A DNA stretch of 64,000 bases, from positions 310,001-374,000 of the forward strand of contig CP120462.1 in assembly GCA_034226945.1 (NCBI GenBank), given 5' to 3'. Both the position numbers and the translations under genes were made by a program. This stretch comes from Picochlorum sp. SENEW3. Taxonomy: Eukaryota. Below the pieces are notes generated by a model, which ran no database searches, was not told the DNA's origin, and saw only the letters and a program-made list of their open reading frames with translations. Shown here in pieces: positions 1 through 64,000 of this stretch (positions are counted from its first letter, which is position 1; every line of letters starts with the position of its first letter).

Positions 1-933
1 AATAGCAGCATGGTCTACGGATCATTGAGAAAAAGTGGAGAATTTTCAGATTTGAAGTATTTTGACCAACCTGGAGGGGAAAATCTTCTGCACGAGCTCA
101 GGTTTTTATCAGCAAGTCAAAGAATTTCCACAGCAAAGTACATTGCAGAGAATCAGCTGGATGACAAGGAGAGTGTGATCCTGGCAAGAGCTGTGAAGGA
201 GCAAGAGAGAAGGAAGGGGGAACGAGAAGGATTCTCCGATTCTCCTGGAGATTGTCTCGCATTCAAATACTACAGAGATGCTTTGGAGAACAGCAAAGAA
301 GAAGATGCTCAGAATTATGTTGCCAAAGGCCTGGAAGTGGCGGAAAGTGAAACAGCAAAAGAGGCTCTGCGACGGTTGGAGTCCAACAACAGTGAGGAAA
401 GCCTGTCATCTGCAGAATCTGCTAAATTGGACTTCGTTAGGTTGATGAAAGAAGAAGTAGGGTACCGTCCAATTCCTCTTGTTGGAACATTGCAAAATTT
501 GGTCGTCGATTCTGTGAAAAATGCCCCAAAAGTTACGTCATCAGGAGTCTTTGGCAAATTTTCTATACCACAAGAGGGTGTTAGCTCAGATTGGCTGCCA
601 CTTCCTGCTTGGTCATCTTTGTCGTTGGCAACGCACCCAGTCGCTATTGAGGTACCCAACTGCATGGATGTCCAGGTGTTACGCCGGGTGACACGGATTC
701 AGACGGAGAGGGATGCACTCAAACTGCAAGGTGAAGGTATCATCGTTATAGACATTCATCCAGAAACCACTGATGATCCGACGTCATACTACATAGGTAT
801 TGGAGCAAGCAGTACCTCGTTTGATGTACTGGAACTTAAGGATATCCCAGACCATTCCTCCATCCTTGGGAAAGTTCTTTTTGTCTGTAGACCACCTTCC
901 AGGGATTCCATCGTGTTTGATGCTGAGATTTAG
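1..933 (+). CDS. RAF1: Rubisco accumulation factor 1 (5' end outside the window)
   Basis: GGENLLHELRFLSASQR...LARAVKE...PGDCLAFKYYR matches the plant RAF1 alpha domain; C-terminal LGKVLFVCRPP; frame is open to base 1. Confidence 0.85.
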   Translation, partial: NSSMVYGSLRKSGEFSDLKYFDQPGGENLLHELRFLSASQRISTAKYIAENQLDDKESVILARAVKEQERRKGEREGFSDSPGDCLAFKYYRDALENSKEEDAQNYVAKGLEVAESETAKEALRRLESNNSEESLSSAESAKLDFVRLMKEEVGYRPIPLVGTLQNLVVDSVKNAPKVTSSGVFGKFSIPQEGVSSDWLPLPAWSSLSLATHPVAIEVPNCMDVQVLRRVTRIQTERDALKLQGEGIIVIDIHPETTDDPTSYYIGIGASSTSFDVLELKDIPDHSSILGKVLFVCRPPSRDSIVFDAEI

Positions 934-1035
934 ATTTGCTTTACAGGATGCATTATTTTCTCGAAATTAGTGCCTACACATATAAATCTTTACAAAGATC
1001 ACAAGATTGGAAGAAGAACCAGCAGCAGTTGTTTT

Positions 1036-1434
1036 CTATTTCACTAGAACACCCTGCTGTCCTTTCGAGCCTTCCTTCTTCTCCGATCCCTGAGTTTCCC
1101 CTTTCTCTTTAATTCTAATATTATACTTCTTCTCAAACTCTCTCATCTCCTTTGCTTTCGCTTCCAACTGCTGCTTCGCATTCTCCACAACCCCCTTCAA
1201 ACTATCTCTATTCTTCTCAATCTCTGGTATAACTGATTTCACATCTCTTTCAACAAGAACGTCTCCTACTAAACGCCACGCTTTCTTGTCCCGGTCGCAG
1301 CCACGCAGGGTCTTCAAAACCAAAACATGCTCATCTAGGTCCCCTTGCCTCTCCAGAATCATCCCCGCGATCGCCTCCCGCTCATCTAAAAGCCTTCTAT
1401 ATACTTCTATTATCTGTTGCTCTGTCTCCAACAT
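1036..1434 (-). CDS. PFD2: Prefoldin subunit 2
   Basis: EHVLVLKTL...DKKAWRLVGDVLVERDVKSVIP beta-prefoldin hairpin; C-terminal QGVLV. Confidence 0.9.
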   Translation of the reverse strand: MLETEQQIIEVYRRLLDEREAIAGMILERQGDLDEHVLVLKTLRGCDRDKKAWRLVGDVLVERDVKSVIPEIEKNRDSLKGVVENAKQQLEAKAKEMREFEKKYNIRIKEKGETQGSEKKEGSKGQQGVLVK

Positions 1435-1782
1435 CCTCTGAAGCGTCCCCTACTTGGTCAAAACTGACTTGAATCAGACTGTTCGTATAATGTTAAGTGA
1501 TGCCCCAGATCAACGCTTTGCGTGTGAAATATGAACAAAAATATCGTAGATTTTATTCTTTGGAATATTTCGGGCTCCGTCATGAACCGTCATTTTGAGC
1601 CCAGTGGGCCATGCCGGCACTCTGGAGGGTGCCGCATTGAATGGGCGAGGCCCAATCCCATCCAAAGCAATGTCGACACAATGCATCACCAATCCCTATT
1701 TATTTCCAATTGTAAATGATCATTTGGCTAAATCGGATACAGGATCTTATCGAGTTATTCAGGTATTGACCTGTAGAAACAA

Positions 1783-3549
1783 ATGGTGCAGTGCCAGCTC
1801 CACAGGGTACCTGGTGATGTGGTGAGAGCGCCAAATCAGCAATCACTTAAATTAAAATCGAGCAATATATTTTACCATAGAGGGAAGAAAAACATGACAT
1901 CATCAGTGCTTCATAGAGTTGGTATGAGGCTCAGGTTCTCTTTGGCTGTCTCGGCACACTCTGACAATAGTAGCACATTCCATAGAAGATTGAGCGATTC
2001 TTCGAGAAAATATAGTTCTACAATAGCTCATGCTCAGGCCGAAGCACAGGGGAAAAAAGGTAGCAAGCAGCAGCAGCAGCAAGGTAAAAAGAAGGATGGT
2101 AGTTCTGGAGGGATTACCTCGAGGGAAGAGGACTTTTCTCGCTGGTATCTAGATGTTGTGAGAGAGGCTCAGTTGGCTGATTATGGTCCAGTTCGAGGTA
2201 CCATGGTGATTCGACCATCAGGATTTGCACTGTGGGAGAGTATTCAGTCCCATCTTGATGCAGAATTCAAGGCCATCGGAGTCCAAAATGCATATTTCCC
2301 CCAGCTTATTCCTATTTCATTTTTGCAGAAAGAGGCCGAGCATGTAGAGGGATTTGCTCCTGAGCTGGCCCTTGTGACTCAGGGAGGTGGAAAGGAATTG
2401 GAAGAGCCATTGGCTGTCAGGCCAACTTCTGAAACAATTGTGAATCACATGTTCAGTCAATGGGTTCAGTCATACAGGGATCTTCCTCTCTTGATCAACC
2501 AGTGGGCCAATGTGCATAGGTGGGAAATGCGCACACGACCATTCATCAGAAATTTAGAATTTTTGTGGCAAGAGGGACACACTGCTCATGCAACACCTGA
2601 AGAGGCAGAGGAACAAACAGTCAAGATGCTCCGAGTATACGAGTCATTTGCAAGAGATATTGCTGCTATGCCAGTGGTTGCGGGTAGGAAATCGAAAAGG
2701 GAGTCGTTCGCCGGGGCAAACTGTACATATACTATTGAAGCAATGATGCAGGACAAGAGGGCCCTTCAAGCTGGCACGTCTCACAACCTCGGTGACAATT
2801 TCGCGCGAGCTTTCAAGACACAATATTTGGATGAAAATGGAGAGAGAAAGCACGTCCATCAAAGCAGTTGGGGAGTGAGCACAAGGCTTGTTGGAGGCAT
2901 CATCATGACTCACGGGGATGATCAAGGATTGCGGCTTCCTCCCAAGATGGCGCCGACCCAGATTGTCGTCATACCAATCGCAAAGAAAGGAATGGATATT
3001 GATTCTGTTTTAGAAACAACGAGAAACGTGTATTCTACTCTTACCAAAGCAGGGTTCCGCACAGTGTTAGATGACTCACTTGACCGCACTCCTGGATGGA
3101 AGTTCAACAATTATGAACTTAAAGGGGTACCAATACGCATCGAGATCGGACCTCGCGATGTACAATCTGGATCCTGCGTTGTAGCTCGTAGAGATGTCGT
3201 GGGGAAAGAGGGGAAAACTTTTGGTGTTTCAACAGAGCCTGATGCCCTTGTCGGACATGTTTCCAAGGTTTTGGATGAAATACAGGAGTCACTATTATCT
3301 TCTGCTTTGCAATTCCGTGATGAAAACATCGTCGATGTCTCATCTTATGATGAACTGAAATCTGTGATCGAGTCTGGCAGGTGGGCTAGAGGGTATTGGG
3401 CAGGAACAGATGATGATGAACTCAGAGTAAAAGAAGAGACGAGTGCCTCTCTTCGATGCTTTCCTTTTGATCAACCAGGGGGAAACGGAGTTTGCTTCTT
3501 GACTGGACAAGAAGCCACAGAAGTTGCAATTTTTGCCAAGGCATACTGA
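1783..3549 (+). CDS. Prolyl-tRNA synthetase, organellar (eukaryote/archaeal-type); start may be ATG 1894
   Basis: DFSRWYLDVV, VRPTSETI, QWANVHRWEMRTRPFIR..EFLWQEGHTAH, ALQAGTSHNLG, terminal FAKAY; Ser/Arg-rich targeting extension. Confidence 0.95.
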   Translation: MVQCQLHRVPGDVVRAPNQQSLKLKSSNIFYHRGKKNMTSSVLHRVGMRLRFSLAVSAHSDNSSTFHRRLSDSSRKYSSTIAHAQAEAQGKKGSKQQQQQGKKKDGSSGGITSREEDFSRWYLDVVREAQLADYGPVRGTMVIRPSGFALWESIQSHLDAEFKAIGVQNAYFPQLIPISFLQKEAEHVEGFAPELALVTQGGGKELEEPLAVRPTSETIVNHMFSQWVQSYRDLPLLINQWANVHRWEMRTRPFIRNLEFLWQEGHTAHATPEEAEEQTVKMLRVYESFARDIAAMPVVAGRKSKRESFAGANCTYTIEAMMQDKRALQAGTSHNLGDNFARAFKTQYLDENGERKHVHQSSWGVSTRLVGGIIMTHGDDQGLRLPPKMAPTQIVVIPIAKKGMDIDSVLETTRNVYSTLTKAGFRTVLDDSLDRTPGWKFNNYELKGVPIRIEIGPRDVQSGSCVVARRDVVGKEGKTFGVSTEPDALVGHVSKVLDEIQESLLSSALQFRDENIVDVSSYDELKSVIESGRWARGYWAGTDDDELRVKEETSASLRCFPFDQPGGNGVCFLTGQEATEVAIFAKAY

Positions 3550-3791
3550 ATGTCCGTAATATTTTTCTTTTTAAGCCATGTATGTCGTCTGAAATCTGTA
3601 TTCGTCAGCTAACGGTCTACAGACCGGTCAATAGTCGAGCTTAATGGGCTATCTCTTACATGTTCCACACGATTGTCCGACTTGGATTCCCTTCTAGGGG
3701 AATCGTCGCATCGTGCATCTCCCTTTCGGGATTGTGAAGATAAATTAAAGCAAGCAACACTAAGCAATTAATTTACAAAACAATCTTAACA

Positions 3792-6298
3792 ATGTCTTTT
3801 GCAATCGCAACACAGTCTGTCAGCCTCAGATTCAACAGGCTCTCTGCAAAGCCATGCCGTGCAAGCAGCTCTCGCCGCACATTTGCTGTGCGAATGCAGG
3901 CCTCTGCTGCTGCTGCTCCTCCAGCATCTGGAGAAATCAAGGACAAGAACGCTGAGTTGGCAATCAATGGTACGTGTGTGCTTGTGCGTGGCATCGGAAG
4001 GGCTGACGCACATGATAAGGTTATCCTATTGTCTCGGACGGAGAAGCGACAGACGGCGTTGGAAAATGCCGTCAGCACTGATTTTGTTCAAGACTGGATC
4101 CTTTCCCATATGTGAATGAGGGAATGTGTGTCAGCGACTATTTGTGGGCGACTGCGTCTGTGCGTGTTGGAGGTTGCCGCGATACCCTGGTGTCGTCCCC
4201 TAACAGGGAGGATGCGGGATGGGAAGGTAAAACCAAGACAGACGATAGGGCCCACGTTTCCCTCCCGCTTTTGTCCCTATTTCTGTGGAGCGTCATTCTA
4301 AGAGTATCGAATTCAATTGCAGCCATTCGTTTCCTTTCTATTGATGGTGTGAACAAGGCTAACTCTGGACATCCTGGACTTCCTATGGGGTGTGCTCCCA
4401 TGTCCTATGTCCTCTTCAAGGATTTCATGACAGCCGATCCAAAGGACATAACCTGGTTGAGTCGTGATCGTTTTGTTTTGTCCGCTGGACACGGATCTAT
4501 GCTTCACTACTCTCTCCTTCACTTGATGGGATACGACATGGGAATTGAGGACTTGAAGCAGTTCCGTCAGTGGGGATCCAAGACCCCAGGACATCCAGAG
4601 AATTTCCTGACCAAGGGAATCGAAGTCACAACTGGGCCATTGGGACAGGGAATTGGCAACGCAGTTGGACTTGCAGTTGCTGAGAAGCACTTGGCAGCTC
4701 GCTACAACAAGCCTGGAATGGACTTGATTGATAACTACACATATGTCATCATGGGAGATGGTTGCAACATGGAAGGTATTTCTTCCGAGGCTGCTTCCCT
4801 TGCCGGGCATTGGGGACTCGGAAAGTTGATTGCTTTGTACGATGACAACCGCATTTCCATTGATGGCCATACCGACATCTCTTTCACCGAGGATGTTGCT
4901 GCCCGTTATGAAGCAATGGGATGGCACGTTCAGCATGTGGCTGATGGAAACCATGATATCGATGGTCTCAGAGCTGCCATCGAGAATGCCAAGAGCGTGA
5001 CTGACAAGCCATCTTTGATCAAGGTGTCAACATTGATTGGTTATGGATCACCAAACAAGGCTGATTCCCATGATGTCCATGGAGCTCCTCTTGGACCAGA
5101 TGAGACTGCAGCCACTCGTGAGTACTTGAACTGGCCATATGGTGAATTCGAGGTTCCACAGGAGGCATATGATGAGTTCTCTGCTTTTGCCAAGCGTGGA
5201 CAGGAAGCCCATGCTGCTTGGGACAAGATGGCTGCTGAGTATGCTCAGAAGTACCCAGAAGAGTGGGCAGAGGTTCAGAGCATTTCCACAGGAAAGCTCC
5301 CAGCTAACTGGGAAGACTCTCTTCCATCTTTCACCTCTGAGGACAAGGGACTTGCTACCCGTCTTCACTCTCAGACCATGCTCAATGCCCTTGCCCCAGC
5401 AATCCCAGGATTCTTGGGAGGATCTGCTGATTTGGCTCCATCAAACATGACCTTGATGAAGATGTTCGGAGATTTCCAGAAGGACTCTCCAGAGGAGCGC
5501 AATGTCAGATTTGGAGTGCGTGAGCATGCCATGGGAGCTATTTGCAATGGCCTTGCCTTGTATGCTCCAGGACTTGTTCCATACTGTGCCACTTTCTTCA
5601 TTTTCAGTGACTATATGCGTAATGCTATGCGTATGTCCGCTTTGTCTGAGGCTGGAGTTATCTATGTCATGACACACGACTCTATTGGATTGGGAGAGGA
5701 TGGACCAACCCATCAGCCAATTGAGCACTTGGCTTCCTTCCGTGCCATGCCAAACATGTTGACCATCCGCCCAGGAGATGGTAACGAGACTGCTGGAGCC
5801 TACAAGGTAGCTGTATTGAATGCCAATGCCCAGAATCCAAAGGGAATCAAGAGACCATCTACTCTTGTGTTCTCCAGACAGGGTATGCCAAACATGGACA
5901 CCACCTCCATTGATGGAACCATGAAGGGAGCTTACCCAGTTGTTGAGTGTGCCAACCCAGACATCATTCTTATCGGAACTGGCTCAGAGCTTTCCATGGC
6001 TGTTGAGGCTGGAAAGAAGCTTGAGGCTGAGGGCAAGAAGGTCCGCGTTGTGTCCATGCCATGCTGGGAGCTCTTCGAGGAGCAGCCACAGTCATACAAG
6101 GACTCTGTCCTTACCCCAGGAGTTGCAAAGGTCTCCGTAGAGGCAGGATCTACCTTCGGTTGGCAGAAGTATGTCGGAGAGAAGGGCATTGCCATTGGAG
6201 TTGATGACTTCGGTGCATCTGCCCCAGCTCCAATCTTGTATGAGAAGTACGGAATCACTGTTGATGCCGTCGTTGATGCTGCAAATTCGCTTTGCTAA
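3792..6298 (+). CDS. TKL: Transketolase, chloroplastic; exons 3792-3969 and 4323-6298
   Basis: Splicing G|GTACGT...GCAG|CC restores [32 protein letters not shown] ThDP motif; [19 protein letters not shown]; transit peptide in exon 1. Confidence 0.97.
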
Positions 6299-6384
6299 GC
6301 TTCTATGATTTAGGTTGTCTTAATTTTGTAAAAGAAGCATTCTCTCAGAAGTTTATTTTCATATTTTCCGTATTTACACACTTA

Positions 6385-7962
6385 CTAGCTTAGAGTTTGT
6401 ATCACTATGTCCTTGACCATATTAGCCAATTCATCCACATCTGAAGCGTTCCGAGCTTCAGTATAAATCCGAACAACATCCTCAGTCCCTGACGGTCGCA
6501 CAAACGTTCTTGCTCCTGGATATTTGGCAACTGCATCGTCAATTGCTTGTTGGAGTTCTTTTGGGTGTGCCACTCTTCGCTCTGCATCCTCCGTTTTAAT
6601 TACGCTTCGATCCTTTATCTGAACTTTAAGCTGTTTAGATGGCAGGTCGTGGTACAAAGCCGCCCATTCAGAGAGGCTCCTGATTCTTCTTTTATTCAAT
6701 GCAGCCTCCACCAACAAAATATCACTGATGGCATCCCCAACTGCCTCATTTATGACACTAGATACAGCAAGAAGCTCTTTTGCAGCTTCGCCCTTTTCCT
6801 GCTCTAATGCTGACAGGAAAGTATTCTTGAAAAGAACAGTGCCATGACCGTTTGCTTCAAAATAAATCCCAATATCAAAATTGTGTGCCGCCTTGTGCAG
6901 ATGCTTCACTCCTGTAGGAGTTATCGTGACTTGGCATCCGACATTTTCTTCCAAATACTTTGTACTACTTCCATTAGCATACGCTGTTTGTACAACTCCA
7001 ATGGAAGATGCGCAAAGAGGCTCAGGAAGACAACCCACCAAATCCTTGAACAGGCCTGCGACCAAAGAGGCAATTTTATCCCCATCCAAGAGAACAATGT
7101 CGTTTGATTCGCTGGATTTCCGGTAAAAGTAAACTAGCCTATCTGCATCTCCGTCTACAGCACAGCCAAAATCGTTGATTTGCATACCCATCATGCTAGA
7201 AGGAAGCATCTTCTCTTTCTGTATGTAATCTGATCCACATTCATGATTCAAAACACCATCCCCAGTATTATGCAAAATTACTCGAAGCCCAACTTTCTCC
7301 AAGAAAACTGCCATCTTCTCTAATTTTAATGCACCCACACCATTGGCGCAATCTATGTGAAGTTGCTTTTCAAACCCTTTCCCAACAAGAACTCCAAAGG
7401 AGTTGGACAACAAGGCATAATATGCCTCTTCTGATGGATCCATTCCCCGATTTGTGCGCATTACAGCCCAGTGTAACTGAGGAGTTGTCAGTCTGCCAAG
7501 CAATTTGTATGAAATTCCAAGGCATTCGACCCCAGACGCAGCATCCGTAGCAAGAGACTCCCCACTTGGTCGTGTGTCAAAAGCAATCAAAACTTCACAG
7601 TTTCCTTGATCGCAAGGGATATTCTCAGATTCAATAGCTCCTTTCACAATCTTTAATAGTTTCTCAGGCGATTCTGCCCTTGCCATCTCATCCGCAAGAC
7701 TCTCATATTCCTGAAGTAACATTTCCCCGGTCGGCTCAACTAACTTGACACCATTGTCTGGAGCGGGATTGTGCGACGCAGTAATACATATTCCGGTTGT
7801 CTTGTTTGTTTTCAAGGCTCTCAATGCCATGAGAATGCCACATCGGAAGACAGTTGAAGACAAAAGGTCTGCCTTTGCTCTGAAACCAGCTGTCCCATAA
7901 CTAGGAAAAAAAGATTCTGGCTTGGGTCTTTTAGACGCTGCCTCTAAGATTTTTGCATCCAT
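6385..7962 (-). CDS. PGM3: Phosphoacetylglucosamine mutase
   Basis: YGTAGFR, ITASHNP, DGDADR, YFEANGHGT and FVRPSGTEDVVRIY motifs. Confidence 0.95.
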   Translation of the reverse strand: MDAKILEAASKRPKPESFFPSYGTAGFRAKADLLSSTVFRCGILMALRALKTNKTTGICITASHNPAPDNGVKLVEPTGEMLLQEYESLADEMARAESPEKLLKIVKGAIESENIPCDQGNCEVLIAFDTRPSGESLATDAASGVECLGISYKLLGRLTTPQLHWAVMRTNRGMDPSEEAYYALLSNSFGVLVGKGFEKQLHIDCANGVGALKLEKMAVFLEKVGLRVILHNTGDGVLNHECGSDYIQKEKMLPSSMMGMQINDFGCAVDGDADRLVYFYRKSSESNDIVLLDGDKIASLVAGLFKDLVGCLPEPLCASSIGVVQTAYANGSSTKYLEENVGCQVTITPTGVKHLHKAAHNFDIGIYFEANGHGTVLFKNTFLSALEQEKGEAAKELLAVSSVINEAVGDAISDILLVEAALNKRRIRSLSEWAALYHDLPSKQLKVQIKDRSVIKTEDAERRVAHPKELQQAIDDAVAKYPGARTFVRPSGTEDVVRIYTEARNASDVDELANMVKDIVIQTLS

Positions 7963-8179
7963 ACTGTTTTGAAACTTTTATTTCTGATCCATATCCCGAG
8001 TGAATCGCATTCTGTGGATGGAATCAAGGTGCCCGTGATCAGGAGATCCAGCACGGGCGCCCGTATATGGGATGGGCCGATCTATTCAATTACATACATG
8101 TATCTTTGCACATTGTTCCCGAGTATAATGGATATGGTGTATATTATGGTATGGTATTGGTTCATTCAATGATACTCCC

Positions 8180-8911
8180 ATGATGAAATTGAATCAGCAC
8201 AAGAGGGACTTGGAAAGTGAAGCAAGCAAGAAGAAACTTGAAGTTTTGCAAAGGTCTGACAAGGATGATTGTGTCAGCGTGCTCGTAGAGTCCTTTATGA
8301 CTCCTCATGATCCAATTGCCACCTGGATTTGCGAAAGCACTGGCAATCTTTCAGAGCAGGCCCTTGAAAAGCGAATGAGAAAGACACTCAAATACGTTAT
8401 GAATGGCATTTGTGGAACGTGTTTGAAACATGGGGTGGTCTTAGGCTCCAGAGATGAAGAGGGTAGACTTGTTGGTGTCATATGCTGTAGGGTTCCTGGT
8501 GATCCCACACTGACAAGGAAAGAAGCGATTAGAAAACTTTTAACACATGGGTTGCCTCCCCCATTTCCACATGTATTTTCATGGGGCCTTCAATCCATAA
8601 AACGATTTCAGTCTTTAGATACCATGAAAGAAACGTCCAGGAATCTAAATAGAAAGGAAGAGAAACAATATTGGTACATTGAGGCCTTTGGTATTCTTCC
8701 AGAGTACAGAGGGAAGGGTTTATGTGCTACATTTCTGGGGTGTGTTTCCAAAGTTGCAGATGACCATGGACATTCTATGTTTCTTGAAACCCAGTCTGCT
8801 TCGAACGAGGGTTTATACAAGAGATTTGGATTTGAAACAGTAGAAAGGAAAAATATTGCATCGGCGGCATGCACAAGAGAGCAACATGTTTGGTTCATGA
8901 GACGAGAATGA
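8180..8911 (+). CDS. GNAT-family N-acetyltransferase
   Basis: WYIEAFGILPEYRGKGL motif A; LETQSASNEGLYKRFGF motif B. Confidence 0.85.
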   Translation: MMKLNQHKRDLESEASKKKLEVLQRSDKDDCVSVLVESFMTPHDPIATWICESTGNLSEQALEKRMRKTLKYVMNGICGTCLKHGVVLGSRDEEGRLVGVICCRVPGDPTLTRKEAIRKLLTHGLPPPFPHVFSWGLQSIKRFQSLDTMKETSRNLNRKEEKQYWYIEAFGILPEYRGKGLCATFLGCVSKVADDHGHSMFLETQSASNEGLYKRFGFETVERKNIASAACTREQHVWFMRRE

Positions 8912-8951
8912 GAATGAAAACCTTTATTAAAAGAATATTGAACATGTTTAT

Positions 8952-10484
8952 TTATTTTCGACCTTTCTTTCTAAGAACAGAATACTGGGATGATCTACCT
9001 AGCATAATGTACACAATCGCTGTCACGAGAGCTACGATAATGAATGCAAATGACCAAGAGGTCCCAGCTTCAGTCGATGCACCCTTCTTCTTGTAAACTG
9101 CAGACAGTGTAGAATCTACCATAGTGACAGTTGTCCCATTGTAGTATTTGAACAGAAATTTATAGACATTGTCTTCAAAATAGTCTGTGTCTACAATGCA
9201 GTTGCGACAGTGCTCCTTAGAAGGCCACTGTTGGTGAGGAAAGAGGGGGTCTCCCTTGCCCACAGAATCTTGCTCTCTTGACAACCTATCATTGACAAGG
9301 TTATGCGTCCTCCACAGCCACAGAACACCATCTCTTTTAGTATCGACATCCCTGGCATCTGATTTACCAGCATATTCTAAAAAATGTTTGGCACAATCAC
9401 CGCACTGAAAAAAATGTTGTACAAAACCCCTAATAACATCCAGCCATTCCTGCCCTGATCGACTACCATTCTTCTCTGGCATTCTAACAGATAAAGAATG
9501 GAAAAGCATCCAGAGACCGCAAGTATATCCTCTCGACTCAGAAGTAGATCCCGCACATTGATTCCAAGGCTCACGTGTCAGTCCTCCACATATTTTGAGC
9601 CTTCTAAACATGTCCAGGTCTTGGATTTCCTGAGAGGATTTATCCCACACTTTATTCAGAGAGACCAGGGCTGCGTCTGCTCCCAGAGCACATTCTTTAA
9701 CAGGATGAGAGCTAGCTAATAAATGCAGCCATCTACTCAGAGCCTTCCTTGCATCAGGTCCTTTCAAAAGGGCACTGGATCCAAGATACTCAAAAGACAG
9801 GACAGTCGCTCCAATAATATCCGCCCTATCAGCATGTTTGGGATACACCGTAACCTTTGTATCATCCTCTGTCTTTGGAAGAATGATATCACTCTCCTGA
9901 TGCACATGCTCGCCGTCAACAGACACTTCCCCCTGGTCGTCCTTGGGCTCTGGCAAAACAGATCCCTTAAAGTCCCTATCTAGTAGCTTCTCCAGTGCAG
10001 AGATAACTCCATTGAAATTTCTTCTCCTTGGCTTCACTTCACGTATATTATCCTTTGTTTTAGTAGAAAAATGCACCGGGCTATCGAGAAACATCGTAGG
10101 ATAGCTAGTAATCCCAAAATCATCACATAGCCGTGAGTTCTCTGGACAGTCAACCCGGCCTACAGCCAAAGTGGCAGGTTTCCCATCCAGCTTTCCCTTC
10201 CACGCCTTCTCTTCTTCACCCATAACATTGAAAATGTGAGTTGCAATCTTTTTATAATCCGGTTGGAAAGCTTTACAAGCAGGACACCAGTGAGAATAAA
10301 ATTCAATCAAAACCCAGTCGTACTCCAGGGCCAACTCCGTCACCGTCCCCAGAAAGTTCGCCTCATCCAACTCAATAAGGCCCAGTGTCGCATCTTCTTT
10401 CTTCTTCGCAGCAAAGCAAGCCTGCAACGATAGACTTACAAGAATGGCAACGATCTGACTTGACTGCCTTCCCCGTGCCATCAT
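8952..10484 (-). CDS. QSOX: Quiescin sulfhydryl oxidase (thioredoxin + ERV domains)
   Basis: Signal peptide; WCPAC thioredoxin motif; RGYTCGLWMLFH; FFQCGDCAKHF; WLWRTHNLVN; C-terminal TM helix. Confidence 0.93.
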   Translation of the reverse strand: MMARGRQSSQIVAILVSLSLQACFAAKKKEDATLGLIELDEANFLGTVTELALEYDWVLIEFYSHWCPACKAFQPDYKKIATHIFNVMGEEEKAWKGKLDGKPATLAVGRVDCPENSRLCDDFGITSYPTMFLDSPVHFSTKTKDNIREVKPRRRNFNGVISALEKLLDRDFKGSVLPEPKDDQGEVSVDGEHVHQESDIILPKTEDDTKVTVYPKHADRADIIGATVLSFEYLGSSALLKGPDARKALSRWLHLLASSHPVKECALGADAALVSLNKVWDKSSQEIQDLDMFRRLKICGGLTREPWNQCAGSTSESRGYTCGLWMLFHSLSVRMPEKNGSRSGQEWLDVIRGFVQHFFQCGDCAKHFLEYAGKSDARDVDTKRDGVLWLWRTHNLVNDRLSREQDSVGKGDPLFPHQQWPSKEHCRNCIVDTDYFEDNVYKFLFKYYNGTTVTMVDSTLSAVYKKKGASTEAGTSWSFAFIIVALVTAIVYIMLGRSSQYSVLRKKGRK

Positions 10485-10583
10485 ATCCTCCACAATTGGA
10501 CTCCTCAAAGATGATGCAAATACATAACAATCTGATTTATGACTGCTGTAGAGACATGCGCATCTACATCAATCTCGAATTTC

Positions 10584-10625
10584 TCAAGATGAAAGTCATC
10601 AAGATGAAAATCATCAAGATGAAAG
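10584..10625. repeat. 15-bp tandem repeat, about 2.8 copies (TCAAGATGAAARTCA)
   Basis: TCAAGATGAAAG-TCA-TCAAGATGAAAA-TCA-TCAAGATGAAAG in the divergent QSOX/PolI intergenic region. Confidence 0.85.
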
Positions 10626-10898
10626 AGCATGGGTTCAGCAATCTCGACTGGCACAAGTTAATTCAAAAAATCAAATAAATTTCAAAATCACTGTTGAATG
10701 GTTCTCTGTGAGTGGATTTGATTCATCGTAGGCATATGGGTGCGTTCAGAGGTGGGGGCCGGTCGTACGAGCACCCGCTGTGATACGCAAAACAATTGAA
10801 TTATAAGATTTTAACGCTTATTTGTATCACATGCGTAGAGTATATGCCTTCCTCGACACTCAAGCAAGAATATACGTTCTTTAGAGTAGTAGTGCGCC

Positions 10899-13800
10899 AT
10901 GCTGGTAGACCATAGAGCATCGTGTATGATCTCATCTGTTGACTCGAACTGTAATTTTTCTCGTGACAAAGGTACTGTATATCTAAAGAAAGTTTCTGGG
11001 TTTCTGCGAAGACGTGCTGAGGACAGTTGGCGAAGAGGCTCTGCTCCCTTCCTCAGAGCGAGGAGATTTCGTTCTCTAAAGGGCCGTGGTGTCCGTCACT
11101 TTGAAAATCAAGGGGTAGTAAACGCGAGATCGATGGTTGATATGCGATCTTTGGCGAAGAAAACGAGACAACTACGTTCTACCATAGAAAATGTGGCTCA
11201 AGGTCTACCTGGTGCGTGCCAGTCATCATTTTGGCAAGAGAGGAGATGTTCAAGTCGAATACACGCTATGGGAAGATGGGATCAGAGCGAATCGATCAGA
11301 AATGTGTATAGCAAGGGGGCTGCTGGATCATTGCAAGGAGATGGTATGTCCCAACAAAGAAAGTATGGGGACCACACAAGCAAGCTGAGGCCATCTATTA
11401 GGGATCACAGGGATATGATCCAGGGCATTCAGGAAAAGAATGCCGAAGAGCTGAAAAGGCACAATACTATATCAAGGAGTAGAGCCAAATTGCGTTACGA
11501 ACAAAAGATTCGAAGAACAGCAGCAGGGCGTCCTCTGCATGATGACATGCCTGTGTCAGGCAACGCAACTCTACAGAAACATGATAGTATTCTCACAGAG
11601 AAAAAAGAGACTGGGGGAGAGCAGGATTCATTTGGTGGATCAGTGGGAGTTTTTGTGCCATCTACAAAGAAAGTAAAGGAGACAGAGAAGGAAAGCCATG
11701 TTGACAAGCCTGAGCCAAAACGATCACGTGATAGCAGGACAAGAGTGACACCTCGAGTCAAAAGAGAAGCGATGGCTGTTACATCCCTATCCGACGATGA
11801 GTCTGGAGGTGCTTTTGATGAAATAATTGACGACGATGCGATCAAGAAATTTTATCACAATGAACCTCCAAAGGACGTGCACGTGGTGGATAATCTCGCA
11901 GAAGCCAAGCGTGTTGCTGCGATTTTGATGGAAGAGGAAATGCAAGGGAGGACATTTGCATGTGATACTGAGGTGATGGGTATTGATGTTACTAGGGAAT
12001 CCCCATGCTGTCATGGAGTGGTGACATGCTTCTCTATTTATTGTGGATCGGACGTTGATTTCAGTCAAGGTAGTGTGACAGGTGAGAAGAAGACAATGCT
12101 GTGGGTTGATACATGGCTGAATGGCGAGGATGCGAGAGCAGAAGAGGCTATGAATATCATGAATACTTTCAAGCCTTTTTTCGAGTCCAATAGCCATAAA
12201 AAAGTTTGGCACAATTATTCATTCGATAGGCATGTGATGGAAAGAATGAGAGTGAAATGCAATGGTTTTTATGGGGATACAATGCATATGGCAAGGCTGT
12301 GGGATTCCTCCAGAACAGGAAGAGGAGGCTACTCTCTGGAAGCCCTAACAAGTACGTATATTTTAGATTACTTTGTGCATAATCACAGGCATAATGCCCG
12401 GTATTAAATGATTTTTGCAGCTGAAGAAGATCTTATGGGACCTTTGGATATGACGGATGCCAGAGGCAAGATATCAATGAAGAAAATTTTTGGCAGGCCA
12501 AACATAAAGAAAGATGGTACAGAAGGCAAGCTCATAATTCTCCCACCCATAGAAGAGCTCCAGTCATCCGAAGAGACCCGCTGGGATTGGATTAATTATT
12601 CAGCATATGATGCCAAAGCCACCTGGGAATTGCACGAGGCCTTGGTTTTAAAATTGATGGGTATCTACACAGCACCAGATGCATATGTTAATCGTGCTTA
12701 TCAACAGTCTGGGATTGAAATCAAGAGCCTATGGGACATTTATTGCCATGTTTGGAGACCTTTTGGTGATTTATTAACAGATCTTGAGGCATATGGAGTA
12801 GCTGTTGATGTCGACCATCTCTCACAGGCTGAGAAACAGGCGACAGAGGAAGAAGCAAAGTCTAAAGCAATATTCCGCGAATGGGCTGCTTCTAAAGTTC
12901 CTGACGCAGCCTACATGAATGTTGGAAGTAGTAGCCAGGTGGTTCAGCTATTGTTTGGGGGTGCCAAGAACAGGAATAAGGACAAGCCAGGGGTGCCACT
13001 CTCAAGGACGTTCAAGGTCCCAAACATGTTGCCACCTGAAGATGGTAAAAAACCCAAAAAGAATATGGATATCACCATACACAATGTATGGAGCAAGGAT
13101 GTGCCTACTAAGCTGGTTCCTGAGATTTACACTCCAGCTGGTCTCCCAGGATGCAGCACTCAAGTCCTCAAGACAATGGCTGGAAAGCCAGGGCGGGCAA
13201 GAAAAGCTCTTGCGCAACTTACAAAAGACAGAAAAACTGGTGAAGAGGGCATCGAATCAGTCAGAAGTGATTTTGACGATGTATGGTCAACTGACGATGC
13301 AGAGATTTCAAAATTGCAAGAAGGAATGAACTTGGCCAAAAAGGAAGAGCCAATAGAAGTTTTGGACGAGATTGCAAAGCAACAGGGCTTTGGAAGACTT
13401 TTCTCTCTTTTCGGAAACCGAGAAGAAGGTCTCAAAGCATGTGCTGCGGTAGATTCTTTAATTGATGCATCTGCCATAGATACTCTTCTCTCCAACTTCA
13501 TAGTGCCACTACAGTCAGATGCCATTTTGAAATCTGATTCATCAGGAGTCCAGCGGGTTCATTGTTCGCTAAATATCAACACCGAGACAGGTAGGCTGTC
13601 AGCCAGACGACCAAATTTACAAAATCAGCCAGCTCTCGAGAAGGATAGGTATAAAGTTCGCCAAGCATTCACTGCAGATAGGAACAAAGGGAATACTCTC
13701 ATTGTGGCAGATTATGGGCAATTGGAACTTAGAATCCTAGCACACATGGCTAACTGCTCGTCAATGATTGATGCATTCGAACTAGGAGGAGACTTTCACT

Positions 13801-14483
13801 CTAGAACAGCTCTCGGTATGTATGATCATATCAAGAAAGCTGTCGACCAAGGAGACTGTCTGCTTGAATGGGATGAAAATGAAGGCAAAGGAGAACCTCC
13901 AGTCCCTCTACTCAAAGATATGTTCAGTGCTGAGAGAAGACGGGCGAAAGTTTTAAACTTTTCCATTGCGTATGGCAAAACCGCTCATGGGCTGAGCAAA
14001 GATTGGGGTGTTACTCTGAAAGAAGCTGAGGAGACAGTGGAACGATGGTATGCCGAACGAGCAGAGGTAAGAACTTGGCAACACGAGCAACATGCTCTGG
14101 CTCTCTCTGAGGGCTATGTGTGTACTATTTTAGGCCGAAGAAGGCAATTACCTGATGCAAGGAGTAAAAATAAGGCTCTCAGAGCCCACTCTTTGAGAGC
14201 AGCTATAAACACCCCAATTCAGGGATCTGCAGCCGATGTTGCAACAGCTGCCATGCTTCGCATCAACAACAACCCAACTTTGCGGCAACTAGGCTGGAAA
14301 CTCTTGCTACAAGTTCACGATGAAGTGATTCTAGAGGGTCCAAAGGAAAGCGCAGAGGTAGCTCAAGATATTGTGATTGAATGTATGAAATCACCCTTTG
14401 GAGACGACTGTGGGCCAATGCCTTTACGTGTCGAATTAAGCGTTGATAGCAAATATGCAGATACTTGGTACGATGCAAAATAA
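10899..14483 (+). CDS. Organellar DNA polymerase I (POP type); intron 12352-12420
   Basis: 3'-5' exonuclease ACDTEV and KVWHNYSFDRH; polymerase motifs ADYGQLELRILAH, AKVLNFSIAYG, LLQVHDE; A|GTACGT...TGCAG|CT joins the two ORFs in frame. Confidence 0.95.
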
Positions 14484-14520
14484 CCTGACAAATTGTAATA
14501 TCTGAAATGTTATTTTTCAC

Positions 14521-15750
14521 ATGAAAAGAGCTTGCAAAGTTTGCGGCAAGGACGACTCAGCTTTACGTCTGTCCAAATGTAACGTACCATATTGCTCGCT
14601 TGCCTGTTACAGACAGCATTCTGCTTCCTGCACGTCTACTTTCGAAAAGTAAGTTTTCATCTCATGATAAGAAAATAAAATACCTCGCTAGCGGGTCTTA
14701 TGTAACGATCCACTCGATGTCTGCAGTGAACAAGTCCGGGAAAACCTGAGCAGCGTGGTGTCTACTCTCGATGACCAAATTCACATGAAGGATGTCCTCG
14801 TGCGATTGCACAGGCAGCACCTAGAAGATGAGTCTATCTCTGTCGATGACGAGGATGAAGCTGTCGGCGGAATACCGTACATCAGGGCAATGGCATTTGC
14901 TGAGGGGAATCTCAAACTGGAGGATTTGACAGAAAGTGAAAGAGAGTCCTTGCACACAGCTGTCTATTCATCCCTCGATGGTCATGATTGCATGGTTAAA
15001 GCTTGGTCACCATGGTGGGAGAGTCAGGAGGCAAAGGACATGACTCTGACAGATCAAGGGATGCCTGTTGTCCAAGATCTTGAGCCCACTGGAGCAACAA
15101 GCGAGGTCACGTGCTCCCTTCCAAAGGCACCCGAAAGTCCATTGCCTGCTTTATCTAGTCTAACATCTAAAAATCCGTCACCGCTATTGATGTACCATCT
15201 CATTGACTTGGTTTTCTGGTATGCTCTGGCGCTAAGGCTCCTGAATGGTGATTTCGAATCTGCTGAAACTGATGTGGTATGCCTCCTGTTGTCTTGTTCC
15301 AAAGCCTTGACTCCAGGAAAGCAGATAACCGAGGACATTGGACTTGAAAATGTCATCATCGATATCCTCCAGACGGCTTGCACAGGTGTTAAACCATACT
15401 TTGGAAGCATACCCAGGGGAATGGCAATCGGAGCAGTCAGGGATGTAGTGGGCATAATTTCATTAGGTCGCACTGGAGTCATTTTGGCCCTCTCAGATCT
15501 TCTGCGAACAATTTTGCGAGGTGAAGTTGATTTAATAAACAATGGTGTGAATGAAAAGACATCTTCCGGAAAGCAAACGCTTGCAAAATTTGAGAGAAAG
15601 TTGATATTCATGCTGGCATGGGCCAATGAAAGCATCGATGAGGATTCAAAACTTTTAGTATGCACTGGACTTGACTCAATTTACAGACAGCATATGTCAT
15701 CTTTAGATAGTGAGAATAAATCTGATGATATAGTATTGACAAATAAATGA
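14521..15750 (+). CDS. Zinc finger HIT domain protein (ZNHIT2-like); intron 14649-14726
   Basis: Exon 1 MKRACKVCG...KCNVPYCSLACYRQHSASC; AA|GTAAGT...TGCAG|T is in frame with ORF 14755-15750; WSPWW and RKLIFMLAWANE. Confidence 0.8.
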
Positions 15751-15761
15751 TTGTACACGTA

Positions 15762-17072
15762 TTAAACCAGACCAAAGGTCAAATCATGAATGTTCAAGCT
15801 TGTGGCAACAATCAGGATGATCCACCCACAAAAACACATAGAGATAAGACAAAACTTTTGAATAATCGTAGATGTACTCCAAGAAAGTTTCAAATACGCC
15901 ATAGTGGGTAGGAGAAGGCTGACGAAAATGCTACAGAATCCACCAACAAGGCCAATCACCGAACCAACCTTTTCTCGTAATACAACAGCAATAGACAGTG
16001 CGACACAAGTAATAATCAGTTTGTACGACATATGTCGATGATGCCCATTATTTTTCACTGACGACATAGTATCCAGCATGACCATGACCAATGCAGGCAA
16101 CTTTGCAATGGATGATACAAGCACAAGTGCTGAAAGCAGCACATGAACCTGGACAATGTGCCACGGCCACGGGCTCTGAGAGTCTGCTGAAAAAGCAGAA
16201 TGATACACAATATCTGACAGAACAATGGGAGATACTTGATCACCCCAATAGTAATAGCCACATGACGAAATCGCCACATATAAAACTCCCATGGTAACAA
16301 ACGACAACATCACAGACTTTGAAAAATGTACCAGAGATGATGACATATCCTTTCTCACAGAAGCAAGCGCTGTATGACCACTCAGTGAAGTAGAAAATAT
16401 CGACACCGACCTAAAAACTCCAATCCAATTGAAGATATCGTAAGAAACATCCCCATATCCAGATGGTATATACTTTTTCTTTGGATCTCCAACAGCAAGT
16501 GCTGCAACCGAGAGGACCAGACACAACGTTGCCAAGACAGCTACAAAAGAAATATGTCTAAGAGATCGTAGATCTGGAAGCAACAAGAGCAATCCTGTGA
16601 TAATACAGAACAAGGCAAGTGCTACATGGAACTCGTGATGACTAATGACGGTTGACATCAGAAATTCCAACTGCTGGAGACAGACAATAGAGCACAAGAT
16701 CATATTTCCGCCGAGCTCTAATTGCATCATCGTATACAAAATCCTACCAATACCCAAAATCTCACCAAGTTCATACAACGGGGTGAGACCCTCTCTTCTA
16801 GTTTCCAATAGCCGAAACGATCTAATCATAAGTACAGAGCTGCAATAAAATAGCAAGCACATGCCAATGAGCAGCGTTTCGGCAAACCAACCCCCTTCTG
16901 CCACAGCATACGGGAGTGCCAAGATACCCAGCCCAGCATAGATGGATACTATTATGTACACTGTGTGGAAAACCGAAGTGTTCTCAGCTTGCCTTTCTAT
17001 GTTCTCAGGCTCCAGAAGCGCCTCCTCTAGGGTTAACGTGGCCGTATCCCTGCCATCTAATTCTGAAGGCAT
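15762..17072 (-). CDS. Amino acid transporter, AAAP/AVT-like
   Basis: GLGILALPYAVAEGGW; about 11 hydrophobic segments; GYYYWG; IGLVGG..SIFVSLLLP. Confidence 0.85.
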   Translation of the reverse strand: MPSELDGRDTATLTLEEALLEPENIERQAENTSVFHTVYIIVSIYAGLGILALPYAVAEGGWFAETLLIGMCLLFYCSSVLMIRSFRLLETRREGLTPLYELGEILGIGRILYTMMQLELGGNMILCSIVCLQQLEFLMSTVISHHEFHVALALFCIITGLLLLLPDLRSLRHISFVAVLATLCLVLSVAALAVGDPKKKYIPSGYGDVSYDIFNWIGVFRSVSIFSTSLSGHTALASVRKDMSSSLVHFSKSVMLSFVTMGVLYVAISSCGYYYWGDQVSPIVLSDIVYHSAFSADSQSPWPWHIVQVHVLLSALVLVSSIAKLPALVMVMLDTMSSVKNNGHHRHMSYKLIITCVALSIAVVLREKVGSVIGLVGGFCSIFVSLLLPTMAYLKLSWSTSTIIQKFCLISMCFCGWIILIVATSLNIHDLTFGLV

Positions 17073-17444
17073 TTTAATTCTATAATTGATGCAATTCGAT
17101 ACTTTTCTGCGCAATTGTGGCGTTATCCGTCTCAATCAGGGATGAATACCCTTGTGGTGTCATAGCGTCTCGCACAGTCTAGCCCCCTTGTCAAAGCACC
17201 CAGATGCCAGGATATTGTACATCAATGTATCTAGTACGTGGCACACATCCAATGAAATATATGAGAACACCCCATCGCGAGTACTGTTATTGCTCATGTC
17301 ATATTTGAAGACTCGTAATCACTCTTTTGATTTGGGTGGCAATGGGTTCAAACCTGACTCATGTTTGAATTTGTTCCTTCATCTTGGGGCATTGTGATGA
17401 GAAATAAGGATACGATTTAGGAATAAATAATGCTACGAACAACA

Positions 17445-19050
17445 ATGTATAGGTTTAAATGCATCCTTATCGCCATTTGCCTTGTCCTACGTGGGTACCC
17501 ATGTCACGGGCACTCGATCCTCATCCAAGTATGGCATTCTATTTCATATCGAACGCATCTCATAATTTGATTGGGTTTATTGTGAATCGGTTCAGGGAGG
17601 GACTGTGGTGTCGGCTGACTCTATGGAGGAGGCTGACGTTCTTGTGAGGGACGGTGTTGTGGAGGAGGTCAGACAGGGCATACCGGTCAATGGGGTCGAT
17701 GAGATAGTGGATGCCTCGGGAAGGTATGTTATGCCTGGGGGTATAGATCCACACACACACTTGTCTATGCCTTTTATGGGCATGGTTGCTTGCGATGACT
17801 TTTACAGTGGACAAGCTTGCAGCACTGGCGGGGGAACAACATTTCATATTGACTTTGCATTACCTGTCGATCACAATCTGATGGCAGGGTACGAAGAGTG
17901 GAGGAGGAAATCTAAAGACTCTGTGATGGACTATGGGTTTCATATGGCAGTGACATCTTGGAGTGATAAAGTAAAGAAAGATATGGAAACATTGGTCAGA
18001 TCTCATGGCATCAATTCGTTCAAATTCTTCATGGCCTATAAGGGAGCCCTGATGGTGACTGATACAGAGCTTTTGCAGGGATTTTCTCAGTGTAAAGAAC
18101 TAGGTGCCATTCCTCAAGTCCATGCAGAGAATGGGGATGCTGTGGCACATGGTCAGGATTATGTGGTGAATTCATTGGGGGTGACAGGTCCAGAAGGGCA
18201 TGCGATGTCTCGACCTGAAGTATTAGAAGCTGAAGCTACTTCTCGGGCGATACGGTTGGCAGAATTCGTTGGGTCTCCATTGTATGTTGTACACGTCATG
18301 GGGAAGCAGCCTGCCGAAGAGATTGCAAGGGCACGCTTTCGAGGTAGCCGTATTATTGGAGAAACAGTGACGTCTGCAATCAGTCTCAATGAATCAGTAT
18401 TGTGGAATTCCAATTTTACGGAAGCTGCAAAATATGTCATGAGTCCACCTATTCGATCAGCAGAGAGTGGGGCTGCAGTCAAGGCTGCCCTGGCAGGAGG
18501 CATCTTGCAGCTTTTGGGGACCGACCACGCCGTATTCAATAGTACTCAAAAGAAAGCTGGTATCAGGGATTTCAGAGCGATCCCTAACGGTGTGAATGGA
18601 ATAGAAGAGCGGATGCATGTTGCATGGGAAGAACTTGTAAATTCTGGTGCCATGTCCCCCATGGATTTTGTGAGAGTGACGAGTACAGAGGCGGCCAAGA
18701 TTTTCAATATTTTCCCTCAGAAAGGCACAATAGCGCGCAACTCGGATGCAGATATTATCATATTTGACCCAAAGGTGAGACACACTCTTCGTGCTGCCAG
18801 TCATCACTCCAGAATGGACACCAATGTGTATGAGGGTAAAACAATCACAGGAAAGGTCGTGACAACGATCAGCCAGGGTAGAATTGTGTGGAACAATGGG
18901 AAATTAAATGTCAAGAGGGGTGCAGGGCGATTCATTCCTCTTGAACCGTTTGGAAGCATGTATCATGGAGTCCACAAGAGGAACCTTCATGATGGAGAGA
19001 GTCTGTCAAAACAATCCGGATCAACAGTCCATGATATCTCAGAACTTTAA
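17445..19050 (+). CDS. PYD2: Dihydropyrimidinase; intron 17529-17595; N-terminal signal peptide
   Basis: PGGIDPHTH, GINSFKFFMAYKG, VHAENG, GTDHAVF, PNGVNGIEERM; exon 1 MYRFKCILIAICLVLRGYPCHGHSILIQ splices to GGTVV. Confidence 0.93.
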
Positions 19051-19090
19051 TCTATATAATAATTATACTCTATTTAATGCCACGTTCGAT

Positions 19091-19859
19091 ATGTTTGGTG
19101 CAAGATCATGGAGCATCTCCGTCTCGGCACTGCATGGGCTACACCGTTTGTGCTCTGCTGGGGGAAAGCAAAGAAGATTTCGACATCTTAAGACCCAATC
19201 AATCCGATCAGCAAATATAAATTCAAGTGTACGTATGCATATCGATGTAGATCGTCCTCTGAAGAAATAGTCTGAGTACACCCTTCCTGTGGTATACTAA
19301 GTTGTATGAATCATGTAACCTTGTGTAGGCTTCAAGTGGGATGAATCCCCTCTTCAAATCTGCCATCATATCAGGATCTTTGTCGCTGGCTGGTGATCTG
19401 GTGGCTCAGCTCTTGCAGAGGATGGCTGGTGGTACAGCAACAGAGTATGACATATTTAGGGCAGCCAGGATGGGCTCATTTGGTCTTTTCCTGTACGGTC
19501 CCTATCAGCACTACTGGTACCGTGCATTAGATAGAGCATTTAATGCTAGAAGCACTAAAAATTTTGCGATTAAAGTGCTCATGAATCAGACATGCCTTGC
19601 TCCCATAGTAATCTCAGCTGTGTTTGCATGGACCCTGGCTCTGCAAAATAAGCTTGACGAATTCCCAGAAAAATGCAATAGGGACTTTAAGAATACATTG
19701 TTTACTGGGTGGAAATTCTGGGTACCGGCATCCAGTATCAACTTTGTCCTTGTGCCACTTCAGCATCAGGTGTTGTACATGTCCTGCTGCGGTGTGGTTT
19801 GGACTGCTTTCCTGTCCTATTCTAGTTCTAAGCAAAGCAAAGCTGTTAATGGGAAATAA
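19091..19859 (+). CDS. Mpv17/PMP22 family membrane protein; probable intron 19229-19328
   Basis: GDLVAQ, GPYQHYWY, KVLMNQ, GWKFWVPASSINFVLVP; phase-0 GTACGT..TAG intron adds an Arg-rich presequence. Confidence 0.85.
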
Positions 19860-19879
19860 AATATTACATATAGTGAATT

Positions 19880-20941
19880 TCAAACAGAATGTAAAAGTTT
19901 TTCAATATCAATACCATTGGCTTGCAGAATATACAAAATTGTTAAAACTGTTCCATTCCATGTTCCGTGGATTATCATAGGTGTGAGTAAATTACCAGAA
20001 CGGACGTATGAAAATCCTAGTAGCAGGCCAAGAGCTGTCAACTGAGGTGTGTCTCTTGGGGAAAAATGTACCAAACCGAATGCCACAGAGGACAAGACAA
20101 CAGCCAAGGGAGTTGGCATATATTTTGCCAGAGAGGGCAGCAGAAAACCCCGAAACACTGTTTCTTCTAACAAGGGTGCTAAGATAGCCGTTGTGCCGAA
20201 CAGACAGGCAAATGTAACCTGATCCAAGGAAAGAATTTGAGAGATGGCATCTGCTGTACCCTTGGCCTGCAAATCTTCTGCTCCTATTGCCTCCCATATG
20301 CTAGACGCCACATATACAATCTCAGGAGCTAGAAGAATTCCTATCAGAGCCCAGACAAACCACCCATCGGGTTTTCTAAATGGTCCTTTCATGTCCAACC
20401 GAAGCATAGAAGGTTTTGCATTGTACCATGCACCTGCTGACGTCGTGATGATGCCTATACCTACGATAGTCTCGACAATCTGATTAATAAGAGCAAATTC
20501 AGCCTTTTGCTGCTGGCTTAAATCCATAAACCCCCCTGGTCCCCCAACAAGCTTGGCAATAGGCAGGAAGGTCAGTCCAACCAGCAAGAAGGACGCCCCC
20601 CACCCAACCATTCCTAGAACAGAATTCTTAAGGCCCCATGGTGCCTCTAAAGGTACTGCATATCTCTGAAGATCAAAGAATTTGTACGATGTGTCAATAT
20701 CATTCTCAATTTCAGCCTCAGCCACAGACTCTTCATGTTCTGGTACAGCCCAAACAACGCTCTTCTGCTTGTCGGTGACCAAATAACGCTTCACAAATAT
20801 TCCATGATTCTTTGAATGATGGCGTGGTGCCCATCGATGTGTTCTGGTGACGGAAGCGTGTCGGGTGGTTGTGGCATATGCCACGATACCCCCTTGTTGG
20901 AGAAAACCACTCGTTTTACCACAATATGCCATTATACACAT
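19880..20941 (-). CDS. CPBP/Abi (CAAX protease-like) membrane protein, probably plastid
   Basis: APLLEETVFRGFL, FGLVH, IHGTWN; transit-peptide-like N-terminus. Confidence 0.9.
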   Translation of the reverse strand: MCIMAYCGKTSGFLQQGGIVAYATTTRHASVTRTHRWAPRHHSKNHGIFVKRYLVTDKQKSVVWAVPEHEESVAEAEIENDIDTSYKFFDLQRYAVPLEAPWGLKNSVLGMVGWGASFLLVGLTFLPIAKLVGGPGGFMDLSQQQKAEFALINQIVETIVGIGIITTSAGAWYNAKPSMLRLDMKGPFRKPDGWFVWALIGILLAPEIVYVASSIWEAIGAEDLQAKGTADAISQILSLDQVTFACLFGTTAILAPLLEETVFRGFLLPSLAKYMPTPLAVVLSSVAFGLVHFSPRDTPQLTALGLLLGFSYVRSGNLLTPMIIHGTWNGTVLTILYILQANGIDIEKLLHSV

Positions 20942-20962
20942 GCATGTAAATAATATAATAAT

Positions 20963-22762
20963 TTAAATTAGAATTTTGGACATGTATGGGCCATCCAATT
21001 CAAAACCCAGCTTTCTATAATAATGTCTGGTCCCTACACCTGCAATCACGGCTAGCTTGGTGGATTTATGTTCTTCTCGAGCAATCCTCTCTGCCTCCTG
21101 CATCAGAAGAGTTCCATATCCTTGGTGCTGCCATTTCCCTGCATCTCGCAAATGGACACCTACAGCAGTTCCATATACATGGAGCTCTCGTACCATGGAA
21201 ACACGTCCATGCAGCTGAGGTTGCCGAGTCTTCTGTTTCCCTGCCAACTTTCTCAATCGCAACAGACCCACCAAGATATCCTGCCTCGGATCTTCATATG
21301 CCAAAAATGTTTCCCATCCTCCATTTGCTGCATAGTCTCGTCTCACCAATTCTACCTCCTCTGGCTTCACCTTTTGGTGAATATCTTTAATGCCGACTTC
21401 CCTGGTCCGGACATCTCTGCATCGCAGTCCAAGCTCTTTGCATCGTGCGAGTGCCAACTCTCTCAGATTTCCTTTCTCAACACCGCTTGATACTAGCGGC
21501 ATTGGTATATCTCTCTGGATCCTGTAAATTCTAACCCAGGGAGGGATCAATGCGAGGCACCTCGCAACAAGGTCCACCAATTTATGAGGCTCGTAATTCT
21601 TATACAAGCCCTTTTTCCAAAGCTCATACAATCCAGTACCTCGAATCACAAGAGTCGGATATACTTTCAAACCATCTGACCTAAATGCTGGATTCTCAAA
21701 GAACTCTGTAAAGGATTCAACATCCCTCTCCCATCCAACATTGGGCAGATCTGGCATAAGATGCGCAACAACTTTAAATCCCGCATCTTTAGACAGTTCA
21801 AAACATTCGCCGACTGCTGCTACAGTGTGGCCTCTATTTGTATCTCGGGCGACATCCTCATATGTGCTCTGCAGGCCAATCTCCAGCCTTGTACACCCAT
21901 ACGACAACATGGCTGACAAATGAGGGGTGAGACAAAAGTCAGGTCTTGTCTCAATCGTCATACCAATGCAACGAGTAGAGCTCTGTTCCGAAAATGCCAC
22001 AGCCTCTGCTACATTTTCAGACGAATGACCAGACAAGGCATCGTGCAAGTTCCTAATAAAATAATCCCTATACTCTGCAGGAAGAGACATAAATGTGCCC
22101 CCCATCAGAATAAACTCCACCTTGTCTACAGAGTGCCCCAATCTTCGCAACTGATCTACTCTCGCCCTGGCTTGAATATATGGGTTATATCGAGCCCTGA
22201 TAGCCCTCATCGATGTAGGCTCATATCCAGTATAACTCTGTGTCGAGTATTCAAAGTCTGAATCAGGCCCCCCCGGACAATACACACAAATGTTACCAGT
22301 CGTTGCAATATGAGGGCATCGATGCGGTTTCGACATGACAGCCACCACCGCAATGCCCGACGCAGTCCTGATCGGTTTTGCCCTCAACTGGGGAAGCAGA
22401 GTCGCCCTGTGTTCCTCAGGAAGTGCTGCAATGATCTCTACCAGCTTTGGTAACCTTGCGAGGGAGTATTTCATACCAACATGTTTATTTAATGTGTTAA
22501 GATTCACATCCTTGCCGGATGTGATGCTCTGCACGAGAGCATTGACAATGTCCGAAATTGCTCGCATGCGAGCCTGCAAAGCATAACAAACCACCTCATC
22601 CTCCACTGAAATCCTTGAGACATCCTTAATCTAATACAATAGTCGTACCTCGCCCTCACTGTATACAACATGGCCACGTTTGTTCTTCTTAGGGACATAG
22701 GTGGTCCGGTGTCCCACCGCGAGCCCTTCCTGCTCTCGAATCGATTCAGTCTGTAGACTCAT
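20963..22762 (-). CDS. ELP3: Elongator complex protein 3; exon 1 22762-22649, intron 22648-22574
   Basis: Radical SAM motif [18 protein letters not shown] motif [32 protein letters not shown] splice. Confidence 0.97.
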
Positions 22763-22968
22763 GCATATATATTCCTACTGACATTATTTTGAATCCATCT
22801 CAAGGCACATGCAGGCATGGAATGCCGCGAGAACAATCATGTCGACTTGCCGTATCAAATTGGTTGGATTGGAATTTAAAAATATTTTGGTCCACACCAT
22901 GATCTCTGTGCCATGTGACCTGATCTCGCTATTCCAAAGTATCTACAGAATTTTACAAGGATATATTG

Positions 22969-24183
22969 ATGAATTGCACGGTGCATCATACGAGATTGGT
23001 TCCAGAAGGTGCAAGACTGGAACGTCAGGTCCACTTGAGGCACAGTTGGGCACAGAACAAGGCTGCGTGTCGATTTCATCAGAATCGTTTGAAGACTATC
23101 AGACAGAGACATCCAGCTGGTGTGGTGGTACAGGCGATGAGTGCAGGTGCGTCTGCCAGACAGTCTTGAATGCATGACCTTCACTGTGCAAGGATGACGG
23201 AATTTCTAACGCATGCATTGAATTCTTAATACAGAAATTATTGACGGAAAGGCTACAGCTGCGACAATCCGACAGGAGTTGAAGGTGGAGGTGGATGCGT
23301 TGAGAGAAAAGTATGGCAAGTCTCCTGGGTTGGCGGTGGTGCTGGTGGGGGAGCGCAAGGACTCTCAGACGTATGTGAGGAATAAGAAGAAGGCGTGTGA
23401 AGAGGTTGGGATTGTGTCATATGGGACGGATTTGCCTGAAACTGCCAGCCAAGAGGAAGTTCTGAAGGTGGTGGAGGAATACAATGCTGATCCAAATGTT
23501 CATGGTATTCTGGTGCAACTTCCTCTTCCAGATCATATTGATGAACAGGTAATTTTGGATGCTATATCAATTGAAAAGGATGTTGATGGGTTCCATCCAT
23601 TGAACATTGGATGTCTCGCCATGCGAGGGAGGAATCCAAAGTTTGTTCCATGTACACCAAAGGGATGCATTGAGCTCTTGAAAAGAAGTGGGGTAGAGAT
23701 GGCTGGAAAGAAAGCAGCAGTCGTTGGAAGAAGTAATATTGTTGGAATGCCTGCTGCTCTCTTGTTGCAGAGGGAGAATGCAACTGTTACAATAATTCAT
23801 TCTCGTACGCCAAATGGGGCAGAGATTTGCTCTAGTGCAGACATTGTTATCGCCGCATGTGGGAAGGCAGAAATGGTTGATGGATCTTGGATCAAGCCGG
23901 GTGCTGCAGTGATTGATGTCGGGATCAATGCTGTTGATGTATGTTGCTTGCTCTTTTTTGTTCTTCATGGTCAAACTGAAGTATGACTCCATGCTTGCTA
24001 TTTTGAATGCAGGATCCAACCGCAAAGAGGGGATATAGGCTTGTGGGAGATGTCAACTTTGCGGAGGCGTCCGAGAAGGCCTCGTATATTACTCCCGTTC
24101 CCGGGGGTGTTGGTCCAATGACTATTGCCATGCTTCTCAGGAACTGTGTTGATGGGGCCGAGGCTGCGTTCAGCAAGGCTTAA
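22969..24183 (+). CDS. folD: Bifunctional methylenetetrahydrofolate dehydrogenase/cyclohydrolase; introns 23147-23234 and 23939-24012; a further 5' exon from 22809 is possible
   Basis: [60 protein letters not shown]. Confidence 0.93.
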
Positions 24184-24306
24184 CATAAAATGCATTTACA
24201 AATCATGAATTATTTTTGGTCCATAATACATCCAGTGCTCAGCATCTCATTGTCTACTCACACATGCGCATACTGATCTCTATAACCTAATTCTTGAGTT
24301 CATTTC

Positions 24307-26085
24307 TTAGCGATAGGTGTTCATGAATTTCTCATGGAAGCTCTTGAACTTTTGTACAAAATCAGCAATCTGGTCCTCTTGTGGCAAAATAGTTGTTCTC
24401 ATATGGAATGTTCCTTCTTCTTGGCCAAATCCGGCTCCTGGAACTGTTACAATACCAGTCTCTTTCAACAGCTCGAGGCAGTAGAATGTGTCTGGTGTTT
24501 TGCCTGCTGCTTTGGCAGCATCAATCGCCTTCTGAGGCAGGTGCAGCCTTGGGAAAGAATACATCGCACCCTCAGTGAATGTGCAAGATACTCCTTCGAG
24601 CGAATTGAACGAATCAGTCATGACGTGAGCTCTCCTCGTAAGACTTGCAAGTCCCTCATCCATTTCTTTCTTGTATTCATTGTATGATGCATCTCCTGGC
24701 TTTGGTGGATTTGCCATGAGGCTCATCGCCAGTTGTCCAGTTGTATTAGGACTCAAATTGATAGAGGCAGCCTTGTACATCTCTTCAATTGTCTTTGGAT
24801 GGAAGTTCACAAACTCAACATATCCTCCACGCAATCCACACTCACCCAGGACTCCTTTTGAAACTGTATGGAATGACGCCAACTCGACTCGATTGGAATA
24901 TGGAGCGCCCATTTCAGACAAGATCTTCTTGGCGGAAATGAATGGCTTTTCTGTCTGGTACACATTTGGTTGGTACACCTCGTCAGCCAACAGAACCAAA
25001 CCTTCATCATATGCAAACTTGACGATATCTTTCAAGCTATCAGCTGTCATGCACTGCCCTGTTGGGTTTCCTGGATTAATAAAGACAATAGCACGAACAT
25101 TTGTACCCTGAGCACGAGCCTCGTCGATCGATTTCTTGATTCCGTCCAGGTCCATACCCCAGCCCTTCTCTTCCTTCAAGTAGTAAGGAAGCAAAGTACC
25201 TCCGTACAATTGAATCGATGCTGAATACAATGGATATTGTGGAATTGGAACCAAAATTGCGTCATTCTCATTTCTAATTGCGCCATTCAGCACATATCGT
25301 ACGGCCACCGAAGCACCATCTGTCAAATAAATGTGCTCTGGATCAGCTGGGTGTCCATCTCTGCGTTCAATATAGTCTGCCACTTCCTGACGGATGCCAG
25401 CTGATCCTCTGGAATCGGTGTATGCTCCGAGTGCACCTCCGAACAACTTGTTCATCTCCTTGGCTCTTGCAATCACGTCTTCAGGAAACAATTCTGTGAC
25501 TTTTGGATGATCCATCAAAAATGGTGCTGAAACCAAAGCCTGAACTTGCCTGTTGTACGTGATTGGCTTTTGTCCCAACTGCTGTGGATTTCCAACTGCA
25601 ATATAATTCAATATCAGTAAAATTGCCACAGCATAGAAACTCGCACAGTATCGATGGGCGTCCCTTGGACAACAACAACAACAACAACCCTACCACCCTG
25701 ATCTTAGGGTAATGGTAGTAGTAGTGGTTCGGCCCAACAAACAACAAAACGCACCATTCGTGTAAATGATATCCTTCCCTTCCGCAGCCATCTCTTGTGC
25801 CTTGTTGTAAAGCTCACCACGCACAGCATACTGAGCCTTCAACAAATTCTCATTCAACGTCGTTGGATGCAACACATACCCATCCACTTTTGTTGGAGGA
25901 CCCTCCTTGTGGTCAGTCTCCTGTGCAGGCATTGCCCCGTAGAACCGCGGCATCATTTGCTGTATAGCAGCAAACTGCTTCTGATTTGTTTCATGCAGAG
26001 CAGATTTCGATCCCATCAATCCTCGTTCGAGGAGAGAGCCAATGCTCTTGGAAGATTTGCGGGACATGTGACACAATATACACAT
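24307..26085 (-). CDS. Alanine aminotransferase / glutamate:glyoxylate aminotransferase type; intron 25596-25754
   Basis: YAVRGELY...TN|VGNP, GAYTDSRG, PIPQYPLYSA, PLP-lysine motif SFHTVSKG..GECGLRGGY; organellar presequence, no C-terminal PTS1. Confidence 0.93.
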
Positions 26086-26572
26086 AATGACAGTTGATCA
26101 GAGGTTGTTCTCTCTTTACTTTGCCGTTTCTAATGATAATGATCAATAGATCAATCGATTGATTCAGCAATCTGTGGCATTTTGACCATATCTGGATTGT
26201 AGACATTCCAGCATCTCAGAGGACGCGCGTCAATGCGATGACGTGGCATTGATGCCAAAGAGATCTAGGTTGATCACCCAGATCTGTCTCGACATGATAC
26301 CATCATCTGATTTTCTATGTACCACCTCTCTCGAGGTGTGGTTTCTGTGCATCATATATCTCCTCATACATGCATGGCAATGATACTCTGCCTCTATTCT
26401 TAGGCAGAGTAAAAGCTTTCATCTAGTAGGGATCTTACCAAGGCAAGATCCCAAAACAAGACCCAGGTCAATACAACTGGCTGATTCATTATTAGAAAAT
26501 ACATCAAATTCAACATTTTCACCATAGATTAGAAGATTTTTTTCTGAATGATCACGATGATACATTAATTGC

Positions 26573-27939
26573 ATGGAGAGCATGAGCACGGGTCTAAGGG
26601 TGAGGCGAATTGTCTACCTCGTGAATGCATTTGAATATTATACTAATGATACTGTTATATAGATTGCTATCGAAGGATGTGGTCATGGAGAATTGGACAG
26701 GGTGTACTCGTCAGTGAAACAGCTGGAGGAATTGGATGGGAAAAAGGTGGACTTGGTTGTGTGCTGCGGGGATTTTCAGAGCGTGAGGAATCTGGATGAT
26801 TTGGAATGTATGGCTTGTCCGGTCAAGTACAGGAAATTAGGGTCTTTTTACGAGTATTACTCTGGAGTGAAAAAAGCTCCATATCCTACAGTGTTTGGTA
26901 CGCTGGATAATCTTGGGGAAATCCCGAGTGGAACATTGATGTTAACGCATGAATCATTATTATGGATGCAGTTGGAGGGAATCACGAGGCAATTAATTAT
27001 TTGAGGGAGCTGTACTATGGGGGGTGGGTAGCACCGAATATCTACTTTATGGGGTATTCTGGGGTCATCCATTTTGGGGGGATTCGTATTGCTGGGATTT
27101 CTGGGATATTTAAGGGGCATGATTACTTGATGGGACACCATGAAAGTCCTCCATATGACAATAGTAGTATGAGAAGCGCATATCACGTGCGATGTATGGA
27201 GGTGAGCAAGTTGATGAGCGTGACGGGACATGTTGATGTCTTTTTATCCCATGATTGGCCAGCTGGAATCACATCATACGGAGATGTGAATGACCTTGTG
27301 AGAAGGAAGCGATTCTTAGCGAGGGATATAGAACAAAATTCGCTGGGATCTCCTCCGCTGATGTCTCTGTTGAAAAAGATTCAGCCATCATATTGGTTCT
27401 CCGCACATCTTCATACAAAGTTTGCAGCGCTCGTTCCGCATTCAGATACGTCGTTCACACGATTTTTATCTCTGGATAAATGTCTTCCTGGAAGGGACTT
27501 TTTGCAAATTGTAGACTTCCCAGAGGCAAGTGGGCCAAAAGAATTCTCGTATGATGAGCAATGGCTTGCCATCATCAAGAAGACTCATCCAAGTCTCTCA
27601 TTTGATCGTTCGCCAATCACGCCCCCTCCTCCTGTAGAAATACATGAAGAGGAGCTGCGTCACATACGGGAGGTGTTCCAAGGAGACATGAAGGTCCCTG
27701 AGAAATTTGTATGCACTGCTCCCCCTTTTGATACAATGACAACTCAGGGGAAGGGGAACATGCCCATGCAACTGTTAGAAAACCCTCAAACAAAGTCTTT
27801 GATGGATACATTGGAGATAGAATTCCCTGCACGACATGCTTCAGATAATGCAGCACGAAACAACCCACCGCCAAATCCAGAAATGATTGACATTGATGAC
27901 GATGACATTGATCCAGCCATTCAGGCAATTTTACATTAA
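26573..27939 (+). CDS. DBR1: RNA lariat debranching enzyme; introns 26600-26662 and 26898-26971
   Basis: IAIEGCGHGELD, CCGDFQSVRN, GGNHEA, FLSHDWP, WFSAHLH, LDKCLPGRDFLQ. Confidence 0.95.
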
Positions 27940-27957
27940 TACATATAAATATTCTTT

Positions 27958-28460
27958 TTATGATGCCTTGGGTGCTTTTTGCTCGATATACATTGCAATT
28001 TGCTGCAAAGCATCCCGTCTTGACTGAATAATCTGTGATAGCTGCTCCACCCTATCTTTGACCAGCATAACTTTTCTTCGACAATAGTCAATGCCAGCGT
28101 CCACATCTCTCTGCACAGAAATATCATATACAGTAAACACATGAACGTCACACATGAACATGCCGCGATACCCACCTCTATGTAGTACCCAGTGCCAACT
28201 TCAAGCAACACAGTTTCCACACTCTTCAATGTACCAGGAACATATAAAGACTCTGTCATCGGAAGCATCAGCGTATCTCCCTCTTTTGCATCTTTTAACC
28301 CCTCAACACTCCGTCCAGCCGCAGCGAATCGTGCAGCTGTCCGCTGCAATGCAACAAGGCTGTTCACAAAGTTGTTTACTTCATTGGACAACTGTTGCTG
28401 CAGTTGCTGTAACTCTCCCACACTCAATTGAGAAATATCAATCTGCTGTTTACTAGACAT
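27958..28460 (-). CDS. PFD5: Prefoldin subunit 5; intron 28111-28175
   Basis: LMLPMTESLYVPG...VLLEVGTGYYIE|RDVDAGIDYCRRK. Confidence 0.93.
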
Positions 28461-28809
28461 GGATAGATACTATACTCGCTATCGTCTGTGTCAGAAGTCA
28501 AACAGGCACAATGCCGATTCAACTCGCCTTTCTCCGTTCAACGAAACTAGTGCCGATACTAGTAGGTAAAAATGATTCTTCTCCACTAATAATAATTTAA
28601 AAATGGAATGAAGATGAACGTGGTGGCCTGAATGAAATGCTTCACGTTTCTCTCAGGATCTCTTCAAGTTCAGATCTCAAAATCCTGAAAAATCTTGAAA
28701 CATGGTGGGCAAAGACTGGAAATACCTCATATTGCCATCAATTATTTTTTATTTTTTAAGCAGAGTATTCCAGGAGAATCGTTGGGAAGAGGGCTGCTGG
28801 GTGTGTGTC

Positions 28810-31421
28810 ATGCAGGTGGTTCGAAAGACAGCGCTCACTCCCTGTAGTAGGAGGATAGGTTGGGATGATATTGTTGATACTTGTAAAAGTATAATTGTAT
28901 CTTCAGTGAATGGGTGTCATTGGGACTTGAGGGGTACAACGTCTCAACACTTGCAAGACAGGTCTTTTCATGTCAGCTTGCCAAGCTTTGTGGATGCTGC
29001 TGCTGGGAAAGATTTCAAGAGCGAGTCATCGACTACCAGTGAGAAAAGGCCCAGGAGAAAGTTGAAGAAGGGTGAGAGTACTTTTGACGTTCGAGGCAGA
29101 GGTCGTCCTGGGTCAGGAGCAGGTCAGAGAGCATTTGGAGAGAAGAAGGATAGAAATGATCAAGAAGGCAATAGAGTATGGTCAAATAAGTGGAAATCAC
29201 CCCAGAAAATTGATTCCGAGCACAGGTCTAGGAAAATCGGTGTGGCTGGTGAGTGGCAGAGAAGCGGTCTGAGTAGACAGGGTCATCGTGCCCCTCGTGA
29301 TTTTTCACAAAGGCGTACACCAATGGCAGATTTACCTCAGGACAATATTAGCGATGCTGGAGGTGATGTCGATATGGACGGATCTTTGGGGTTACCTGAG
29401 GGATCTACTTTGCGGAGTAAAAAGAATTGGTCAAAGCAAAAGAAGGGAAGAACTCAAGAGAGACAGAAAGGGACTTCACGACACAGTCAGAATGAATCTC
29501 AGATCAAATCATCCAAGCATAGTTTTCTAGAGAAGAAGGGCCCTGAAAAGAATGTGGTGAAAAAGAAGGAGGCCAGTGCCCCTGTAATAATACAAGTGCC
29601 TGCAGATGTATCTGTTGTGAAGTTTGCAAAGTTACTTGGTACGGCTTCTTTTAACAAACGTGATGCATGCTTGAAACGCAGATCAAATAATTATGCTTGA
29701 ATTTCTTTGTAGGTGTCTCGTATTCCCAAGTCGAAAGGGTGCTGGGAGATATTGGAGAAACTCTCCAAAGTGATGAAGAGAGTCTCAGTCCAGACTTGGC
29801 AGAGTTGGTTGCTATGGAGTTGGGGAAGACTATTGAAGTCATAAAGGGGGATGAAAGCCCGGAAATAGATGCCGTTATGCATCCCCGCCCTCCTGTAATA
29901 ACAGTCATGGGGCATGTTGATCATGGCAAGACTAGTTTGCTGGATGCATTGAGAAGCACGAGTGTTGCAGCAAGAGAGGCTGGGGGAATCACGCAGCATA
30001 TTGGGGCTTTTGAGGTGTCAATGCCAGAATCTGGGAGCTCATTAACATTTCTTGACACACCAGGTCACGCAGCGTTTTCTGCCATGAGGGCTAGGGGAGC
30101 TGCTTTGACAGATATTGTAGTTTTGGTTGTTGCTGCAGATGATGGCGTCATGCCTCAAACTAGGGAAGCGTATGCTCATGCTAAGGCATCTGGATGTCCA
30201 ATAGTTGTTGCAATAACCAAGTGCGACCTTGATGGGGCGAATGTAGACAGAGTAAAGCAAGATGTAGCTGACTTAGGATTAGAGATTGAGGACTTTGGAG
30301 GAAATGTTCAGGTGGTAGAACTCGCAGCACCAAAAGGTATCGGTCTCAAAGAACTAGAGACTGCGTTGCTATTAGAATCGGAAGTGATGGAGCCTAAAGC
30401 GCCCGTGGATGTACCTGCTAGGGGCATTGTTGTGGAAGCTAGGGTAGACAAAGGCCAAGGGCCACTGGCAATGGTGATTGTAACAGGAGGTCAACTGAAA
30501 AAAGGACAATCAATCGTCGTAGGAAGTGAATGGGGAAGGGTAAGGAATTTAAAAGATTACACGGGAAAACAAGTTGGCCCAGAAGGTATCTCCCCTGGCA
30601 GGCCAGCAGAGGTGGTAGGGCTGCGAGGTGTGCCAAATGCAGGTGACGAGCTTCTCGTGGTCACGAGCGACGATAGAGCTCAAAAATTGAGTAAAGCGCG
30701 TTCAATACGGGCTGAAGCAGTGAAACAGTCCATTATTCAAGCAAGTAACACAACTGAACCAGTAACAAGTGAAGTCGAATCAGGTGACGAAGAATCCACT
30801 GAACATGGCCCCATTTCAATTCCAGTGATTGTGAAAGCTGACGTTCACGGATCTGCAGAAGCTGTGAAAGAATCAATAATCGCTTTGGGAAATGAGCACG
30901 TAAAAATTAATGTCGTGCATGTAGGAGTTGGACCAATCACATGCTCTGATATTGATCTTGCTGTTCCATTCGGAGGCCGTGTTGTGGGATTCAACGTCAA
31001 AACCGCATCAGATGCAGAGGCGTTAGCAAAATCTAGAGGCATTATGATAATGAATAGGAGAATCATTTATGATTTGATGGAAGATGTTGAATCTATAGTG
31101 CAGGGAGCCACTCCAAAACCTCCAGAGGATGTTGTAATCGGCAATGCAGAGGTATTAGCCCTGTTCAAGGTTCCTGCAAGGAAAGGAAACCCTGCAAAAG
31201 TTGTTGCTGGATGTAGGGTTTTAGATGGAAATATCAAAGCTGGTCTAAAGGTGCATGTTCTCAGGAGCGGGGAGATTATCCACGAGGGTCACTTGGATTC
31301 CTTGAGAAGACATAAGCTGGATGTCCAAACAGTGGGGAAAGGAACCGAGTGCGGTGTCATTCTAGAAGAGTTTGGAGACTTCATGGTGGGCGACTCATTG
31401 TCATGCATTGAAGTGCAGTGA
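28810..31421 (+). CDS. infB: Translation initiation factor IF-2, organellar (likely mitochondrial); intron 29639-29712
   Basis: RPPVITVMGHVDHGKTSLLD, AGGITQHIGAF, DTPGHAAF, KADVHGS; start codon uncertain (28702 or 28810). Confidence 0.92.
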
Positions 31422-31607
31422 CGCATGCGGTGTCCATGGTGGAGCAGATATCTTGGGCCCCATCTGAGTGGAAGATGCCGACTATCTGGGCCTTTTCCCG
31501 ACCTGATTCGTGAGTATGTACATCTATGCCGGGCATTGTGAGATCAAATCAATTGTAATTCGTAAAAATCGCAGATAGAGTGCAAGAGTTTGTGCAATTT
31601 TGTTCGC

Positions 31608-32549
31608 ATGTTGTCGTCCAAGGCTGGTGTATCTGCTGCTCCTGCAAGACGATCCGTAAGAATGTCAGCCTCCAAGAACGATACCAACAAGATGAAGGTC
31701 GTAATCACCGGAGCAGGTGGCAGGACTGGGCAACTTGTAATGAAAAAGCTCCTCCAGGATCGCAAGGATGAGTTCTTGCCCATTGGCGTTGTCCGATCTG
31801 AGGCGAGCGCTGCCAAATTGAAAGAATATGGTGCAACTGATGATCAGATAGTGATTGGAGATATCATCGGTGAAAATGGGAAGGCTACTTTGGAGAAGGC
31901 CATGGCTGATAGTCAGAGACTCGTCATCTGCACGAGCGCTGTGCCTCAGATTGTGAAATTGTCCCTCATTCCAGTGATCCTCGCCAAAATATTTAGGAGA
32001 GAGGGCGTGAGGCCCAAATTCACCTTCAAGAATGATCAAACACCGGAGCAAATTGATTGGTTGGGCCAGAAGAGCCAAATAGATGTTGCCAAGAGTTCTG
32101 GAGTTGAGAAGGTAGTTCTTGTCGGATCTATGGGAGGAACGGACAAAGATAACTTCCTGAACACTATAGGTGATGGCAATATTTTGGTCTGGAAAAGGAG
32201 GGCAGAGAAGTATTTGATTGATAGTGGCATCAATTACACAATTTTGCACCCAGGAGGTTTGAAGGATGATCCTGGGTCTGAGAGAGAAATCTTACTGAAT
32301 GTTGATGATGCCTTTATCAACGATAAGTCTGGGCCTAGATCGATTCCTCGTGCTGATGTGGCAGAGTTGTGTGTCCAAAGTTTGACCATGGGAGACAGGC
32401 GTGCTGTAGATTGTGTAGCACGAGATCCCCAGGACGGGAAGCCTACAACGGATTTCCAATCTCTTTTTGACAGTATGAAAAGGAACTGTGACTACTCTGA
32501 TATGAAAGATGATCCCATCTTGGGAGCGTCTTTTGCCTCCAAAGCCTAA
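31608..32549 (+). CDS. Plastid NAD(P)-binding Rossmann protein (atypical SDR)
   Basis: VVITGAGGRTG, LVGSMGGT, NILVWKRRAEKYL, IPRADVAE; transit peptide. Confidence 0.88.
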   Translation: MLSSKAGVSAAPARRSVRMSASKNDTNKMKVVITGAGGRTGQLVMKKLLQDRKDEFLPIGVVRSEASAAKLKEYGATDDQIVIGDIIGENGKATLEKAMADSQRLVICTSAVPQIVKLSLIPVILAKIFRREGVRPKFTFKNDQTPEQIDWLGQKSQIDVAKSSGVEKVVLVGSMGGTDKDNFLNTIGDGNILVWKRRAEKYLIDSGINYTILHPGGLKDDPGSEREILLNVDDAFINDKSGPRSIPRADVAELCVQSLTMGDRRAVDCVARDPQDGKPTTDFQSLFDSMKRNCDYSDMKDDPILGASFASKA

Positions 32550-32891
32550 CTTTTTGGCTTCTGTGTGTCTTTACACCTTGTCTTGGTCAACGCAGTGGGA
32601 AGGAACAAACAAGAGCTAGAACGTCAATGTAGCCTCCTGAACGAACATTACGATATTTTCTTCACACTTGTTACAATTGTGCAAAACATAACAACTAATT
32701 GCTGCCGGTGGTCAATGATTCCCATCAAGGTGGCCAAACGATGGGGACACCGATTTACGTAGATACCCTATCCTACAATTGCCAGCTTTTCTCTAGAAGC
32801 CTTATCCGATTGCTGCGCTTCCAGCAAGGGTTATTTCTAACGTTTCGACTCACAGTTGCTACAATAGCATTCAATTCGCTTTAAAAAGACA

Positions 32892-34172
32892 ATGCTGGCC
32901 CTTTCCGCTGCACCATCCACTAGGCTTCCAAGAGTTGCCTCGGCGAGGAGCTCACGTTCCAAACCAGTGAGGGTCGCCAACGTCGCCGTTAGAGCTTCCA
33001 AGTCTTCCGAGGTGAGTGATTCATAATTTATATTCATAGGTGCCTTGATTTGCATTGTTATAAAGGAGAAGGGGGGACTATGTATCCTCCTGATGCTCTT
33101 GAATAAATTTTGGTCACGAGGCGGTCGCGTCCATTCTTGTATTATACGGCGCCTCATGGGCTTCTAATAGCCCATTGAGCTGATTTAGGGATCGAATATG
33201 CGCCGAGATCTTCTCAAAGTCGCTATCCCGTATAGATCGGCGATCAGACGTCTGGAGTTTAGGATGATGCTGGGATTCTGCCAGTATTTGCGATTGTGTT
33301 AGGTCATGTTTGGGATTCTAATGGATTTCTCATGTGCGCAGGTTGATGACGTGACTAAAGCAGTAGCCATGATGTCTCTTGCTTCTCCTCTGCTCTTCAC
33401 AGAGTCTGCTAGTGCTGCCACTGAGATGATGAGCGTCGCTGGTGGAGACGGCCGTGCTGGACTCCTTGCTTTCCCTCTTCTTGCTGCCTTGGGCTGGGTG
33501 GGATTCAACATTGCCGGACCAGCCTTGAACCAGATCAACACGATGGGAGAGAAGAAGAAGGCCTTTGTTGCCGGTGGCATGGGCCTTGCCACCCTGCTGG
33601 CCGCCCAGAATGCTGATGCTGCCACTGAGATGATGAGCGTCGCTGGTGGAGATGGCCGTGCTGGACTCCTTGCTTTCCCTCTTCTTGCTGCCTTGGGCTG
33701 GGTGGGATTTAACATTGCCGGACCAGCCTTGAACCAGATCAACACGATGGGAGAGAAGAAGAAGGCCTTTGTTGCCGGTGGCATGGGCCTTGCCACCCTG
33801 CTGGCCGCCCAGAATGCTGATGCTGCCACTGAGATGATGAGCGTCGCTGGTGGAGACGGCCGTGCTGGACTCCTTGCTTTCCCTCTTCTTGCTGCCTTGG
33901 GCTGGGTGGGATTCAACATTGCCGGACCAGCCTTGAACCAAATCAACACCATGGGAGAGAAGAAGAAGGCCTTTGTTGCCGGTGGCATGGGCCTTGCCAC
34001 CCTGCTGGCCGCCCAGAATGCTGATGCTGCCACTGAGATGATGAGTGTCGCTGGTGGAGATGGCCGTGCTGGACTCCTTGCCTTCCCTCTTCTTGCTGCC
34101 TTGGGCTGGGTGGGATTCAACATTGCCGGACCAGCCTTGAACCAGATCAACACGATGGGAGAGAAGAAGTAA
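32892..34172 (+). CDS. psbY: Photosystem II PsbY polyprotein, four units; intron 33012-33341
   Basis: Transit peptide exon; four copies of DGRAGLLAFPLLAALGWVGFNIAGPALNQ, each preceded by a hydrophobic signal ending in A-x-A. Confidence 0.92.
33414..34169 (+). repeat. 204-bp tandem coding repeat, about 3.7 copies
   Basis: Units start at 33414, 33618, 33822 and 34026; they differ only at a few synonymous sites. Confidence 0.97.
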
Positions 34173-34392
34173 GCTCTGCTAGCCACACTTGATTTTGCTT
34201 CGAATATAATGATGAGATATAGATACTCCTTGCGGTGTATATGTAATTTATAAATAGATCCGCCTCAGGAGACTCGGAATTCCCTCAGATGCACATTCTG
34301 CTATGTGACTTGATGCCCATGATGGGCCAATCAGATTTTATCCCTGGGAAATCCACACGTGACAGCTGACGAATATAAATAAATTAAAAAAT

Positions 34393-35153
34393 ATGAGTGA
34401 CGAATTTCACTTATTTCAAGATGAGAATTCTCATCATGCTGTCGCAGGTAGAACAACGACCGTTCAACCGAATCAGCATCTAGCGTCTCGGACAGGTCAT
34501 GAGAGTCTCATGCCCTCTAAAACTGCTTTATCAGATAGACGAGCCTTAGGAAATATTACAAATAACGGTAATATTCACACGACAAGTAAGCCACAGCAGA
34601 TATCTGTCCGTCGAAGCGAGAACAACGGACTTCGCTCTCAGAGCAGCACGGCGCTTGCAGATACGAAGCAGAATACTGCAATAGATAACGAAAGAAATAC
34701 AAGGATCGAATACTTAGTACAAGGGGGCGTGGAATGTAGCGCTGGGCCTACTTGGGAGGAGCAACAGGTACTACAAGAGCTTGGGTCTGCAGACACCCTA
34801 AAGTATGCTGTATCTGCTTACAACAATATGATACAGACGCATGTATCAAAATTGTGTGAGGATTTGGGTGAAGACACGTCGGGCACTGAGGTATGCAATG
34901 GATTTTCTGAAAATAGTAATCAAAATTTACTTCCTAAATGAAACATGACAGTACTGGCGCATCATGGCACTCATTTCTTTGTATTGTACAGGCGAGGAGA
35001 ATGATTGTTCGAGACGTGATGGCAGTGCAGAATCGAGAATCCTGCGTGGACATTCCTAATGCATCTTCACTCTCTAGAAAGAAAACAAGCACATCAGAAT
35101 TGGATATTTATTGCTCAGATGATGAGGACCTGGGGTCATCAGAGCTTCCTTGA
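34393..35153 (+). CDS. Disordered protein of about 219 aa with DEN-box and D-box (putative APC/C substrate, PATRONUS/securin-like); intron 34891-34991
   Basis: LFQDENS near the N-terminus; RRALGNITN D-box; phase-0 GTATGC..ACAG intron joins ORFs 34393 and 34938; acidic C-terminus. Confidence 0.6.
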
Positions 35154-35545
35154 GGAACAAAAACACATTCTCAATGAACAATATGGTTGATTTTTGGTCA
35201 TGTAAGATAAGTATAATGTGCACACTGTCGGCTGTCCCGCATCAGGATCATTTGATGCATGTTGAAAGATGATTCAAGTGCAAATGGCATAGTGCAATTG
35301 ATGGAGAGACGTGTTGGGATCATGCTCAATTCATGATCCTACGGATACGAGGGATATTCTCTATCTAATACAAATAAATTTATACTTTTATTCGTTAGCA
35401 ATTTGCGGCGGACTAGTCCGAGTCGCTCCTGGTGTATAGACGAGTAGTCACTCGTGCGTGGGACACCGACAACACGGTAGCTTCTTTACAGTAAAGCTCT
35501 TTCAGCTGCTCAAGTATCGTTGGTATACAATAATAGTTAGTAAAG

Positions 35546-36646
35546 ATGGCAGCTTTTTCTGAAATAATGTTGCGTACTGATGTTATCATCAAAAAGTGAG
35601 TTGTTGGTTGCGCTGTCAGGTTCGCCTTGTTTCACACCAATCGAGGTGCTTGTTGTCCGTGGCTACTACTATTCCTTTGGATATTGATCAAAATGTGTTT
35701 GTATATGGATGTGGTTTACTGGGCCCAGAAGTCTTGGAGAGAAAGACTGCCAGTTTCCCCTGTAGGTCGTGCCTTGCGACTAGTGTGCACTGACTTGCGG
35801 TTGTTGTTAATATAGGTACGGGCATTATGAAGAAGAAGCGATGAAAAAAAGCAAGAGGAAGAAGACAGATGATCCTTTCACCGACAAGTACTTTGAGATT
35901 ATGGATGTTGCTCAGGAAATGGCTCTGGTATGTTGGATACACATGTGTATGCTTGCCTCTAAGTGAGAGTATATAAATACATGTAAGTGATGCAGAAAGC
36001 TGAAGCCAACGCAGGAGAGAAGAACAGAGCGATGAAAGCTGCTTTGAATGCAGAACTGAGAAAGGAAAAGATTGAATTGCAGAATGAAGTCAATGAATTG
36101 TATTCCATGATCGAGAGGAAGGGATTGTCTGCTGAAAGTCTGGATGAAAGACGCCAGCAGTTTGAAGAGGCTCAAGAGGCCGTTGGAGCGATTGACGATG
36201 GTCTTGGTAGTTCTTCTATCAAGCACCCCTCTAGGCAAGGCTTTGGGTCTCCTGGGTCGATAAGTAATGGGGGTTCTGCACGGGAATTAAAGGGTTCCCT
36301 GACGTATAGTGGGGCGTATGAGCATACAGAACAAACAAGAGAATTTGTACGGCAAGCTACTGTGGCTCAGGAGCGACAGGATGCCCAGTTAGAAAATATA
36401 GAGAGAGGTGTTGACACTCTCAAAGAGATTGGAACTGCCATGGGAGAAGAGTTGGAACGTCATGATGTCGTCATTGATGAAGTAGGAGACAAAATGGAAG
36501 TTGTCACACGAGAACTACAGACAAATAACATGAAGCTGAAGGGAGTGCTTACCCAGGTGAGAAGCTCTAGAAGAATATTCATCGACATCATCCTCATTTG
36601 TATTTTGTTGGCTGTTGGATTGTATATCTACAATATGTTCAAGTAG
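35546..36646 (+). CDS. SYP71: Qc-SNARE syntaxin, SYP7 family; introns 35596-35815 and 35928-35995
   Basis: LRTDVIIKKY..DDPF, NRAMKAALNAELRK, SNARE motif QDAQLENIERGVDTLK, C-terminal TM. Confidence 0.88.
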
Positions 36647-36747
36647 AATTATTTTGATTCCTGTAAGCTTTCTTCCCATAGAGGCTCGCGGTTGGCTTCC
36701 TTGTACTTCAGGAAATGTACTTGTTCCTGCAATTTAAAAATGCATGG

Positions 36748-36800
36748 CCGTTCTGGTACAAATGATTACCGTTCAAAATGGTAACCGACTTTGAACCGTT
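36748..36800. promoter_or_regulatory. Cluster of three MSA-like CCGTT (AACGG) motifs with TTTGAA/TTCAAA
   Basis: CCGTT at 36748, 36769 and 36796; TTCAAA at 36772; TTTGAA at 36790. Confidence 0.35.
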
Positions 36801-36999
36801 TTGGTCCCAATGGGGGCTATGTGCTGATTACAGCATTCAAAATATACGTTTATAGATTAAATTCTGTTAAAATACAAATGGAGAAGTAATTCAGCATCAT
36901 TTGCTCAAGAGATACCCAAGAAATCGCAACGTGAATTTGCCATTCGCTCTTTCTGCCGAGACAGGAACCCTGCAAGAACCGCAGAAATTGCTATAAACA

Positions 37000-37779
37000 A
37001 TGCGATATAATTTCTCTTTAGAGCCTTTAGGACGATTTGATACCCCATGCATGGGCTGCGGACGATACTATGGTACAGTCGGGAGTCACATTTGTCCAGC
37101 GCGAGGAGAAACAGAGCTGAATTGTGTCGAATGTCAAATGCGAGGTTTCACGTGCAGCAAAGATAATAGAGATATGATTGCAAAGCTAAATGCACTTGGG
37201 GTTGTGTTTGAGTATCAGTATATGCGAAAGGATCCACCAACCCTCTACACACGTTACGGACGTCCTCGACGGCTGTCTGGTGAGGAGGTTGCCTCTGTGA
37301 TTGAAATCCAGAATCCTCTGTATGATGTGCAATTGGCAGAAAAATATCCAGGGCTCTTCCAGGACAAATATCCTCAAAATCCAAAGATGATCAGGATTCT
37401 TGGGTCAAAGAAAGAAGCAGCAGAAGCTATGCAGAGGGACATGGATGAGCAGAATAGGCGTGATCATCAACAAGAAAATATCCCATACACGTCCAATCCA
37501 CTCGACTTCGAGCAGGCGAACTTTGTCAATGACAATATAGAATGTGAAAGCGATGATCGAGTAGAGGAGGCAATGGGCAATGCGGAAAAAGATTTACCTG
37601 ATGGTTTGGCTTTCATGAGGGATTTGCAGCCATATCTAGCCACTTTTAGCAGGGAAGTCGCAGATTCTTTAATCAAACTATTGATAAAGCACAATATTCC
37701 GACAGGGGGAATACTTGGAATCGATGATTACGATTCCTTTATATCAAGCCACGGATACGAGGAGAACTGCGATGTTTGA
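37000..37779 (+). CDS. Orphan Cys-rich protein (CxxC..HxCPARG..CxxC); possibly truncated, frame stays open to 37953
   Basis: 259-codon intronless ORF with no family I recognise. Confidence 0.55.
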   Translation: MRYNFSLEPLGRFDTPCMGCGRYYGTVGSHICPARGETELNCVECQMRGFTCSKDNRDMIAKLNALGVVFEYQYMRKDPPTLYTRYGRPRRLSGEEVASVIEIQNPLYDVQLAEKYPGLFQDKYPQNPKMIRILGSKKEAAEAMQRDMDEQNRRDHQQENIPYTSNPLDFEQANFVNDNIECESDDRVEEAMGNAEKDLPDGLAFMRDLQPYLATFSREVADSLIKLLIKHNIPTGGILGIDDYDSFISSHGYEENCDV

Positions 37780-38006
37780 AATCACTGCAGATGGTGCAAC
37801 ATGCATACCGTATGGTTGGCACTGGTCTCACACGAGCTTGCTCATCACGTGGAAAATTTAGCAGATGTAGCAGGATATACTATTTCAGGATATATCAAAT
37901 ATGTATGCATTCAAAAGTCAAGGAGGCGATACCATCGTATCGCAGAGGTGTAGGCATTATATTTTAAAGCCAAACTGATTCAGTAAAATATACTCTGTTG
38001 AATGGA

Positions 38007-38052
38007 AGAGAGAGAGAGAGAGAGGAGTCAGAGAGAGAGAGAGAAAAGAGAG
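38007..38052. repeat. Interrupted (GA)n microsatellite
   Basis: agagagagagagagagag-gagtc-agagagagagagaga-aa-agagag. Confidence 0.9.
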
Positions 38053-38286
38053 CGAGCAATATCCACGATCTCATGCTCCATCAATATAGAAATCTATATG
38101 CACTGCATCAATGTAGTACATTCCGAATGTGTATTCGAAGTTCGAATTCATTCGGCATATGCCAGAATCCTGGCATTTTTCAAATTCAAGTCCAGCATCT
38201 TTTCAGTCATGTAACTCACCTTCATTCGTTGCCAAGAGTCGCACAACCGGAACAGATATTATAATTTAAAATGAATTTCTGATACC

Positions 38287-39672
38287 ATGTCAGATGATGG
38301 CAAAGGGTCTGGATCGCCTGTCCAGACGGACAATGGCGACAAAAATCAATCTCCACAAGACGAGACACACACGTGGGCCACATTAGAGGTACGAATGATT
38401 TCATCTGTTTTTACTCTTAATGAGAACAATAATCACATGCGGTGCATTGGTCGAGCTTGCACTTTTGAGTTGAGGACTGTTTTCTTTGGTCGTTTTGCAG
38501 GAACTTGATCATGATGAGAGCATTCTGTTGAATGATAGAAGAATCCAAGAGACTATTCTGAAAGAAATAGATAAAAATGAGTCATCACCCCCTCCAATAG
38601 TAACTCGCAGTGGCTTATGGAACTTCATTTTGGCTATCATTGCCTTGACATCTTCTGCTCTTGTCACCCTGGCGTTGGTTGTAGTGGCATATTTGGTTGT
38701 AACTCATGCATTTGCTCCACAAAGATTGCATTATTCGATGCCAATGCTTTTAGAACTACAAGGGAACGATTTAGTATCGAATATATCTTTGAATTCTCTT
38801 TCGCAGTACTATGCTGATGGTCAGATACAGAGCATGCTTGTGCTTGACCAAGATGGGCAGGCGGAATATCAAAAGGCATTGGTGTCACCAGGACAGGTAA
38901 TGGATATTTGGATGGAAATTGAAGTGCCATCTGAATACGAAAAATTACATCCAGAGCGTCGATATGCTCACGTCTCTGCAAGTATGAGCACATATGGAGG
39001 GAAACTAGTCGGGAGAGCTGCAAAGCCTGTCTGGTTGAATGGTAGACAGTCTTCTGCCTCGTGCGTAGCATTTTACTCTAGACTTCACCAATGGAAGAAC
39101 ATTCTAAATGCTTTCTTCTTCTGTGCAGTGCGCTGCTATTTGGTCCTTGGAGGTGGGTTGGTTTGTTACCTCGGAGCCACAAAGTGATTGTTAGCCTCTT
39201 CTCTCGATATGTAGAGAAAGGAAGTCAGCCGGCTCTATTCTTGAGCTCTGAGATCAAGGCGAGGTCACCACCTGGCCCGGAAATCTTGGGAACGTCTATT
39301 CATATCGCACTAAAGGCGACAGTGTTGCAGAAAATTCTCTTTTATGGAAGACCTCAATCTCTTGTAGGTAAAATGATGGGCACAGTATCTGTCATTGTCA
39401 TTGTTGGAGGGCTGGGGGTTGTTTTCAGCTGTATACAGGCATACAGTGGTTCTAATGATACGCAAGTCCAAGAAGATGCTGACAGCGAGACTTCTAGCTT
39501 ACTGGATGATGTTTTGAGCACTCCAAGTAAGAGTTTGCAAGGTGATACCGACAGATTGTATTCTCCTTGGAAGGCAAAATCACCGGACAAGCCATCTCCA
39601 AGAAAGGTTAAAAAGTCTCTCGAACCCGTGTATAAATCGCCTCAGAAGTCTCCCCAAAAGACCACAGCTTAA
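38287..39672 (+). CDS. Seipin-like ER/lipid droplet protein; introns 38389-38500 and 39061-39128
   Basis: Two TM helices flanking a lumenal domain (PGQVMDIWMEIEVPSE, ALLFGPWRWVGLL); both introns join in frame. Confidence 0.7.
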
Positions 39673-39768
39673 CTTTTTTGGAAAATACAACATTAACAGC
39701 AATGCAAAGAAAAAAACTATGTACATGATTATCAATCAAAAAATATCAACAATGAACTACTTGTAAAT

Positions 39769-41730
39769 CTATTTCCTGCCTAGACCAGAGAATAACGCAT
39801 CGGCTTCATCTCTTACAGCAGTTTCCTCTTCTTCCTCTTCTTTATTCGCCAAACTGGAGTCATATTGAGACGAGTTCAACCTTTGTGTTGATGTGTACTT
39901 TGATGTACCCAACTCTACTGACAATGTCCTCCTATTCCAATATTTCCCGTTGGACATCTTTTCTAATTCTGCATCTGTCGAATTATCCTCTACGCTAGAC
40001 TGCATTCCAAAGACGTTGCATCCTTCCCCAAGGCTGCCTCCCCGATTCAGGTTTTCATGCTCTACTGCAAGCAGCCCTTGTCCTTTAGAAGAATGTTCGT
40101 CATCTGCCTTCTCAGAGTCAAATCTTAATTTCCGAGGAACAAATACTTTTGTAAAGCATTGTTCAAATATGCCAGTCGTCAGGATCCCAACATAGACTAC
40201 CATAACAAGAGGAAACCAAACATTAAATCCCGCACCCAGTAAGGGAACATCCTCCATTCCCATCGAGTCTACGAAGACCATTGTTCTTCCTCCACGCTGT
40301 TTTCCAGTCATTCGTATGACGTGTAAATAATTAAAGCATAAAGGGGCAGCGAAGCGAGAGAGGAGAGAGGCATTGAGCAGTAACGACCAAGACCACGTTG
40401 CTCTTTGAACCATGTGATATGGTCCCAGACTTCCAAGTTTGAATAGTGAGAAAAACGTACACACACACACATATCCCAAGGGTGCTGCTACAAAAAATTG
40501 TATCAGCCATTGAGAATATTTGAGACTCCGTTCATGTATCAGCTGCATTCAAAGACATATCTATTAAAATTCCTGCATGAAGGATTCTTGGAAACATAGT
40601 GAACTTACAATGGAGAATGGCGACAAATCAGGATGCCGACCTGAGGCGATGGTTGCTTCACACCATACGACTAAAGCGGATGTTGCTGCACAAATAAATG
40701 CTCCCAAACGCTGTACATATGGTCGTATTCGACACTTGTAGTGCCACCCAACTTCTACAAGCCACCCAGCATTCTCATGAGGTTGGTACACACCAATCTG
40801 CCTAGATTTGCATAAAGCTTCTAATTCAATAGCTTTCTTTAAATAAGCTATATAATCACCTCTTGATCCCACGAATTCTGCAATAGCTCGCTTTAATCTC
40901 TCCCTAAGAGATGCAACACCCTCTGCATCCCCTGCATAGTCAAGATCCCTTTCTTCCAAACTTTCCACATCAATCTTAGAGGACTGAAGGGCCTTTAAAG
41001 GAATGGGAGAAGCCTTGTTAGCGAAATTCATTAGCGATATTGCCTGTTCACGTAATTCTGTCTCAGATCTGGGTATTTGTTGCATAGTGATGACAACAAT
41101 AATGAGGCACTGTTCCAATTCCTTTGATGCCTTCTCTAGTCGATCACACGACTTTCCAACTCGATGAAGGTGCCATTTCAATCTAGTTTCAGGAAAAGAG
41201 CGTCTCCACAAAACTTTTGGAACCTCTACCAATCCATACCCAAGCAGGGCCATGATAGCAACCAACCCATATGTATTAGAAAAGGTTACAATCAACTGTG
41301 GCAACGTAGCGAGCTCTAATTTTCCAAATGCAGCGGCGACAAGCACTCCCAACACTGCTAAAACACCAACAATGGCATAAAACTTCCACATTCTATTCAA
41401 TGCATATCCAAATCTCCCAAGCACACTAGGAGCCCCAGAAAGAGAATAATGCTGGAGTACAGGAATGGCCAGCCAAGTGAGCAACTGGGTAGACCAGTAC
41501 GATGCTCTCCATAAATACAGGACCACATTGACATTGCCTTCACCAGAAAGAGTTGTATATACATCCAGAGGAACCAGCGCCACCACACTGAATGACGTCA
41601 ACCACCCATACCACGTTATCAGAAGCACCAGGAAGCTGACTCTCTTTGGAGCAGCGTACCTATGCAGCAGAACTGCGGACATAATGGCAGCACATGCCAC
41701 AAAAATACCATAAAATATATATAGGACCAT
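39769..41730 (-). CDS. LMBR1-like membrane protein (LMBRD2 type); intron 40543-40608
   Basis: ALVPLDV, WRASYWSTQLLTW, SNTYGL..LLGYGLVEVP, LSRFAAPLCFNYL. Confidence 0.9.
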
Positions 41731-42054
41731 TTTGATGTTAATAAACAACACACATCCCCTGCTGCCTCGTCTCTACCGGGTTACGACGAATCTATAGTCC
41801 AACTGATTTCAAATTGTCCCCCTTCCTTGTTATTACGACGATCATTCTTCTTCCCTTGTTTGTCATCAACATTGGTATGAACTGATATAATTCAACTCAA
41901 TCAAAAATCATCTCACTTGGCATGAAAAGGGAACAAAACCAAGAAAATTCCAACTTGTGCCTTAAATAAATATGCAAGTATAATCGCGCGAGGCTTGTTT
42001 GGAACCTCAAGGTTAACACCCCAATGTCCAGAGAGCCAGTTTTTCAAGTATATA

Positions 42055-43905
42055 ATGGATAGAGGGGGTCCACCTCAAAGTCAGCCCGCTCGTCAAGAGC
42101 AGGAACAGGGTTCTCTGTTCAGGTCGCTAGGCAGTCCTGGAGTCCAGCAGCAACCGCTGGCAGGCTCAGTAGGGATCCCAATGTTTGCCCATAATAATTT
42201 AAATTCTAATAATATGGGACCTGCTCCTCGTCCGATCATGGCGAGCGATTTAGAACGACTGGCCAGGTGGGAGCAGGCACAGAGTCAAAACAACCCACAG
42301 CTGCAAGTGCCGCATGGTATGGTCAGGCCTCCTCTACCAAGGCCGACATTATTTTCTGATGAGAGGATTATGCATGATATGATGCAGCGGCAGGGCTACC
42401 CAGGAGACGGTATGTTGGGCTACCCTTCACCCATGCAACCCAATGGAGAGAGGTATGCTAGGAGGCCCACACCACCACAGCCACCACCTCAGGTCAGAAA
42501 TTATAATCCGTATCCTCCAGGAATTACTATGTCTCGCGAAGAAAGAGGGGTACCGGCTCCCATGACTCAGCAGCAGGCATCTGATGCTGTGATTGCAGAA
42601 TCAATAGCTGCATTATTGAAATCTAATGTGCGCTTGGATGATCCGCATGAAGGTCGGTCTCCCAGGAATAAAACCGAACAGTCTAATGACAGGAATAGAT
42701 TTGGGCAGAGAGGAAATGCATTGGAAACACCTGCAGCAAACAGGAAGCATCATGACCATCAGGATGGTGAGGAAACGCATGGTGAATCCAGGAAGAGTGA
42801 CAAGCCAAAGCATCAGTATCAACAGAGACAAAATAGATGGGTTGATATCATGGATCATCGTCATGACGGTAGAAAGCCTTTGGCGTCAATGACAGTAGTG
42901 AATGATGCGTTGCTTTCTATGGCTGAGGGATTGAGCCCTACGGAAGAGGATAGGATGTCATGGATCACTGCATTTGAATTTGTGGAGAAACGCGTGAAGG
43001 AGTTATTGGGAAACGACGTGAACGCTCAATTATTTGGATCAACAGCAAATGGTCTGTGTGTCAGGAGCAGTAATGACATTGATGTCAGCGTACAAGTCAC
43101 CTTGCCAGAAGGGGAGGAAGGAGAGGAGAGGAAAACAGCATTAATTGAGTCCATTGGAGAAATGTTTGAAGGGCTTGGAATGAAGGATTTGCTCATTCTT
43201 GGCCATGCCAGAGTTCCAGTCGTGAAATTTGTGTATCCATTGACAGGTACACATGTGGATATTACAATAAACAATACCTTGGCTTGCTTAAATACTAGGT
43301 TGCTGGCAGATTACTGTGCCATAGATCCTCGATTATCTCAGCTCGTCCTCATTGTGAAGAATTGGGCGAAGAAGAGACAGGTCAATGACCCATATCAGGG
43401 CACATTATCCTCATATTGCTACGTGCTCATGTGCATTTTCCACCTTCAAACAAGAAGTCCACCAATTCTACCGGTTCTTCAGGAAATGCCACCAACCATC
43501 TCGCAGAATGTGGGTGAATGGGAGGTAAAATACTTTGATGCAGTGTCCACCTTGAGTCAGTATGGAGCAAAGAATACCCAAAGTGTAGCAGAATTGGTCT
43601 GGGAATTTTTTGAATATTGGGCGTGGAGACACGACTACTCAAACAGTGTGATAAGCATTAGACTGGGGAAGCCAATATCAAAAGAAGAGAAAGGATGGAC
43701 CAAACGTGTGGGCAGGGATAGGCATCTCTTATGTGTTGAGGACCCATTTGTCCTAAGTCACGACCTGGGGAGGACAGTCGACCGCCAAAGCAAAGATGTG
43801 TTGAGGAAAGAATTCTTCAGAGCAGCAACTATTTTACGGGACTATCAGGATCCACACAAGCACTTGTTCCGTGCATATATCCCAAGGACCACAAAACCCT
43901 CTTAA
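42055..43905 (+). CDS. URT1: Terminal uridylyltransferase, URT1/Cid1-like
   Basis: Disordered N-terminus; FGSTANG..NDIDVS, HARVPVVKF, GTLSSYCY, CVEDPFVLSHDLGR with the uracil-selecting His. Confidence 0.88.
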   Translation: MDRGGPPQSQPARQEQEQGSLFRSLGSPGVQQQPLAGSVGIPMFAHNNLNSNNMGPAPRPIMASDLERLARWEQAQSQNNPQLQVPHGMVRPPLPRPTLFSDERIMHDMMQRQGYPGDGMLGYPSPMQPNGERYARRPTPPQPPPQVRNYNPYPPGITMSREERGVPAPMTQQQASDAVIAESIAALLKSNVRLDDPHEGRSPRNKTEQSNDRNRFGQRGNALETPAANRKHHDHQDGEETHGESRKSDKPKHQYQQRQNRWVDIMDHRHDGRKPLASMTVVNDALLSMAEGLSPTEEDRMSWITAFEFVEKRVKELLGNDVNAQLFGSTANGLCVRSSNDIDVSVQVTLPEGEEGEERKTALIESIGEMFEGLGMKDLLILGHARVPVVKFVYPLTGTHVDITINNTLACLNTRLLADYCAIDPRLSQLVLIVKNWAKKRQVNDPYQGTLSSYCYVLMCIFHLQTRSPPILPVLQEMPPTISQNVGEWEVKYFDAVSTLSQYGAKNTQSVAELVWEFFEYWAWRHDYSNSVISIRLGKPISKEEKGWTKRVGRDRHLLCVEDPFVLSHDLGRTVDRQSKDVLRKEFFRAATILRDYQDPHKHLFRAYIPRTTKPS

Positions 43906-44079
43906 TTGCTTGACCAACCATGGCAGCCATGCAGCCTGCATGAAGGGCTTGGCAACATCCTAGAATGGAGATATGTATGGTTCTTACTACTAGATACATC
44001 AATACATTAATATATATCTAAAATTTTGATTAGATATTTGAAAAGATATTCCTCTTTGTATATCGAGTGTATCTCTCTC

Positions 44080-45225
44080 ATGCAAAACACAGACGTCAAA
44101 GTGTTCGTCAGAATCAAGCCCGCGGCTTCTGGATCTGTAGTTGAATTCAATCAATCAAAAATATCAGTAACATGTAATGTATGCAAGTCTCAAGACACCA
44201 AGAAGGAGGAATACCGTAGTACATATACCTTGTCGTGTACTGAGGTCATAGGCGCGAATAGATCCACCGTTGAGGCTAGCCAAGACATATCTTTGGAGAA
44301 AGATTATTTAAAAGAATGTTTAGAAGAGGGAAAATCGGCCTTGATATGCTGTTATGGCCAGAGCGGCTCTGGCAAAACTTTCACCATTTTTGGGTCTCGC
44401 CAGCACCCTGGTCTCTTGGAAGTGGCAATGGAGTATATTCTACGAAACGGGCACCAGGTATCCTTGGGTTCCTTTGAGGTGTATAATGACAAGCTGATCG
44501 ATCTGGTTCCATCTGGATCTTCTAAAGGTAATAGGAAACCGATTGCAACCTTGGACCAGTTCAGAGATGTCCTGCAGCACATTCAAATTCAGAGGTCATC
44601 TAGCTCGACAGGTCTCAATAAATCTTCGTCCAGATCACACGGACTGATTCGCATATACATAGAGCCATTTGATTCGGGTATTCTTGGATTTCAGGCCGCC
44701 TCGCTAACGTTTATCGATCTTGCTGGCTGTGAGAGGTGCTCAAAAGCCAGAACATCTGGCCAGGGAATGCTAGAAGGGATTCAGATTAATAAAAGCCTGA
44801 TGACTTTGAGGGAATGCATACGATCAATTTCTTCTGCAGTTGGGGAAAAGAAACAATATGTTCCTTGGAGAGAATCCAGGCTCACCACAGCAATGAGGCC
44901 ATATCTTCACAAAGGAAGCAATGTCTGTTTCATCCTCTGCATATCATCCGATGCGAGTAATGCAAACGAATCCGTCTCAACACTTCGATTTGGTGCAATC
45001 CTCATGAATGTCACGCTGGAGGAGGAAGCAGTCAGAACTATTGATCTGCCAAAGGACCCATGCAGGGAGGTACTCCAGGGCCTATGTGAATACCATGACT
45101 GCCGTGTGCCTCATGCCTTTCCATATGAGCATGGATCTCAAATACTGCTTGTTCTCTCTCTTGGAATCCTGAGTATATTGCTTTTCATTCTCTATGCAAT
45201 ATACATACAACACCATTACATTTGA
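44080..45225 (+). CDS. Divergent kinesin motor protein with a C-terminal hydrophobic helix
   Basis: VFVRIKP, YGQSGSGKT, NKSSSRSH, DLAGCER, INKSL, VPWRESRLT, STLRFG. Confidence 0.88.
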   Translation: MQNTDVKVFVRIKPAASGSVVEFNQSKISVTCNVCKSQDTKKEEYRSTYTLSCTEVIGANRSTVEASQDISLEKDYLKECLEEGKSALICCYGQSGSGKTFTIFGSRQHPGLLEVAMEYILRNGHQVSLGSFEVYNDKLIDLVPSGSSKGNRKPIATLDQFRDVLQHIQIQRSSSSTGLNKSSSRSHGLIRIYIEPFDSGILGFQAASLTFIDLAGCERCSKARTSGQGMLEGIQINKSLMTLRECIRSISSAVGEKKQYVPWRESRLTTAMRPYLHKGSNVCFILCISSDASNANESVSTLRFGAILMNVTLEEEAVRTIDLPKDPCREVLQGLCEYHDCRVPHAFPYEHGSQILLVLSLGILSILLFILYAIYIQHHYI

Positions 45226-45365
45226 TCATCTTGCTCCTCCTCTTCGGAGAGATGAATTCATCTGCATGCTTGATGATGATTGTAAATAGATCATTTGGTA
45301 ACAACTTGTGCTCCCATCTTAGCACTTTTTATTTATTTTTTTTCATCTTCTATGAATAGTACGCT

Positions 45366-47413
45366 ATGACATCTCCTGGAAACGGTGCCGTTGTGCCCGT
45401 GGGCGAGGTGAAATCAAGCTTTGGGACAGGAACTGAACAGGTTGACACTCAAACCCATGAGATTGGCCTCATTATTCCTCCACCTGATATCAAAGCAATA
45501 GCAGATAAAACAGCCCAATTCGTGGCGAAGAATGGTGCGTGTGTTTGGCATGAAGGACTTTTACGGAAAAATTTGTTTGTGCGGGGGAAACTCCTTATTT
45601 GCTCTCTTCCAGATACATCTTTCTTTGTTTATATTGATAGAATCAAATTCTAAACTCATTTATATTCGCAGGTGAGGAATTCGAGCAGAAAATTCTAGCG
45701 AACGAGTCGGGGAATCCAAAATTCAATTTTTTAAAGGATGGAGATCCGTATAATGCATATTACAAGCGGCAGATAGAGAAAATTAGATCACCAGATGAGG
45801 AGGAACGAGTGGAAAAGGCCGAAGAGCAAAGGCCATCTTTGCCAGAGGTGCCTCCGCCAAAAAAGTCTGTTCTTCCAGCTATTCAGCCAGTGGAGCCACC
45901 AGAAGATGAATTCTACACAATACACGTGCCAGATGGTATTACAACTGAGGATTTGGATTTGATGAAGATAACAGCTCAGTTTGTTGCCCGAAACGGCAAG
46001 TCTTTCCTGACAGGCTTGTCATCCAGGGAGCATGCAAATCCCCAATATAATTTTCTAAAGCCCACGCATTCCTTGTTTCGTTTTTTCACAAAGATGTGTG
46101 ACAGCTACTCCAAGGTTTTGATGCCACCAAAAGATCTTCTTCCAAAGCTAAAAAAGGATCAGTTGAGCAGAATGCATTGTTTGAACAGGGCTTTGAAGCG
46201 CTTGGAGTTTGAGAGAATTCAAGACAAGGAAGAGAAGGAGAGGAAAGAGGCCGAGGAGGCAGAACGTATAGCAATGCTTTCGACGGACTGGCACGATTTT
46301 GTTATTGTAGAGACTATCAATTTTGATGAGGGTGAAGAACAAGGCTTGCCTCCTCCCATTACACTACAAGATGCCATGAGGCTTGCAAGGGATATCCAAT
46401 TCCAGGAGCAAGAGGCACCTGTGAAAATGGATGAGGAAGAAGCCGAGCTTATTGCGCAAGGTCAACGGGCTATTCCTCCTCATGTAGAGGATGTTGAAGT
46501 GCAGGGTAGTGATGATGAAGGGCCAGGTACAATCAAAGTGGTCAAGAATTATAAGCGCCAAGATACAGTGGCACAGACTGGGTACGATGCGACCAAATTT
46601 GTCATCTCGCCAATCACGGGAGAACTGGTGCCTTTGGAAGATATGGCAGAGCATATGAGAGTTTCTCTGATAGATCCAAAATGGAAAACTCAAAAGGAAG
46701 CCATGCTATCCAAGATTAAAGAAACTGCAAAAGCTAGCGATGACGAGATCAGTAGAAATCTGTCTTTATTGGCGAGAACAAAGCCTGATGTATTTGGGAA
46801 TAGCTCAACATTAGAGGATGCACTAGGGAAGCAAATGCATGATAGGGTGCAGCCACCTGTTTCTGCTCCTACAGCTCCTTCACAGCCTGTTCCACCACCA
46901 CCAGCAATGCCAAACCCATCCATTCCCCCACCTCCAGTGCCACCTCCTTCATCCATTCCCCCACCTCCAGTGCCACCCCCATCATCCATTCCCCAACCGC
47001 CAGTGCCTCCTCCAACAGGAGGGTCTGCCAATGCAGGTGAGGATGACAATGAGGAACAAGCAAGCAAGCGTCAGAAGACTTCAGATACTCTTGTTCTGAT
47101 GGACGAAGACGAATTTGCAGAAGCTCATCAAGGACCCATTACAGTGCAAATCCAGTGTCCAGATGATGAGAAAAATGATCGTTTGAATGGCCAGGTTCTG
47201 CAAGTAGAATTGGGTTCTGTGAGAGAACGAGTTCAGGCTCTGGGACACAAAATTGCCGAAGTCTTGGGCATCGGACAAAACAAATTCAAGCTTCAAAGAC
47301 AAGAAATTGGTCCACTCAAAGACGCTTTTTCATTAGCCCATTACAACATCGATTCAACAACGCAGGTTCTGTTGAAAATGAAGGCACGGGGTGGACGAAG
47401 GAAGAATAATTGA
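45366..47413 (+). CDS. SF3A1: Splicing factor 3A subunit 1 (SURP-SURP-PRP21-ubiquitin-like); intron 45535-45671
   Basis: IIPPPDIKAIADKTAQFVAKNG, TAQFVARNG, DWHDFVIVETINF, SPITGE..EHMR, terminal RGGRR. Confidence 0.95.
46916..47014 (+). repeat. 33-bp coding tandem repeat, 3 copies (xSIPPPPVPPP) in SF3A1
   Basis: PSIPPPPVPPP/SSIPPPPVPPP/SSIPQPPVPPP. Confidence 0.85.
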
Positions 47414-47573
47414 TTGTTGTACAATTGTTGTATCATGGAATGTAAAATGGAATCCGTGTCTTGTCATACATGGACATGGAAGATATTATTTCAGGATTCT
47501 TGTTTTGCATATGAAGCTGATGCTCTCAACTCCTGCATGATTGACTTCATTTCTAAAACCTGATTGTGAGCTT
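47343..47573. repeat. 231-bp direct repeat, left copy (SF3A1 3' end, shared terminator, and a non-coding copy of the PCMT-BTB 3' end)
   Basis: Matches 49864-50094 (offset 2521) except C47350/T49871. Confidence 0.97.
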
Positions 47574-47624
47574 GTTGATTGCCGAAGAATCTCTTCCCAA
47601 AGATCTCTTCTACTCCGTAATTAA

Positions 47625-49264
47625 TTAAGAGTAGGTAATCTGGATGTCACCATACAAACAAGAGCTGGTGCCAGAGGTTGTTGATAGTACAATTGAGATG
47701 GCTCCCGTACCAGAGGGCATTGTAAACGATGCAGTCATCAGGCTTCCACTTGATCCAGGGTCATTCTGGAAGACAGCATCACCCACAGTTCCTGTTGATG
47801 GCCATGTCTGGGTGACAATGGGGAATTTTCCAGACCACAGAGACAAAAAGCTAGAGAACCCACATGTACCTCCATTGACGGTCACGGTCACACACGTGCC
47901 TGGAGGTGGTGCATATCCATTGAAGACGACAACATCCATGGTGGTTCCCGTGTTGAAGTTACCAGGATATGGTTTTGGTGTGTTGCCACACGTAGGAGGC
48001 GTACTTCCATCCCTGAACATGCGACCACCTCCCTGATAATGCCCAGATGAGATGAAGCAAGATTGAGCTTGAGGGCTGACATTGATTGCTGCACCGGGAA
48101 TCGAGGTGCAGAGTGGTTTTGTGGTGAACTGTACTGGCCCCGAGGAGCACACACTTCCTTGGCTGTTGACGGCCTTCACCCAGCAGCTGTAGGTCGTATT
48201 TGAAGACAAGCCGTTTATCACCACCGTTTCGTTTCCTCTTGGAATATCAGTGACATTCATTCCAGGATCACTGCAAGTAGACACAAGGGAATCTACACAT
48301 GTTACGGTGTACGTCTCCTCTGGATTACCTATCTTGCCATCGAGCCAAGAGATCTCAGCGCTGGTAGCTTCGATATTCTCTACAGACACAAAATTAGGAG
48401 TTCCTGCCTGTGGGGTTGAATCAATAGGCTGCAGGGAGGCGCTCAGAACAGAAACCTGGGATGAGTTGCTCACAATTTCATCTGCAAGAGCTGTCAGCGT
48501 GGAGTTTGACCCACCAAGGAGATCTTCAACCAATGATTTCCCTTTTAAGTAGCTGTCATATGCAACTGACCCAGAGACGATTGCTGGCTGATTGGGAGCA
48601 CGGGCTCCATCAGCAACAGAGCTAACAGTACAGGTGCCAAGGGGCACCAAACTCAACAAGTTCTCGCACACTTGCTTTTGCAGAGCAGTGTCAAAGAAAG
48701 CCACATCGAGTCCATACAAAAGACTGTAGGAGACAGCTCCACCCTCTGGAATCCTAGTCGACCCTGTGAAGGGACCAACGCATTTGGTAACCTTGCCAGA
48801 TGTCACAGTAATATAACAGTCATACGTTGCATTCAAGGCAAGACCGTCCACCGTAGCCTCCACAAGCGACTGTGTTTTGGGGATCACTCCTATGACTGGC
48901 GTAGATGAGCTGTTCAGAGCAGGATTTTGGCAGTCAAATGGAGCAAATTGATTCACACACGCGGCAGTAAAGTCAACCTTTTTCAAATTAGGACCAGAGT
49001 AAAATCCTGCAAAAAGACACGTCGTGGTTTTATTATTCCTTTTCCAGTTAGAATTATAGAAGAGCGATTGTCTCTGCTAGAGTCGACCGACCAGGCAACG
49101 CACGTACCAACAGTGAGAGAGGAAAGTGTAGAGTTCACAATACTAGGCTTCCTGACAGCCAACAACAGACGCTCATCCTCGGCACTAGCCTCGGCACCTG
49201 CATGAAAATCATGTGACGATAGTAGTAGTATAAGTAATCAAAGCGCTTGTTTCAATATTTCCAT
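47625..49264 (-). CDS. Secreted fibronectin type III protein with a distinct C-terminal domain; intron 49007-49107; in-frame TGA at codon 9 (possible pseudogene)
   Basis: MEILKQAL*LLILLLSS signal-like start; FN3-like motifs VDGLALNATYDCY and AEISW..INGLSSNTTYSCWVKAVN; G|GTACGT..GCAG|GA joins ORFs 48983-49165 and 47625-48986. Confidence 0.75.
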
Positions 49265-49570
49265 GCACAGCCATGCACGGCACCCCCTTGACCCTATGGC
49301 CTTGATCAAAGGGGACTTGTCGAATTCGATTCGACAAAATCAACTGTTGAACGGCGTTGTTGATTGAGCCCGTGACGGGTTGGGCATGTTTCAGATGTTT
49401 CCACCCTTGTAGCACCCTTGTATGTACAAATTAGTGCTCTATGTATAAATTATAGTGAAGATCAATCTAATAACATACCATTCGGCCTGGCGTTGACTTG
49501 CAGCTTCCCGCCAAAGAAAGCGCAAACCGCCAATAACAGTACCGTTTTGTAAGATCGGTTCATCAACATT

Positions 49571-49804
49571 ATGAATGTAATTACAGGAACACTTTTAGTA
49601 ATATTTTACATCTGTGTATATAGCACATATAGCTGCGCAATGGTTAACCAACGGTGGTATACGATGTACATGTCCAAATTGGACAGTCCGATATTGGATG
49701 ATATTAATACCATGGCCATGCAAGACGCTATTAGAGATATTGCTGACCCTGATGAAAACACATGTAATGTGCTATTTGGATGCCCAAGATTTCACCTGAA
49801 CTGA
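49571..49804 (+). CDS. Small putative secreted protein or gene fragment
   Basis: Hydrophobic N-terminus MNVITGTLLVIFYICVYSTYSC; frame stays open past TGA to 49873. Confidence 0.35.
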   Translation: MNVITGTLLVIFYICVYSTYSCAMVNQRWYTMYMSKLDSPILDDINTMAMQDAIRDIADPDENTCNVLFGCPRFHLN

Positions 49805-49863
49805 TTGATATGGAAGTTTGATTGTCATTTGGAGAAGACATCATGTACCTTGAAACAAAACCG

Positions 49864-50094
49864 ACAACATTGATTCAACAACGCAGGTTCTGTTGAAAAT
49901 GAAGGCACGGGGTGGACGAAGGAAGAATAATTGATTGTTGTACAATTGTTGTATCATGGAATGTAAAATGGAATCCGTGTCTTGTCATACATGGACATGG
50001 AAGATATTATTTCAGGATTCTTGTTTTGCATATGAAGCTGATGCTCTCAACTCCTGCATGATTGACTTCATTTCTAAAACCTGATTGTGAGCTT
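49864..50094. repeat. 231-bp direct repeat, right copy
   Basis: Matches 47343-47573. Confidence 0.97.
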
Positions 50095-51754
50095 CTTCGG
50101 CAATCAATACAATATGCCCAGCATCCAATGATCTGAAGCTTTCCGATTCTTTCACCAACTCAAAGTGCGTCGCAAGGAAATCCAAGGACACAGCTGTCAG
50201 CTGGCCCAGGGAGAGAGCTTGCCCCATGATGAATAAATTGATTGCAACATCACAGCACTCACAAATATGCCTTTCGGATATCTCTGCTTTCTTCAATATA
50301 TCAGCCAGAACATTTTCACAATAATTCACCATCCTGGGGACTCCGTAGTAATCAGCCATCTCACACACCTGCAGTGCCTGCTCTGAACGCACATTGAGAA
50401 CATCATAGTACATGTAATCATAAAAAAGAACCTTTGCAGTATCTTCATTGAAATGGTCAGGAACCGTTACTATCGAAAGAGAAGAGTCTTTCATTCCACT
50501 CTCCGATTTTGCTTTGAAGTATGCGCTGCGATTTTTCAACACAACTGAATGCACATGGAGGGTCCACCCGCAACCCTTCAACACACAGTCTCTCTTCCCC
50601 AGATTCGATAGCACGCTACTAGCTTTGGGAGACGTACTCGGAAAGCCTTCAATAACATCTTCTGGGGACGAAGAAATTGTATCATAATATGCAAGCAACG
50701 TTGCATGCTCAATATTAACCAAATCTTGCTCATATGTAGAAGGCATCTGAACAATCCTCAGTCGCTCCTTTCGTCTCGATTTCAACACAGCTTGCATCAC
50801 ATCTATTTCCGATGGTAAGTCAAGGCTGGTAAATCTAACTTTTGCAATCTCAGATATACACGGCGTGCTCTCCGGAACCAGCTCAATGAGCGACAATTCA
50901 CTTGGAGCAATAGGTATGACAACTTTGCCTCCTTGAGGTTTTAGGAACTGAAAGAAAGAATGTGCCCTTGCTCTGGGGCAAGATGCCCCTACAAATACTC
51001 TATCATATTTCCCCTTAAATTCCTCCTCATAACACGCAATGAATGCATCCTTATGCACAATCCGCGTTGGAGCAGCAGTTGACCGAAATGGTTCTGAGGA
51101 TGCATGTAACTCATTCAATACATTTATCGACCAATCAACGCATCGCTTGTTAATGTCTATACCAGTGACATAACCCGTCTTGCCTGCCATCATTGCACAG
51201 TACGCAGTTGAAATTCCGGAACCACTTCCAATATCCACAATTGCCATTCCCTCTCGAATCTCCAACTCATTGAGAAATGTTGTATAAATATGAGGAGCAC
51301 TAATATTGCTGTCCCACTCTGCAACATGAATCGGTTGATCAACGTATGCCATATCCTTGTACTGCAAAGGGACGAATCTTCTCCTATCGCAGGCCAACAT
51401 GGCAGTCTTAATCCTGTCATCATGAATTGCACCATCTGAAGCCAGCTGTTCAATCAAGTCGTCGTTGGAGTCAGCATCTCCTTGGTGTAGATATACTTGA
51501 GATCCAGCAGCTCCTAGGATCCTGAAGAGAACAAGAGGTACACGTCAGCCATGTCACACCACGCTGGAGCAAAGCAAAAAAGTACACAAAAGAGTACCTG
51601 AAAAACCTTTCTAGGGTCACGGGGGTGCTCGTGTCCCGCGTTCGGGGGACAAATTCCTGTATATTTAGATACTCAATAATACTGTGAAACATAAACAAGG
51701 TACGGTTCAACCCAATGAAGAACAAACCTCCTCGGACTCGTCTGACTGAGACAT
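50012..51754 (-). CDS. Protein-L-isoaspartate O-methyltransferase-like domain fused to a BTB/POZ domain; exons 51754-51728, 51656-51598 and 51521-50012
   Basis: SNDDLIEQL, DRRRFVP, AYVDQP, ISAPHIY, VDIGSGSG, YDRVFVGAS; BTB motifs DCVLKG..HVHSVVLKNRSAYFKA..SGMKDS..DYMYYD..ADYYGVPRMVNYCE. Confidence 0.88.
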
Positions 51755-51873
51755 TGTCGGAAACTCTCCTTGGTTCCTTCTGTAGTTTGTCTTGCGGCAA
51801 TAATACGCCCTATTTGGTTCACAATAATACAAATATAATATAATTTGTTTACATTTCAAGTACCGACAGGGTT

Positions 51874-54611
51874 TTAATCCAAAAGTCCTTTGAATGGATC
51901 TGGAGTCGACTCCTGGGTAGAAGGGCGCGCTGGTGGATGCGCTGGTTCGTCTACTGGCAGAGTATCTGCCTCGAACGATCCGAACATGTCCATCTCGTTG
52001 CTTTGATTTTGCGGTGCAGATGTCACTGGTAGCGCAGAATCATCCCCGAGTAGGTCGAGAAGGCTGGCATCTCCCTGGGTTGTCTCTGTCTGCTGTTGTG
52101 GAGCAGCATGCTCATCTACTCCAAGGTCCAGAAGATCCTTTGAGTCGACACTCGGCTGGATTTTGGATGATAGATTTATTCCAACTGACGCTGTGGGTCC
52201 AGTTCCAGTTCCGAAGAGAGAGGCAGCAAGGAGCTCCTGCTGTGGATCTACACGTTGCTGAGGCATTGAAGGGGATGTGTAGATTGATGTTGAGGTTGCG
52301 TGCTCTTTTGCGTGCTGCTGTCGCTCGACTCCTGGAACATTCGATTTTGATGATGGTGAAGGAGTAGATGTAGGACCCCATCGTCTTTGACTCGAACTTC
52401 TTCCCACATGTAATGTCTCTGTGCTAGATTCTGGCACAGGTTCCTCCAACCCTGTCCTAGAGTCACCAATGACAAGGTCTCCAAGTAAATCATCCACCTG
52501 GTGTGCATGAGGATTTTCAACTTGTCCCCCGACTGTTTTCTGGGCTTCTTGTCGTTCATATGCCTCAAATTTGAGGTCCCTCTGAAAGGGTTTGACAACT
52601 CTGGTGGCATCATGCATCATGCCCATCGATTCTCTCTCCTCTCTGCTCAAGTACTCCGCAGCCCCTTCTCGAATTGCTGCATTGGATATATCATCCAAGA
52701 AAGAAAAAGACCTCCCAGGCAGTGGGCGAAACGGGGCTTTGCTCTGTAGCTGAGAGCGCTTCTCGGCCACAGAACAGGCTTCAAAGGCAGCTTGCCTGAC
52801 TGGTAAAATTTCTGACGAGCTGAGGGACCGCAGCAATGCCAGTGTTTCTTCGGAAAGTCCTCTTTCCATACGAATGCTAATCTTTGACAGTGCCATGATG
52901 CAGGTTTCCGAGAGAGCAGCAGAGCTCGTGTGTGATTCCAAAATGTCAGTGAGCGTAGAGCAAACAGACTCGGCTGGCAATCCAGCATCAATGCCATATT
53001 CTCCTAGGGTCCAACATATAACTTTCATAAGAGGTGCTGGCAACTTTTTCCCCGAAAGCATCTCAGAGTATGTATGGGTAGTTTTGTTTCGAAGCATGAG
53101 GTCTGCAGCAGGATCTGTGCCTCCACTACCATCCTTGAGTGCACGAATCAAAGAATGCTCTGCTTCCACTGGAGATAAATTTCCACACTGCTTTAGCAAA
53201 TTCGTAATAGAATCAACAAACCAGGACAGGGATGGGGCAAATTTTTCTGCTACATGTAGGAGAGAGGATGCAGCAGACTTTCTAGTCTCTTCATCGATGG
53301 AGTCATCGCCAATGAACTCAAGCACTTCTCCTAGAACAACGGTAATGTTGCTAGGCGTCGTCATCTGAAAGATCAAATCCACCGTCCTACCCTTTAAGGT
53401 GACATCAGGGGAGCGTAGTGCTTCAACAATGGCCATTTGATGCTGCTGTACTTTTCCAGCATCCCCATCCCGAATCATCCTACTCAATATCTCTATACCA
53501 GCGCATTTTAGGTTATTATCTGTGCTATTCAGGAACACAGCCGCGGTATCTAAACTTAAACTGTACAGGGTATCTGATGGTACAATTGTGGTTGCTGTTT
53601 TCATGCATTCAAAAAGAATCGCATTCCCTGCTTGACTCATGAGCGATTGTGCTCGCTTCCACACGTCCACTAGTACAACTTGCATATCACTGCTTACCTG
53701 AGGGTTGTCCGCCCCAAGAAGTCCCAACAAGCGTAACAAGGTGATTTGGAGGAAAGGTGCTGGGGCTCTGTGAACCACCCAACTCCTACCCAGCTTTCCT
53801 TCCGACGCCTGCTTCAATATATTAGTAAAATAATGTACCAAGCCTTGATATGGCTTGGGATTCAGCTTGATCAAATCATAGAGCCCTGGCAACACAGCAA
53901 ACATCACTGCTGGTTCCTTGTACCCCAATTTCTCTACAAAGACTTGGCCAATGTCATCCCCTATGGAAGGGTCCACCAACAAAAGACTATGAAGGGTAAT
54001 CAAGGCTCTCTTCTTCACCTGATCACGATCATGTTTCACTAAACCCACAACTTCAGGCAGGAATATATTCGCAAGCTCAGCATTGGCAATGGTGGGAATA
54101 GCATGCAACGCCGTGCAGATGGTCAAAAAATTGTCACTCTTCAAATCCGCTTGAATCGTTGCTGTCAAAAGAATCGTCAACTCGCTCGCAGGATCGATCA
54201 GAAGAGACGCAGTCAGGTACCCAGTCTACAAAGGAACACACAGTGTCACTCAGTCCTGAAATCCACAGTGTAACGACCATAGCACTACCAACCCACCTTT
54301 TTTACTTGTAAATTCTTATTACCACACAGTTGTATAACCGTTGGAAGCGCCCAGGATGTGTCGTGACCCAACATGTTAATATACAAGAGGTAGACTAGAA
54401 AATCCTTCATGGCCCTCGCATTCTGACCCTTACTCGAAAATCCAGCCTTAATCTTACTCTTGCATATTTCAATCATTCTCTTCACCAGGTCATCCTCCTC
54501 AGCCTTTGATTTTGCCTCTCCAATCGACCTGACAAGAAACTCAAAATCACCGCTAAAGGTCGCTGCCGGCAATCTCTTCGCAAGGCCTGCTATTTTCGTA
54601 GATATATCCAT
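51874..54611 (-). CDS. AP4E1: AP-4 complex subunit epsilon; intron 54226-54296
   Basis: LVRSIGEAKSKAEED, MLGHD, KK|TGYL, TIQADLKSDN, HRAPAPFLQI, LKFEAYE, RRWGP. Confidence 0.88.
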
Positions 54612-54695
54612 TCTATAGCATTGAAATATCTGCTTGTGGGGGGTATCTACTCACGGTTTCTTACAAAAGTGTAATCGTCAACAAGAATTGAAAGA

Positions 54696-57600
54696 TTACA
54701 CCAGCACACTCATAACAAGCAATGTCAGGTAGGTAATCGACAAAAAGTATACTTCAAATACAAATTTGGGGGCAAAGAGCGCCCAGGCGTATAAATGGCG
54801 CTTTTGGATCCCGGCACTGATCATGGAGCAGAAGCAGACGAGTGATCTCATGAATCCAAACACTGCTAGTGTGCCTTGTATCGGTGATTGTCCGGATGCA
54901 ACTATACCTGGCAGATCTATGAATATATACCTGATGGAGAGAGCAGGTCTGGCGCTCGTCATGTATTGCTGATGACTGGTGTGCTGTTTTTTTGTGCTGT
55001 CTGCAGTGTGCTGAGGCGCCAGGATACAGGCCAATAATATTGTGACAATCATCCATCCGCACGTGTCAAATCCGAGAAGGAATCCAGATCGAAGTAGATT
55101 ATAGTCAGTTTGACCAACAAAAGCAGCTGTATAGAGCAAGCCTGAAAACTCACAGAGGTGGCCAGTGACAAAAAATGACTGAGACTGTACAAGTGCCAGA
55201 GATCCGCAGGTGGAGATCCAATCAATAGGTTTTGCGTTATTCTGTCTGAATAAAGTCAATAGTCCATAGATTTGTGCGAGGATCCCCACAGCAATCAAAG
55301 GTGTCGCCACAGGGGATATGAGCAGGGCAAGCTGAACCAGGACAGTGCACAAGGCTGTCGAGGCATCTTTAAAGCTGATGCATCCTCTGATACGCTGGAT
55401 GATGGAATACATGATCACAATGAGAATGATTCCAAAGCATATGTTTGGCAATACAATGTCCAGAGGCAGTTGGATGAGGGGTGAGGGGAGAATAAACGTG
55501 GATAGAGAAGGATGAATGCTGCCCACCAGGTGTCCCACTCTGAATGCTTCCTCTTCTCCTTTGTTGTTGTGAAGAACATAATGGAAAAAAGAGCAGCATG
55601 TAAATCCTATGTATGTGAAGAGCCTGAAGGAAGCAAAGCAAATGGTGTTTTGAGTTTGCCCTCACCTCAAGAGGTTTGCAAAAAATTATAACAAATGACT
55701 CACCTGAAAATCGTTTGAGAGGATGCATGCCGGCACTCTTTGAATTTTTTGGATGAAGCATAGACTAAAAGACACATTGGGATGGCATACTGGAGAAGGA
55801 AGGAGATATCATGGGGGTCAATAGCATGTGTCAAGTCTTTTGCTTGTGATAACCACGCTGGGTATACCCACGAAGCATCGCTACTCTCCAGTGCATGGCT
55901 TTCAGAAGATTCATGTTGAGTCAATCGCTGCCAAAATCCAAACCCACTGTGCGTCTGTATCCCATATTTGGATACAATGAAGCAGGATACTACAGACATG
56001 AGAGCTCCCTTCACAAGGTGCAGCACATGTGCTCTTCTCATCACGATCTCAAGTATCGTCACAAGCAGCACAAGCGCAGCAAATAAATAACTGATACACC
56101 ATCCTTCGTTCAAAAGGAAGAAAAAGGAAAATATTCCAGCTGGATGCACAAGGTTGGCCAGCCAGACAAGTGTTGCCCTACCTGATACAGTATTCTCAAT
56201 ATAACCGTTTGAAACCCGTCTTTCCATATTCAGTATGATCTGAACTAACACTGATCCAATAAAAATGACGATCGCGAGGTACAAAAGACCGCCGCCGATC
56301 ATCCAACCATCATGAAATTGAGTCCAGGCACTTCGTGCAAGTTTTTCCGTCATTATCAAAAACTCTGTGTGAGATTCTTCATCATCGTTTAACGAGTTAT
56401 AAGCTTTACTCAGCCGCTTCAAATCCGTATCTGGAAATCTTGCGCCAGGCATACTAGCATATGTTGTCAGATACTGGAATACTTGCTTGGAATTTTCTCT
56501 CAAAATCTGTTCATATGAGGAGACACCACATCTTGCTGGCCCAGCTAATGACCACAACTGCTTCGAAACCTTTCCTAAATTTATGAACGGTATTGGAATC
56601 CGCATGAGTCCGGCAAGAGTGGGAACAAGGTCAATCTGCATTAAATCCTCCACACACTGATTTCCATCTTGACCGCATGAGCAATCTTTCTCACACTGCT
56701 GCTTCTCCACAGATCCATCACCTTCATCTCTATATGCATTTATATCTATCGCAATGAGAGCACTGTCTACTTCTTCAGGACTGCCACCTCCGTGATCCCC
56801 TGTAAGAGTCTGACCATGATCTCCTCCAACAAGTACCAAGGTATCTTCAAAAGGACCCCCAGGATAGGAACCTTGGCGTAACACGTCCACCACATGTTTC
56901 ACATTAGAATCAATCTGTCTCAATTTGCTCATCATAGCCTCGCTCTCCACCCCGTGTGCATGCCCAGCGTGGTCCACTCCCAAGTAGTGGGCCACCAGCA
57001 CATCCCAAGACTCATTCTCGATCGTGGGAATCAGTAACTTTCCTATTCCGTCATCCACTGTATGTAAATCCATGATATTATAGCATGGAAATGGGTGAGA
57101 CACATTGAACTGTGTCGGATATAGACCACTCCATGTAGAATCCCCCATAAAGACAAGCCTCTTTCCAGCAGACACAAACTGATCAATCAGGTTATCTTCA
57201 TCCATTGCTGACGCTGAAAATGCATTTGATATATCAAAGAATATTGGAAGGCTCCCTGATGTCATCGATTTCAATCGCTGTGTTGTTGTTGTAGGGGCAT
57301 CTGCTACATATCTAAACACCCTCGAAACTCCTGGCTTTTCCACAAATGACGAGAGAAACGGCATCTGATATTTGTACGCACAAGCCCCTTCAAGACCTTC
57401 TTTGTTATCTTCGCAAGGGTATCTTGAATCGTGTACCACAAAATCATACCTGCATGTGAGCAACAAGCACAGATTCTGTTGAGCTACACAATATTTGGCA
57501 GAAACTCATGCAAAACCCCTACCTCAGGGCATCTACAACCAGCCAGACAAGCTTCTTATACGGTTTCTTACATGCATAGTCCTGATCTTCCGTGCAACTT

Positions 57601-57713
57601 GTATCTTTGAGATGAATCCTGGTCAATAGAAAACCATGAACAAACAACAGCACTGCAACAGCCTGGCCAACACACAGAGCAAAGAGAAACGTCCTCAAAA
57701 TCCCTCTCCCCAT
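54696..57713 (-). CDS. PIGO: GPI ethanolamine phosphate transferase 3; introns 57450-57522 and 55624-55703
   Basis: GFLLTR, VVDALR|YDF, ADAPTTTTQRLKSMTSG, HYLGVDHAGH, DHGQTLTGDHGG, RHLYAWALFAPKF. Confidence 0.92.
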
Positions 57714-57910
57714 CTTTGCCAACGATCAAATAAGATTATTATTCGATGCTGGTCCCGCCATCATCCCATATAGACGCGAACATTGGGTCATGTTTTAAAA
57801 TCTCTTTTTACAGAGATATCTGCAGATAGTATTCCGATTGACATGTTGATCTTGGTATCTGCCACTCAAAATGATTATTTAGCATATATTTTGAGGAAAA
57901 ACCATAGCGA

Positions 57911-58789
57911 ATGAGTGCAAGGGCGAGCATCAGCCAGTTCGTTGCACCGGCGCAGAACCAGGGTGGACGGAAAACGACTCGGCGTATTGCTGGAGCTGAT
58001 TTCATCTCTACAGTAGTGCTACATGGTAGAAGGATTATTAGAGATGCCAGGATGATGGCACAATCCCAGAGAGAAGGCTCTGCTGGAGAATTTTTTGAAC
58101 CAGGAAGAGAGGGTGAGTCCAGACAAAGGTTGTTCAACACAATATCCCCAGTGTATGATGATCTGAATGACAGGTTCAGTTTTGGATTGCATCGAGTATG
58201 GAAAAGGATGGCTGTGAAATGGTGCCAAGCGAAACGCGGTGATACAGTCCTGGATAGCTGCTGTGGCAGTGGGGATTTGGCACAGATTCTGCGGGAAGTT
58301 GTAGGACGAGATGGGCGAGTTGTTGGTTTGGATTTTTCTCAGGATATGCTTCAAGATGCTCAGAGGCGAGATTCTAGTAATGGACTTATTGAATGGGTTC
58401 AAGGGGATGCGCTTGATTTACCATATCCTCCTGGGTATTTTGATGCTGCCACCATGGGGTATGGGCTGAGGAATGTATCTGATATTCCTCGTGCGCTTCG
58501 AGAGTTGCATCGAGTCTTGCGCGATGGAGGACGCGTTGCGATTTTAGATTTCAACAATAGTGATGATCAGATTGTAGATGGGCTACAAGAGTTCTTTTTA
58601 GAGTCATTAGTCGTCCCAGCCGCAGAGGCGGAGGGGGTTGGAGAGGAATACAGGTATCTCAGGCCGTCCATTAAAAAGTATCCCAAAGGCGCTGCGTTGG
58701 AAAGGATGGCGCGGGATAGCGGATTTTCATTTGCGAGATACTACGAGATAGGTTTTGGTCTCATGGGGTGTCTCGTGTGTTGCAAATAA
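57911..58789 (+). CDS. MENG: Demethylphylloquinol (2-phytyl-1,4-naphthoquinol) methyltransferase, UbiE/MenG family
   Basis: RQRLFNTISPVYDDLND..SFGLHRVWKRMAV, LDSCCGSGD, MGYGLRNV, ILDFN. Confidence 0.88.
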   Translation: MSARASISQFVAPAQNQGGRKTTRRIAGADFISTVVLHGRRIIRDARMMAQSQREGSAGEFFEPGREGESRQRLFNTISPVYDDLNDRFSFGLHRVWKRMAVKWCQAKRGDTVLDSCCGSGDLAQILREVVGRDGRVVGLDFSQDMLQDAQRRDSSNGLIEWVQGDALDLPYPPGYFDAATMGYGLRNVSDIPRALRELHRVLRDGGRVAILDFNNSDDQIVDGLQEFFLESLVVPAAEAEGVGEEYRYLRPSIKKYPKGAALERMARDSGFSFARYYEIGFGLMGCLVCCK

Positions 58790-58807
58790 TTATTATTAAC
58801 AAGTACG

Positions 58808-60172
58808 TTATGAGGATGCATGGACAGCAGTGTCTTGTTGCTTGTGTCCCAAATGATTTGCGAGGAAGAGTTCCCCGGCTCTGTACGATGATCGAACCAT
58901 CGCTCCTGATGCACAGTATAAAAATCCCATATTTTCTGCTTCCTTCTTGTACTGCTCAAATGCCTCGGGTGTCACATACTCGGACACAGCCATGTGCTTC
59001 TTTGTTGGTCTCATGTACTGTCCAAGGGTAACAACATCAACGCCTGCAAAAACACATGCATCATTGACGCGCCGAAGATGATATTTAATGAGATAACAAG
59101 ACATACCATTTTCTCTCAATGTTCGCATTGTTGCAAGAACTTCCTCTGGCGTCTCACCACATCCAAGCATGATTGAACTCTTTGTCACTCGTGCTCCCAT
59201 GTCTTTTGCCATTCGAAGCACTGACATACTTTGATCCCACCCAGCCCGTCTATCACGCACTGCACCTTGGAGTCTCTCAACAGTCTCAATATTATGGGCA
59301 AACACATCCAATCCACTATCAACGATTTGCTGGACACAATCCTTTCTTCCCTGGAAGTCTGGCACCAGTGCCTCCACGAGGAGCCTGCCATCTGTATGGT
59401 TCTTCAACCCTTTAATAGTCTTTGCGATATGTTCCGCACCAAAGTCATCCAAATCGTCTCGATCGACCGATGTCAAAACAACATAATCAATGCCCCAAGC
59501 TGCTACAGCTTTCGCCGTATTCTCAGGCTCATCTGGATCCAAGGGGGGAGGAGCCCTTGACGTTTTGACAGCACAAAAGCGACAGCCTCGAGTACATGTA
59601 TCTCCCATGAGCATAATCGTTGCCGTTGCCGAAGCATCTTCACCGCCTCCCCAGCACTCGCCAATATTTGGGCATCGTGCTTCTTCACAAACAGTACTCA
59701 GTTTCAGCTCTCGCAGTTTGGACTTGATACGAGTATACTCGGCACCTCCTGGAACCTCACGCTTCAACCAGTCTGGCTTCCTCATCCTCTCTTTGGGCTT
59801 TGGAGCGTACACAGAATATCCTGCATCACCACTGCTCAGGATGAAATCATCAAGTCCAGGCCCTTTATCGAGTTTATCCCTGAAGGCGGATGCTCGACTT
59901 GGGGCATTGGTCGACATGGAACGAGAGCCGTTCGACTGGTCACCCATATCCTTCTGTCCACTTGTCGCGATGCCCTTCGTCGGGCTTCTTGCGGCTTCCT
60001 GATCAGTAATTTTACTACTTGTACTAAAATGTGATGAATATAGCTCCTGAAAGGAAGCAACAATGCTGCCATTCGTGAGTCTGGAGGACAGACCCGCTGA
60101 CCTGGTGGGTTGTTGTAGTAGTTCCTTCAGCATCTTCACCATTGTCCCATTATTCGTTCTCATCATGGCCAT
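58808..60172 (-). CDS. LIP1: Lipoyl synthase, mitochondrial; in-frame intron 59044-59106; start uncertain
   Basis: [12 protein letters not shown] and CTRGCRFC clusters; [25 protein letters not shown]. Confidence 0.95.
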
Positions 60173-60501
60173 GTTCCCTTGATACACCACTATTCCATCG
60201 GAAATACCTTGAAGTACGTTGGGCGCAGTAATCAGCGTTTGATGACATGAACATGGAGGAAAACCTCCTGATGGTCCGTATTTAAACATTAGTATGGGCA
60301 GTCTCTGATTGTGCTCGTATACAACAATTGGAGTTCTCTGTATGCAGTATATAAATTTGATGAAAATTGCCACTGAAATATAGGCATAGATTTGGTTTCA
60401 GGTCGTGTGGTACATGCCATGCACACATGCAGCGACTGTTGACGTGTCAGAAGTAGCGATTTAAGGATTTATTGCCGATAATACTTGATTAAGTTGATAC
60501 A

Positions 60502-62340
60502 ATGGCTGACTCGGTTCGACGTGTGCTGGAACAGATGGTTCCAGAGCTGGAGGAACTTGAACGAAGGGGCTATTTTTCCAGGGCTGAGATAAAATCCATC
60601 ATTCAAAAGCGTCAAGATTTTGAGTATGATTTGCAGCGACGAGCAGCACTGAAGAGTGACTTCATGCGCAGTATTGAGTATGAAAAGTCTTTGGAGAGGT
60701 TACGGGTGTTGAGGAAGAAGGAGAGAAATATTGTGGCTGATGACCGTGGGTCCTCAAAGTCATCCTCAGAGTACAGTATCGTCAGGAGAACTCATAGATT
60801 GTATGAGCGTATGGTCCGAAAGTTTAAAGGGGATTTGTCTCTGTGGAATGATTGGATACAGTTTTGTTCAGCGAGTAGAAGTGCAAGATACATGTCAAAA
60901 GCATTGACAAGAGCAATGCAGTTGCATCCAACATGCGCTGCAATTTGGACCTATGCTGCTGCCTGGGAATTTGAACATAATCATAATGCTACAATTGCTA
61001 GATCTCTAATGCAGCGGGGACTGAGAATGTGCAAAAATGATCCTGCCTTGTGGGCAGAGTATTTTAGGATGGAATTGCTGTATGCTGCAAGGCTTGGGGC
61101 ACGGCGCCAGGTGTTGGGTCTTGGCGATGCATCCCTTGATGAAGCGACAAAATCTTTGCTTTCCGGAGCTATCGCTAAAATTGTGTATGCGAACGCAATC
61201 GAGAGTCGTCCAGATGACTCTGCTATGAGAGTAAAGTTCCTAGATGTTCTTGCTCCTGTGCCAATCATGAACAAGAGTGGCTTGGAGGAATACATCACTG
61301 CGAATATTTTGGAAAACTTTGCTGATGATCCATACGTACTGTACACACTGTCTCTCAACAGATTTGAGAAAGTGCATCAACAAGGTGATGTTTCCTTGGA
61401 AGATGCTGCAGAACAAGCTATGGACATTTTCAACAATCTATATGATTCCAGCTGGCAAGACGTAGAACAAGAAAAGAAGGAAGAGATATATAAAGCTCAA
61501 GTTGATGTCTTGGAGAAAATTTTGGTCCAAGCAGTGGAGGACGAGGAATCACATGGCCAGTGCATAGAATATGTTTGTGATGAATGCATCAATCTTGGCA
61601 GGAAAGCTCGGGAAGATGGGGTGTTTCATGAAAGAATCATTACCTGTGTTGAAAGGGCGTATTTGAGAACTGGGCAATATCAAGAAGGTTTGAAGTATAT
61701 AGAGCAATCATCCTGTCTTGCGGGTGAGGTCCACAGGCAAAAGATACATTTGGAACTCTATCAGTCGCATGTCAGTCAGAAAAATTCGCAAGCAGATGAG
61801 CAATCTAAATTACTATTTGATGCAGACGCTTCAGTTTGGTTTGCCGCAATTGAATGCTGCAGCAGTGAAGAATCTCTGATATCCTTGGGAGATGGATTCA
61901 TATCATCTCAGCTAGCATCAGTTACTTGTGCAGAAGATTCTGACAGAGGAATCGTAGCTTCGTGCATCACTTCAAATCTCTGGTTGCGCATCGGTATAGA
62001 AAGCGCCAGAAAATTTTACACACAAGTGCTGAAGTGTCCGTTGCCAGGAGCAAACTTTATCACACATGTGGCACGCTTGGAACAGTCATTGCTCCACAGC
62101 AATTCATCGGATGCTTTATCAATAGATGCAGTGAGGCATATTTATACAAGTGGAACCAATATATATGGGTCCTCGTCAATCAAGTTATGGTTGGACTACT
62201 ATCTCTTTGAAGTCAGTCTCGGCAATCGTGGTAATTGTGGAATGGTTCATTGGAAGGCAAAGGAATCCTTGGATGATGCAGATGCTTTCATCACCGAATG
62301 CCACATGACTGTTGAAAACATGTCCCTCACAAAATGGTAA
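60502..62340 (+). CDS. UTP6: U3 snoRNP-associated protein 6 (HAT repeats)
   Basis: MADSVRRVLEQMVPELEEL..IIQKRQDFEY; AAAWEFE..ARSLMQRGLR..LWAEYFRMEL. Confidence 0.92.
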   Translation: MADSVRRVLEQMVPELEELERRGYFSRAEIKSIIQKRQDFEYDLQRRAALKSDFMRSIEYEKSLERLRVLRKKERNIVADDRGSSKSSSEYSIVRRTHRLYERMVRKFKGDLSLWNDWIQFCSASRSARYMSKALTRAMQLHPTCAAIWTYAAAWEFEHNHNATIARSLMQRGLRMCKNDPALWAEYFRMELLYAARLGARRQVLGLGDASLDEATKSLLSGAIAKIVYANAIESRPDDSAMRVKFLDVLAPVPIMNKSGLEEYITANILENFADDPYVLYTLSLNRFEKVHQQGDVSLEDAAEQAMDIFNNLYDSSWQDVEQEKKEEIYKAQVDVLEKILVQAVEDEESHGQCIEYVCDECINLGRKAREDGVFHERIITCVERAYLRTGQYQEGLKYIEQSSCLAGEVHRQKIHLELYQSHVSQKNSQADEQSKLLFDADASVWFAAIECCSSEESLISLGDGFISSQLASVTCAEDSDRGIVASCITSNLWLRIGIESARKFYTQVLKCPLPGANFITHVARLEQSLLHSNSSDALSIDAVRHIYTSGTNIYGSSSIKLWLDYYLFEVSLGNRGNCGMVHWKAKESLDDADAFITECHMTVENMSLTKW

Positions 62341-62362
62341 ACGCAATATTGTAATATCAAGG

Positions 62363-63088
62363 TCACAATTCTTCTTCCTTTTTCACATGTTCTGTCTTGA
62401 TGCCTGCTTGCTTCATTTTGGCCTCCACACTTGGGCTCCTTCTCCTTCTCCTCCTCCTGCTGCCGCTTCTACTCCTCCTTCTACTATATCTACGATATCT
62501 ATACTCATCATCGTCATATGACTCTCTATACCGTCTTCCTGATCTATGATCATCGTATCTATCGTATGAGCGACTTTGACTGTCTCTCCTTCTCCTTCTG
62601 CTCCTACCATCATCATAGCCATCATCTCTTCTTCTTCCTCTACCTCTATATTCAATGTCTCTTTCTCGATAGCCACCATCTTCCGGAGGCTCGTGTTTAA
62701 CCTCTTGCACAAAAGCCTTCGGAACTCCAGTCTCAGAAGAAGATGCATCAATCAACAGAGTCCACAGCTCTTTCACAAATACACCAGTGTTCTGCTCTAA
62801 AAACCCAGTCAATGATATATAAATTCTTCGAGGATCTAAAGTCTTCTTATTCTCCACCATATCGATGATAAAATTGATTAAAATGTCATCTTCCAAACCA
62901 CCTAGCAACTCCGTTGTTCTCTTTGCAATCCAGGGCTTTATTGACTCCCATTGTACCTTTGATAGGTCGACCTTTTTTCTAACTTCGAGAGGAAACTCTT
63001 TATTCAATGATTTAAGCTGTCGCTCCTCTTTGTTGGAAAATCGAGAATCCTGCTCTGCAGAAGTTCCCCGAAACTGCCCACCAGACAT
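62363..63088 (-). CDS. SRRM1: PWI-domain SR-related protein (SRm160-like)
   Basis: FRGTSAEQDSRFSNKE, IKPWIAKR..LLG..EDD, LTGFLE..FVKELW; RS/RD tail. Confidence 0.88.
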   Translation of the reverse strand: MSGGQFRGTSAEQDSRFSNKEERQLKSLNKEFPLEVRKKVDLSKVQWESIKPWIAKRTTELLGGLEDDILINFIIDMVENKKTLDPRRIYISLTGFLEQNTGVFVKELWTLLIDASSSETGVPKAFVQEVKHEPPEDGGYRERDIEYRGRGRRRDDGYDDGRSRRRRRDSQSRSYDRYDDHRSGRRYRESYDDDEYRYRRYSRRRSRSGSRRRRRRRSPSVEAKMKQAGIKTEHVKKEEEL

Positions 63089-63133
63089 TAGTTCCAACTC
63101 GTTCTTCTATGTACATAAATAAATAAACAATAT

Positions 63134-64000
63134 TTATATGTGCAGCTTGACGGACGCAATGTCACTTTGAGAAAAATCAATTCTCAAATTTAGCATCTGC
63201 CTGACATCAAGACTGGTGAGTTTCCATGCTATATTTGAATCTCCAATCAAGTCTGTCGCTTCTGCTGCGGTCTCTACACCCAAAACAGTTGCTATTTGCT
63301 GTAATCTAGAGAATTTGTCACGCATTGATACTGTGGTACTCTCAGAAAGACCGATGATGAGCGATCGCACATCCTTCTCCAACTGTAGGCCACCCAACTG
63401 GCTAAACTGTTTTTGTGCAACAGAGGCCTCCATTCGCGACACAATCTTATCGACCGACGATTCAACGACTTTATCATATAACTCGGGGGATAAAATGTTT
63501 TGTAACCAGGTGAATGCTTGCTCAAATGCCTGGATGAGGGACACACTCCACCCGTCATTGACTGCTTCGTCATCAGAGAGTTCGTAACTATTCGCTACGA
63601 ATGCATCGAGTATTGGTCGCAATTTCGACATGATTGATGTACTCAATTGCTCTGTCGCCTGCTCGGCCAATTTTTTCATATCAGCTGAGGTCTTGCTTAG
63701 ATCTGCCAGCACAAGTCGCACTCTTTCATAATCGTTGCTTGAAGATGCAAATACTCGCCCAGCAATGTCGTCCAACTGAGCCCGTAATTTATCAATATAC
63801 GATGCACTTAAATCTACATCATTCATGATGATGGCATACTTGTCTGCATTAGGATTGTATTTCTCTTGCTGTGAAGAGGGGGCACAGGATGCCAATTTTG
63901 AGGGACACCCTTGCAGCTTTTTCACCAAACTCGATCGGTACAATGAGGAAATGACAGTGTTAATCTGATTTAAGATTGCAACAGCAGAAGGAGCTCTACC
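63134..64000 (-). CDS. COG4: Conserved oligomeric Golgi complex subunit 4, 3' part
   Basis: FSQLGGLQLEKDVRSL, RDKFSRLQQIATVL, WKLT..VRQML.LRIDF. Confidence 0.88.
   Translation of the reverse strand, partial: GRAPSAVAILNQINTVISSLYRSSLVKKLQGCPSKLASCAPSSQQEKYNPNADKYAIIMNDVDLSASYIDKLRAQLDDIAGRVFASSSNDYERVRLVLADLSKTSADMKKLAEQATEQLSTSIMSKLRPILDAFVANSYELSDDEAVNDGWSVSLIQAFEQAFTWLQNILSPELYDKVVESSVDKIVSRMEASVAQKQFSQLGGLQLEKDVRSLIIGLSESTTVSMRDKFSRLQQIATVLGVETAAEATDLIGDSNIAWKLTSLDVRQMLNLRIDFSQSDIASVKLHI

Follow-up and report, generated by a model that had tools for sequence, protein, structure and literature searches.

Human PCMTD1 and PCMTD2 (CRL5 receptors; 9oma) are among the closest described counterparts of the protein analysed here. 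Recent work (PMC12590147) showed PCMTD1 to be a PCMT-like reader of isoaspartyl (isoAsp) damage on a CUL5 cullin-RING ligase; it binds isoAsp peptides only with AdoMet and without methylating them, and a His was described as blocking its AdoMet-substrate channel. The same source raises alternative PCMTD1 substrates, asks whether other ligases likewise read isoAsp damage and presents ubiquitylation as not demonstrated even for PCMTD1, which counts against the receptor reading proposed below.

The window (the whole 64,000-nt stretch of Picochlorum sp. SENEW3 DNA analysed here) encodes a protein that, like PCMTD1 and PCMTD2, has an N-terminal PCMT-like fold followed by a module predicted to recruit a cullin, with AdoMet-binding motifs present and the catalytic-type pre-motif I Thr replaced. 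The sequence-only reading of this locus had drawn the analogy with animal PCMTD1, a reasonable one given that PMC12590147 describes a PCMT-like isoAsp reader on a cullin-RING ligase. Unlike PCMTD1 and PCMTD2, the window protein has a BTB domain and BACK-like helices of the CUL3 type instead of an extended SOCS box (ElonginBC-CUL5), Asn rather than His as diagnostic residue and Asp rather than Asn in motif I, and it lies outside the starred PCMTD clade of our tree. No SOCS_box was detected in it by Pfam at E up to 0.1.

It shares with PCMT1/PIMT (1i1n, 1kr5) the same fold (Z 28.8, rmsd 1.7-1.8 Å, 32% identity), the motif I Asp and the S-A-P-H core, but has Asn for Thr in pre-motif I and ~270 extra C-terminal residues that include the BTB domain. 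As in the CUL3 adaptors SPOP and plant BPM (MATH-BTB) and KBTBD2, KBTBD4 and KLHL3 (BTB-BACK-Kelch), the BTB domain is followed by helices, here 3-box/BACK-like (175-183 residues aligned); the phi-X-(D/E) motif with its neighbouring Ala is present, and the layout is likewise one substrate-binding domain plus one BTB. In contrast to the SPOP, BPM and Kelch adaptors, the head is a methyltransferase fold N-terminal to the BTB, not MATH or Kelch, and BTB identity is 16-22%. Cereblon is likened by concept alone, as a cullin-RING receptor with a spontaneous chemical lesion of Asn/Gln as degron (a CRBN role cited in PMC12590147), whereas its fold is unrelated and both its cullin (CRL4) and its lesion (C-terminal cyclic imides) are different. 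We propose, with a probability of roughly 55%, that the window protein serves CUL3 as a receptor whose substrates are isoaspartyl-damaged proteins, with the PCMT-like domain as its head.

Gene structure and transcript support

The gene spans 50012-51754 on the minus strand, and a script-checked model gives three exons totalling 1596 nt, a 531-aa product and a single terminal stop:

51728..51754, minus strand: exon 1, ATG at 51754-51752, encoding MSQSDESEE (script-checked splice model; contig joint; same N-terminus in relative P0001)
51657..51727, minus strand: intron 1, 71 nt, GT..AG (GTTTGT..ATACAG); a 71-nt gap here in contigs from runs X1 and X3
51598..51656, minus strand: exon 2, 59 nt, encoding EFVPRTRDTSTPVTLERFF, with two further bases belonging to an Arg codon (sequence read, contigs, script-checked model)
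51522..51597, minus strand: intron 2, 76 nt, GT..AG (GTACTC..CTTCAG); a 76-nt gap in the X1 and X3 contigs
50012..51521, minus strand: exon 3, both domains and the TGA stop (50014-50012), in a continuous frame; contigs unbroken over 49900-51527

Exon 3 is a 1510-nt frame uninterrupted by stops and has a 502-aa product; residue numbers refer to this product unless stated otherwise, and the full protein adds 29 (for example, 17-236 becomes 46-265). Contigs from runs X1 and X3 (~98.5% identical to the window) skip both introns and cover both domains without a break; the two runs belong to one study of a close strain, and 'RNA?' is a guessed label for their contigs. The PCMT+BTB gene is expressed as one spliced message in that close strain. 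The aligner set the 76-nt joint 6 nt off the canonical site (51528-51603), leaving length and frame unchanged, and we read this as its choice between TTTCAG and CTTCAG. Over exon 3, X1 differs from the window at 18 positions, 13 synonymous and 5 non-synonymous, as expected of a coding frame under selection.

The proposal of one spliced open reading frame at 50012..51754, with a PCMT-like domain and then a BTB domain and neither stop nor intron between them, was borne out by the splice model and the RNA-like contigs: both domains lie inside exon 3, and all strings quoted for it (SNDDLIEQL, AYVDQP, ISAPHIY, VDIGSGSG and YDRVFVGAS) occur in the exon 3 translation. A fusion that is an artefact, with two adjacent genes read as one, would fit two models from close relatives, P0003 with PCMT only in precomputed Pfam annotation and P0001 without two internal stretches. 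Yet the open frame is 1510 nt long, the RNA-like contigs are unbroken there while skipping both true introns, both domains recur in 50 of 75 scanned cluster representatives, and the structure model reaches a pTM of 0.85. We give the artefact next to no credence and treat it as refuted for practical purposes.

The X1 and X3 contigs continue into the neighbouring gene and so do not define transcript ends. Run X5, probably DNA, gave partial, low-depth cover, and run X9, an oligo-dT marine metatranscriptome, gave one 151-nt contig identical to 50646-50796, too little for a habitat claim.

The PCMT-like head

The N-terminal part of the exon 3 product carries the following features:

50813..51472, minus strand: PCMT-like seven-beta-strand methyltransferase domain, residues 17-236 (full protein 46-265; Pfam PF01135; VIA-align)
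51290..51307, minus strand: pre-motif I N-I-S-A-P-H, with N72 (full protein N101; HMMER alignment to human PCMT1, N versus T)
51215..51235, minus strand: motif I D-I-G-S-G-S-G, AdoMet-binding, conserved in fused relatives
51155-51157, minus strand: post-I acidic residue D122, acidic in 52/52 fused relatives
50678..50809, minus strand: conserved pair of helices following the methyltransferase fold, residues 238-281 (AlphaFold2 secondary structure; invariant columns among close relatives)
50624-50677, minus strand: low-confidence linker, residues 282-299 (AlphaFold2 pLDDT blocks)

Pfam PCMT (PF01135) matched residues 26-224 in the stop-to-stop frame (E 1.7e-31, 110.1 bits, cut-off 20.3). In the AlphaFold2 model (mean pLDDT 93.3, pTM 0.85), VIA-align superposed the head on the solved PCMTs 2yxe, 1jg1, 4o29, 1kr5 and 1i1n (Z 28.8-29.5, rmsd 1.7-2.0 Å, 201-207 residues) and on PCMTD1 9oma_A (Z 27.0, 215 residues aligned), and the best PDB sequence match by HMMER was human PCMT1 (1.1e-20), with PCMTD1 at 7.8e-16. 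The AdoMet motifs are intact and conserved among the fused relatives (D96 in 52/52; G98, G100 and G102 each in 51/52; acidic residue 122 in 52/52), as is S74, the serine for the substrate carboxyl (52/52). Asn occupies pre-motif I column 72 in 50/52, and the close-relative alignment shows invariant residues, VRFT..L..PSE, in the stretch after the fold.

One pre-motif I column distinguishes three classes, occupied by T throughout the T clade (100% of 11 rows), by H throughout the H clade (100%) and by N in 97% of the 66-row N clade. The Thr of catalytic PCMT1 is absent from the window protein, which has Asn instead; this column is equated with the channel Thr of PMC12590147 by alignment, in which the named PCMTD proteins have His there. 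At the start of motif I the window protein has Asp, as in catalytic PCMT1, where PCMTD has Asn. The S-A-P core of pre-motif I and its surrounding residues are kept in all three classes.

In a careful tree, 17 of 18 His-class rows, including the PCMTD2-like P0123, formed a clade (support 98/90) without the window protein, and a long-branch His-class row, P0098, was placed with the Asn group under a long-branch warning. These trees show three clades without an outside root, from which the sister relation of the Asn and His classes is not readable. The 11 canonical Thr-clade rows of the tree all lack a BTB domain, and most of the canonical enzymes sampled are short proteins with a single domain. 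The head had been likened to PCMTD-type proteins, which we do not uphold: it falls outside the starred clade of animal PCMTD1/2, has Asn and not His, has the motif I Asp and not Asn, and scores closer to PCMT1. Phylogeny against PCMT1 and PCMTD1 does set the window protein apart, in a separate Asn group and not in the PCMTD clade.

We lean somewhat towards the head being a reader rather than an enzyme, on account of the Thr-to-Asn change and the precedent of the inactive PCMTD1, though it may still be an enzyme, given the PCMT1-like motif I Asp and a sequence nearer to PCMT1 than to PCMTD1. If so, the protein could be an active protein-L-isoaspartyl O-methyltransferase acting in repair, its BTB/BACK part serving only dimerisation, higher-order assembly or localisation and no ubiquitin ligase being involved. 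The AdoMet motifs and substrate serine are intact, motif I is of the catalytic PCMT1 kind and unlike PCMTD, the best PDB sequence match is human PCMT1, and Asn takes up less room than the channel-blocking His of PCMTD1 (PMC12590147), all of which favour catalysis; against it, 97% of the N clade has Asn at the position where all 11 canonical rows (100%) have Thr.

The head of a CUL3 receptor could also be re-aimed at a regulatory protein or at another carboxyl-bearing mark, with a role in pathway regulation and not protein quality. Its separate class with its own diagnostic residue would suit such a change, the two conserved helices and the invariant VRFT..L..PSE after the fold could shape a different pocket, and alternative substrates have been raised for PCMTD1 in PMC12590147. 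We find this improbable, as the S-A-P core and its neighbours are common to all three classes, the pocket fold superposes on PCMTs at 1.7-2.0 Å rmsd, and the wide eukaryotic spread speaks for a general housekeeping target over one confined to a lineage.

The BTB part and its proposed CUL3 partner

Beyond the linker, the C-terminal part comprises a BTB domain, predicted CUL3-contact positions and a helical tail:

50285..50623, minus strand: BTB/POZ domain, residues 300-412 (Pfam PF00651; VIA-align)
50486..50494, minus strand: M343-K344-D345 (full protein M372-K-D374), matching the phi-X-(D/E) motif (HMMER alignment to SPOP)
50510-50512, minus strand: A337, aligned with SPOP A227
50024..50275, minus strand: helical region after the BTB, 3-box/BACK-like and ending in a 33-residue helix, residues 416-499 (helices at pLDDT >90)

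Pfam BTB (PF00651) matched residues 319-414 in the stop-to-stop frame (E 6.7e-13, 49.2 bits, cut-off 20.5). Pfam BACK reached 15.7 bits in the window protein, below its 20.9 cut-off, and BACK_BPM_SPOP was passed by relatives P0013, P0039 and P0041. SPOP, KBTBD2 and A55 are CUL3 adaptors, and in VIA-align all three were the closest structural matches of the BTB part (SPOP Z 15.6, KBTBD2-CUL3 Z 14.5, A55-CUL3 Z 14.1), with model residues 293-485 superposing on SPOP 180-364 and the A55 BTB-BACK also aligned. BCL6-type BTB domains, which are transcriptional repressors, scored about equally over the BTB core alone (Z 14-14.9), which counts against the CUL3 reading.

The key determinant of CUL3 binding, according to PMC6484134, is a phi-X-(D/E) motif that lies in the alpha3-beta4 loop, preceded at six positions' distance by a small hydrophobic residue, and SPOP M233E loses CUL3 binding. 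In HMMER alignment A337, M343 and D345 correspond to SPOP A227, M233 and E235, and these predicted CUL3-contact positions are conserved in fused relatives (A in 47/52, M at the phi position in 47/52, D/E in 50/52). SPOP D278, a secondary CUL3 contact, aligns with D390, where His is the majority residue among nine close relatives; this counts against CUL3 binding. Judged from the alignments and the model, the BTB part looks CUL3-competent. It had earlier been taken as a BTB of the CUL3-adaptor type, and the published adaptor features are indeed present (the phi-X-(D/E) motif and the SPOP, KBTBD2 and A55 structural matches).

These features also bear on a repair enzyme that merely dimerises through its BTB part. 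BTB domains are dimerisation modules in many non-adaptor proteins such as BCL6, but a CUL3-contact motif kept across 52 divergent relatives is hard to explain by dimerisation alone, the best long matches over the BTB and following helices are CUL3 adaptors, and sister architectures carry RING or SOCS modules. We consider the repair enzyme unlikely.

On the CUL3 side, the residues that accommodate the motif (S53, Y58, Y62 and neighbours) do not vary among 40 aligned CUL3 sequences, one of them from the chlorophyte Raphidocelis (P0290), and a Tetraselmis CUL3 fragment is also on record, so that a predicted partner surface for the motif exists in green algae. Plants are not known to have CUL5. 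No cullin was found among the 35 large ORFs of the window. A degenerate pattern built on a nine-residue CUL3 motif matched 118 loci in metagenome contigs; one of these, L116, guessed from its G+C content to be an algal CUL3, was rejected as identical to an amoebozoan entry.

Proposed function

Under the proposed CUL3 receptor function, the head would bind AdoMet and, with the conserved serine of pre-motif I and the pocket around it, hold a damaged protein by the free alpha-carboxyl of its L-isoaspartyl residue. The BTB domain would dimerise, and the M-K-D loop and following helices would dock on the N-terminal domain of CUL3, so that the damaged protein could be ubiquitylated and then degraded. 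We infer isoAsp binding, CUL3 binding and ubiquitylation by the window protein; the whole system would be a CUL3 counterpart of animal PCMTD1-CUL5.

Distribution of the fusion and wider meaning

At least 50 cluster representatives at the 50% identity level carry the fusion: BTB was joined to a non-canonical PCMT-like domain in 50 of 75 scanned proteins and RING in 5 of 75, in a sample consisting of the best 150 relatives from a search with the fused-family profile, which favours fused proteins. Among 37 further proteins, 2 had RING plus Yippee and 2 a weak SOCS box. The fusion partners of non-canonical PCMT-like domains, as annotated from their sequences, point to ubiquitin ligases. Eight of ten homology-search hits carry both Pfam domains, with 49-98% identity to the window protein. 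The ESM Atlas contains one cluster of 62 members (PCMT 100%, BTB 98%), mostly Chlorophyta, and a homology search with a 52-sequence alignment returned 9 proteins, none of them new, and added no taxa.

Fused members that could be named come from the green algae Picochlorum, Micractinium, Auxenochlorella and Tetraselmis and, outside them, from the red algae Galdieria and Porphyridium, from Pharyngomonas (Heterolobosea) and from Corallochytrium; the names derive from 30 look-ups among mostly nameless entries and give no basis for absence in land plants, animals or fungi. The PCMT+BTB architecture occurs in several eukaryotic groups, and the suggestion that it was assembled in green algae is not supported, the same fused family being also present in red algae, Heterolobosea and Corallochytrium.

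The joining of a PCMT-like head to a CUL3-type BTB domain in one algal protein hints at a disposal route for damaged proteins that would parallel animal PCMTD1 and be widespread, though so far unstudied. A broader view, which we put forward only tentatively and hold to be somewhat doubtful, is that the isoaspartyl methyltransferase family has an old third branch, the Asn-class PCMT-like domain, which in many eukaryotic groups would read damage for CUL3 ligases. Ligase-coupled isoAsp disposal might then be found widely among eukaryotes, and perhaps go back to their ancestor, instead of having arisen in animals; the reader fold would have been coupled to ubiquitin ligases by at least three routes (SOCS box/CUL5, BTB/CUL3 and direct RING fusions, some with a Yippee-type domain). 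The PCMT+BTB family would be a second and independent case of this reader fold coupled to a ligase, here through another cullin, and if it binds CUL3 and isoAsp, eukaryotes in general would degrade isoaspartyl proteins as well as repair them. Natural variation at a single channel residue (Thr/His/Asn) is a direct handle on enzyme versus reader in the PCMT fold, and members of the family are easy to grow, some of them engineerable.

Literature searches returned no published description of a PCMT+BTB fusion, in agreement with the sequence-only reading, which knew of no characterised protein with this architecture. Database entries of the family are labelled as plain methyltransferases or hypothetical proteins, which makes the architecture easy to miss.

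Gene model and transcript evidence

The PCMT-BTB gene lies on the minus strand and comprises three exons separated by two short introns, with the following features.

Features of the PCMT-BTB gene and its product
51544 to 50012, minus strand: stop-to-stop frame, 510 codons
51754-51728, 51656-51598 and 51521-50012, minus strand: exons, 1596 nt encoding 531 aa, script-checked
51754, minus strand: start codon ATG, our reading of the 5' end, followed by two short GT..AG introns
Residues 26-224 of the stop-to-stop frame, minus strand: PCMT, PF01135 (Pfam E 1.7e-31, 110.1 bits)
Residues 319-414 of the stop-to-stop frame, minus strand: BTB/POZ, PF00651 (Pfam E 6.7e-13, 49.2 bits)

All motif strings cited in the sequence-only reading were found in the translated frame, and a BACK match of 15.7 bits fell under the Pfam cut-off. 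Elsewhere residues are numbered along the 502-aa product of exon 3, and numbers in the full protein are 29 higher.

Contigs from X1 and X3, two sequencing runs of one study that carry the label 'RNA?' (a guess by the tool), were ~98.5% identical to the window, omitted 71 nt at the first intron and 76 nt at the second, and were continuous over 49900-51527, spanning the PCMT and BTB domains. The earlier expectation of a single transcript is supported by these RNA-like contigs, which cross both domains unbroken with both introns skipped. The 76-nt joint was set 6 nt off the canonical site, probably owing to the near-identity of TTTCAG and CTTCAG, and the frame is identical for both placements. 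Within exon 3, X1 differed from the window in 18 places, 13 of them synonymous, and X9, an oligo-dT metatranscriptome, contributed a single 151-nt contig identical to the window. Since the X1 and X3 contigs extend into the adjoining gene, transcript ends are not given by them. That an artefact of the gene model produces the fusion is highly improbable.

Predicted structure and CUL3 contacts

An AlphaFold2 prediction drawing on 52 fused relatives had a pLDDT of 93.3 and a pTM of 0.85, with low confidence only at residues 282-299 and at both ends. Structural matches were obtained by VIA-align, and Foldseek was concordant.

Structural matches of the predicted model
Head, solved PCMTs: Z 28.8-29.5, 201-207 residues, rmsd 1.7-2.0 A
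Head, PCMTD1 (9oma_A): Z 27.0, 215 residues
Tail 293-485, SPOP BTB-BACK: Z 15.6, 179 residues
Tail, KBTBD2 from a CUL3 complex: Z 14.5, 176 residues
Tail, Vaccinia A55 BTB-BACK from a CUL3 complex: Z 14.1, 175 residues

BCL6-type BTB cores matched the tail with similar Z, but across only ~116-120 residues. In the HMMER alignment, A337, M343 and D345 corresponded to SPOP A227, M233 and E235. According to PMC6484134, a phi-X-(D/E) motif in the alpha3-beta4 loop is the key CUL3 determinant, SPOP M233E abolishes binding, and a hydrophobic residue is required at the equivalent of SPOP A227. Of the 52 fused relatives, 47 have the A, 47 the M and 50 a D/E at these contact positions, while on the partner side S53, Y58 and Y62 were invariant and F54 near-invariant across 40 CUL3 sequences, one of them from a chlorophyte. 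We consider the protein a predicted CUL3 substrate receptor for isoaspartyl damage, probably AdoMet-dependent, at a probability of roughly 0.55. That it is instead an active repair methyltransferase, whose BTB domain would serve for oligomerisation only, seems unlikely, and the residues of the head bear on this alternative.

Three classes of PCMT-like domain

Pre-motif I took three forms among all retrieved proteins: short ones had T-I-S-A-P-H, a set including the named animal PCMTD1/2 (P0123, P0146) had H-[LIM]-S-A-P, and the BTB-bearing ones had N-[IVL]-S-A-P. In a quick tree of 114 domain rows, built after removal of rows with <185 profile positions and of 11 near-duplicates, 66 rows formed a group apart from the remaining 48 (SH-aLRT 95), with all 51 BTB-bearing rows inside this group and none among the 48. 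It also recovered a Thr clade of 11 rows (support 98) and a His clade of 37 rows (support 90). For a careful tree under a site-heterogeneous model, 57 rows were used (all 11 Thr, 18 of 31 His taken at random and 28 Asn picked by the analyst); it recovered the Thr clade (99/96), united 17 of the 18 His rows (98/90), and united the Asn rows with the long-branch His row P0098 (85/87, with a long-branch warning). Monophyly of the window protein's Asn group is thus only moderately supported, and the branching order is unreadable in a tree of three clades that lacks an outside root. The head had earlier been likened to PCMTD-type domains, an assignment we abandon, as the window protein falls outside the PCMTD clade in the careful tree.

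Residues at diagnostic positions
Position 72 (pre-motif I): Thr clade T 100%, His clade H 100%, Asn clade N 97%
Position 74 (serine): S 100% in the Thr, His and Asn clades
Position 96 (motif I start): Thr clade D 91%, His clade N 90%, Asn clade D 100%

The motif I glycines were conserved across all three clades.

As described in PMC12590147, PCMTD1 binds AdoMet, binds isoAsp peptides only with AdoMet and does not methylate them; its Thr-to-His change closes the channel that links AdoMet to the substrate carboxyl. According to the same paper, PCMT1 loses most of its activity on Thr-to-His, and His-to-Thr does not restore activity to PCMTD1. We equate the channel Thr of that study with column 72 on the strength of the His that named PCMTD proteins carry at this column. 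Whereas PCMTD has His at this column, the window protein's class has Asn, a third state smaller than His, and it also keeps the motif I Asp of catalytic PCMTs. With both features the Asn-class head may retain catalysis. A CUL3 receptor redirected to a different target is, like the repair enzyme, an unlikely reading, and we continue to favour a receptor for isoaspartyl damage.

Distribution of the fusion

The nearest proteins were from Picochlorum (the eukprot model P0001 and the Picochlorum sp. BPE23 protein P0003), and 8 of 10 matches in the first homology search carried both domains at 49-98% identity. Two internal stretches are missing from the public P0001 model, while P0003 (446 aa) has PCMT alone in precomputed Pfam; these imperfect models hide the PCMT-BTB architecture in those annotations. 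A profile of nine fused proteins searched against 1.84 billion cluster representatives gave 9380 matches at E <=1e-3 and 79 at E <=1e-30. PF01135 and PF00651 occurred together (E <=1e-4) in 50 of 75 scanned proteins drawn from the best 150 matches, a sample of mostly longer and higher-ranked proteins that excluded short fragments, and BTB was found in none of 37 additional scanned proteins. An ESM Atlas cluster of 62 members, mostly Chlorophyta, had PCMT in 100% and BTB in 98%.

Few taxon names were obtained among the 30 proteins looked up. Fused members included green algae (Micractinium conductrix, Auxenochlorella, Tetraselmis astigmatica), red algae (Galdieria sulphuraria, Porphyridium aerugineum), the heterolobosean Pharyngomonas kirbyi, and a eukprot entry prefixed Clim, which we take to be Corallochytrium limacisporum. 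The named red-algal and heterolobosean members show that the fusion is not restricted to green algae, contrary to the initial proposal. The family's sequences are public under names such as plain methyltransferase or hypothetical protein, with one Galdieria entry named PCMTD1. In full-text literature, with subscription journals largely outside coverage, we found no description of a PCMT-BTB protein, in agreement with the sequence-only reading. What we rate as new is the proposed transfer of the PCMTD idea to a different cullin, with a putative reader domain class of its own.

Other fusion partners

Non-canonical PCMT-like domains were also joined to RING (P0044, Pelomyxa schiedti KAH3759527.1; P0095), to kinase plus RING (P0068, P0098), to TIR (P0150) and to a SAM domain (P0131). 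Weak SOCS box matches in the animal-type proteins P0120 and P0137 were both under the cut-off, and BTB was absent from all 11 rows of the Thr clade in the tree. Repeated joining to ubiquitin-ligase modules is as expected of a substrate-recognition domain. Three proteins (P0102, P0119, P0124) each combined RING, an Asn-class PCMT-like domain and a Yippee/Mis18 domain. The Yippee fold is akin to the cereblon CULT domain, a reader of cyclic imides; if this likeness extends to function, these would be RING ligases with two damage-reader domains.

Neighbouring genes

The window has a G+C content of 45%, and its other genes are ordinary nuclear ones, among which we noted the following.

Other features of the window
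51874-54225, minus strand: adaptin N-terminal region gene (PF01602, E 5e-55), ending ~120 nt upstream of the PCMT-BTB ATG
10893-14480, plus strand: 3'-5' exonuclease ORF and family A DNA polymerase ORF in the same frame
12405-12407, plus strand: single TAA dividing these two ORFs, either a true stop or part of a small intron
47625-49076, minus strand: 483-codon frame rich in Ser/Thr/Gly/Val, with many N-x-S/T sites

RNA-like contigs span both the adaptin gene and the PCMT-BTB gene. A single fibronectin type III match (E 1.4e-10) fell within the 483-codon frame, whose product could be a glycoprotein that is secreted or displayed at the cell surface.
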